DNA from: Macrostomum lignano
Taxonomy: Eukaryota
Length of the DNA: 64,000 nt
Direction of reading: 5' to 3'
Assembly: GCA_002269645.1 (NCBI GenBank)
Contig: NIVC01000075.1
Coordinates: 62,001-126,000 of the forward strand
Made by a program: the position numbers and the translations under genes. Numbering within the stretch: the first letter of the stretch is position 1; the number at the start of each line of letters is the position of its first letter. This document shows positions 1 to 64,000 of the stretch, in pieces. The notes under the pieces were generated by a model that saw only the letters and a program-made list of their open reading frames with translations, was not told where the DNA came from and ran no database searches.

Positions 1-3000
1 AGAAGCGTGATGTAAAAAATCTTAGAAGCGTCATGTAAACAATCATAGAAGTGTCATGTAAAATCATAGATGCGTCATGTAAACAATCATAGAAGCGTCA
101 TGTAAAAAATCATAGAAGCGTCATGTAAAAAATCATAGAAGCGTCATGTAAACAATCATTGAAGCGTCATGTAAAAATCATTGAAGCGTCATAAAAAATC
201 ATAGAAGCTTCATGTAAAAAATCATAGAAGCGTCATGTAAACAATCATAGAAGTGTCATGTAAAAAATCGTAGAAGCGTCATGAAAAAATCATAGAAGCG
301 TCATGTAAACAATCATAGAAGTGTCATGTAAAATCATAGATGCGTCATGTAAACAATCATAGAAGCGTCATGTAAAAATCATAGAAGCGTCATGTAAAAA
401 ATCATAGAAGCGTCATGTAAACAATCATTGAAGCGTCATGTAAACAATCATAGAAGCGTCATAAAAAATCATAGAAGCGTCATGTAAAAAATCATAGAAG
501 CGTCATGTAAACAATCATAGAAGCGTCATGTAAAAAATCGTAGAAGCGTCATGAAAAAATCATAGAAGCGTCATGTAAACAATCATAGAAGCGTCATGTA
601 AAAAATCATAGAAGCGTCATGTAAAAAATCATAGAAGCGTAATGTAAACAATCATAGACGTGTCATGTAAAAATCATAGAAGCGTCATGTAAAAATCATA
701 GAAGCGTCATGTAAACAATCATAGAAGCGTCATGTAAAAATCATAGAAGCGTCATGTAAACAATCATTGAAGCGTCATGTAAAAATCATTTAAGCGTCAT
801 GTAAAAATCATAGAAGCGTCATGTAAACAATCATAGAAGCGTAATGTAAAAGCAAAGAAGCGTCATGTAAAGATCATAGAAGCGTCATGTAAAAAAATCA
901 TAGAAGCGTCATGTAAAAAATCATAGAAGCGTCATGTAAAAAATCATAGAAGCGTCATGTAAAAATCATGAAGCGTCATGAAAAAATCATAGAAGCGTAA
1001 TGTAAAAAATCATAGAAGCGTCATGTAAAAAATCATAGAAGCGTCATGTAAAAAATCATAGAAGCGTGATGTAAAAAATCATAGAAGCGTCATGTAAACA
1101 ATCATAGAAGTGTCATGTAAAATCATAGATGCGTCATGTAAACAATCATAGAAGCGTCATGTAAAAATCATAGAAGCGTCATGTAAAAAATCATAGAAGC
1201 GTCATGTAAACAATCATTGAAGCGTCATGTAAAAATCATTGAAGCGTCATAAAAAATCATAGAAGCGTCATGTAAAAAATCATAGAAGCGTCATGTAAAC
1301 AATCATAGAAGTGTCATGTAAAAAATCGTAGAAGCGTCATGAAAAAATCATAGATGCGTCATGTAAACAATCATAGAAGCGTCATGTAAAAAATCATAGA
1401 AGCGTCATGTAAAAAATCATAGAAGCGTCATGTAAACAATCATTGAAGCGTCATGTAAACAATCATAGAAGCGTCATAAAAAATCATAGAAGCGTCATGT
1501 AAAAAATCATAGAAGCGTCATGTAAACAATCATAGAAGCGTCATGTAAAAAATCGTAGAAGCGTCATGAAAAAATCATAGAAGCGTCATGTAAACAATCA
1601 TAGAAGCGTCATGTAAAAAATCATAGAAGCGTCATGTAAGAAATCATAGAAGCGTCATGTAAACAATCATAGAAGTGTCATGTAAAAATCATAGAAGCGT
1701 CATGTAAAAATCATAGAAGCGTCATGTAAACAATCATTGAAGCGTCATGTAAAAATCATAGAAGCGTCATGTAAACAATCATTGAAGCGTCATGTAAAAA
1801 TCATTTAAGCGTCATGTAAAAATCATAGAAGCGTCATGTAAACAATCATAGAAGCGTAATGTAAAAGCAAAGAAGCGTCATGTAAAGATCATAGAAGCGT
1901 CATGTAAAAAAATCATAGAAGCGTCATGTAAAAAATCATAGAAGCGTCATGTAAAAAATCATAGAAGCGTCATGTAAAAATCATGGAAGCGTCATGAAAA
2001 AATCATAGAAGCGTAATGTAAAAAATCATAGAAGCGTCAAGTAAAAATCATAGAAGCGTCAAGTAAAAAATCATAGAAGCGTCATGTAAAAAATCATAGA
2101 AGCGTCATGAAAAAATCATTAAAGCGTCATGTAAAAATCATGAAAGCGTCATGTAAAAGGCATAGAAGCGTCATGAAAAAATCATAGAAGCGTCAAGTAA
2201 AAAATCATAGAAGCGTCAAGTAAAAATCATTAAAGCGTCATGTAAAAATCATAGAAGCGTCATGTAAAAATCATAGAAGCGTCAAGTAAAAAATCATAGA
2301 AGCGTCATGTAAACAATCATTGAAGCGTCATGTAAAAATCATTTAAGCGTCATGTAAAAATCATAGAAGCGTCATGTAAACAATCATAGAAGCGTAATGT
2401 AAAAGCAAAGAAGCGTCATGTAAAGATCATAGAAGCGTCATGTAAAAAAATCATAGAAGCGTCATGTAAAAAATCATAGAAGCGTCATGTAAAAAATCAT
2501 AGAAGCGTCATGTAAAAATCATGAAGCGTCATGAAAAAATCATAGAAGCGTAATGTAAAAAATCATAGAAGCGTCATGTAAAAAATCATAGAAGCGTCAT
2601 GTAAAAAATCATAGAAGCGTGATGTAAAAAATCATAGAAGCGTCATGTAAACAATCATAGAAGTGTCATGTAAAATCATAGATGCGTCATGTAAACAATC
2701 ATAGAAGCGTCATGTAAAAAATCATAGAAGCGTCATGTAAAAAATCATAGAAGCGTCATGTAAACAATCATTGAAGCGTCATGTAAAAATCATTGAAGCG
2801 TCATAAAAAATCATAGAAGCGTCATGTAAAAAATCATAGAAGCGTCATGTAAACAATCATAGAAGTGTCATGTAAAAAATCGTAGAAGCGTCATGAAAAA
2901 ATCATAGATGCGTCATGTAAACAATCATAGAAGCGTCATGTAAAAAATCATAGAAGCGTCATGTAAAAAATCATAGAAGCGTCATGTAAACAATCATTGA

Positions 3001-3910
3001 AGCGTCATGTAAACAATCATAGAAGCGTCATAAAAAATCATAGAAGCGTCATGTAAAAAATCATAGAAGCGTCATGTAAACAATCATAGAAGCGTCATGT
3101 AAAAAATCGTAGAAGCGTCATGAAAAAATCATAGAAGCGTCATGTAAACAATCATAGAAGCGTCATGTAAAAAATCATAGAAGCGTCATGTAAGAAATCA
3201 TAGAAGCGTCATGTAAACAATCATAGAAGTGTCATGTAAAAATCATAGAAGCGTCATGTAAAAATCATAGAAGCGTCATGTAAACAATCATTGAAGCGTC
3301 ATGTAAAAATCATAGAAGCGTCATGTAAACAATCATTGAAGCGTCATGTAAAAATCATTTAAGCGTCATGTAAAAATCATAGAAGCGTCATGTAAACAAT
3401 CATAGAAGCGTAATGTAAAAGCAAAGAAGCGTCATGTAAAGATCATAGAAGCGTCATGTAAAAAAATCATAGAAGCGTCATGTAAAAAATCATAGAAGCG
3501 TCATGTAAAAAATCATAGAAGCGTCATGTAAAAATCATGGAAGCGTCATGAAAAAATCATAGAAGCGTAATGTAAAAAATCATAGAAGCGTCAAGTAAAA
3601 ATCATAGAAGCGTCAAGTAAAAAATCATAGAAGCGTCATGTAAAAAATCATAGAAGCGTCATGAAAAAATCATTAAAGCGTCATGTAAAAATCATGAAAG
3701 CGTCATGTAAAAGGCATAGAAGCGTCATGAAAAAATCATAGAAGCGTCAAGTAAAAAATCATAGAAGCGTCAAGTAAAAATCATTAAAGCGTCATGTAAA
3801 AATCATAGAAGCGTCATGTAAAAATCATAGAAGCGTCATGTAAAAAATCATAGAAGCGTCATGTAAAAATCATGGAAGCGTCATGAAAAAATCATAGAAG
3901 CGTCATTTAA
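1..3910. repeat. Satellite array, ~23-24 bp unit (ATCATAGAAGCGTCATGTAAAAA), running off the left edge
   Basis: Directly visible tandem units with recurrent variants (AAACAAT, CATTGAAG, AGCAAAGAAG); degenerates at ~3900. Confidence 0.97.
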
Positions 3911-4764
3911 AAAATAAGGAAGCATCATGGTAGAATAAAAGAAGCGTCATGTCAGACATGAAGGGTTCATGTAAAAATTAAATGCAGCTATAATGCTGTG
4001 CTGGGGAGAAAAACAGACGTAAAGGCTCTCAGAGAATAACTGAGATTACAGGGGGGGGGGGTTTCTGAGATGTCAAAGCAAAAGCCGGAAGCTACTTCAA
4101 AGTTCATGTACTTTACTCAATTTTTTTATTGCATTCTTTGTTGGCTCGCCACGGGGTGAGGCGCTGATAGAAGAAGAGTCATGTAAAAAATAAAAGTGGC
4201 ACTATGTATACATAAAAGAAAAGTCATGTCAAAGTTTCATTTGGGAATTGCTTACAATGTCAAAGCTTGGTGGAAATCGTTATAGTGCTGTGATTCTTAA
4301 AGAAGGAATCACTAAAATGTCAAGGCTTAGGGGAGAAGAATTGCTGAGATTTCAAGACTTTAGGTTGGGTTAAAGTTAGGTTTAGGTCAGGTGTGGTTTG
4401 AGGGTTATATTTTATCGGGTTTCAAGTTTAACAGGGGGTTTTTTAGATGTCAAGGTTTTTTGGGGGCCATCGCTGACATGTCAAGGCTTACGGGGGGAAT
4501 AGCTGAGATGTCAAGGCTCACGGGGGTATAAATGAGATTTCAAGGCTAAAGTCAGAAGCTACATGTAGTTTATTGAAAACTTTTTATTACATTATTTGAT
4601 GCCTCGTCAGGGGAGGGATCGCTGATAAAAATAAAAAAAGCTTCATGTCGAAGTTAAGAGATTCATTTGGGAATCCCTACGATGTCGAGGCTTGCAGGGA
4701 ATCGCTATAATGCTGTAGTAGTGCTATAATGACTCTTAGAGAGAATTACTGAAATTTCAATGCT

Positions 4765-4839
4765 TTAGGGTTAGGGTTAGGGTTAGGGTTAGGTTAGGGT
4801 TATGGTTAGGGTTAGGGTTAGGTTTAGGGTTAGGGTTAG
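4765..4839 (+). repeat. Interstitial telomere-type repeat (TTAGGG)n, ~12.5 units, 9 perfect
   Basis: Read directly; lies inside the Helitron-like element. Confidence 0.95.
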
Positions 4840-5067
4840 AAGGTTGATTGACAGATATTTTTAGATTTCCAAGGCTTATTGGGGGCATTGCTGAGATGTC
4901 AAGGGGGGAAGTTGATATGTTAAAGCTTGTGGGGGGGAATTACTGACATGTCAAGGCTTACAAGGTTTGACAGGAGATTTTTTAAGATTTCAAGGATACA
5001 TGTAGCTTATTAAAAAAACGTGTATTGCATTTCTTTGGCTCCCCAACGGGGGGCGTAGATTGCTAGT

Positions 5068-7578
5068 CAATTAACTAAGAAAGGTATTCAAAACTTTAGG
5101 GAAAAGTGGACCAAGAAACATGACGAGGCTTTCCAGCAGTTGAAGCAGAGAATGACATCGACCGAAGTACTCGCGTACCCAGAATTCTCAGAGAACGAGA
5201 ATGTTCGAATGGTATTAGACACCGACGCAAGCGAAGACCGAATTGGTGCTTGCCTGGGTCAAATACAATCGGACGGGGTTGAAAGACCCATTGCTTACTT
5301 CAGCAGAGCAATGAAAGAGTCTGAGAAAAGATATCCGATTACCAGAAAAGAGCTATTAGCGCTAGTAGATGGCATGAAACACTTCCGATTTTACCTAATT
5401 GGCAAAAGGTTTCTGGCCCGCACAGACCACAAGGCAATTCTATGGTTACTGCGCCAGACCGAAGCCCAAGGAATTCTCGGAAGATGGATTGAAAGACTGA
5501 GTGAGTTTCAATACGATATTGAGCACCGCAGTGGAGCCAAACATTCCAACGCAGATGGATTGTCACGGCGACCCTCGGAACCACCAGTTGAACAGAAAGA
5601 TGCTAAGATCAAAGAGAATGAGGCCGAAATTCCTAAGATGACAATAGAAACCAGCGCTGTGAAACAAGTCGTGACTAACAGCGTGAAAGATCAGAGTTGC
5701 CAGACCGACTTCACAGAAGAGTATGAATCAGATTCCGAAGACGAATTCGCAGATGATGAATACGAAGATGCCAGTGATCAGTTCGAAGATAATGATGACA
5801 TCTATGAAGATGCAAGAGACTATTTCGAAGAGGAAGAGACAGTGTGCAGAAAGCTTCTGACAGATTACCTCTCGGTTCCATTGAAGAAAGAGCAGCTGAC
5901 TTCAGCGCAGCATGCTGATCCTTCTATAAGAACCTTGATGGACTGGAAGCAGAAGAAAGTGCGTGAGCCGAATTTGCCAGAAAATGCATCCGGAGAGTTG
6001 AAGAAGATGGTTAAGTTCTACGAGCAGATGAAAATCGAAGATGAAATGCTGACAGTCAGTGAAGACGGTAAACGGAAAGTAGTATTGCCAGAAAGGATTG
6101 AGAAAGATGTATTCAAAGAGCTGCATGACAGTCCGCTAGCAGGCCACCTAGGTCGGGACAAGACGCTACAGCGAGTCCGAGACCGATTCTGGAGGCCGGG
6201 GTTAGTGACTGCAGTTGAAAAGTACATCGCAGAATGCATCCCGTGTCTGGAAAGTAAAAGCGGAAATAAAGTACGAGCACCGGTGCAGACCTTTCCGATA
6301 TGCGAGCCATTTCATCGGCTGCACATAGATTTGATCGGTCCAATATCAAAGGAAAGCAGAAGAGGACACCGATATGTACTTACTGTCGTAGATAGTACAA
6401 CAAAGTTCCCATTCGCTTTTCCGGTTCGGAATCAGAAATCCGCGACTGTTATCAAAACGATACAAGAGAGAATTTTCAGCGAGTATGGCCAGTGTCAATG
6501 GATACACACTGATAATGGCAAGACTTTTGTAAGTCACCAATTTCAGGCATTCTGTACCCTATACGGCATTAAGCATACTTGCACTACGCCTTACCATGCT
6601 CAGAGTAACGGGCTTGTCGAAAGATTTAACAAGCAAATTAAATCGATTGTAACCTGTTTGATTGAAAAGGATCATTCAGATTGGGATCTGCTCATACCCG
6701 CCGCTCTGGTAGCTGTGCGAACCAGTGTTAATCAAACTACTGGGTTCACACCACACTACTTACTATTCGGGAGAGAAGCAGATTTGCCAATAGATAGCAT
6801 TGTGAAAAGGCCAAGACTATACCGAGACTATCCTAGCTATGTGCTGGATCATGCGAAGAGAATCGAGGAGACAAAAGCAATTGTGCGAAGACAACTCGAA
6901 AAGGTGCGAGAGAAAAGGCAAGAGGACGAAGTTGAGAATCGTCAGCCTAAAAATGTGCCAGTTGGCTGTCTCGCTCTCATCAACAATCCTCAACTTCACC
7001 AAGAGGAGAGCCACAAATTTCATCGAAAGAAAAGAGCAGCCTATCGAGTTCTTGCGAAGATATCTGATACAGTTTTCCGTGTGCAAAGAGAAATCAATGG
7101 CGAAAGGAGCGGAGAAAAACTATTAGTACATAGAAATAATCTGACTCCAGTGCCGAAATCCGAAATTGATTTACCAGAGGAAATTAATAATAATTTAAAA
7201 CCAGCACCAGTGCCAACTAAGAAGAAAGAACAGCCGAAGCCGAAGAAAAGAATTTGCCATAGACAAAAAGAAGTTAGAATTCCAGAAGTTCAAATTTTAG
7301 AGGAGGAAAGCTCAGACGAAGAAAACAGAATTCAATGGAGAGTATTCGCAGATCCGAATTCGCAGAGTGAAAACGAAGGAAATGAAGAAGTAAACAGTGA
7401 AAATACAGAGAGAGCGACTGACTCAGATGAGCCATCAGAAGAAGAAGAAGGAGCATTAGAGTTAGAGGAGGAACGAGTTCAGCCAGAGAATAGGTATAAC
7501 TTTAGGATGACTCAGCGAAGGAGAGAAAGAGAAGGCGCGACAGATTTGTGCCCCGAAGGCGCTACGCGAAATATTTAG
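5068..7578 (+). CDS. pol: Gypsy pol, 5'-interrupted: RT connection, RNase H, acidic linker, integrase
   Basis: The frame is open from 5068 (QLTKKGIQNFREKWTKKHDEAFQQLK), upstream of the ORF-track start. RNase H motifs: DTDASEDRIGA, ELLALV, TDHKAI, HRSGAKHSNADGLSR. Integrase: HHCC (HDSPLAGH...CIPC) and DDE core (HIDLIG, HTDNG, SNGLVERFN). Confidence 0.95.
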   Translation, partial: QLTKKGIQNFREKWTKKHDEAFQQLKQRMTSTEVLAYPEFSENENVRMVLDTDASEDRIGACLGQIQSDGVERPIAYFSRAMKESEKRYPITRKELLALVDGMKHFRFYLIGKRFLARTDHKAILWLLRQTEAQGILGRWIERLSEFQYDIEHRSGAKHSNADGLSRRPSEPPVEQKDAKIKENEAEIPKMTIETSAVKQVVTNSVKDQSCQTDFTEEYESDSEDEFADDEYEDASDQFEDNDDIYEDARDYFEEEETVCRKLLTDYLSVPLKKEQLTSAQHADPSIRTLMDWKQKKVREPNLPENASGELKKMVKFYEQMKIEDEMLTVSEDGKRKVVLPERIEKDVFKELHDSPLAGHLGRDKTLQRVRDRFWRPGLVTAVEKYIAECIPCLESKSGNKVRAPVQTFPICEPFHRLHIDLIGPISKESRRGHRYVLTVVDSTTKFPFAFPVRNQKSATVIKTIQERIFSEYGQCQWIHTDNGKTFVSHQFQAFCTLYGIKHTCTTPYHAQSNGLVERFNKQIKSIVTCLIEKDHSDWDLLIPAALVAVRTSVNQTTGFTPHYLLFGREADLPIDSIVKRPRLYRDYPSYVLDHAKRIEETKAIVRRQLEKVREKRQEDEVENRQPKNVPVGCLALINNPQLHQEESHKFHRKKRAAYRVLAKISDTVFRVQREINGERSGEKLLVHRNNLTPVPKSEIDLPEEINNNLKPAPVPTKKKEQPKPKKRICHRQKEVRIPEVQILEEESSDEENRIQWRVFADPNSQSENEGNEEVNSENTERATDSDEPSEEEEGALELEEERVQPENRYNFRMTQRRREREGATDLCPEGATRNI

Positions 7579-7835
7579 CACCTTAAATCATGACGTAAGC
7601 AATTTCCCATAAGAAACAGTGTTAAATAGTTAAAATTCCGTATTAGAATTACTTATCTGCTTATAAAATTTGACATGCTGTACATAGAGCGAATCTGTAA
7701 ATACCATATTAATCTACAAAATGCGATCTTTAATTTGATACTTTACTCAAGAAAATCTATCAAAAAATAAAAAAGTTATAAAAAGAAATAGAAAATCCAT
7801 AAAAATTTAGTTGTCAAATCTGTCAAATCTGGCAT

Positions 7836-7945
7836 GCCCCGCCCCACGCGCGAGGGGAGTGCTTCGAAGAGGTCCAGTTTTTCGGCCCGCCAGCCTATAA
7901 ATACGAGCACCCCGCAGGCCCCACAGATCCCATAGCTCACTGCTA
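7836..7945 (+). promoter_or_regulatory. Putative Pol II core promoter for the extra ORF
   Basis: GC box GCCCCGCCCC at 7836-7845, TATAAATA at 7896-7903, Inr-like CTCACT ~35 nt downstream, and CAAAATG start context at 7987. Confidence 0.55.
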
Positions 7946-7986
7946 GCTTCCTTTCTATTCTAAGAGCCATTCGCAGAGAAATCAAA

Positions 7987-8862
7987 ATGAACAACTCTAT
8001 TGATATCTTGGACGAGTTAATTGGCAATCTGTCAGACGATATGGAGCCCCAGCCAGCGCCCAACACCGATGAAAATGAGGCACCGCTTCGATGTACAACA
8101 CGTCCAAAGGCGCCTGGTGTATCCAGCAAACGGCCAAGAACATCATCGCCAGCTTCATCGCCTTGCCGCCAAATGAGGGTCGAAGGCCCCGAGCAGAAGC
8201 GCGCCGCCCTGGTGGCAGCACAGGCAGCTGCGCCCGTGCGCTCCTATGTTGTCAAGGCCACGCCAGGATCATCGACATCAAGCCGAACGCAGCAGTTGGT
8301 GTCACCGCCAGCTGCCCCATCATCGAGAAAGACCCCGGCACCACGGCAGAAGAAATCGACAGCTGCGACACCGCCAGCTCAGCAGCCAGCGTCGCAGCCG
8401 AGCCTGCAATCAGCGCAGCAGTCAGCGCTGCAGCCGAGCCTGCAATCAGCGCAGCAGTCTAGCCAGCCATCAGCACTACAGCCGAGCCAGCAGCAATCGA
8501 ATTCGCAGAGAGATTTTCATCGCATCGTCCGAGAACTTGTGGAGACTCGCGGAGCAGAGGTGGAAAAGCTACGCTTCCACATTGAGCAATACGCACTGAA
8601 AGTAGCATACCACCGATCCGACAGCCGACAGCGCTACCCCCAATGCTCGCAAATTTGGACACACCTGAAGTTTCTGAGGGATCAATTCAGTTACCAGGAA
8701 GCTGTCGCTGTTCTCCAGGACGTCGCCTATCGCCTCCAGCGAGCTATAAGAGCCAACCCGCCGCCAGCGCTGACGGTCCTCGACGAAGAGTACCGATGGT
8801 TTTTCGCTCAAGTCGGCTGGCCCTACTATCGCGACCTCCCGGAACCCTGCATGTTTATCTGA
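7987..8862 (+). CDS. Intact 291-aa accessory ORF of Gypsy A, unknown function
   Basis: ATG to TGA with no stops. P/S/A/Q-rich N-terminal two thirds with a duplicated QPSLQSAQQS, and a complex, probably helical, C-terminal ~115 aa. No signal peptide or TM segment is seen. Confidence 0.7.
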   Translation: MNNSIDILDELIGNLSDDMEPQPAPNTDENEAPLRCTTRPKAPGVSSKRPRTSSPASSPCRQMRVEGPEQKRAALVAAQAAAPVRSYVVKATPGSSTSSRTQQLVSPPAAPSSRKTPAPRQKKSTAATPPAQQPASQPSLQSAQQSALQPSLQSAQQSSQPSALQPSQQQSNSQRDFHRIVRELVETRGAEVEKLRFHIEQYALKVAYHRSDSRQRYPQCSQIWTHLKFLRDQFSYQEAVAVLQDVAYRLQRAIRANPPPALTVLDEEYRWFFAQVGWPYYRDLPEPCMFI

Positions 8863-9145
8863 ACTACTGAGGTGAACTAACTTTTGCGTTGCCTTTAATA
8901 ACAATTTTGCCTTTTATAATACTTTTATAATAGTTCGCTTTGCTTCCATAATAGTTCTCACTTTAATGGTTTACCTACATAATAGTTCTATCACAACCAT
9001 TTTATGCACCAATTGTTTTAGCACTGAATTGTGTTTTCTGCACCTTGCTTTGCACCTTTTCACCTGCATTTTCCTACGATATCAATTTTTCACTGTATAC
9101 ATATAATATAGTATTTCGTTCAAAATTTGATATATAGAGGAGGAA

Positions 9146-9826
9146 AGTTGTACTAGTGCTATGCCTTTATCATAGTATACTCGAATGTTCTTTCAATGTA
9201 ATAACTGTATATTCGAATCTTTCTTAGAAACTGAATCTACGCGAACGCCAAATAATAGTTTGTTTTAATGCGCGAAATAAATTGGAGAATTATTTTTTTG
9301 TTTTAATCGTATGTGGGGGAAATCACTATATATAGGAGTGGTTTCGCGACAAATATACTCCAACTGTCTTTTACTCGTGAGCAAATAATTGCGAACAGAA
9401 TAAGCAGTTCAATCTAAACCATTTCAAAGTCTTTGAGCTAAATAGCGACTTATTTATTTGCAAAACCTGTGAAACGATTCTAAGAAATTTGCTAAGAGAA
9501 GGGAATTGGGACTAATTCTTGGAGATATACCAAGAGAGGCGCCGTGACCCTCTAGTCTCGGTGAACGCCCGATTAGGACTATACACTAATACATATACCA
9601 GTACTAGACCGCTCAGGCCATAAGCTACTAGAACGCTACCAGAAAGCAAGCCATAAGCTACCAGAAACGCTACTAAGAACGCTACTAAGAACGCTACCCA
9701 GAAATATTTAAATGAAATTCTAAGAAATAGTTAGGGAGTAAAAGCAAGTATAATCAGGATAACTGTAGTTGGCAAATCGGTGGGATTAAAATTGATAAAG
9801 TAAGAGGTGAAAGGCCTGTAACAACT
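9146..9826 (+). repeat. Putative LTR of Gypsy A (AGTTGTAC...GTAACAACT)
   Basis: Preceded by a PPT; inverted termini AGTTGT/ACAACT; internal TATATATA (~9328) and short tandem repeats (~9620-9700); followed by a PBS-like sequence. The partner LTR is not in the window. Confidence 0.55.
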
Positions 9827-9827
9827 T

Positions 9828-9846
9828 TGGTGGCAGCTCGTAGGAT
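9828..9846 (+). other. Primer-binding-site-like motif TGGTGGCAGCTCGTAGGAT (tRNA-Leu type)
   Basis: Close to TGGTGGCAGCGGTGGGAT, the complement of the tRNA-Leu(AAG) 3' end as recalled; lies 1 nt after the LTR end. Confidence 0.55.
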
Positions 9847-10369
9847 ATTTAATAAACACTAATAGTTAGAAGTTTAGAAAGACAGAGCCAAAAGGCCTGT
9901 CACACAATAGTTTAATTAACAAACAATTTGAGAAGAATGCCATTTTTCTTTTCTTGCCAACATTTGCTTGCAATGCTTTTTTCTACAAATCATTGCCCCT
10001 GCCTAATATTTAATAACTCACTCTTAATAAAGATAAAGACTAGGCCTAGCCTAAAAGTCAATGATGCTAGGCCTAATTGTCAATTGATGGCTTGATGCTA
10101 GGCCTAGGAATAATGCATCAATGCCAAGCCATCAATGCATACATGATACATCTTTCTTAGACCTATTTAAATATTTAATAGTATTATATTATAACATGTC
10201 CATGTCCATCCTCATTCCTCCATCTACTTGTTAAAATCCAATCCCAAGTGATTGTTGACTAATTCTGTGAAAAAATGTGCACTTTTGTTTCAAATTATCA
10301 GTAGTAAGCTATAAACTACTATTATCAATAAATATTATGCTTTAAATATTTGGAATAGGCCTATAACTT

Positions 10370-11013
10370 AACGAGGACGAGGAATATGAACGAGGTGCGC
10401 ATTCTGTTGAACCACATTGCAAAATCAACAACTGAGCGATTGCGCGAAACAGGAGAGTCGTCGGTTTGCTGTCGTTAGCTAACACCGGAAAATCCAAGAG
10501 ACTTTAGAGGCTCTCCACGGCAATCGATTCCAGATCCAGAATCGGTTCGGATTTCCAAGAAAAAAAGCAGTATAACTTTTTAACTTTGTTGAATGTTTGA
10601 CTGCCTTAACAGCCTCACTTTGCACAATTTTTCACTTTCTTCTTGGCTATTGCCATCCAATGATCACAATTTTAAAGCACTTATATCCCTCTAGTTTGGG
10701 AGACAAAAAGTTACACTTTACAAATTGGTTCTGGTTCTAGAACCAGAAAAAGCAATATGAAGAGCCTCTTGAATTGCCGCTTGTGTTGTCTCGGCACTTG
10801 AAAAGCCGGAAAATTGCATGCACGAATTGATGCGTTGATTCTCCTTCATGGATACTCCGTCTGCCGGGGTCCTCAATTCCGGGGGGAGGGTAGTCGTAAT
10901 CGTAGTCGAGCGGTCTTTTAGCGGCACGGTCGTTTAAATTAGGTCCTCTGACACCGTAAAATTCGTAGTCTGTCGAAATGCTCGGTTAGCTACTCTCAGT
11001 AGTAAAGTAGCGC
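10370..11013 (-). mobile_element. Truncated leader of a Gypsy element related to element B (PBS-like motif + pre-gag ORF homologue)
   Basis: TGGTGGCAGCG on the minus strand at 11013-11003; 10933-10718 is homologous to 20375-20170. Confidence 0.5.
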
Positions 11014-14000
11014 TGCCACCACCGTATTCGTATTCGGAACGATAATTTAAGGGTCTCATCAGAGCTTTCTTTAAGTTGAGACTGATTGGTTATTTTACGC
11101 CCCGCGGCAAAGACTCAATATAGACTAAAGGCTTCGATTAAGTACAACTGAATAAATATTAGTTGACTCGTTATTATTAAAGTATTGGATAAATGGGTCG
11201 CTGCAGGCAATGTACTAAACTAAATATATAAATTGTTCTTATTAAATTAGTTATTATTAACCTTCGAGAGAGAAATTCGGCAATGCCGAGGGCGAGTGAA
11301 AGAGATTATTTAAACTTTAGTCAGTAGGGTAGATTAAGTTAGACGCAAACTAACGTACATGTACTAAAAAGGGAAAAACTCGGCCACTGGAAGCAATAAA
11401 ACAACAGAGGCCTCTCTCCGGAGGGAACAACAAAAGAAGCAGACGAAGGAGCAAGGGCGGGAACACCCGGGGAAACAAACATGGGAACAAACGTTGAAAA
11501 CATAATGACGTCAACCGTCATTCCGTGGAACTTGGTCGGCCGCCTTGCCCGCGCTGGAGGCTTTGCCGTCCGTTCACCCGCAGTGGTAGACCGACCTTAC
11601 CACAAATTGATTCTTAAAAAAAATTACTCCTAACAAAACTGTGCCAAACCTACAACTTTCACAATTCCTGACGATTTTTTAAAAGGATTACTAGTAAACA
11701 TTAGAAAAACTAGTAAAAGTATTTTTATTTATTTAATAATTTTGTCAATGAATTTACGGCAGTTTTTTGTTAAGTTGCGCAAATTTAAAATATCATCATC
11801 GTTCTACGAAATCTTACAGACCACTAAAATTTTTGGCAACTAAGAAGTTTTAAAACATTCCTAAATAACCGCCAGTCTGTGTTTATCTGAAAAGTATAAA
11901 ACTTGTTGAACCATATTATTGTAATTGCGACATTTCTTCTTTGTGATAATCCCCATTTCGATAAAGTTTTACACCACTTCTTATTTGTTACCTAGTCCTA
12001 AAAAGACTCCTAATCGTAATCCTAAATGAGTCATGAGTGAATAGGAATATACTGATCTCAAAATACAATAATATCATAGACTTTAATGAGACTTAAGCTA
12101 CTTTTTGGTTCTTCATTTTAAAGTTATGAAAAATTATGTAATGCTTTTTGGCCCTTAGGTACTAATTTGCTATGCTTTTTGGCCCTTAGGACTAGGTACT
12201 AACTATGTATGATCACTTTTGATCAAAAGCAAAATGTTTTTATTTTTATTGAGTTTATTTATTCTTTTTGCAATGTAACACCAGGATGGAATTTTTGCAC
12301 AAAAGTTGTTATGCATTTGTGCACACTTGTCAAATTCGTGCGCACTTTTAAATGAGTCACATTTTAAATGTGACTACCGATGGAACGCCTCACAAACATG
12401 CAAGCGACAAAATTAAAACAAAAGTTTTGACCAAGACTCCAGCAGGGGAAAACTACTTTTCCAACCAAAGGAAGAACAGAACAATTTCTGGAACCTCCAG
12501 TCAATAGAATTGTGACAAAAATTGAACAATGAGTAGACAAAAATTAAACATTTTCTTTTAAATGAGTTATTAAAGTAACAGTTATTAGTTTAAATATCAA
12601 TTAAGTGGCACCTGACTGCCACATATGTAGGGCAGCTAGCAGTTTAAGCAAAAATTTAGCAGCAAAATTGATGCCTCTTCTGCAGGTTGCGTGTTCGACC
12701 ACCAACGCAATTAGGCTGCAGCAGGGCCCGATCTGCTGGCCATGGGTGTAGTGTTATAGCCTTTTGTGGATGAGGGCAGCTGTGGATTCTAGGGCCTGCG
12801 TGATGTGCCTCTCCCAGTAGAGTAGCTCTGTCAGCTGCTGCGTGGGCTCCAAGGCGGCGGCGGCTGCAGCTGGGGCGTTTAGGTTGTTGAGCTAGACGTC
12901 TGGCCGTCTCTTAATGGATAGCAAAGGAGCATAGGAATCAATTTACAAATTGAAAAAGTCAGTCCCAAGCCAAGTTGCAGTTTAAATACTCCAAAGATTG
13001 TCCGTCGGATAGACAAAGGGTGGTCCAACCAAGGAAACCAGCCACCACCTGCATGTATTCTATGGCGGGTACGTACCAAGATGGGATGGGTGAATGAAAT
13101 GAAAAAGCAATAAAACAGATAACCGCGCGGCAAAAAAGGTGTCCAAAATCGAAAGAATTGAATTGGGGCGCCTGAGCGGCTCACATAAAATGGGTTAGGA
13201 TGGGCGATTAGGATAGCTGAATAGCGCGTAAACAAATAGAAAATAAGGGAACAATTGGCGAGCTCCTTTATACTAAGATAATATTGAATAAACAGTTTAG
13301 CAAGCGGGGCTCCATAAAGAGTTATAGGAGCAGGGGCACAGAAAATGGCACTTGGAAGGGAGGGCCAAATTGGCTGCCCTAACAATGTTCCCAGGCTCAA
13401 GCAAAAATCCAAACAAAGAGCAGGGGTTAAGTCACCTCAAATGCCCTCTGCTGAGGACGAGGCCTAGAACCTGGGCACTTGACCTAAGCGGGGCAGAAGA
13501 AAGTTTGGCCCTAGACAGTGGGCTTGCAAACTGGAAACAAAATTACCTACAGTTTTAATTGAACTGTAAGGAGTACAAAATTTGCTACTTTTCTCCTAAA
13601 AGCATAATGAAAAGGGGGCACTTCTGCACTTTGAACATGTGCAAAGAAGCTTACAGCAGTGGGGATATGCAAAATCAGATGAAAATGCAAAATAACGCAA
13701 TGATCTTACTGTATCGCATTGATTAATAAGGACGCATTGATTAAATATGGTCACATTAGTGCGTGTTTTTACTATGAAGCATAAGGATATATAGAGCACA
13801 TGGTGCTAATTAATGAATTTGCATTTAATGAATTAGCAAAATTTTGTACCATACAGGAGCATGGAAAACGGTTCAAATATATACTGCTTTTACCAAAAAG
13901 CATAAAGAATCGGCAAAATGAGAAATTGACAATTGCTTTTATCCCTGAATCATAAGGAAAAGAGAGATTGCTTTTATCCCTAAAGCATAAGGAAAAGTAC

Positions 14001-14208
14001 ATTGAAATTAAAGTTTGACACCTGTTTTTATCTGGAAAGCATAAGGAAACAAAATTTAAATGGAAAGTTAAAATTGGCTTTCAGCACAGAGCAGGTGCAG
14101 AGAAAGCTTACAGCAAAATTAAAAAAATGGAACACATTTGCAAATTCAACTACTACTAGTAATGCGCATCAAAAGTTAGCAACAAAAAATTCATTGGTAA
14201 ATACCTTT

Positions 14209-17200
14209 TCAGACTTCGAACTCTGCACCAATATCAAGCAAATCTGGGTCGCCTTCGGGCAGCACTTCCGGATGGCGGAGGCTTGGCTCAAACAATTGGC
14301 TGCCGCGCAGGTCAGGCTGAGCTGCAGCTGACTGTTCTGGAGCAGACTGATCAGCTGGGTTGACTTTGCTTTCGTCGCTCAACTTGTAGGGCAGCTTTGG
14401 CCACTCTGTCTGGCGCGGCAGCTCCTGCAGTCAATCTGCCATCATTTGTCATTATTGCGATGTATGAGCATCTCAGCAGGGCGTCCATGTCAGGCTGTTG
14501 CAGGCTGGATCCAGTAGGCTACTTCGCCAACCTTTCTGTTGACTTTGTACAAGCTTTTGTATGGCCGGTGAAACTTTGGCAGCTCGCCTAACTTGAGCTT
14601 TGGGTTGGCCAGGCAGACCAGGTCTCCGGGCTGCAGTTCCATGCGCTTGGGTCGGTTCTCATAATATTCTTTGCGGCATTGGATCTCTGCTCGCAATCGC
14701 TGTCGCACAATCCTCTCGGTCTCGGCCAGTCTGCATTGATGCTTTGCAATGTACTTGGGGAGGTCCGGTGATATGTCTAGGCGGTCTAGGGTGTTATCCA
14801 TCGGGTACCAATAGGGCACTCTGTAGACGACTTAATGTGGCGAGAATCCCATCGTGCGATTGACAGCTGATCGCAGGGCTGTCAAAGCGGCTGGTAGCAT
14901 CTTGTCCCACTGTTGATGATCTTCTAAGACACAAGTGAGCACTTTCTTGATGTTTCTGTTGCACGATTCAGCTTGTCCGTTGGCCCAAGGTGAGTATGGC
15001 ATCGTGGTTGTCTGCCAGATGCCATAGACTTTGCAGAAATGACAAAACTCCTGCCCAATGAACTGCTTGCCTTGGTCCAAATGGATCCATGCAGGGATTC
15101 CGGTGATCAGGAAGACTTGTTCCTGCAGCAGAGTTATGATCGTCTTGGCGCACTGATTCTTTATGGCAAAGGCGAATGGATATTTCAACGTAGTGTCGAC
15201 ATAGGTTAGGATGTACTTATTGCCTTGGTCTGTCGGGTCTCCAGTGGGGCCCATGATGTTGATCGCGCATCGCTGATAGATTTTGCAGACCAGGAACAAT
15301 TGTACATATGCCAGAATTCGTCGCCATCCTTTGCTCTGAGTGCAGGTCTAGCAGGAAGCAACATAGTCAGACACAGCCTTGGCCACGGCTGGTTGCCAGA
15401 ACCTCTCGTGCACCTTCGCAATGGTGAGATCTCTGCCCATGTGTCTGCAGTAGGGCGAACCATGCAGGTTGGCGAACACGGTGGCGTTAAGACTCTTTGG
15501 CAATATGATCCTCGCTTTGTCCTCCTCGCCAATTTTGTCGAGATGGATAACTAATAGTTCGTTGTCATCTTGTTTCGCTCATCTCTTGTTAGATTTAAAT
15601 GCTGATTCAGCGGCAGCTTTGGTTGTCGACTTTCGATTAGGTTGATCATCATCGCGATGGCTTAGTCAGCACGCTGATGAGTCTAGAGCTCCTCACGGGT
15701 GACTGGTCTTGGGATGTGATCAGTTAGATTCAATGTTTGGCATTAGTTAGTCAAATTAGTTGGCGCAGCTTCGGCTGTGGCGGCATGTTTCAGGGTCTGG
15801 AGCTCCCTCCACACAATCACTACTCTGGCCGGTTGCCGGGTTGTTGAAAAATTTTAAGGCCAATCCTCGTCGGTCGTTTTGGCGTCATAGTCAGCAGAAT
15901 TAGATTCATTAGCAGATGAGGGTAAGTCAGCAAAACTGTTGGCGTCGAGGCTGAATTTCACTCCCTTGAATTTCGGGCAGCGAGCGGGTTGGCAGCAGTC
16001 ATCTCTGGCTGTGCTGTGGTTGCTGTCCATGTCGTCTCCAGCTAGTAGATGGCGGCTCCTTGAAAGGCAACATGTCGTGCTGCTAAAGCTGGTGGGCAAC
16101 CTCTGTGAGTCTCAAAAATGGCTGGCCAATGGCCTCGGCTTCGTCACCAGTGGGTGCAGAACTGTCAGCAGCTTGCTGTCGGCTGTCGATATTGTTGGCG
16201 GCGTAACCTCGCTGTTGAACTCCTTTGGCTTTGTCGGTGGTTTCTGTCGATTCCGGCGGGTCGGTTGCTTCTTGCTCGGCAGAGGGCTAGGGTGGCTGCA
16301 GTCGTGGACCTTTGGCGCCGCTGCGCCAGTTATTGTGGCTAGCTACTTACTTTGGTCCTCCTCTGCTGCCTCACGCTGAGCCTCCTCCAAACATTCAGCA
16401 TTGTCCTCAGGCCGTCTAAAGAGACTGTCAGCATTCTGTTGCTGACTTGATTTTCGATGCTGGATCTCAAACTTGAATTTGCTGAGGCGCTATAGCCATC
16501 GTCCAAAGATTCTTTCTTGCTGAGTACGCCTTAAGATCCAGGTTAATGGGGCATGATTGGTTCGGCAGATAAACTTCTTGGCCAGCAGGTAGAATCGGAA
16601 GTGTGGCATCCCGTCTACAACTGCCAAGAGTTCTTGTTTAGTGATCGGATATCGGGCTTCGGCCAGTTTTAGTTGCCAGGAGAAATAGCCAATTGGTCGC
16701 TCAACTCTATCAGCTTGGCATTGGCTCAGGCAGGCTCCAATTCTGGTCGCAGAAGCATCCGTGTCCAAGACAAACATAACATTAGGATCCTCGCTGAACT
16801 GCGGATATGCAAGCACTGATGTCAAAGTCAAGGCTGCTTTGAGCTGGTCAAACATATCTTGCTAGGCTTTTCCCCATAGACAATTGAAATTCTGAATCTT
16901 CTTTTCCTTGATTAAATCATGGAGCGGAGCTGCAAGTTGTGTGTAGCCAGGTACAAATTTAGCATAATTTAGCACATGTAGCAGAACTCTTAAGTTGTTG
17001 CGCTGTTCTTCGTCTTGGCCAGGTCTGAATAGCTTCGATTTTTGCTGGGTCAGTTTTGATACTATCCTTTGTTACAACATGGCCTAGGTAGTTTAAACTT
17101 GCCCAAAAAAGATAGCATTTCTTGCCCTTGAACTTGAGATTAGCTTCTTGGACTTGCTTAAATACTTCTTCCATATGCCATAGATGGTTGTTAAATTTCT

Positions 17201-18580
17201 TAGAATAAACAATTACGTCATCCAGATAGGCTATTGCATTTTTGTAGGCAATCCCATTGAGCACAGCGTTCATGAGGTGCATGAAACTGGTTGGCGCCAA
17301 ACTCAATCCCATAGGCATAACATTATGGGTGAACTATCCGCAGTGCAGCGTAGTGAAGGCAGTCAGATCTTGATATTCTAGACGCAGTGGAATCTGATAG
17401 TAGCCACTGTTCAAGTCAAACGTGCTGAATAGCTGGCTTCCTTTGAGACTGGCAAATGCTTCTTGGATGTTCGGTATTGGGTACGGAAAGTACTCGCACT
17501 TCTGATTCAGACTCCGGAAATCTTGCACAATTCGAAGGCTGCCATCCTTCTTCAGGATGATCACCAGCGGGGTGTTGTAGCTGGAGAAGCTCGGTCGAAT
17601 CACGCCTTTGGCCAGGAGATTGTCGAGTAGCTGATCCACTTTGGGCAGCAGATATGGCAAGATCCGGCAAGTCGGCAGATGCACCAGATTTGTGTCCTTT
17701 AGCACAATACTGTGGGTGACCAGATGAGTTCGGCCAAGATTGTGTGGCCCCGGAAAGAAGATGGTCCTGTACTTCTTTAATAGCTCAATGACTTGAGCAT
17801 GCTGGTCACTGGACAGGTTTTTGCTGATGTCAATTTCCTTGATCCAAGCGTCAGGATCTTTGTCTTGAATTTGATTGACAGAGTCTTCTGGCTTTAGCAG
17901 CGGGAAGAACTGTAGCTTGGGCAGTCTGAAAGGTCTAGCAATCCCAACTAAGGCATTGGCTTGTACTTTGATCAATCTTGTTCCTTGATTAAACATCTCG
18001 ATAGCGCCTTCTCCATTAGCCATAGATATTAATGCAGGCGCGGTGTCCAGATGCTGCACATCTTCTTTGCGCCAAGCTGGTTTCAGTGGCTCAATCACGG
18101 CGGGTGTACCCTGGTTTTCTTCTCGTCCTTTAGCTAGCTTAATCTTGATTTGGGCTGATGATAGTGGTGGCACAGTAGTGCTCTCGGCTGTGTAGATTCT
18201 GCATGTGGTAGCCTCAATTCGCATGTAGCGAAGCAGTGCGGCAGTGCTGTCCTTGAAAAACAGCATCCCGGTGGCAAGATCCAGTGAGGTGCTGTACTTT
18301 TCCAGAAACTTGAAGCCCAGGATGTTGTCATGCAATCCTTTCACTAGCAAAAACTTGACTGTTAGCTCGAAATTGCCAATCTTCACTTTGATAGTTAGTT
18401 TCCCTGCCATTTGAATAGGTTCACCATTGTAGGTCTCAATGTGTTGCAGGTAGGGCCCAATTTGGCCGTGCAGGGTTGGGTCGTCGGTACATAGTTGGTG
18501 CTAGGTGCTGAATCCTAGGACTTTGCACTTGGAACCAGTGTCAAGCAGAAAAGCAAAATAATGCCCTTGAAAAACAGTTT
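14209..18580 (-). pseudogene. pol: Gypsy B pol pseudogene
   Basis: Protease FLLDTGS (~18551-18531). RT: KKDGSLRIVQDFRSLN, DLNSGYYQI, MPMGL, YLDD, YLGH. RNase H: LDTDASATRIGA, ELLAVV. Integrase: INIMGP, HLDQG, NGQAESCN. C-terminus ...DLLDIGAEFEV* with stop at 14211-14209. Multiple disablements. Confidence 0.93.
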
Positions 18581-18589
18581 CCTTCAAGG

Positions 18590-20069
18590 TCGCTTGGGTG
18601 CAGAGTTCTGTACAGGTGCGGCAGAGGCGGTCTTAGCAGTGGCTTGCTGAGTGACTAAAGTCCTCAGCAAGGACTTTAGTGCTGGCTCGGCTGCTAGATG
18701 GCGCTGCCCCCAATGGCGCATCCAGCTGTCCCATTTCCCAAGCTGCCATTGTGCTGGGACGTGGTACTGGCCGACTGCCGGTGCGGGCATTCATCGGCAT
18801 GATGCTCGTAGTTGCACCTGTAGCACATTGCACTTTGTCGCCGCAGCTGGTAAGGCGGCGGCATTGAACTCGGCTGCTGCTGTTGATGCTGCTGACGTTG
18901 ACTTCTTGCTGGCGGCGTTCTCGGTGGCGGGTTGCTGCCATCTCGTGGTTGCTGAAGTCAATGGAATGGTTGCTGCGGCACCATTTGTGTGCTGGGTGTT
19001 ATAATGTAAATTAGGCGCTTCTATCGGCACTGTGGCAAGAAGTTGAGGGCACCAAACATCTGTTGCGCTGGCCCCAAGAATCCCGCAGCTGGTGGCAAGC
19101 AGGTTCCCATGGCTCTAGGGTGTCGTTATCGCGCAATCCCCGTGAGTAGAACTCTCGCATTTCATTGCTCAAAGTCTCTAGTAATTGTCACTGCTCTTGC
19201 AAAGTCTCGGCTTGTTGTTCCATTACTTCACGCAACCAGTTTTCCTTGGGCCAAGATGACTTGTTGTCGTGTTGCACCACAGTGAGTGACTGACTGTTGT
19301 CATCCTCGAGAAGCCGGACGTGTCTCACTGCTGGTGGCGGTGCTACTCACTGAGCCAGACTAGCTGCTGTCTCCAAGCGTAGCACGGCCCTTCTTGCTGC
19401 AGTCAGATTCTGCAGTCGCATTAGGATTAGCTGTTCTCTCGCCAACTAAGCAATTTGCACTCCTACAGTGAACTGATCCACCAGTTCAGCCTGCTTCTAA
19501 ACCGGAGTAAAATGCGAAAACGCTCAATCAGCCAGAGCAATTAGTCAATCACCATAGTCGTCAATGCTCTCATGCTTGCCTTGCTGGCAGCTTTGGAACT
19601 GCTCCCGGTACTCCAGTGTGTTGGCCACATGTGTAAAGCGTTCAGACAATTGCTGTTTGAACTCACCAAGCATCAAATTATCTGGCAGCTCCATCCTGAC
19701 AACTCTGGGATAGGTTGTGGCAATGTCCAGATTCATGAGGACCTCCGCCTTCTTATGTCTGTCATCCACGATCCCATTGAGCTCGCAACTCTCTTCCAGA
19801 GCCTGGATCCAGATGTCAAATTCCTGGTTCTGCTTGTACCACTGAATCTTGACCAGTTTCGGCGCCGGAGCTCAATCCTGCTGCTAAGGTTGCTGGTACA
19901 CGTGATGATAGTGTTGCAGCTAGCCCAGTCTGGTTTGCTCCAGTCGCCGGCGCACCTCTTCAGTCACCGCGCAAATCATCTCGTTGTAGGTTGGTCTGGG
20001 TGTTGAGTTGTCGGGGCCCGCAGCATCGGCTGTTGCGTCCGTGGCTGTTGAATTAGTAGTTGAAGCCAT
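18590..20069 (-). pseudogene. gag: Gypsy B gag pseudogene with zinc knuckle
   Basis: ATG at 20069 (MASTTNSTAT...), gag-like FDIWIQALEESCELNG and YREQFQSCQQGKHESIDDY, and knuckle CYRCNYEHHADEC at 18825-18787; stops and frameshifts. Confidence 0.8.
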
Positions 20070-20375
20070 AGTAGTGTAGCATTTGAACAACTTGTTGAAA
20101 GAGTTTTGGCATTTTGCAATCCCATTTAGCTGACCACCAGTGAGGAGGGGTAGAGAAAGAAAATTTAATTACTTGGTAATTGAAACAAATTGGGTACTTC
20201 AGGGTTTCTTTGAAACCAATTGGCATTGCTTTCGCGTGAATTAATCCAGAGAAATCGTGCAGACAAATCACAATGAAATTTTCTTTCTCCTGCTTTACTC
20301 TGACAGCCGGGTTCTCAAGTCTAGGGGGAGGGTAGTTGTAATCGTAACAGAGTGTTCGTAGAGTGGCACAGTCAT
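20053..20375 (-). pseudogene. Small pre-gag ORF (~108 aa after repairing one 1-nt deletion), unknown function
   Basis: MTVPLYEHSVTITTTLPLDLRT matches TTVPLKDRSTTITTTLPPELRT at 10933-; its stop overlaps the gag start. Confidence 0.45.
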
Positions 20376-21263
20376 TCAGATGATAAATCACCAGAGATTC
20401 TGACTCTGTAAACTGAGGCGTCAATATGTTGAACTTTGATTTGTTTAAATTTGTTTAAAGATTTGTTTAAATGCCCTATTACAATCTTAAAAACCAGGAA
20501 AGCCAGAAATTTATGCATAAAAAGAAACTTTTTTTCACCTTTTTTTCTACTTCACAATAACTCTTCTACATGATTCTATAAAGTGCATGCCAGGTGTATT
20601 TTTTTTAGTGATGCATGCCAACTATGCATGTCTACTTTTGGCATGCAAGGCTTATGCATGCCTAAATTTTCAGGCATATATTATATGATCCGGAGTGTGG
20701 GCCAGGTGTACACGCACATTCTTTTTTAGGAGCGATATACACCAAATCCTATATACTAAAATGTGATATCTATATATATCATATGTGTTAGATAAGAGAA
20801 AAAATGGCTTAACCAATTTTCATGAGACTTTAGAAATTTTCCCGTGATAGTACATATGTCTTGGCTAAGAAATTGCTTGATGCTAAAGGCATTAAATATT
20901 CAAAAAACATGCTTTTTTGCAAAGGTCAAGCAAACTTTTTGAATTGAAATGCATTGTAAGAATGTTAGAAAAAAAACTGACTGGTTGAAATCTTATTCTG
21001 AAATAGATGACATCACATAGGCTTTTTATTTATTGTCTATATGCTGGCTGAATTTTGACACTGAATTTAATTGTGTCACTATGTTGAAAATGTAGTGTGG
21101 AAGCATATAGCACTAGACTTGATTTAGATTGCGTAACTATATTGTCAACTTTAATTGAGACTGATACTGACTTGCCTGACAAAGTAATTATGTCATAACT
21201 GCTTTGTATATGTTGAATTATATAAGTGCTACAATTTCATTTATAAATTCCAAAAGAGCTAGC

Positions 21264-21320
21264 CTAGATATGAACAGACTGGACTGCTAATGCAGCGAGT
21301 GACCTAGGTTCAAATTTAGT
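21264..21320 (+). other. Degenerate tRNA-like (Ser-GCT-like) fragment, possible SINE head
   Basis: GGACTGCTAATGC resembles an anticodon arm and GGTTCAAAT a B box; acceptor stem and A box not recognisable. Confidence 0.25.
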
Positions 21321-21376
21321 AGTGAATTTTTTTTATTGAAAGCTTTTATTAAAAGACTAATAAAGTACTAAAGATA

Positions 21377-22821
21377 TCATGTAAAAAATCATAAAAGTGT
21401 CATATAAACAATCATAGAAGCATCATGTAAAAATCATAGAAATGTCATGCAAACAATTATAGAAGTGTCATGTTAAATCATAGAAGTGTCTTGTAAACAG
21501 TCATAGAAGCGTCAGAAAAAATCATAGAAGTGTCATATAAACAATTGTAGAAGCGTCATATAAAGAATCATAGAAGCATCATGTAAAAAATCGTAGAAGT
21601 GTCATGTAAAAATCATAGAAATGTCATGCAAACAATCATAGAAGCATCATGGAAGCATCATGGAAGCGTCATATAAAGAATATTAGAAGCATCATGTAAA
21701 GAATCATGAAAGTGTCATGAAAAAATCGTAAAAGCGTCATAGAATAATAAAAAAGCATCAGGTCAAACATGAAAAAAAGTTTCGTATAAAAATGTAAAGA
21801 AGCCTCATGTCAAAAATAAAAAAGCATTACATAAAACTGTGCTATGACTCTTGAGGAGAATTACTATGATATCAAGGCTCACAGAGAATAACTGAGATGT
21901 AAAGGATTACAGTGAGATTTCTAAGATGTCAAGGCAAAAGCCAGAAGCTACATGTAGTTTACTCAATTTTTTTATTACATTCTTTGTTGGCTCGCCACGA
22001 GGGGTGCTGATAGAATAAGCGTCATGTAAAAAAGGGGAATAGCTGAGATGTCAGGACTTGCAAGGGGAATAGCTGAGATATCAAGACTTGCAAGGGGAAT
22101 AGCTGAGATGTCAAGACTCACAAGGGATTGCTGAGGTTTTTGCAAAGAGAAGCTGTAGTTTAAACATGTGGTTTATTCAAAAGTAGAATAAAGCCTTGAC
22201 AAAAGAAGTGTTATATCAGACATAAAAGAAGTGTCATATAAAAAGTTTCACATAAAACTGCGTGCTATGACTCTTGGGAGAATTACTACTGATGTCAAAG
22301 CTTACAGGGGAATAGCTGAGATGTCAAGGCTCATGGGGGAATAACAGATGTTAAGGCTAAAGTCAGAGTCAAAAGCTACATGTAGTTTATTCAAAACTTT
22401 TTATTACATTATTTGTTGGCTCCTCATGGGGGTTGCTGGTAGAAAAAGTGTAATGTAAAAAATAAAAGAAGCATCATGTCGAAGTTAAAAGATTCATTTG
22501 GGAATCCCTACAATGTCAAGGCTTGCAGGGAATCGCTATAATGCTATAGTGCTATAATAACTCTTAGGGAGAATTACTGAACTGTCATTGCTTTAGGGTT
22601 AGGGTTAGGTTGACAGATTTTTTAAGATTTCAAGGCTTATGGGGGCATTGCTGAGATGTCAAGGCTGGAGTTGATATGGTAAGGCTTGTGGGGGGAATTG
22701 CTAACATGTCAAGTCTTACAAGGGACTTCTAAGGGATATTGCAAAGAGATTGCTACATGTAGTTTATTAAAAAAACTTGTATTGCATTTTTGGCTCCCCA
22801 ATGGGGGGCGCTGATTGCTAG
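21377..22821 (+). mobile_element. Non-autonomous Helitron-like element, copy 2 (5' boundary approximate)
   Basis: Short degenerate array of the same 23-bp satellite (21377-21800), the same three subterminal blocks, TTAGGG remnant at 22593-22609, hairpin GCTCCCC-AAT-GGGGGGC at 22793-22809, CTAG at 22818-22821 followed by T. Confidence 0.65.
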
Positions 22822-22994
22822 TATGCACTAGAGTTCGACCAAAACCTTGATCTCAATCTCAAAATTTTGAGACTTGGATCTTTTTGGGTCATTTTGAGAA
22901 ATTCTCAAAATTTCAAAAATGGGCTTGGAATTCAAGAATAGTCAAACAAGATTGAATTCAGTAGAGAAAGTATAAAAATATTGTGAAGTGCCAA

Positions 22995-24640
22995 ATGAAA
23001 AAAATTATCATAACATTGATGCGTCAATACTTATTGAGTTGTCGCGAGCGGCTGCGTCTCCGGGCAGGCCAGCTCAATGCCATCGCCCGTCGCTATGGTG
23101 TGAACATTGATGGAGCCAGAGCTGCAATGCGTGGCTGCTCCATTGCTGCCTTCTTGGACATCGCATCATCCAGTTTGTTATTGTGCGGCATTGGCTACTC
23201 ACTGTACAGTCGAGGCACTGAAGCCATTAGACTGTATTGCTTCTCGGGTGCTTGTTTGGCCATATTCTGCTTATTAATTGCTCTGCAAGGCAAGAGTCGA
23301 TTGTTATCCATCCTGGCACAGGCCAGGCCTATACTATATCACCTGTGGATTGGTTATTTTCTTGGTCTGGGCTGTTTCCACAGCGCCAGTTTAGAAACTT
23401 CGTTTGATGGCGACGACGCTGGCAGGCGTATTGCAATCGGCGGGATCAGAGCTAAGCCTATTGTCGTTGGACCGCTGCATCCTATTAGCAGTGAATCAGT
23501 TGAGCAGACAATCAACTGTCTGATGCTGCTATCGGTGCTTGCATCAATGCTTCGCTCTGTCATTGTTCGCATTGTCTATCCGTTGACTGTGTCGCGCAGA
23601 CAGTCCGCCGCGGCTGGCGCTGATGCCACCCTGCCGAAAACGGTAGACGATCTAACTGCAGCCGATGGCAGCGAAGGACTCATCGGGGAGGCGATTGGGA
23701 CCGGTAGGGACAGCGGCAGCTCGCAATACTGCAGCCTGCTAAGCAAACAGGAACTGTGGGAACAGATTGGATTCTCAATATCTTTAATTGAACAATCGCA
23801 TTGGTGGGAATTGGCTCTGTTTAACGCTTGCCTATGCTTGACTATTGTTTTATTGCGGCTGCGCTCTTGGCTAGCGGTGGCTAATGCTCTGCTATTATCT
23901 GCGGCCTGCGTCTATCTATTGCATTCGATTCAGCTGCACGCTAGTTTAACTCCGCTACTAATGTATCTGTATAGGCAGCTGGGCGCCGCTCTGATAGATT
24001 CCGGATCGGCTTCAGTTGTAGAACTGTGGTGGTCTGCTTGGCAGCGTTGGTATTTGCATCATATTGTGTACGCGATGCTGCTGTGCTTGGATATATCAGC
24101 TCTAGCGATTGGAGCTACAGTTGTTGTGGCTCATCCTCAGCACGTGCTCATGCTGCCATTCTACGCTGTGTCGGCTTGCCCTTATCTTGCATTCCACCTA
24201 GCCCGACTGTTACTGTTGCACCAGTTCACTAGGCGATTGTGCCGGCTGTTTAGACAGTTTGAGTCGAAGCCCACTGCTCAGTCGGCACCAGCACTGTTGG
24301 CAGCTCGCGGACTCAGATACTTGGCACAGTTAGGCTGCAGACTGCTATGGCTTAGCTTATCATCCAGCTGTCTGTTAGTCTGTCTGACCTGGGAGACTCG
24401 ATCTCCAGCTTCTCTAGCTCTGCTAGCTATTGGAATCTCCTGCGATGCCGTGCTGTTGGCCACTTGCACCAGACTGACCGAATGCATTGGCGGTACCTGT
24501 CTAGCCTACGGTTTGGTTAGTCCCGAACTGCCCCCTGGTGCTAGCACTGGCTTTTTCAACAATGTCGGAGGCGGTGGCGGCAGCGGCAGTACTGTGGTGC
24601 TGCTGCAGAGTCCGACTGCTCATCGGGAACAGCTGGCAAG
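22995..24640 (+). CDS. TMEM168: TMEM168 orthologue, coding exon 1 (multi-pass TM region)
   Basis: LYHLWIGYFLGLGCF, ELWEQIGFSI, LRLRSWLAVAN, AARGLRY and CIGGTCLAYGLVSP match recalled TMEM168 motifs. Donor AAG|GTTTGT after 24640 (phase 2). Start is ATG 22995 or 23019. Confidence 0.88.
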
Positions 24641-24709
24641 GTTTGTTGGGTGTATTTTTATGCTTTTGTACTTGATTGTTAAACCAAGACTTACACAGTA
24701 AAGGTTTTC

Positions 24710-25240
24710 CCAAGAATCACACCAGAACAGCTTCTAAGAATCAGAGAACAGTTTCTAAGAATCATTCAGCAACATTTTCCAAGAATCACACTTGAACAGC
24801 TTCCAAGAATCAGAGAAAAGTTTCTAAGAATCGGAGAACGTTTCCAAGAATCACAGATGAAGCTTCTAAGAAAAAAATTTCCAAGACACAATTACGATTT
24901 CTAAAAATCAAGCATTTTTTTCTAAGAATCACACAAGTACAGCTAAGAATCAGAGAAATTTTTATAAGACACTCAAATGCAGTTTTTAAGAATGAGACAG
25001 AAACGGCTTCTTAGATCTAAGAAGCCGTTCTAGAATCTCACGTTGATGTTTTCTAGGAATCAGTCTAGCCAGTTTATAAAACATTTCCCTGAACTATAGA
25101 AATTCCTCAATAAAGCTAAAATGCTTTTAAGAATCGCTACGAACCCATTTCTGATAAAAATCGCCCAAACGTGGAACAGTTTATTTAACCGGCTTCTGAG
25201 CATTTCCAGGAAATCGCTATTTCAAATACTTCTAAGAAAC
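24710..25240. repeat. Degenerate TTCTAAGAATC-type repeats in TMEM168 intron 1
   Basis: Recurrent (T)TCTAAGAATCA motifs. Confidence 0.7.
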
Positions 25241-25255
25241 GCGCCTACTTTCCAG

Positions 25256-25776
25256 GTGCACCCGTCAGCTGGACAGCATCCAGTACTTCTTCAGCAGCCA
25301 TCTATTAACCAGCTTCGGCTGCGATTTGAACAGTTCCGGTTTATCTCGCGATTTAGTTCAACAAAAATTGCGCCAATTTTTCTGTCAACGCACGCCAGAC
25401 AAGCAGCGCTACGATACGTACGTTGTGTACTATTGCGGACCGACTGACTCGGCCGGCGCCTGGGCCTTCTTTGGCGGCGCCTGTCTGGGCCTGGAGGCTC
25501 TGCTGCAATTGTGGAGGGAAGCAGCCACGGCTTCGGAAGATTCCGCGTCTGCCTCCGATGACGAAGAAGGTCGCGGAGACGAGAGCCGCCTGCTGCTGGT
25601 TGTGGACTCATCCAATGGGCACCGGTGGCTGTCGGCAGTGCGCAGTCTGCCTAGGAATGTCTGTCTGGCATTGCAGACTCACAACGGACAGTTGGAAGAG
25701 TTTACTAAATTGTTTACTAGCGAATGCGAGCAGGCGGCTGCTCAGCAGCAGGAGCTGCTGCGGGCCGCTAAGACTG
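25256..25776 (+). CDS. TMEM168: TMEM168 coding exon 2
   Basis: Acceptor CTACTTTCCAG|G, phase-compatible with exon 1. QLDSIQYFFSSHLLTSFGCDLNSSGLS, RYDTYVVYYCG and SRLLLVVDS match the family. Donor ACTG|GTGAGA (phase 1). Confidence 0.9.
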
Positions 25777-25885
25777 GTGAGACTTATAGAAGTATTTGTT
25801 CACATTCTCCGAATTCTAGTTCTAACGCTCTAGAAACATTTCCCAATCTCAGCTTCCCATTTCACCTATGGGAATCCACTGTCTA

Positions 25886-28170
25886 GTTTACCTTCCCAGA
25901 TCCCCATTTGCCCTCCCTGATCCCCATTTGCCCTCCCTGATCCCCGTTTGCCCTCTCATTTACCCTTCTAGATCCCATTTACCCTCCTAGATCCCCACTT
26001 ACCCTCCCAGATCCCCATTTACCCTCCTAGATCCCCACTTACCCTCCCAGATCCCCATTTACCCTCTCTGATCCCCATTTACCCTCCCAGATCCCCGCTT
26101 ACCCTCCCAGATCCCCATTTGCTCTCCTTGATTCCCGTTTGCCCTCATTTACCCTTCTAGATCCCATTTACCCTCCTAGATCCCTACTTACCCTCCCAGA
26201 TCCCCATTTACCCTCCTAGATCCCTACTTACCCTCTCAGATCCCCATTTACCCTCCTAGATCCCCACTTACCCTCCTAGATCCCCACTTACCCTCCCAGA
26301 TCCCCATTTACCCTCTCTGATCCCCATTTACCCTCCCAGATCCCCACTTACCCTCCCAGATCCCCATTTGCCCTCCTTGATTCCCGTTTGCCCTCATTTA
26401 CCCTTCTAGATCCCATTTACCCTCCTAGATCCCTACTTACCCTCCCAGATCCCCATTTACCCTCCTAGATCCCTACTTACCCTCTCAGATCCCCATTTAC
26501 CCTCCTAGATCCCCATTTACCCTCTCTGATCCCCATTTACCCTCCCAGATCCCCACTTACCCTCCCAGATCCCCATTTGCCCTCCTTGATTCCCGTTTGC
26601 CCTCATTTACCCTTCTAGATCCCATTTACCCTCCTAGATCCCTACTTACCCTCCCAGATCCCCATTTACCCTCCTAGATCCCTACTTACCCTCTCAGATC
26701 CCCATTTACCCTCCTAGATCCCCACTTACCCTCCTAGATCCCCACTTACCCTCCCAGATCCCCATTTACCCTCTCTGATCCCCATTTACCCTCCCAGATC
26801 CCCACTTACCCTCCCAGATCCCCATTTGCCCTCCTTGATTCCCGTTTGCCCTCATTTACCCTTCTAGATCCCATTTACCCTCCTAGATCCCTACTTACCC
26901 TCCCAGATCCCCATTTACTCTCCTAGATCCCCACTTACCCTCCCAGATCCCCACTTACCCTCCCAGATCCCCATTTACCCTCTCTGATCCCCATTTACCC
27001 TCCCAGATCCCCACTTACCCTCCCAGATCCCCATTTGCCCTCCTTGATTCCCGTTTGCCCTCATTTACCCTTCTAGATCCCATTTACCCTCCTAGATCCC
27101 TACTTACCCTCCCAGATCCCCATTTACCCTCCTAGATCCCTACTTACCCTCTCAGATCCCCATTTACCCTCCTAGATCCCCACTTACCCTCCTAGATCCC
27201 CACTTACCCTCCCAGATCCCCATTTACCCTTTCTGATCCCCATTTACCCTCCCAGATCCCCACTTACCCTCCCAGATCCCCATTTACCCTCCTAGATCCC
27301 CACTTACCCTCCCAGATCCCCATTTACCCTCTCTGATCCCCATTTACCCTCCCAGATCCCCGCTTACCCTCCCAGATCCCCATTTGCCCTCCTTGATTCC
27401 CGTTTGCCCTCATTTACCCTTCTAGATCCCATTTACCCTCCTAGATCCCTACTTACCCTCCCAGATCCCCATTTACCCTCCTAGATCCCTACTTACCCTC
27501 TCAGATCCCCATTTACCCTCCTAGATCCCCACTTACCCTCCTAGATCCCCACTTACCCTCCCAGATCCCCATTTACCCTCTCTGATCCCCATTTACCCTC
27601 CCAGATCCCCACTTACCCTCCCAGATCCCCATTTGCCCTCCTTGATTCCCGTTTGCCCTCATTTACCCTTCTAGATCCCATTTACCCTCCTAGATCCCTA
27701 CTTACCCTCCCAGATCCCCATTTACCCTCCTAGATCCCTACTTACCCTCTCAGATCCCCATTTACCCTCCTAGATCCCCACTTACCCTCCTAGATCCCCA
27801 CTTACCCTCCCAGATCCCCATTTACCCTTTCTGATCCCCATTTACCCTCCCAGATCCCCACTTACCCTCCCAGATCCCCATTTGCCCTCCTTGATTCCCG
27901 TTTGCCCTCATTTACCCTTCTAGATCCCATTTACCCTCCTAGATCCCCACTTACCCTCCTAGATCCCCACTTACCCCCTCCCAGATCCCCATTTACCCTC
28001 CTAGATCCCCACTTACCCTCTCAGATCCCCATTTACCCTCTCTGATCCCATTTACCCTCCCAGATCCCCACTTACCCTCTCAGATCCCCATTTACCCTTC
28101 TAGAACCCTATTTGCCCTTCCAAATTTCTGTTTGCCCTCCCATTTACCCTCCCAGATCTCCATCTACCCT
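25886..28170. repeat. ~20-bp pyrimidine-rich satellite (AGATCCCCAYTTACCCTCCY) with 249/209-bp higher-order units, TMEM168 intron 2
   Basis: Marker variant GATTCCCG at 26130, 26379, 26588, 26837, 27046, 27395, 27644 and 27893. Confidence 0.96.
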
Positions 28171-28315
28171 ATCGAATCCTCATATTGAATAGCTTATTTT
28201 CATCAATCTCCGTATTTGTTCTCCCAAATCCTCAGACTCCCATTAAGCCTCCAACATCCCCAGTAAGCATCCCCAGACCTTCACAAGTCAGGCGCCGCTC
28301 CCTCCCCCGCCGCAG

Positions 28316-28602
28316 GCAAGCGACCGGGCAGACTCGGTCTCCAATACGCGGTGTCCCGAGCCTGGGTGGACTTCAAGCTTACCCGTCCAAGCCAGTCTGG
28401 CGCCCGACAATTCTGGGACTCGGCTCTGCCCAGGCCCTGCCGCTGCCTGCTGCCGGCACTCACAGCGAGTTGCCCTCTGCTCAGGGCGCCGTCGCTGCGT
28501 CTGGTCAGTCCGCTGTGCAACGCCGTCCGACGCCTGAGAATGCGCCTGTGCCCGCCCGCCGCTCTGGATACTGGGCTGGGATTTCGACTAGTGCAACTGT
28601 AG
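28316..28602 (+). CDS. TMEM168: TMEM168 terminal coding exon 3
   Basis: Acceptor CCTCCCCCGCCGCAG|GC (phase 1; in-frame alternative starts at 28277 and 28292). QYAVSRAWVDF...LDTGLGFRLVQL* matches the recalled TMEM168 C-terminus (LDTGQGFKLV). Confidence 0.85.
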
Positions 28603-28754
28603 GGCATTAGAGATGTCGGCCGTTGGGATGTCTGGGTTGCAATTACGAGCTAAAATGCGCAATTAGTCAGGTCTTTTACCATCAGAGACCTATCATAAGA
28701 TTCCCAGTTATGCTTGCAGATCTTTTTTTACTCTTTAACTCATTTGCCGTCTCA

Positions 28755-28985
28755 GATCCCCATTCATCCTTAAAGATCCTCATTTACCCTCCCGGAGTCT
28801 TATTTGCCCTCCAAAATCCTCATTTGCCCTCCTAGATCCTCATTTATCCTTACAGATCCTCATTTACCCTCCCGGAGTCTTATTTTCCCTCCCAGATACT
28901 CATTTATCCCTACAGATCCTCATTTATCCTTCGAGATTCTCATTTACCGCCCTAGATCTTTATTTTCCTTTCCAGATCCTCTATC
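28755..28985. repeat. Degenerate copy of the intron-2 satellite downstream of the stop codon
   Basis: AGATCCTCATTTACCCTCCC-like units. Confidence 0.8.
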
Positions 28986-31900
28986 ACCCTAAAAATGACT
29001 GTTATTATCTACTATAAATCATGTTAATGTTTACTAATTATTACCAGTTTTGTTGTGCGTGTATTTGCAATATCAAATTAAAATAGTTGGTTTTTTGTAC
29101 TTGTTATGTTAATTGGTTTTCGGAATTAATCTCTCATGTATACCGTATTCTATTGTGTAATTGATTGTTCTGTTTGATTGTAACTACTGTAATGCCAAGT
29201 TAGCTACAGTATAACAAATAGTTTTGTGCATTTTTACGAATGCGTGTGTCTGTTTTAGTTCTTAAATTTTTTATATTCTTTTGTATCTAGCTTTTCTAGG
29301 CGTCAGAATTACTTACTGACTTAGATGCACTTTAGACGCAACTCGGTGATTTTAACTCAGATACGACTGTAGGGCTCCAGAGCCACAAGATTATTGATAC
29401 TTTATATAAAATAGAATTTCAATAAATATGGATATTAAATTTGGTAGTATTCAGTTAAAAAAACCGGGTGCCAAGTTCAGGATGGCAAAACTCAATTTGA
29501 TACAAGTGGCACGCTGTAACACAGAAAGATAGTTCTGTATTTATAGTGGCATTGTGTCTACCGGTCTGTGTTCAATTTATGTTGTAATCATAATAGTACA
29601 ATAGTACTCGTATATATTATTAATAAAAGCTCACCTTTATCCTTATAATCCTTATAGCTAGATATTTCTTACCAATGGAATCCTTCATTGGAACTTGATA
29701 AATAAAACAAAATATTTCTGAACAAATCTTATAATGTTTTATTAAAGCTTTTTAAATTAAATTACACCTTTATACTGTACTTCACTTACCCAGAATTGCT
29801 GGCGTCTCTGTCAGTGTGGCATTCCTTTTTTTCATTTCTTTCGTCTACTAAGTCTTCATAATTCTGGCATCTTCCTTATTCTAACATTGGCATTTTCATG
29901 CAAAACCTTGTTTAGCGTTGGAGCAAAAATTCTGAAACCTATTGTTGCGCTATTGAGATATATAATTATATCATTGTATACTATGTGACAGTTATTTTTA
30001 CTGGCATATTTATTGTTGTAAAAATGCTTTTTAGCGGCAAAAGTGTTTTTAACTTTCATTTTAACTGCGCCAGTTTGGTGAAATACAATTTGCGGCAGAT
30101 GTATTATTGTGTAAGACTAACCTATCGTAGATTGTAGCTGCTATTTGCGCTACCTACCTACTTAACAGTTTTGTTCAGTAGTCTAGTGGGGATAGTTTTT
30201 TCTTGGTTAGATAATAAATTTAGCGCATTAGAAGACGCGTAATCTCTTTATCAAAACTTGAAGCAGCAAATTCTTGTGTGCAGCAAGAAAGCGATAGGTG
30301 TATGCATATGTGTGCTCTTTGGCAACTGATGATGGTCATGTTAACTAGCTTAGCAGTAGTAGGATATATATGTAAATCTGCGCTGCAGATTTAGATGCAG
30401 ATTTATCATCTAGCTCGCACTGTGTAAACATAACTGGCTGGGCGGGCGGGCGTGGGATTATAAAAAAAATCATTCCCAGTTGCAGCTTTTTGGCTCCCTA
30501 AGTTTACATTTAGCCTGCCGCCCGACCCGGACAAATACTTGTCCATATGGTGGCGCGCAGGCCTGATCGGGGCCATAGCGGAGATGTTATCTTATAAACT
30601 AGAATTCTGCCGGCTTATTTCTCAGTCTAGTATTTCTTTCTTGGAACAGAAATGGATATTCAAGTGGATAGGGGATGCGTATTTAATGTATGTTCTTTCC
30701 TTCCTATCTGTGACAGTGTTAACATCGGCTTAGAGATTTTCAGACTCGACTTATTATTCATCATTTATCTTTCGAGCTGAAAGGTGGGTGGACAGAGAAC
30801 GACCCCCGTCGCTGAGTCTCCTGGACGTACATTGGCCCTGGAAGTTGTCGTGCAGTACGAGTATGTACATGCAATACACGAGCTTGCAAAAGCTACTGAA
30901 GTTATTTTCAACTTTTACGCGGGCAGATGCTATGTAGGGGCTTTGATGGATTAGCCAGATATTAGCTATGATGACTAGGTCAGGCGGGGATTAAGGCAGA
31001 CAGAATGTAGTCTCTGTCACTACCAGCTCAGCGGGTCATTAAAGTGTCCTCAGCTATACTGCTGCACCGATCTCTCTTATAGCAGGAAACATGGTGTTGT
31101 TTTTACTTCATAATCTATAAGCTCTGCTCGCTAATAATTGTATATTTTTTACGGTGGGTACTGCTGCTGCAATTTATAGCTTCAGTGCCTCTCGATTTCC
31201 GGGATGGCTTGCCGCGCATATTCAGCAAGCCGGTAGGATAATAAATAAAGCTGCGTGAGTCTCCGCTTTGTGTGAGCACGGCAGGAGAAATTGCATTAAA
31301 GCGGCCCCGCGCGAGCACACGATGCCTCGAGCTCGCGGCTCCAAAAAGCGGGGACCACGATATTTCGCGGGATAATATTAAGGGAAGGTTTAGGAAGTGC
31401 GAACCTCCCACCGCTGGGATAGGATCCCTCGCGCAGCTATAGTCAACGAGAGAGATGGGAGTTGGGAGGGCCTCTCCTCACTATTTAGATTTTTAGTCGC
31501 GGTAATCACATCTGACATTGGTTGGCCGTATAATCTAACTCGAGGATCTCGCCTTGTCGTATTATTACATCCTCACTCGCCCTCCAACCCCTGCGTGTTA
31601 AGCTCACGGTGGTAGCCAGCTCCCTATACTGAGGAAGCCGCGGTTTTATATATTATTATTAAATTAAATTTTCCCGCGCGCTCTGCCTCCCAAATTTCGA
31701 CGCTTTCGGTTTTTGTATAGCGGCCGAAGAGGTGGCGGGGTTGGGGCATTGCGGCTGGCTGCTGGTCACTTCGCTTCCTCTCAAGGTGCGAGTGGCGAGC
31801 CTGCATGCAGTCTCCAGCTGGTTCTCTCTTATCTGGGCCTGGCAATCTTTCATTTACTATGTAGCCTCCAGGCGTCGCCATGCATGCGCTCCTGGCTACT

Positions 31901-32009
31901 GGCTTTGTGCTGATTTTTACTCGGTGCCTTTTTCCTGGATTTCTCCTCGCTGCTAAGGGCTAATTTTATCATGTTATTACTGACCAAGTGTCTCTTCTGA
32001 TGTCTCTCT

Positions 32010-32635
32010 GCTTGTCTGTCGGTCTTAGTGTCTTTCTGTCTGTCTGTCTATCTTAGTGTGTCTGTCTGTCTTCGTGTTTGTCTGTCTGTCTGTCTGTCTG
32101 TCTATCTTAGTGTCTGTCTGTCTTTCTTAGCATCTGTCTGTCTATCTTAGTGTCTGTCTGTCTTTCTTAGCATCTGTCTGTCTATCTTAGTGTCTGTCTG
32201 TCTTTCTTAGCATCTGTCTGTCTATCTTAGTGTCTGTCTGTCTTTCTTAGCATCTGTCTGTCTATCTTAGTGTCTGTCTGTCTTTCTTAGCATCTGTCTG
32301 TCTATCTTAGTGTCTGTCTGTCTTTCTTAGCATCTGTCTGTCTATCTTAGTGTCTGTCTGTCTTTCTTAGCATCTGTCTGTCTATCTTAGTGTCTGTCTG
32401 TCTTTCTTAGCATCTGTCTGTCTATCTTAGTGTCTGTCTGTCTGTCTGTCTGTCTATCTTAGTGTCTGTCTGTCTTTCTTAGCATCTGTCTGTCTATCTT
32501 AGTGTCTGTCTGTCTGTCTGTCTGTCTTTCTTAGCATCTGCCTGTCTATCTTAGTGTCTGTCTGTCTTTCTTAGCATCTGTCTGTCTATCTTAGTGTGTC
32601 TGTCTGTCTATCTTAGTGTCTGTCTGTCTGTCTAT
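32010..32635. repeat. (TGTC)n-derived 40-bp tandem repeat
   Basis: TGTCTGTCTGTCTTTCTTAG+CATCTGTCTGTCTATCTTAG with a 40-bp period. Confidence 0.93.
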
Positions 32636-33295
32636 ACTGCTGCTAACAATGTGTTATTTCGCTGATGCATAGTTGATCCAGCCATTGGCACTTCAGACTC
32701 GGGAGTGGATGATGCAATCCGTTGGTACTCCAGGTTTAAAACTCCATGGTGGGGAAGTCCATTAGTAGATTACGCGTAGTTTCAGCTTCGCCTATTTTCA
32801 CCTAAACGCTGATTCACAGCCTGATCAAACATTGTGCGTCAGTTTTTATCTGTCTCTGTTTAAAGCCGCAGCAAAAGCAGGCTTGATTTTTGTGCTTCTT
32901 CAAGTTTTTAACGCGTTTCCTTCTATTTGCCTGTCTTCTTCTTTATCGATATGTGACGCGCAATAAAAGGGGTTAATGTGCAGCCAGGCGTTAAGTGCCA
33001 GGGTGGCTGCACAGTTACCTGCTGGTGTGATTGATGCGGTCTGTCAGCCACTTTCAACTGCATGTTGCTCAGCCAGGGTGACCTGACAAAAGGTGGCCTA
33101 GCGTTAACTTTAGATGGATGCTCATTGTTGCCGGTATTTGCAGCTGTAACTTTCTTATCTTGCTTTTCAAATACAAAGGCTTGCTAATGGATGAATCGGA
33201 TTGAAGGGGTGACGCGTCTGAATCCCAATTATTGCACAGTTCACCTTGCTTAGCGGGACCTATTATCAGCAATTGTGCCTGCATATGTGTCTTCG

Positions 33296-33668
<373 letters not shown>

Positions 33669-35232
33669 TACTGCTACTGTATATTCCCAGGGATACCTCA
33701 AACCGGTCTGGTTAGTCACGATAGAGCATAATAAATTTCAAGCAGTCAAGCAATAATGCATCGCCCTGCAGTCCCCAACATAGACAGTCAGCTGCGGCAG
33801 GCAGCAGACGAACAGCTGACAGAGTTACCAGCGGGTCGTGCAGTCTCTGGTCAGCCAGCCAGGTGCCTGAAGCGGCGAGAGCTCCGCAGTGGCGTCAGTA
33901 GGAAACAAAGGGTCTCCAGTCTGCCAAGATCATGCCCGATGCCTTTTACCGCCTTGGTCAATGATGGCGCCCCCACCGGGCAGCTTGTTGAGGCGAGGGC
34001 CTGCTCTGTCAGCGCTAATTATCAAGGAGTTAAACGATTCGCTGTTGAGGCACTTAGCAATTGATGATGTTGCATGCAGAAATAATTTGCAGCTGTTCGT
34101 AAGAAATCACTTGTCTATTCCAGTAACTGTTTAATATTCTTACACATTTGGTGACCAACAGAGTCTTTTGACTATCCATCCAAAATTCAGGAGCGGAGCG
34201 GCAGTCTTGGCTCCGTATTGCATAGATCGCGGAGTTACTTACCGGCTTGGCAACAAAAAACTAACAAAACTTGACAAATAAAAACAATAGAAGTCGAGGG
34301 GCAACAGAGGTCAAGCGTCAGTTACTGGTTTCGGCATTGGCCCTGTCAAACAAATGTCTGACTGGGGAAATGGGGAGACGTGTACTGTGTAGCCAGTTAC
34401 TGTTTTTACTGTTCCAAAAATGGGTTTATTGACAGGCGTGCTGTGTCACTCATAGCTATCATGGAGCTGGCGGGTGGGTGTGTCGGATTGCTGATATGAC
34501 TGCGGACGGAAGCAGAGGGGCAGAGAGGGAGAGGAAGAGGTAGAGAGGGAGTGGTAAATGGGCAGTGGAGAGGAAGATGGGGGTAAAAGGGGAGTGGAGA
34601 GGGAGAGGTAGGGTTAGAGGGGGAGTAGAGAGGGAGAGAGAGAGAGAGATGTAGAGACACGGAAAATTCAATACCGTAAGGTGACCTAGACAGAAGATAA
34701 TAGGAAAAGCTATAAATACTCCGAGAAGAAAACACAACAAAGATCATCGCGTGCCAGCACGTTTGGCACTTTCTTGATCCTCGGCAGGCATTGTCTCTTT
34801 TGCCGGCAAAGCACGGGAAATTTTTGCTTTTCTTTGCGATTTCCCCAAGTCTTGTTTTTTCTCTCTTTCAAGCGTCGTCCTTCACATCCAACGGCAAGGC
34901 ACTGGCATTGCTGTTTACAAACAACTGGGAGCGTAGATCGCTGCAATTGTGAATAGATTTAAAAATCGTGAGCCTTGTCAATCACGGAATCAAATCAAAG
35001 CAGCAGGTGAGTAGGAAGGCCTGCTCAGAAAACTGATGGCATCTCTTGGCGGCAACGTTTTGTGCCTGTTTTGCTTTGAGATTGTTCGAATCAACACGAT
35101 ATTTTCCCCTTTCCGTTTTTGCTCCGCCGTGCACGGATTAGCCGCGGAAGCACGAGATTCTTGATGTGGATCCTGCAGCCAAGGAGACTTTGAAGCAGAA
35201 TCTGGAGCAGCAATTTTTCCTGCGGGTCGCAT

Positions 35233-35960
35233 GACTTAAGCGCGCAGGACGCAAGCGCGCAATTAGTAAACATATTTCTTTGACTTGAGCGCGCAGGACG
35301 CAAGCGCGCAATTAGTAAACATATTTCTTTGACTTGAGCGCGCAGGACGCAAGCGCGCAATTAGTAAACATATTTCTTTGACTTGAGCGCGCAGGACGCA
35401 AGCGCGCAATTAGTAAACATATTTCTTTGACTTGAGCGCGCAGGACGCAAGCGCGCAATTAGTAAACAGATTTCTTTGACTTGAGCGCGCAGGACGCAAG
35501 CGCGCAATTAGTAAACAGATTTCTTTGACTTGAGCGCGCAGGACGCAAGCGCGCAATTAGTAAACATATCTCTTTGACTTGAGCGCGCAGGACGCAAGCG
35601 CGCAATTAGTAAACATATTTCTTTGACTTGAGCGCGCAGGACGCAAGCGCGCAATTAGTAAACATTTATTTGACTTGAGCGCGCAGGACGCAAGCGCGCA
35701 ATTAGTAAACATATTTCTTTGACTTGAGCGCGCAGGACGCAAGCGCGCAATTAGTAAACATATCTCTTTGACTTGAGCGCGCAGGACGCAAGCGCGCAAT
35801 TAGTAAACATATTTCTTTGACTTGAGCGCGCAGGACGCAAGCGCGCAATTAGTAAACATATTTCTTTGACTTGAGCGCGCAGGACGCAAGCGCGCAATTA
35901 GTAAACATATTTCTTTGACTTGAGCGCGCAGGACGCAAGCGCTCAATAAGTAACATATTT
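35233..35960. repeat. 49-bp CpG-rich minisatellite, ~15 copies
   Basis: GACTTGAGCGCGCAGGACGCAAGCGCGCAATTAGTAAACATATTTCTTT. Confidence 0.97.
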
Positions 35961-37623
35961 TTGGTAGGGAAGCTCCAGTGTTCTCTTGAGCAGGCCCTCG
36001 CTGCTTCAGCATCAGGTGATGAGGCAGTGAGAGGCTGGCTATCTAGGCGGGTTAAGTGGATGAAAAGTGTCTGCAAAGTGTCCTCGCGAGTGGGTCCTCA
36101 TCAGTTGTGCAGGTTCTCCCACTCACTCAGCCGCCTCATTCACGCAGAAATAAGCAGCCGTGTGCTGGCGGTTTGCGGTGAGTTTGCATCGAGTGGTGCC
36201 AGAGTATTGCATGATTGTTTGCTAACAGAGCCCGCGAATCTCCCTTGCACACTTCCCTTACCTTGCTAACTGACTGCCGAGTGGGTTAAGGGAGGAATAT
36301 AATTGGGATTATATCTCTGGGATTATGCGGGCCAAAGTTCTGTCTAAGCTAACCATTGTCTAATAGAGAGAGACAGTCAGAGACAGATTCATATCAGATT
36401 CAATACGCATGCGGTTTTTATCATATTTTTTACACATCAGGACGTCGAACGCCTGCAGTCACCGCTCTGTCTGTCTCGCTCGGTTTGTTGACAGAGGCGC
36501 TGAAAGACACGCGGCCAGACTATCCAGTGAGAGGAGTCCCCAAAGATGGAGGAGTCAAAAAACTCACTGGGACTCGCTGGTTATGGAAACAGTGAACTGT
36601 TTTGGCTCCGTGTGCTCGGGGCTGGCGATTTGGGAGTTCAGGTGTGCGCAGAGGACTGCCTCCACAACTGGCGGTAGACCCATGTTTGCTCAGAGCTGCC
36701 ACACAGGGAGGCGTGAAGTGTTGGCTCTAATATCCCTTCAGCGCATAGGAGAGACTGATAGATACAGACCCCATCGACGAACGATCTTTCTGCAACAATA
36801 CCAATATTTTCTGCTTGCTTTTAAAAGAATAGTCGGCCCACTATTCAGTCAAATATCGGAGGCCAGTGACGGATGCTTCAGCTCAGAGCCGGACGCGGGC
36901 AGGGCACGCGCTCGCTCTGTAGGGAACTCCGGCCCTTCAGCTAAACAGCCGCGAATCAAAGAGATGAGAGGCCAGCGTCTCTCCATTTCTCTCACTTGGC
37001 CTCTTCTCTTTTTGAGCTGCCGGTAGAGGGATACATTTGCTCGATTAAAACCGGTTAGAGTCGGTGGCCACGTGTCCTTAGAACTCCCCAGTCCAGCGGT
37101 GCGGGTGTTGAGTCGTAGACCTTCGGGCTATATGACAAGAACTTGGGGGGTGAGCTACCCGAGGGGGGGGTGAGCCGCGCTAGTCTACTATACAAAAACT
37201 ACGCAGTCTAATATGTTGTTCGCGAAAGCGGAAGGGTCAAAGCAACCCCCCCCCCGAACGAACCGGACTCTTCACACTCAACTGCCCACCACCAAACACC
37301 ACCGCCCACAACAGCGATTGACCAGCCGGTTGCATTTGCATAGACAAAAGGCTTTCCTTTCAACACTGAAACACCTCGCCTAGCTCAGCGACTTGAGTAT
37401 ATAGGGGAATTCATCCGTGTTTCTTCCATCTTCTCAATGGGACAAGCGTCCCTATTGTGGGAGCAATTGCTTCCGTAATCTGCATGCCCGCATGGAATTT
37501 CGTGCTCACGAAACGGAAGCATTACGGCACTAGGGCGACAAATTTTGGGATTAATTAGGGGTCTTTGAGTTGGAGTTAAGATCGGTGGATCCAAACTTTA
37601 CACGGCTTTGAAATTAGAGTAAG

Positions 37624-37910
<287 letters not shown>

Positions 37911-38685
37911 AGATTCACCGGCAGTCCCTCCATTTCAGTTATTCCCCAAGCGCCCCGAGAAGAACGACAGTCAAACAGCAGGCCTCGAGTGGTCCGTCGC
38001 ATCCAGCCTCTCCACTCCATCTCTCTCCCTGTCCCGCCAGTTTCCCTGTCCCATGTGTCCCATTCCGTTGCCCCCTCGTTTGTCAAGTCAAATTTCTGTC
38101 AGCAACTTAAACATCTATCTATCTACACATATTCAGGCGCATCCCTGCCTGCCCCATCATAACGGTATAAAAGCCGTTCACCTGGCCACGCCCTCCTCCT
38201 CCTCTCTGGCCGGAGGATCCACGTGTCGCCGCTGCCGTATGCTGCATGCGCATAGACCGAGGCTGTTGTTGCGAAAGACAAGACAAGCCGGCGGGGACCC
38301 ATCCTTGCCCTACCCCGCCCCTCAAGCTGGCAACAGCTGCATATTTTGGCGTTTCGGAGGCTGCGGCTAGGCCTAAAAGCCGAGCATCAAATGAATAGGA
38401 TGCGACCCTTGGATGCAATCACCCCCTTCCCCCGGCCTCGCTGTCTGGGCGCACCGGCTTGACTGACAAATGAGCAACAGTTGTGCGCTCCCCTCCGATG
38501 CGAAATTGGGAGAGCACTTAAAACTATTACTGTGCTCCCGGCTGGTCAGCGGCGCTTTCCTTTGTCGCGAGTCTCTTCTTTTGTTCCGCGACGGGTTCTT
38601 TGTAGCTTTTGTTGAATCTTCCGCCTTGGCTCATGGCTTCTGTGTTTTTTCTCTTCGTTTTGATGCAACATCTGCGACTCAGGGC

Positions 38686-39140
38686 GCCCTCTGACACTAA
38701 GATCCGCAACCCTCTGACACTAAGATTGGCGCTCCCTCTGACAATAAGATCTGCAACCTTCTGACACTAAGATTGGCGCCTCCTCTGACACTCAGATTGG
38801 CGCCTCCTTTGACACTCAGAATGGCGCCTCCTCTGACACTCAGATTGGCGCCTCCTCTGACACAAATATTGGCACCTCCTCTGACACTCAGATTGGCGCC
38901 TCCTCTGACACAAATATTGGCACCTCCTCTGACACTAAGACTGGCGCTCTCTTTGACACTAAGATTGGCGCTCCCCTCTGACACTAAGATTGGCGCTCTC
39001 TCTGACACTAAGATTGGCGCTCCTCTCTGACACTAAGATTGGCGCTCCTCTCTGACACTAAGATTGGCGCTCCCCTCTGACACTAAGATTGGCGCCTCCT
39101 CTGACACTAAGAATTGCATCCTTTTGACACTAAGATTGTA
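38686..39140. repeat. 24-25 bp minisatellite (GGCGCCTCCTCTGACACTAAGATT)
   Basis: Read directly. Confidence 0.93.
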
Positions 39141-40097
39141 GCGGCGCCCTGACCTATTTTTGGGGTCGAGTTGTTCGATCAGCGCCCTCTTAGGTACTAA
39201 ACAAAACCACACATAGCTGATATTATCTGAGCCTAATAAAAACCAAGCAAAATTGCGTAAATTAAAGACAAAAAAGTTTAGCCAGCAGCTGAAGTTTTTG
39301 TCGGCCGCGTGTCCTCCATATGTTGGAACAATTCCTCAGTCCTCTGTGAATACTCAGTTCGGCAGCCGTGATTAGCGAAGCCACCCGCTGGCTGCCTGTT
39401 TCTGTCTGGCACCTTGCAGGTGTTCGCAAGCAAGCGGGACATCATCGATTGATCGTCGAGTCTGGGAAGGGCCGCTGTGACCGCCCCGAGGGCAAATAAT
39501 CTATGCGGGAAATCTTTTAGAGAGGCCTGGAGGGATGTTAAGGAAGCAGCCAGTTTAGTTCTTCTGCGGCCTAGTAGGCGGATTGAGGAGGAGGATTTTA
39601 CCGACTCAGAATCGACCGGGGTGTAAGGAGGTGCGAAAACTGGTGCCTCTGTGTGCCGCTAGATGATCCTAATCTCTGTGTATGCAATAATGAAAATTAT
39701 ATATATATACACGAGTATATTTTTAGGGCCGAAACTTTTGCAAGTGGGAAAGAAGAGGTTGGCTGATAAATATCTACTTTCAGGTCTGGAGTTCTTTTGT
39801 TGAGTTCAGCTGGGTGGGCGTTGTCAGCCGCAAGCTGTTTTGTGGCGTTCCAATCTCTTCTCCTAAGCTCATAATCTCGGTTGCATAAATTTTCCTCTAA
39901 ATATTCACATCGTTTGTAGCCTTTATATCGCGAAAGATACTTATTAACCGTTTTAGTTTGTGCCTCGTCAAGAGAAACTAACTCATCACCGAAGCATGGA
40001 GACTAATATTCGAATTTTCAAATTGTAGGTCAAGACTGTAGGTAATCAAGGATGTAGATAAACTGAATTCTAAAAGTTTTCTGGCTGCTAAGGAGGG

Positions 40098-40460
40098 TGC
40101 GTAACCCTAGTGGTCCAGCGCGGCGCTCTGGTGTGCCAGCGGCCCAGGCTCGATTCCAGGTGCAGTTGCATTAATTTGGGGCTAAATTGGAATCTCGGCT
40201 TGGCTCTGCTCGTGCAATTAACGGCCTTGAGAGCCAACCCCCAAGACACAGTGAAGTGTACATGCCTAACGATAAATACAGTCAGGGCCGCTGTACACTC
40301 CTGTGTGTGCCTGTGCGTATTACTGCGTACGTATCCCTGCGCTTGTGTGCCTAATCAGGGGAGTCGTCACAATGGGCAGCAATGCCTCTCTCGCCGGTTG
40401 TGTGACAATGTCGCTTATTTTGTATTTCATTTAGCATCAAAATTAAAATCTTGCAGGTAA
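40098..40460 (+). mobile_element. Probable tRNA-Glu-derived SINE (3' boundary uncertain)
   Basis: TAGTGGT...CGGCGCTCT...GCCAGCGGCCCAGGCTCGATTCCAGG parallels recalled tRNA-Glu(CTC); B box GGCTCGATTCC at 40147-40157; the anticodon loop is broken, so it is not a functional tRNA. Confidence 0.5.
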
Positions 40461-41139
40461 AAACACATTTGAAGTTTTTAGTTGGCTTCCGAATTCGAGA
40501 AGCCAACACCCTGAATTCACTGATTTCCTCTATAGTTTAGTAAAAGCCGGGTTCGTGGTGGGCGGGGTCGCAAGTGGCGTGAATAGTAGAAAAAACTCAA
40601 TATTCAAAGCTGCATTGCTCAGATCCTAATCTCCTTCATCACCCAGCCTCACCAGCTGCCGGATCCCCAGTTATTATAAAGTAGACCGGCCTTAAAAAGG
40701 TGGGAGAAAATCCCGTCAGGGGTGGTGAAAAACACGCGAGCTTGAACACCCCCCGACACCTCTCCCTGCCTCTCTTTATCCTGCATAATCTAATCTAAGG
40801 TAGGAGATCTTTTTGTTTAAACTTGCCAACTTAAAACCGCGCGCCTCTCGCACGATGAAGTGGCCAGACTTGAGCCACAAACACACAGCCGGTCGGTGAA
40901 ATAATTAGGTCGACTCAGTTTTTTTATTATGAAATTATTTTTCATAAAAATTTCAATAGCGGTGGCCCCACAGCAGCCCCAGGCGGCGCCTTGGGGCGAA
41001 AAACTGGCCAACTTGATGTTAGATATCTTGCGAGCTGGAATAAGTGGCGCCATCAGCTGCTCAGCTCAGATGCAAGACAAAATTGTTGAAATGGCCTCAT
41101 AATTTCTTGTTAGCATCGAAATGGTACGGCCGGTTAAGA

Positions 41140-41995
41140 TGGCGCCAAAACGGATTGTTAGCATGGCGCCAAAGCAGTCTGTTAGGATGGCGCCAAAACT
41201 GACTGTTATATTGGCGCCAAAACTGACTGTTAGGGTGGCGCCAAAACTGACTGATAGGGTGGCGCCAAAACTGACTGTTAGGGTGGCGCCAAAACTGACT
41301 GTTAGGATGGCGCCAAAACTGACTGTTAGAATGGCGCCAAAACTGACTGCTAGAATGGCGCCAAAATTGAGTGTTAGGGTGGCGCCAAAACTGACTGTTA
41401 AGATGGCGCCAAAACTGAATTTTAGAATGGCGCCAAAACTGACTGTTAGGATGGCGCCAAAATTGACTGTTAGGATGGCGCAACAACTGACTTTTAGGGT
41501 TGCGCCAAAACTGACTGTTAGAGTGGCTCCAAAACTGACTGTTAGGGTGGCGCCAGAACAGTCTGTTAGAATGGTGCTAAAAATGGGTCATACGATAGCG
41601 CCAAAACAGTCAGGTAGGATAACCCCAGAACAGTCTGTTGGGATGGCGCCAAAACTGACTGTTAGGGTGGCGCCAAAACTGACTGATAGGGTGGCGCCAA
41701 AACTGACTGTTAGGGTGGCGCCAAAACTGACTGATAGGGTGGCGCCAAAACTGACTGTTAGGGTTGCGCCAAAACTGACTGTTAGGGTGGCGCCAGAACA
41801 GTCTGTTAGAATGGTGCTAAAAATGGGTCATACGATAGCGCCAAAACAGTCAGGTAGGATAACCCCAGAACAGTCTGTTGGGATGGCGCCAAAACTGACT
41901 GTTAGGGTGGCGCCAAAACTGACTGTTAGGGTTGCGCCAAAACTGAGTGTTAGAATGGCGCCAAAGTGACTGTTAGGGTGGCGCCAAAACTGACA
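41140..41995. repeat. 24-bp minisatellite (GGGTGGCGCCAAAACTGACTGTTA) with an internal ~240-bp duplication
   Basis: Read directly; the block AATGGGTCATACGATAGCGCC occurs at 41582 and 41822. Confidence 0.95.
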
Positions 41996-42799
41996 AGCGC
42001 TAGAATGGTTTGTTGAGGGGACTTTAAAAAAATGAGTTAGTTGGAATTCGAACCAATGGCCTCCCTTCCCCAATAATAAGAGGCAAATATGTCTCTGTTC
42101 GCTGCGGCATCTGAATCACGTGACTAGCAGAAACGGAAGACGCCACAGTTCCATTTGCAGCAAATTCCATTCCTGACCGGGGGGGGGGGGCGGGCAAAAA
42201 AGCAGCGCAGAGAAACGGGCTTCGCATGCGGCGGTGTCTTACAAGGTCGATGGCGCCTCCCTCGCTCTCTATCGGATTCGGCAGCTCTCGCCAAAAGAAC
42301 TGTCATTCTTTTACGACGACTAGCCAGGCTGCAGCAGACTCCCGCCGTCTTCTGTGCCAAAAAACCTTTTAACCGTTCGAGCTCGCCACTTTTTCAGCTA
42401 CCTTTAGCTTACCTGGCTACTACTCTTTTTGGCATAGCAACCAGCTACAACCCAATTTAGCATTAACCTCCGTTTTGCTTTCACTGTCTCTCACTCAGCC
42501 ACTCTCTCTTGTTAAGCGCTGCCTTGCTGTGGACCTACCGGGGGTTGGGTCGTAGGCAGACTAATGGACGGCAACTGTGCCACCTTGGTTTCACCGAATC
42601 GTTCGCCGAGCGAAGACGCTTCCGAAAATATTCCGGGTCTGTCTGGACGGTGGCAGAGTGGCCTGGTGCTGCGGGCAGTGGGAAATCTCCCCCTCTCGTT
42701 GGGGTTTAAAAGGAGGGTCCGAGGTACCTGATGTTTTCTGGAGGTTCCTGTTATCAATTGGCACTTACGGTCAGATAGAGGGGAGCGAAATTAAAGGTG

Positions 42800-43390
42800 T
42801 TGTGAATCTTTATTAACCTGGTGTGGATCTCTAAGAACCTGTTGTGAATCTTAAATAACCTGTTGTGAATCTTTAGGAACCTGTTGTGGATCTTTAACAA
42901 CCTGTTGTGGATCTTTAACAACCTGTTGTGGATCTCTGAGAACCTGTTATGAATCTTTAGGAATCTATTGTTAATCTTTGATAACCTGTTTTTGAATCTT
43001 CAAAAACCCGTTCTGAATCTCTAAGAATTTGTTGTGAATCTTTAAGACCCTGTTTAGAATCTCTAAGAACCTGTTATTATTTTTAGCAACCTGTTGTGAA
43101 GCTCATAGAACATGTTGCGAAGCCATAATAACATGTTGTGAATCTTAAGGAACCTATTGTGAACTTTTAACAACCTGTTGTGAATCTTTAAGAACCCGTT
43201 GTGGATCTTTGATAACCTGTTGTGAATCTTTTAAAACCTGTTTTGAATCTTTAAAAACCTGTTGTGAATTTTTAGAAACCTGATGTGAATCTTTAAGAAC
43301 CTGTTCTGAATCTTTAAAAACCTGTTGTGAATCTTTGACAGCCTGTTGTGAATCTCAAAAAACCTGTTGTGAATCATAAAAGATCTTTAA
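42800..43390. repeat. Degenerate ~21-bp minisatellite (AACCTGTTGTGAATCTTTAAG)
   Basis: Read directly. Confidence 0.9.
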
Positions 43391-44214
43391 GAATCTTAAG
43401 ATTGCCGTGAATTGAAAGCTTTGAGACGCAGTGAATATTTACGCTTGTTGGAACTTCAGAGTGAACATTAGGAGTATTAAAAAGCCCAAGAGTTTGCACC
43501 AATGCTTGGCGCGAGGATAAAATTTTAGGGAAAGTTATTCCCTTGTACCATCGGTTTTATCAGGCAAACCTTCTCTCTTCTGTATCTCTCTTGAGTCCCT
43601 GTAATTTTGCCATTCTATTTACTCCAACTGAAATAATAGAGGAGGGTTTTCGGGAATACGCTGAAATCCCCCAGCCAGAAAATCCCCTCTTGTCTCTGCT
43701 CCCCGCTCCGCTGTCGCTCAAAGAGTCTCAGGCCTCAGACTCTCTAATCAGTGAGAGTGCCCCGCGCCGATCCTGTGGGACATCCTGACCGACCCCGTGA
43801 ACTTGCCTCTTAGGAGCACAGGCAGTTATTGCTGCTTCTAGAGGGGAGACCAAAACTCTAAATAAAATTGGGACTGAATGTTGTGTATCTGGCAATAATT
43901 TTTTATTTAAAGCGTTCGACTTGCTTAAAATCCTTTCTAAAAATAATTTTTAATCAAATTAAATGCTCGCCTGGCTTGGGGGGTTGCGCTGTCAAAATGT
44001 TTTTTTATTATTTTGTTAATGCTCTCAAAAAATTGCCTTGAATAAAAAATTCCCTCATAGGGTTTATGGCTCTGTTTGAGGTGAGTTGTCAGTCGTAAAA
44101 CTCATACCTAGCCTGTGCTCTCGCTGCCTGGAAGACGTGACGTGGAGATCGAGCAAGTGTCTTCAGTCTTTTATTGCTATTGTGGGAGATTGTGACATGT
44201 CAGATCTTTGGACG

Positions 44215-45135
44215 GAGATCTATCAGAATCTATTAGTAGATCTATAGGAACTCTATTGATCGTTGATCAGGGAATCTATAGACAAAATATCGATGGATCA
44301 GAGATCTGTAGGTAATGTATCGATAGAACAGAGATCTATAGGCAATGTATCGATCGAACAGAGATCGATCTCTGTTCCCCGACAATCTTTGTTCTATCGA
44401 TACATTGTCTATAAATCTCGGTTCCATCGATATATTGCCTATAGATCTCTGTTTGATCGATACATTGTCTATAAATCTCGGTTCCATCGATATATTGCCT
44501 ATAGATCTCTGTTTGATCGATACATTGTCTATAAATCTCGGTTCCATCGATATATTGCCTATAGATCTCTGTTTGATCGATACATTGTCTATAAATCTCG
44601 GTTCCATCGATATATTGCCTATAGATCTCTGTTTGATCGATACATTGTCTATAAATCTCGGTTCCATCAATACATTGTCTATAAATCTCGGTTTAATCGA
44701 TATATTGCCTATAGATCTCTGTTCGATCGATACATTGTCTATAAATCTCGGTTCCATCGATAAATTGTCTATGAATCTCAGTTCTATCGATACATTGTCT
44801 ATAAATCTCGGTTCTATGGATACATTGCCTATAGATCTCTGTTCGATCGATACATTGTCTATATCTATTAACAGATCTATAGAAGCTCTATTGACCATTG
44901 ATCAGGAATTTATAGACAATATATCGATTTATTAGAGATCTATAGGCAATTTATCGATCGGTTAAAGATTTATAGACAGTTAAATAGATGTCTATAGACC
45001 GTTAAATATATATCTATAGACAGTTTAATAGATATCTTTAGACAGTTGATTAGTAATCTATAAGCAGTTAAATAGACATCTATAGTTAAGCTATAGGCTA
45101 TCTATAGACAATAGATAAGATAGCTATAGAAATCT
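44215..45135. repeat. 30/60-bp satellite with an internal inversion
   Basis: 60-bp period at 44401-44700; the orientation flips at the palindrome 44356-44377. Confidence 0.9.
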
Positions 45136-48100
45136 ACAGGAGGAGGTCTTCAATCAGAGATCTATAAGCAGTTGAACGGGAATTTAAAAGTTTTCATTTC
45201 TATCAGCGAATACTCTTTTGAGCGTTAAGTGACCTCATTGACTAAATATTTGAGAATTTCTGTACAGATAATTAATCAGTGTACCTGTAGTTACGCACGG
45301 CTTGTCACTGCCAACTCTCGTAACCCTGTCAACTCCAATCCAAATGCCAAACTTAACCATAGATCTCTCATAGATTCCACGACAATTTGCCAACTTTTAA
45401 CTTTCTTAAGCTAGGACAGTCCTTGCCTTCCCACAGCAACCCAACCAGCTGTAGGCAAACTCCCAGACAATGAAGGATTATATAGTTGTCATTCGAATAA
45501 TGTTCTTACACAACAGGTCTTACAAAGTCTTTGACCCTTCCTTAAGTCCGTGGGAAATTTCGTAGTCAGTTCGGCCCCGGAGCCCCGGTCAGCAACCGCA
45601 GTGGCGGGGGCGGCGCTGTCGGAGATTAAGATCAGCTATAGGTGCGCGAATCAAGGCCCTGTTCGCTCCCCTCAACCCAGTCCAGACGCGCGCGCAACAC
45701 ACTTCTGACTTCTGGCCCGAAGCAGGAACTTGTTGTTGCAGAGCGGTAGGTGTTCACCTGTTGCATCACGCTTCCTACTTTATAGTATAGGGGGCGAATC
45801 TTGGCTGGTCTCTTGGCTCTCCATGACTCTCAGGGAAGCAGATATTTTATAGATGCTTATCTGCCAGAATGGGGGCTGGCCTCTCGGAGCTCTGGGGCTG
45901 AGTCTGCGCCGGCTTCAAAAGCGAAGTCCCCTCCCAGATCTCTACTCCCTGATTTCTGGTCCAGATTGTGTAAATGCGACGACCCGTAGGGATTTTGGGA
46001 AGAAAAATTGGAGGTCTCATTGTGGGAGTCGAGTGGGACCAGCTTATGGTCAGAATTTTTCTGGCGGGTGAATTATGCATAAAGCACAAGGGCTCTGGAC
46101 TGGAGCACCATCTTTATCTCCTGTGTTTCCTCATTCTCTCTGCAGAGCTGTCTCTGCTTTTGCTCAGAAAGACTTCTCCTCCTTCCCCCTGACTTTTAGC
46201 CATTATAAATCTATTCGAAAATTCACCCCTCATTTGCCCGCGCAGTGTCCGCTGTTTTATAGGGCCATCTCTGCGCCAAAGAGGAGGGCGTCACGCAAAA
46301 AAGCAGGTTTTGGTGCTGTGTTTTATTATTATTCCGTTATTAACGATTTCTGACTGGCAGGCTGGCGAGATTCTCTGCTAAATCTTGCAATAGCTGTGAA
46401 AGTGACATGTGCAGAAATCAGTCCCAAGTGTCGACCCCGCTGTGCATGTTTCAAGACATGCGACAGTCAATATAAAGCTGCCCTTGAAACTCTGGTTAGC
46501 GCCGCTACAAGGGTCATTGTGCTGCTTGTTGTTGTGTTTTCTGGCGCTGACCCGTGAAGCGGGGCGCTGGAGAGGAGACTCAGACTGCATGCTGTGGGAG
46601 ACTGAGGACTACGGTGGGTTTAAGCAGAGGCTTAAGCATTGATTATTAGTGTAGACTGGAGTCCCATCTCCTGGGAACCGGCCAGATTTTGCTGCCATAT
46701 AATTCGTAGCGTAAGAGCGAGAATTTCGGGAGCCGATGCTTCGAACACGCTGCGTGCCCGCTCGGAATTCTGCGGCGAACCACCCGAGCTTGAAATTATA
46801 GGCGGTCAATACGCGTGTGTGTTAGGCAGTTCTCCTTTGAATTTTCTGCTGGCAATTCTGCTCTGGCTTAATCTGTTTACCTGTTTATCTGTTTAGATGG
46901 ATGAATTAAACAAATAATGTAAGCATGTTTCTAATTTCCAAAGTCGATTAAACACTTGTGACACATTTTGCAATGCTTCTAACAATGTGAACTTCTAATA
47001 ATTGGCGCTTCTTACCACTGTGGGGCGCATCTAGCAGTGCGCGCTACTACTGTGGTGCGCCATAACTTGTTTGCGCGCTTCTCACAGTATTCTAGTAGGC
47101 GCTTTCTTCAGTCTATCAAAGGCGAAAAACGCCAGAAAGTGCGGGATAAACACAGATAGATAAGAGTCGACCAGCCGAGGTGGCGCGAACAAATAATTAC
47201 AGTCAGGAAGGAAATGCGCCGAAAACACAGCTAAAACAGCGGCAAGATCTGAAGGCGAAACGCGAGAAGATAAGATTCTCCGCGCCGCTCTGATTCCCGA
47301 GACAAAAAGCCACTGGCTTAAACGAAGCATTTCTCCATCAAGAGTTGCAGCAGAAATCTCGCGTTACTTTTTCGAAACAGAGATAATCCTTGATCCAGGA
47401 GCCGTCAGGGCTGGGTCCAGACTTGCCACTTGTCTAAGCGACCCACTACGCACACACACACACACTGACTGCGCAAGACTTCTAAAGCCACAACTAAGGG
47501 ATTTGGGATAAAAGGTTTCAGAGGGGATCAGCCGTTTGCCCCGCCCAGCCATGCCGCAGCGGCGCCGCCCACTCCTCCCCCTTTCTCCAATCTCCCTTTC
47601 CCCCTCGATCCCACCTGAGGTAGGTGGGGATTTCGCGGAAAATTCGCCGCTAGCCGCCGCAGCGGCAACCCTACACCCCACCCCGCCTTGCCCTCCGACT
47701 CGAGAAATCCAGCGGACTGACTAGTTTGCGCGCAGAGGCTTGAAAGCGCAGCTCATCTAGGCTCAGCCAAGGACGTCTTGAACCAGAATCTGGACTGAAA
47801 ACTTTCACTGAAGTACTGTAAATTTAATATAAACGATAATTGCTGTAGGCTCTTCGGCAACGTCGTTCCATAGCCAAAGTTGAGGCAGTTCTGGAGCGCG
47901 CCAATACGCAGACACGCACTCAGACACACGCTCACACAGGGTGTACAGCGTCCCTGACTTTCAAATCATCTTTGAACTCCAGACACTGGTTCAATGTTAT
48001 CCCTGGCTTAGTGCGTGCTTTTTTCGGGGATCCGATCTCGGCTCAGGCGGCCTCTGACCCGCACCCGTGCGATGCCGCTCGCTTGCACGCAAAGCCAGTC

Positions 48101-48349
48101 AAGTAAAGAAAAGAAACTGTAAAAGACCTCAAAGTTGAAATTTTTTAAACCCCAGTGAGGTGGGGTTGATGGGGAAGGAATCGGGGACTCGCGTAGGGAT
48201 CTAACCAGCTGCAGGGACTGATTCGACGGATAAGATTTTACCCAGGCAAAACTGAAAGTGGCACGCCAGATCCATGTCAGAGAGTTTAGTTCGGGGTAGA
48301 AAATCTGGTGATATCTTTGTGAAACTCTGGGAGTGGGAGAGCGTGATTG

Positions 48350-48925
48350 AATTGAGTAATCAGAGAGTGGTCGGAGAGAGTGATTAGAGAGAGTGACCGT
48401 AGAGAGTGATCAGACACAGATAGGAGTGATCAGACACAGAGATAGGAGTGATCAGACAAAGATAGGAGTGATCAGACACAGAGATAGGAGTGATCAGACA
48501 TAGATAGGAGTGATTAGACACAGAGAGGAGTGTTCAGACACAAAGAGGAGTGATCAGACAGAGATAGGAGTGATCAGACAGAGATAGAAGTGATCAGACA
48601 CAGAGAGGAGTGTTCAGACACAGAGATAGGAGTGATCAGACAAAGATAGGAGTGATCAGACACAGAGATAGGAGTGATCAGACAGAGATAGAAGTGATCA
48701 GACACAGATAGGAGTGATCAGACACAGAGATAGGAGTGATCAGACAAAGATAGGAGTGATCAGACACAGAGATAGGAGTGATCAGACATAGATAGGAGTG
48801 ATTAGACACAGATAGGAGTGATCAGACAAATATACGAGTGATCAGACAGAGATAAGAGTGATCAGACAGAGCTAGGAGTGATCAGACAGAAATAGGAGTG
48901 ATCAGACAGTGTGATCAATCAGACA
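48350..48925. repeat. ~22-24 bp minisatellite (GAGTGATCAGACACAGAGATAG)
   Basis: Read directly. Confidence 0.93.
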
Positions 48926-49644
48926 GAGAAAAGATGAACAGGGGAGTCAGTTGGCGCCCCAAAATAGAAGGGCTGCAGAAGCAGCGGATGTCTATAAACT
49001 AAATGGGAGCACAGGCAGGCCCGGTCAGTGAAACTGGCCCTCCCCCCTGCAGAGCGGCAGCAGGAATCGGGGTGCCCTCCCCCGCCCCCCTCCGATCCCC
49101 CAGCTGGGTGTCCTGTCGCGTGCGACTCTCTTATATCAACCGCCTTCTCTGCTAAACCATCGCCGTGTTTCATAGCCTGACTGACGGTTGCGTCACTGCA
49201 ATAGCTGACTCCAACATTAGAGAATCGATGGCTTCAGCGTACCAGGCTGTCCGGGCATTGTCTCAAGTCCCATTCCTCTTTTTTGATGGGGAAAAGTTAA
49301 TCGAATCGGATTTCATCGATTTCCAGAAAGAAAAGCTGTTTCTTCTGTTTTGTTTATTTCGTCTGCAGCCTGGGATCTGGCTTCCTTTTTTCTCGAATAA
49401 TTTCTTTCTTTGCAATTAGCATAGATTAGCTTAGATTAGGTTATCGCAGAGTTTCTTCCCAGGTAAGTTATAGGTAAAATTTACTACCTGAAATAGATAT
49501 CTTTAATCCTTAATCGGCACTGTACCCCAAGCAGTGGATTTAAACTGGCTATATACAAATAAACTGTAAACTGTATAGTTTAATATCAATGTTTATGCTT
49601 GCTATCCTAATCTATAGAGGCTGACCATTTTGTGTCCCAACCCT

Positions 49645-50364
49645 ACTGTCTCACCCGCTGTCTCACCCTGCTGTCTCACCCTGCTGTCTCACCCTTCTGT
49701 CTCACCCTATACTGTCTCACCCTATACTGTCTCACCCTATACTGTCTCACCCTATACTGTCTCACCCTATACTGTCTCACCCTATACTGTCTCACCCTAT
49801 ACTGTCTCACCCTATACTGTCTCACCCTATACTGTCTCACCCTATACTGTCTCACCCTATACTGTCTCACCCTATACTGTCTCACCCTATACTGTCTCAC
49901 CCTATACTGTCTCACCCTATACTGTCTCACCCTATACTGTCTCACCCTATACTGTCTCACCCTATACTGTCTCACCCTATACTGTCTCACCCTATACTGT
50001 CTCACCCTATACTGTCTCACCCTATACTGTCTCACCCTATACTGTCTCACCCTATACTGTCTCACCCTATACTGTCTCACCCTATACTGTCTCACCCTAT
50101 ACTGTCTCACCCTATACTGTCTCACCCTATACTGTCTCACCCTATACTGTCTCACCCTATACTGTCTCACCCTATACTGTCTCACCCTATACTGTCTCAC
50201 CCTATACTGTCTCACCCTATACTGTCTCACCCTATACTGTCTCACCCTATACTGTCTCACCCTATACTGTCTCACCCTATACTGTCTCACCCTATACTGT
50301 CTCACCCTATACTGTCTCACCCTATACTGTCTCACCCTATACTGTCTCACCCTATACTGTCTCA
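49645..50364. repeat. 15-bp minisatellite (CTGTCTCACCCTATA), ~44 perfect copies from 49697
   Basis: Read directly. Confidence 0.98.
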
Positions 50365-50769
50365 TTGCTTTGAACAGGCAAACCACTAACTGTACAGGTA
50401 GGATAGCCCAAAAATCCATAGACATAAAAATAGTGTCAGTGATGCCAACAAAGACTAGGTAACCCATGGAACCCATGGAACCCAGAGACAAAGCTGATGC
50501 CCAATGCAATTCAAATGAATTTCCTAAAGTTTGTTTTCTTTTCTAATGAACGATTAATCTTATCAGTTATGATTTATGCTTCAGAATTCTTATTCTGTTT
50601 TTTTCTATTTTTGGGGTCAGCACGTCTCCGGTTTGGCAGGAAAATGTTTCTTGGAATGTCGATGGAATTTGCCTGGAGGCATGACATAACAGTTTTGCAA
50701 ATAAAGTGATAGCCTGTGTCATCCAGGTGTCAAGCATATCAATTTTGACAGCCATGCATAGTTAGGTTA

Positions 50770-51560
50770 TGGGTCAGTTATGGTTTTGTGATGGGTCAGT
50801 GATGGATCAGTAATGGGTCAGTGATGGGTCAGTGATGGGTCAGTGATGTGTCAGGGATGGCTGTCAGTGACGGATCACCAGTCAGTGATGTGTCAGTGAT
50901 GGGTCAGTGATGGCTGTCAGTGACGGATGTCAGTCAGTGATGGGTCAGTGATGGTTGTCAGTGACGGATCATCAGTCAGTGATGTGTTAGTGATGGCCGT
51001 CAGTGACGAATCATCAGTCAGTGATAGGTCAGTGATGGGTCAGTGATAGGTCAGTGGTAGGTCGGTGATAGGTCAGTGATGGGTCAGTGATAGGTCAGTG
51101 ATAGGTCAGTGATGGGTCAGTGATAGGTCAGCGGTAGGTCGGTGATAAGTCAGTGATGGATCAGTAATGGGTCAGTGATAGGTCAGTGATGTGTCAGTAA
51201 TGTGTCAGGGATGGCTGTCAGTGACGAATCATCAGTCAGTGATGTGTCAGTAATGTGTCAGGGATGGCTGTCAGTGACGAATCATCAGTCAGTGATGTGT
51301 CAGTAATGTGTCAGGGATGGCTGTCAGTGACGAATCATCAGTCAGTGATGTGTCAGTAATGTGTCAGGGATGGCTGTCAGTGACGGATCACCAGTCAGTG
51401 ATGTGTCAGTGATGGGTCAGTGATGGCTGTCAGTGACGAATCATCAGTCAGTGATGTGTCAGTGATGGCCGTCAGTGACGAATCATCAGTCAGTGATGGG
51501 TCAGTGATGGGTCAGTGATAGGTCAGTGGTAGATCAGTAATGGGTCAGTGATAGGTGAGT
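50770..51560. repeat. 11-bp-based composite repeat (GGGTCAGTGAT / CAGTGACGAATCATCAGT)
   Basis: Read directly. Confidence 0.9.
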
Positions 51561-52237
51561 TTTGTTTAACTATACTAATAACAATGTGTAAGGTAAAGCG
51601 CCAACTTTGAAGTGCAGTGCAATAACGAGTGTAAAGTACAAATCAAGTTAGAAACAAGCTTATTTATGCCTAAATATCTGTCAATCAGTCTTACACGCAT
51701 GCTTTCCCAGCGCACTGTATAAGACTTCAATTGCTAAACAAAACAACATATTGGCCTCCATGCCTGGCCCATCCTTAACTGCCGTAAATCCTGGCTGGGC
51801 CCTCGGCTCTGACGCAGAGTGATAAAAAAGTTTGGCTCATAATTTTTTACTCGATTTTCTCCATCCGCCCGCCCAGCGTCCCCCCCCCCTACCAAACCTC
51901 GGTGCTGTTTCAGCAAACAATTCGACGGATAGAAAGCGAAATTCGAGGCGAAGAGTGGAATCTGGCTGTCTGGCTGTGTGTCTGACCTGCCCGGTGCTAT
52001 TATACACCTTGTGTGTATGCATAGGTCATACTGTGTATTGTGTGTGTCCACAATAATAGAGTCAGTGCAACAGCTTTGTGCATGAAGCTTTAAACGTGCG
52101 TATGGGCTGAGCCGAAAATTGTATTGGCAAACAGCAGTGCGCCATGGAAGGTATGACTCTTATTTCATCTCATCTCATCTCCAGCTGCCGCGTCTTTCTG
52201 TGTTTGCGCCCTAGTGTTGGACTATGAAATTGGCCGC

Positions 52238-54456
<2,219 letters not shown>

Positions 54457-54524
54457 GTAGGCGCATCAACAAAGAGCGTTATGTCATTAAACAAGCGATT
54501 CCATTATCGCACCTTGCCTGCGTT

Positions 54525-54750
54525 TTGCACCAGCAATTGGTGGATAATTGGCTGTTTGTAGGGATCCATAAAGAAATGCGCTAGATCAAAGGCGGGCAGA
54601 CACTTAAGTGCTCAGCGGGCGGCCACTGCCACTGTAATAACTATTATTAAGAATCGTGTTGGGGAGTTTTCGACTCCAACTGGGAGTTTTCATACGCGAG
54701 CCGAATTCCGGCAGTGCTGGGGAAGCAAAAACTAATGAATTAATTAGTCA
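54525..54750. promoter_or_regulatory. Putative enhancer upstream of islet
   Basis: TCF/LEF site AGATCAAAGG at 54583-54592, palindromic CACTTAAGTG at 54601-54610, ACTAATGAATTAATTAGT at 54731-54748, and TAATTG. Confidence 0.4.
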
Positions 54751-55829
54751 GACCCGAGAGCCATCCGCACGGCGGCGGGTCATGCTGGGGAGCATATGGG
54801 AGCACTTAATGGGATGCGGGTGGCCCACCCGTAGAGCTCGGAGAGTCAAGTGTTGGGTTTGGCAAGTCCCCCAGTTTTTTCGCCTCTCCTATATTGTTTT
54901 GCCAGTCCAGATAGTGAGCCTCCAATAAAAGCATTTAGCACATTATTTCACCGGCAGTGAAGTGACCACAGCGACCTTGTAGTGTACTTAGTAAGGTAGG
55001 AAGGCTTCGAAGAAATTAGTTTGAACTCCAGCTAGTCTAGTGGAACACCTGTCAGCTTGAGCTGCAGATGCGCGTAATCGGATAAGATCTGCTGAATAAG
55101 ACTCCTCATGGTGTATGAGATGAAGGATCAATCCATCTTTTATAGCGTATAAATAGAGCGCTTCGGTACCGGGATCCTGAGCGCTAACAAAGACTTCAAG
55201 TTGAGTCTAAGATTATAATGTTAGCTGATCCTCAGATCAGATGGCTGAGCAGCCAGTGGCCTTCATATATATAATCCTGTATATACTACGTATTACTATT
55301 TTAATCCTTACAAACTGTTACTGAAGCTGTGTTCATTTTGAGTTGGGACTGCCACCAAAGCTCAAAGTTTACACGACTGCGTCAAAAATGCCAAATATTT
55401 GCTCAAAGAATTACTATAGGGCTACCTTAAACAAATGCTATATGCAAAGTCCTTTGAGCTTGCGTATCCCGACACACAAAGACTAATAAAAACAAAGAGT
55501 TCCTTTAGTCTTGGTAGACGGAAAAATTCAAATAACAACACAATATCGGATCCGAGGAGACGAGAACCATTCTTGTTTAAATAGTGATTGAACCAGTGAA
55601 ATGAAGGCAGTGAAATAACCTGGTCTACTGGTTTGTTCGGTTCATTTAACCTACGTGATTTGAGCGAGATTTTTTAAGACTCAGTTTTTAATTATATTAT
55701 TTTGTCCAACTATTGATTTAACGTTTCTGGTCGCCTCTCAGTTTGGTTGCTTATTGCGGTTTTACTATGATCTGAGTCTGTAGAACCGATATTTTCCAAC
55801 TTAGGGCTCACAAAAATAGAAAAAAGATA

Positions 55830-56400
55830 GGAAACGAGAGAGAGAGAGATCAGACATTCCAGACAAGAGGAGATGCAGTTGAGACAGAGAAGAGAGAGTG
55901 TAGAATAGAGTTCAGACAGAGGTCAAAGCGAGATAAGAGAAATGAGGAATGTATCTCAGAGAGATGAGGGAAATATTGGAAAGGAAGAGATCAGTGAGGA
56001 ACCTGAGAAATCTGAGAGATCAGAGGAACCTGAGAGATGAGAAGAGATGAAAGAGGAATCTGAGAAATCTGAGAGATCAGAGGAACCTGAGAGATGAGAA
56101 GAGATGAAAGAGGAACCTGAGAAATCTGAGAGATCAGAGGAACCTGAAAGATGAGAAGAGATGAAAGAGGAACCTGAAAGATGAGCAGAGATGAGAGAGG
56201 AACCTAAGGAATCTGAGAGATCAGAGGAACCTGAGAGATGAGAAGAGATGAGAGAGGAACCTGAGAAATCTGAGAGATCAGAGGAACCTGAGAGATGAGA
56301 AGACATAAGAGAGGAACCTGAGATATCAGAGAGATTAGAGAGGAGAACCTGAGAGATCAGAGATATCAGAGAGGAACCTGGGAGTTCAGAGAGGCTGAGA
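55830..56400. repeat. Purine-rich repeat (GAGATCAGAGGAACCTGAGAGATGAGAA)
   Basis: Read directly. Confidence 0.88.
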
Positions 56401-56927
56401 GTAGAGGTCGGTGACAGAGCCAGCCCAGTGAAAGCGGAGCCGCAGTCCCAGTGCCAGCCAGAAGCTGCACTACCCTTCCTGGGGTCAGTTCGCCTGCTAT
56501 TGGCTGAGCCGCTCCCACAGCCGTCGCCGCCAGGCCAGCCAGCCAATGCCAACCCTGCTGTTGCCTCAGCCAGCCCGCTGTCCCGCTCCTCAGAGGTCTG
56601 CTCGGCTATTCGACGACGAGGGGACTGGCGAAGGGGAATGAGGCATCCCCTCGGAGGAGGATGGCGGCTGGGGTGGGCCTGGATGTGTAAAGCCTTTTAG
56701 TCTGGGGTGGAGACAGAGGCGCTGTTTGCCCCCCACAGCAGCGAAATAAAATATGAATTGAGGATTCGAACGGAGCTGAGGAGAAGAATAGCCGGAACTG
56801 CAGGTTGAGCTGAACGACGCTACAGCAGCCCCATTAAAGAGCATATCGATAAAACCTGACCCCGCTTCTCTGTCTGGAAGGTGCGACCGAGGATTAACAA
56901 GGCTTCTACGGAGCCGCGATTGCAGCT

Positions 56928-56949
56928 ATGACTATTGGAGCACTGGAAG
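56928..56949 (+). CDS. isl1: Islet LIM-homeobox gene, probable coding exon 1 (MTIGALE-G)
   Basis: ATG at 56928; donor GAAG|GTAGGA in phase 1, compatible with the exon-2 acceptor; vertebrate ISL1 is recalled to have a similarly short first coding exon. The exon-2 ATG (57988) is an alternative start. Confidence 0.5.
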
Positions 56950-56957
56950 GTAGGAAT

Positions 56958-57520
<563 letters not shown>

Positions 57521-57985
57521 ACTAAAAATCCATATATCTAATTAATTTAATATAACCAGTTTGCCTCGCAGTCAGCGAGCTCACAATACCTGCATGCCTG
57601 GCATCCCTATCCGCACAGAAAGCACATGAAACTGTGCGTGATTCGAACGCAAACTTTAAATGCGGGTCTTGCATCGAACATTTATTTCCTCCTCCAGATT
57701 TCTGGTTGTGGCCAAAATCCTAATTAAAATAATGCCCAGTTAATAGTGAAGGCTCTCACGGTACGCGCTGAACCATCAATTGTACAGTTCTCATCGAGTT
57801 TTGCCGCGAGGCTTCTAAAGTTGCGTGATTCAATTTCTAGTTAATGCGCAGCGAAGTTATACTCGTATGCGTAAAGCTAATGAAACAGTAAATGGACAAC
57901 AGAATTATCATTATGAGTTAACTTGGTTGCACCAAGCCTATCAGACTCAAACTGTATTACCTTCATCTTTACCTTTGTACTGCAG

Positions 57986-58013
57986 GCATGAGACCAGGAA
58001 CTCAGACTCAGCA

Positions 58014-58045
<32 letters not shown>

Positions 58046-58412
58046 CACCAATGCCACCTGGTCCATCGCAGTCGCAGCATCAGCCGCTGCCCCTTCTGCC
58101 TCTTCTGCCACCGCAGCAGCAGCAGCAGCAGCAGCAGCCGCCGCAGCCTCTCATGCCAACATCCCAGTCGCTGCACTATTTATCTGAGTACAATCGGGAT
58201 CACTCCACACCGAGTCGCCTCCCTGCTCCCATGTGCTCTCTGTGCGCAGGCTGCGGTGACGTCATCACCGATCCCTACATTTTGCGGGTGCAGCCCGACC
58301 TGGAGTGGCACGCCAGGTGTTTGAAATGCGCCGAGTGCTCGGCTGAGCTAAACGAAGCCAGGACCTGCTATGTTCGTGATGGAAAAACCTATTGCAAGGC
58401 CGACTATTGCAG
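57986..58412 (+). CDS. isl1: Islet coding exon 2: polyQ region + LIM1
   Basis: Acceptor TTTGTACTGCAG|GC; [32 protein letters not shown]...[15 protein letters not shown] is Islet-type LIM1; donor AG|GTTAGA (phase 2). Confidence 0.93.
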
Positions 58413-58519
58413 GTTAGACTTCTGGGATGGGATATCTATGATGGCGGGGTGATAGACTATCTAGGGGGAGATAAGTACAATCATGTATGATCCATTACGG
58501 CCGAGAGGAAGGCCGAGAC

Positions 58520-59070
58520 CACCTATCCAGGGTGAGAGGTAGACAAAAAGAGCTAGAGGTAGACAGAGAGCATCTATCGAGGGCGAAAAGTAGACAGAGA
58601 GAGTCTATCGAGGGTGGAGAGATAGACAGAAGCGCCTATCTAGAGTGAGAGGTGGACAGAGATCTAGGGTGAGAGGTAGACAGATCTAGGGTGAGAGGTG
58701 GACAGAAATCTAGGGTAAGAGGTAGACAGAGATCAAAGTGAGAGGTAGACAGAAATCTAGGGTAAGAGGTAGACAGAGATCTAGGGTGAGAGGTAGACAG
58801 AGATCTAGGGTAAGAGGTAGACAGAGATCTAGGGTGAGAGGTAAATAGAAATCTAGGGTGAGAGTTAAATAGAAATCTAGGGTGAGAGGTAACCAGAGAT
58901 CTAGTAGACAGAGATCTAGGGTAAGGGGTGGACAGAGATCTAGGGTAAGGGGTAGACAGAGGTATAGGGTGAGAGGTAGACAGAGGTCTAGGGTGAGAGG
59001 TAGACAGAGATCTAGGGTCAGAGGTAGACAGAGAGCGCCTATCTAGAGTGAGAGGTAGACAGAGATCTAG
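58520..59070. repeat. ~24-bp minisatellite (TCTAGGGTGAGAGGTAGACAGAGA) in islet intron 2
   Basis: Read directly. Confidence 0.92.
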
Positions 59071-60419
59071 GGCGAGGCGAGAGGTAGCTGCCTGCTTACT
59101 ATGTGAAGATTGTTGCCGCCGTCAAGAACCATTAATTACTGTAATTAGCATCAAGCTGAACTGAGCTGAGGGGTATCATACGCAAATAAAAAACTTGTGT
59201 GATTTATTAAAGACTAGCGACAAAATAGAATCGATAGGGAAAAACAGGATCAAAGAAAATGTCAAATGGTCGTGGCAGCAATCGGCATCATCATCCATTG
59301 CTCAGCTTCCGGCACTCTGTAATTTGCAGTTTTTACACGCTTCAGTTTCACTCGGGCCGCCTTTATTCCTGCTTCTGCTGTTGTTGATTTCACTGAAAAG
59401 CTGAGAGGCGGGGAAAAAAGAACAAAAACGAGAGATTTTGATTGATTGACAGGTGCTCGTGTGCGAGTTGCAGAAGTTGCAGGTTATGGGCGCCCTGGAC
59501 CAGCTGGCAGAACACACTTGGCCTAATTAGTAGACAATAGTAGTTTTACAGCAGCACTGAGAACACTGAGAGCAGTGCCGGACCACACAGATTGTCTTGG
59601 GAATGTCAGCACCGCGCCACCCCCCTGTTATAAAGATCTAAGAGAAAAAAAGTAGAGATTTGTGCTCAAAGAAGATTCTTATTGAGCAGTTTAATTATTA
59701 GCAACAAGTGGATGCGGGCACTGTGAGTAGCCTTTGGATGCTGCTGAACAAGAGGTTATTCAGGCTCCACTGGGTCGGCGCGTGCAGGGCTCAAGCGAGG
59801 CATTGGGGCAGAAAACGATGATCTTCTCACTGTCAGCCACTACTTTAGAGAGGCCCCCTGCTGTGCCAGTTTCTTAGCTGCTTCGCTGAAATTATCGGCT
59901 AGAGAAGATACTCAGTGGTAGGTATTCTATGCTGTATTTATTTGTAATAAATAATTCTAATAAGTTGTAGTTTTAATTGTTAAAATAGTGGTAGGTAGCC
60001 AAATAGAATAACAGTTCACTAATAATACTAATAACCGTTAAGTAACGCGGAGTCACTGCACCGGGAGTCTGTGTTACAGGATGCATGGGATCCGGAAACT
60101 GAGGGCGTGAATAAGGATTAACAATACTGCACCAGCTTAACCAGAAAGGGATTATGGCTCAAATAGTTCTCACACTATGGGTTAGTGTGCTCCCGCTTAC
60201 TTGAGTAGGGAAGAGAAATCAAGCTGCCACAGCACCTGAATTTTCCCTCTTAATTCCTCTCTGATTTTGCTTGGGGCTGGGCTTAGCTGCCCCATCTGTT
60301 ACTTGAACTGCGGTGAGCTGATGTTCTTTAACTCTGCACTCTTTGCACATCTCATCTTGAAATATTAGCTGGTAATATACTGCCCAGCTTTGCCTGCCTC
60401 TCCCACAATTCTTCTCGTC

Positions 60420-61570
60420 TCATCCATAATCTCTACCATCTCTATCTCTCTCCCAATCTCTCCACCTCTCTTTCAGTCTCTCTCCACCTCTCTCTGTCTC
60501 TCTCTACCTCTCACAGTCTCTCTCCACCTCTCTCTCAGTCTCTCTCCTCCTCTCTCTCAGTCTCTCTCCACCTCTCTCTCAGTCTCTCTCCTCCTCTCTC
60601 TCAGTCTCTCTCCACCTCTCTCTCAGTCTCTCTCCTCCTCTCTCTCAGTCTCTCTCCACATCTCTCTCAGTCTCTCTCCTCCTCTCTCTCAGTCTCTCTC
60701 CACCTCTCTCTCAGTCTCTCTCCTCCTCTCTCTCAGTCTCTCTCCACCTCTCTCTCAGTCTCTCTCCACCTCTCTCTCAGTCTCTCTCCTCCTCTCTCTC
60801 AGTCTCTCTCCACCTCTCTCTCAGTCTCTCTCCTCCTCTCTCTCAGTCTCTCTCCACCTCTCTCTCAGTCTCTCTCCACCTCTCTCTCAGTCTCTCTCCA
60901 CCTCTCTCTCAGTCTCTCTCCTCCTCTCTCTCAGTCTCTCTCCACCTCTCTCTGTCTCTCTCCACCTCTCTCTCAGTCTCTCTCCACCTCTCTCTCAGTC
61001 TCTCTCCACCTCTCTATGTCTCTCTCTACCTCTCTCTGTCTCTCCCCACCTCTCTCTGTCTCTCTCCACCTCTCTCTCAGTCTCTCCCCACCTCTCTCTG
61101 TCTCTCTCCACCTCTCTCTCAATCTCTCTCCACCTCTCTCTCAATCTCTCTCCACCTCTCTCTCAGTCTCTCTCCTCCTCTCTCTCAGTCTCTCTCCACC
61201 TCTCTCTCAGTCTCTCTCCACCTCTCTCTCAGTCTCTCTCCACCTCTCTCTCAGTCTCTCTCCTCCTCTCTCTCAGTCTCTCTCCACCTCTCTCTGTCTC
61301 TCTCCACCTCTCTCTCAGTCTCTCTCCACCTCTCTCTCAGTCTCTCTCCACCTCTCTATGTCTCTCTCTACCTCTCTCTGTCTCTCCCCACCTCTCTCTG
61401 TCTCTCTCCACCTCTCTCTCAGTCTCTCCCCACCTCTCTCTGTCTCTCTCCACCTCTCTCTCAATCTCTCTCCACCTCTCTCTCAATCTCTCTCCACCTC
61501 TCTCTCAGTCTCTCTCCACCTCTCTCTCAGTCTCTCTACCTCTCTCCCAATCTCTCTCTACTTCTCTCCC
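60420..61570. repeat. ~1.15-kb polypyrimidine repeat (CTCTCTCCACCTCTCTCTCAGT)
   Basis: Read directly. Confidence 0.96.
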
Positions 61571-62084
61571 TAACTCACTCCATATCTATTGAGCTGCGTC
61601 AATTCTATCTTAATTCTTGCTCTTAGCAGCGCTAACAATTCCATGATGTTTAGCATTATCAGTCAGCTAAATGCATGCATAGGTTGTATATTAGCATTTC
61701 AACCGGCTCAATAGCTACTAAATCTCAACGGCAAAATTCAATACAATTTTAAAACCCGCATCGGCTCGAATGCTTTAAGAAAATAATTTGCCAAATCAAA
61801 TGCAGATAATGACTGATTTGTTGTGCTATCAGTGAGTAATTGGGAGCGAGAATAGGTGGACAAAACGTGATTTCATCCGTCTGTGATAGCTGTAGCCTGC
61901 ATAGACCTCTGAATGCTTGTTGGCACGCGAGCTGCTGTATGGATTTCTTGTCCAGGCAAGCTGGGAGAAATTGGCTGAAACAGAATTCAATGGGTTTCCT
62001 AACCTCAATGGGAATGCTGCGCGAGACCTGTTTCAAGTCACACCCAGATCTGCAAGTATAGGACACTCTAAATCATGTCTGTCA

Positions 62085-62825
62085 GGTACACATCTAGCAG
62101 ACACACATCTATCAGGCACACATCTATCAGGCACACATCTATCAGACACATCTATCAGGCACAGAAATATCAGACACACATCTATCAGACACACATCTAC
62201 CAGACACACATCTATCAGGCACACATATATCAGACACATCTATCAGGCACAGATCTATCAGGCACAGATCTATCAGACACATCTACCAGACACACATCTA
62301 TCAGACACAAATCTATCAGGCACACATCTATCAGACACACATCTATCAGACACATCTATCAGACACAGATCTATCAGGCACAGATCTATCAGACACACAT
62401 CTATCAGGCACAGATCTATCAGACACATCTATCAGGCACAGAAATATCAGACACACATCTATCAGACACATCTACCAGACACACATCTATCAGACACAAA
62501 TCTATCAGGCACACATCTATCAGACACACATCTATCAGACACACATCTATCAGACACACATCTATCAGGCACAGATCTATCAGGCACAGATCTATCAGAC
62601 ACACATCTATCAGGCACAGATCTATCAGACACACATCTATCAGGCACAGATCTATCAGACACACATCTATCAGACACACATCTATCAGACACACATCTAT
62701 CAGACACACATCTATCAGACACACATCTATCAGGCACACATCTATCAGACACACATCTATCAGGCACACATCAACAGGCACACATCTATCAGACAGACAT
62801 CTATCAGGCACAGATCTATCAGACC
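62085..62825. repeat. 13/15-bp minisatellite (CACACATCTATCAGA) at the 3' end of islet intron 2
   Basis: Read directly. Confidence 0.95.
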
Positions 62826-62845
62826 CAGTTCAACGCCACTCACAG

Positions 62846-63231
62846 ACTGTTCGCGAACCGCTGCGCCAAATGTGACATCGCATTCTCCAAGACGGACTTC
62901 GTGATGAGAGCGAGATCCAAGGTGTACCACATCGACTGCTTCCGCTGCTACACCTGTTCCCGGCAACTCATACCTGGCGAAGAGTTCGCGGTCAGAAACG
63001 ACAGTCTCCTCTGTCGAGCAGATTTCGACGCGATGGAGCTGTTGTCAAAGTCCCCCATGCTGCCGTCCGTTGATTCTGAGCCGGCCAATTTTAGCAACAA
63101 CTCCGGATTGAACAACAACAACAACAGCTCCAAAGTGCTAAACAACAACAACAACAACAACAACAACAGTAGCAATAACAACAGTGGGAGCAGGGACAGC
63201 ATTCACGAGCAGGATCTGGACAGCCGGGACG
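62846..63231 (+). CDS. isl1: Islet coding exon 3: LIM2 + poly-N linker; homeodomain exon(s) beyond the window
   Basis: Acceptor CACTCACAG|A in phase 2 gives [48 protein letters not shown] (Islet LIM2); donor GACG|GTAAGT. Confidence 0.93.
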
Positions 63232-63394
63232 GTAAGTTGCATAGAGACATTTTGCTCTGGAGTATGGGTATCTCTCATTGAATCTGCATTGATAATTTCA
63301 TCTATATTATCTTATTTGTAAATATAGTAATTAGATTATCCTCAAAAAGGACCACCCCCCCCTAAAATCTACCAGAGCTTCTCCGTGAAATTTT

Positions 63395-63675
63395 CACAAA
63401 ATTCCCTTGGGAATCTTCCTCAAAATAATCTCCCATGAGACATGAGAATCTCATCCCCAAGATAATCTCCCATCCCATGAGAATCTCGTTCTCAAGAAAA
63501 CCTTCCAATAGAATCTCCTCCCCTAGATAATCTCCATTGATTCTTCCTCAAGAAAACCCCCCTTGAGAATCTAATCTCCTTCGAGAATCTCCCTTGAGAA
63601 TCTCTTGAATGTCTTCTACCCTAAAAGTCTCAATTAAGAATAACTTTTGAGAGTCTTCCTCCGGGAATCTCCAAA
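63395..63675. repeat. Degenerate GAGAATCTC repeats in islet intron 3
   Basis: Recurrent (G)AATCTCC motifs. Confidence 0.65.
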
Positions 63676-64000
63676 CACAGATGCCAGCTTTGCCACTTCA
63701 AAGCGCACTTGCTTCAAACAGACTCAGTCAGAGGTATCTCGGAGATTTCCAAGTTGCCTCCAGAAGGCAGACTGTTTATTCAAATCCTAGGAGGTCAAGC
63801 CTGCAGGCTGGACTTCAATGCCCGCCCCCTGGGATCTTAGGGGGTGGCGACGAAATGGGGAATTAATATTTCATAGTTCGAGCATCAGAAAACGTTTGCC
63901 AAAAAATTACTAATTCTAGGCTGCGGCCCCTTTAATCTCTCTGTGTCTCTGTCCAACTTTCTGCGGATAATTTTTTCTGGTGGGCACTGCCGGAGCCACT

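Follow-up and report, generated by a model that had tools for sequence, protein, structure and literature searches.

The locus under study raises the question of what is encoded by an intact open reading frame (ORF3) located between pol and the 3' LTR of a Gypsy element of Macrostomum lignano, within a window of 64,000 nucleotides (the whole stretch of DNA that was analysed). To our knowledge, few element-encoded regulators have been described, and the expression of animal LTR retrotransposons despite host silencing is largely open.

Element structure and genomic context of ORF3

The copy in the window is 5'-truncated, its identity to full-length elements beginning at position 5067. Full elements are about 8.7 kb long and organised as LTR-gag-pol-ORF3-LTR, with env absent. 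They are flanked by 4-bp target duplications, and their LTR pairs are mostly 98-100% identical. ORF3 is located on the sense strand between pol and the polypurine tract (PPT). As described in an earlier interpretation of this DNA (the sequence-only reading), a 291-aa frame without a stop extends over 7987-8862, and the pol frame of the window ends at 7578. The features of the locus are as follows.

5067..7578, + strand: 5'-truncated Gypsy pol with RNase H, integrase and an acidic tail (Pfam RT_RNaseH, Integrase_H2C2, rve)
5152-7578, + strand: ATG-started pol frame within the truncated Gypsy pol
7128..9904, + strand: 3' module (pol tail, promoter, ORF3, PPT, LTR) kept by pol-less satellites of about 5 kb
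7836..7845, + strand: GC box of the putative internal promoter (sequence motif; CCAAT boxes in other families)
7869..7883, + strand: conserved core block of the putative internal promoter (14/28 families; LTR-less locus L069)
7896..7903, + strand: TATA box of the putative internal promoter (12/28 families at -60 to -130)
7925..7940, + strand: predicted transcription start region, about 30 nt after the TATA box
7987..8862, + strand: ORF3, 291-aa accessory protein (P0001)
7996..8031, + strand: acidic amphipathic helix, residues 4-15, predicted activation or partner-binding motif (AF2, low pLDDT)
8089..8136, + strand: RxxTxP (residues 35-40) and KRP basic patch (48-50), predicted phospho-site and NLS-like patch
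8191..8226, + strand: conserved short helix, residues 69-80 (alignment, model, motif in 20/28 families)
8503..8859, + strand: five-helix C-terminal domain of no known family (pLDDT 88.7, pTM 0.84; invariant D, P, L, W)
9136..9148, + strand: PPT (sequence motif)
9149..9904, + strand: 3' LTR, 756 bp; U3 with TTGTTTWA repeats and a TTCYNRGAA palindrome (9221-9229), TATA at 9327-9334
9828..9845, + strand: PBS-like relic inside the LTR

The 4-bp target duplications, together with the PBS, which we take to be of Leu type, suggest a placement of the element in the Gmr1/Osvaldo cluster. For this cluster, 40 families are described among the Gypsy elements of M. lignano (PMC12801592); the accessible portions of that paper hold no mention of an extra ORF in elements of this species. 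One or more PBS-like relics are found in the 3' part of the LTRs at many loci, and PBS variants are not uniform among copies of one family. Two elements in tandem with one common LTR were observed at L082/L083 (G000:C2404) and at L088 (G000:C241). Upstream of the truncated element, the window contains a 23-bp satellite array (1-3950) and a short TTAGGG tract (4770-4840). No tRNA genes were found in the window.

Linkage of ORF3 to a Gypsy clade

DNA matches to positions 7600-9200 comprised 139 candidates, and 32 of the 40 that were scored, the window included, are full-length at 96-100% identity. For the C-terminal domain, at least 150 scored matches (230 candidates) were obtained at 27-100% identity; three protein searches with different ORF3 alleles as queries gave at least 150 scored matches each. 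Parts of gag, mini-gag or pol are located upstream of ORF3 at 51 of 60 diverse loci fetched, and four of the remaining nine have a PPT and an LTR start downstream. Integrase matches of at least 48% identity at 119 distinct places were compared by hand with the ORF3 match lists. At least 104 of these places have an ORF3 match within 3 kb downstream. The others are two with ORF3 at about 7 kb, two at contig ends and 11 without ORF3 among the matches listed; two of the 11 were inspected, one carrying an interrupted ORF3 and one carrying none. The proposed linkage of the frame to other copies of the element is thus borne out, and ORF3 is confirmed as a genuine gene of a Gypsy clade of M. lignano. 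For the L051 group, a host gene was suspected and then dismissed: its duplicated flanks enclose a frameshifted copy that has a PPT and an LTR.

Features of the ORF3 protein

The proteins have a common order of parts: the N-terminal helix is acidic and is followed by a variable linker of low complexity, then by RxxTxP and the basic patch, by a short helix and, last, by the five-helix domain. The acidic helix was absent from the description in the sequence-only reading. The first 30 aa carry a net charge of -7 to -11 in all 17 near families and in 13 of 15 far ORFs; the two remaining far ORFs are truncated. The AF2 model places a helix at residues 4-15 with low pLDDT. Strict RxxTxP, presumably a 14-3-3-site-like motif, occurs in 24 of 28 families (at most 3 in shuffled sequences), KR[PQSA] in 21 (shuffle maximum 14) and the short-helix motif in 20 (shuffle maximum 4), the last pattern missing the variant of the window. 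The basic patches KRPRTSSP and RQKKS are present as quoted before. The C-terminal domain, earlier called compact, is confidently predicted as a five-helix fold of about 120 aa (pLDDT 88.7, pTM 0.84) in which D, P, L and W are invariant. It is mildly basic (+1 to +7) and forms the single folded domain of the model, with no invariant Cys among the conserved columns. Prediction of a homodimer gave no dimer answer (score 0.01).

No membrane helix was detected: the best 19-residue Kyte-Doolittle mean is 1.02 in the window protein and at most 1.11 in 17/17 families, and no hydrophobic helix is present in 15/15 far ORFs. Because a transmembrane helix is lacking, ORF3 is not env, although it occupies the env position. 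The view that signal peptide and membrane anchor are missing therefore stands, and the N-terminus is strongly acidic instead. A fusion glycoprotein fold has no row among the viral and PDB fold matches, an absence from a list that amounts to no exclusion.

For P0001, Pfam returned 0 families at E<=1, and the best match of a PDB sequence search has E=0.73. A fold search against PDB and viral libraries gave nothing at E<=0.001; its best Z values, 7.5 and 7.9, are in the chance range and establish neither a known nor a new fold. The C-terminal domain resembles no known DNA-binding fold, and the Atlas was blank for the window domain. Word-index protein searches gave no match and also missed known relatives, so these searches are weak. 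A full HMMER scan gave five matches, namely three M. lignano hypothetical proteins, one Logan protein and one fungal TPR protein. The fungal match was judged to be due to chance, as was a 33-residue match at the metagenome locus L121. With no significant match in Pfam or among folds, and none to an env or host family, the protein agrees with the undescribed type proposed before.

Selection on ORF3

The dN/dS ratio of the C-terminal domain was calculated for 30 pairs, of which 12 are saturated at synonymous sites, one is without synonymous change and 17 are computable. It is at most 0.27 in 16 of the 17, the outlier of 1.29 being derived from five changes. For the window and L031, pS is 0.77 and dN 0.107 (Fisher p=6e-32). 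Pairs of short elements only have ratios of 0.21-0.34. Across 21 of the 29 close copies, the distinct changes number 17 synonymous and 8 non-synonymous; the other 8 copies were excluded as chimeric or diverged. ORF3 is under strong purifying selection, with ratios across genomic copies far below 1, which is in line with the accessory protein of the sequence-only reading. Positive selection was dismissed as the cause of the diversity of ORF3, given that the protein has changed little although its synonymous sites have reached saturation.

Frame-disrupting indels are found in 15 of the 29 near-identical copies, and six have one in common, located in a homopolymer run. Since gag-pol of some copies is split similarly, these indels are likely, if unproven, assembly errors. 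They are, along with the env-like position, what would speak for ORF3 as a degenerate env or a non-functional frame. This reading is refuted by selection (16/17 pairs; 17 versus 8 changes) and by composition, there being no hydrophobic helix in 17/17 and 15/15 proteins, and is considered highly improbable.

Putative internal promoter and expression

Of the promoter-like letters reported earlier, the GC box at 7836-7845, TATAAATA at 7896-7903 and CAAAATG at 7983-7989 are in place. Promoter motifs were scored over 28 families against shuffled sequences. A TATA box 60-130 nt upstream of ORF3 occurs in 12 families (shuffle maximum 4) and in 15 with a looser pattern, a TATA-like box being absent from 13 in the window searched. 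The core block is found in 14 families (shuffle maximum 1), and CCAAT in 12, above shuffles. Splice acceptors upstream of ORF3 are not enriched (4/28 versus 4.7 in shuffled sequences), and the leaders of 5/5 full elements have no donor-like site. Promoter and U3 were not found to share any motif; the core block occurs in the LTR of only 1 of the 28 sequences scanned.

Contigs of four runs that are probably RNA, though none is on record as such, cover ORF3 and most of pol; they are blind to start and strand. Two of them, X4 (7153-9178) and X6 (7281-9344), cross the predicted start, for which genomic RNA or DNA accounts equally. Contigs with loose ends at 7128 are present in 3 of the 4 probable RNA runs. 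The gene models of M. lignano are described as built from RNA data (PMC5730564). The claim of a self-promoted gene thus holds in part: a separate promoter for ORF3 is supported by motif conservation (TATA, core block, CCAAT) and by retention at an LTR-less locus, but no transcript start was seen and contigs cross 7925-7940.

In an alternative reading, ORF3 would be a post-transcriptional factor of the Rev/CERV/ICP27 type that binds element RNA and brings in host proteins for export or processing, allowing unspliced genomic RNA to exit the nucleus. A precedent among Gypsy-type elements is CERV, which serves the export of genomic RNA (PMC10309623), and the sister clade described below appears to be spliced. 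The motif VxxRL[GA] occurs in 10 of 28 families (shuffle maximum 4) and resembles the REF-binding site of ICP27, for which R107 and L108 are described as key (PMC3017119), but the window protein has no RLG motif. Weak fold neighbours are the Gle1 CTD (Z 7.9, rmsd 3.5, 120 aligned) and Pdcd4 (Z 6.0), Z values that helical bundles also reach by chance. The RS/RP content does not exceed that of shuffled sequences (12 versus 10.9), a cysteine loop of the CERV type is absent, and the lack of donor-like sites in the leaders also argues against RNA export, which is regarded as doubtful.

Exchange of ORF3 between elements

Along the element, LTRs included, L032 and L073 share 94-100% identity, which falls to 74-75% over ORF3. 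In L033 and L035, gag-pol is 93-100% identical to L032/L073, and the stretch from the promoter region through U3 is different. In 5 of 7 multi-member RT groups (at least 96% nucleotide identity), ORF3 domains diverge down to 43-56% identity. Upstream identity is high and unbroken to -134..-6 of the ATG and then drops in 10 of 18 pairs, which are non-independent. ORF3 is thus exchanged as a module between near-identical gag-pol backbones, the switch often lying just behind the putative promoter.

U3 tracks ORF3 in 141 of 144 near-identical pairs, as expected from their physical linkage. A strict lock between the two was not supported, the pairing being broken by L032 and L046/L064. Within U3 (window 9149-9330), TTGTTTWA is present in 17 of 23 families and the TTCYNRGAA palindrome, which we take to be STAT-like, in 10 of 23, both far above shuffles. 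Additional U3 sites, presumably YY1-like, were observed in 6 of 23 families.

Many old alleles on swept backbones would suit an arms race, in which ORF3 would be a counter-defence protein that disables a host silencing factor (piRNA or heterochromatin) and has no direct action on the LTR. As U3 motifs are common across alleles, an allele-specific DNA target is unnecessary, and element-encoded anti-silencing has a precedent in the VANC proteins of plants, as far as these are described. The divergence of ORF3 is, however, mostly synonymous, with strong protein constraint and not positive selection, and no host partner was identified. Counter-defence is therefore judged unlikely.

Pol-less satellites and an LTR-less locus

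Many copies are elements of about 5 kb in which pol is absent, Gag is reduced to a diverged mini-Gag and ORF3 is kept. The mini-Gag has about 192 aa, is intact in most copies translated, is 35-40% identical to the helper Gag and contains a Cys/His knuckle. Satellite loci are L071, L072, L076-L078, L080, L086, L087, L089 and L090, and further L031, L034, L036, L037, L043, L046, L065 and L066. Short (24) and full (35) elements are intermixed in the tree built from ORF3, where well-supported branches require at least 7 changes. Judged from these sequences, the satellites are an old lineage that exchanges ORF3 with its helpers. ORF3 could persist in them solely through resupply by recombination with helpers.

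An LTR-less, pol-less locus, located on G000:C846 near 44,000, is present in three copies (L069:7690-8270, L111, L112) with common flanks of 91-97% identity. It retains the ORF3 promoter including the core block, ahead of an intact domain-only ORF of 118/119 aa. The ORFs of L069 and L112 match the M. lignano proteins P0006 and P0008. L069 and L111 differ by 4 synonymous versus 1 non-synonymous codon change.

The same material bears on ORF3 as a repressor or immunity factor that would limit copy number or exclude like elements. The control modules of lambdoid phages provide an analogy, the alleles corresponding to immunity types. Gene-sized swaps on identical backbones (L032 versus L073) and the tracking of ORF3 by U3 suit such a role, and a repressor domain would be of immediate use to a host that captured it. 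The tracking is, however, predicted by physical linkage, the acidic N-terminus favours activation, and a satellite would gain little from repressing its helper. Repression is considered quite improbable.

Proposed function and comparison with known systems

The reading preferred here, held tentatively and short of even probability, is that ORF3 encodes a nuclear trans-activator or de-silencer analogous to Tas of foamy viruses. It is favoured by the layout of acidic helix, basic patch and folded domain, by the Tas-like position and promoter, and by retention in satellites. A short mRNA would run from near 7930 to the 3' LTR. The protein would enter the nucleus via its basic patch, perhaps gated by phosphorylation of RxxTxP. 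The helical domain may then bind a host factor or the chromatin of the element, and recruitment of histone chaperones or co-activators by the acidic helix may increase, in trans, transcription from the LTRs of every related element. Satellites would retain ORF3 because it wakes the helpers they need, and old alleles would persist because the stretch from ORF3 to U3, which would correspond to the short mRNA, gains from rarity under small-RNA silencing. In this view, the host may have captured the domain-only copy that lacks LTRs as an inhibitor. Counting against activation are the domain, which is mildly basic and resembles no known DNA-binding fold, the lack of a motif shared by promoter and U3, the ORF3-U3 pairing that is not locked, the contigs across the predicted start, the 13 families without a TATA-like box, the splice-acceptor-like site of the sister clade and the frame-disrupting indels of close copies. 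A wider three-party scheme, in which a self-promoted activator of a new family is cassette-shuffled against small-RNA silencing, mini-Gag satellites wake their helpers and the host has captured a truncated dominant-negative inhibitor, is thought rather unlikely as a whole. If activation in trans is true, regulation in the style of complex retroviruses arose separately in env-less Gypsy elements.

Tas is described as an acidic nuclear activator with an internal promoter (PMC517496). The likeness of ORF3 to Tas/Bel1 consists of an accessory gene just before the 3' LTR and an acidic region, the ORF3 promoter being putative. The acidic part is C-terminal in Tas but N-terminal in ORF3, there is no Pfam match, and the carrier is an env-less gag-pol Gypsy element rather than a spumaretroviral genome. 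Tas/Bel1 binds response elements in both internal promoter and LTR; the ORF3 core block is found in the LTR of 1 of the 28 sequences scanned. CERV of the C. elegans element Cer1 is reported as a novel, phospho-regulated nuclear accessory protein, likewise of a Gypsy-type element, and differs, as described there, in its spliced mRNA, three folded domains and cysteine loop from ORF3, with one 120-aa domain and promoter motifs (PMC10309623).

The ORF3s described for LTR elements of bdelloid rotifers encode env, a GDSL esterase, a DEDDy nuclease or small membrane ORFs; position in animal elements and modular exchange are alike (PMC5408684), but the flatworm ORF3 has no enzyme or membrane feature. 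Conserved extra ORFs of plant elements are reported to be of unknown origin and function and often antisense, and no homology to the flatworm ORF3 was detected in the present searches (PMC7264820). VANC proteins, as far as described, are anti-silencing proteins with sequence-specific targets; a possible element-encoded de-silencing is the likeness, and their origin from plant VANDAL DNA transposons and the sequence-specific targets are the differences. No paper on ORF3 or env of Macrostomum or flatworm Gypsy elements was found in a search of mainly open-access literature. Extra ORFs at this position are already known, and the ORF3 family, allele shuffling, satellite carriage and apparent host capture, as read from the sequences, were not found in print in that search. 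ORF3 represents a new protein family on young elements; it exists in dozens of natural alleles, is carried by satellites and may have yielded an inhibitor captured by the host. Its function is directly testable, since working transgenesis and published LTR-reporter assays are described for M. lignano (PMC12801592).

A related gene in a sister clade

A sister Gypsy clade (L122-L131) has an integrase 33-37% identical to that of the ORF3 clade. An ORF of 240-285 aa is located in the same place at 9 of the 10 loci fetched, the tenth ending at a contig edge, and has 79 genome matches. Profile comparison of its domain with ORF3 (hhalign) gave 80-87 colinear columns at E=3e-4 and a probability of 37-40%, with reversed controls at E=0.075-0.24. 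A splice-acceptor-like site precedes the ORF in 4/4 loci tested and in 0/500 shuffles, and no TATA box was found before it in 6/6. Given this homologue, the ORF3 gene is likely old, with an altered mode of expression.

A histone-fold origin (NF-YB/NC2/TAF type) was suggested by an Atlas lead of 0.80-0.84 for the sister domain and was not supported by hhalign: comparisons with small host sets gave E=0.065-0.45, like reversed controls, and the monomer model breaks the central helix.

The possibility that ORF3 acts in the particle or at integration, as a Gag or integrase cofactor or a chromatin tether, draws on its retention alongside mini-Gag in satellites and on the sister clade. A tight interface is hard to reconcile with ORF3 alleles of 43-56% identity that function alongside near-identical Gag and Pol, and such a role is judged improbable. 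The sister-clade observation concerned is a weak match of the acidic helix to a C-terminal fragment of DNAJC9 (E=0.022), a protein with a histone-binding role.
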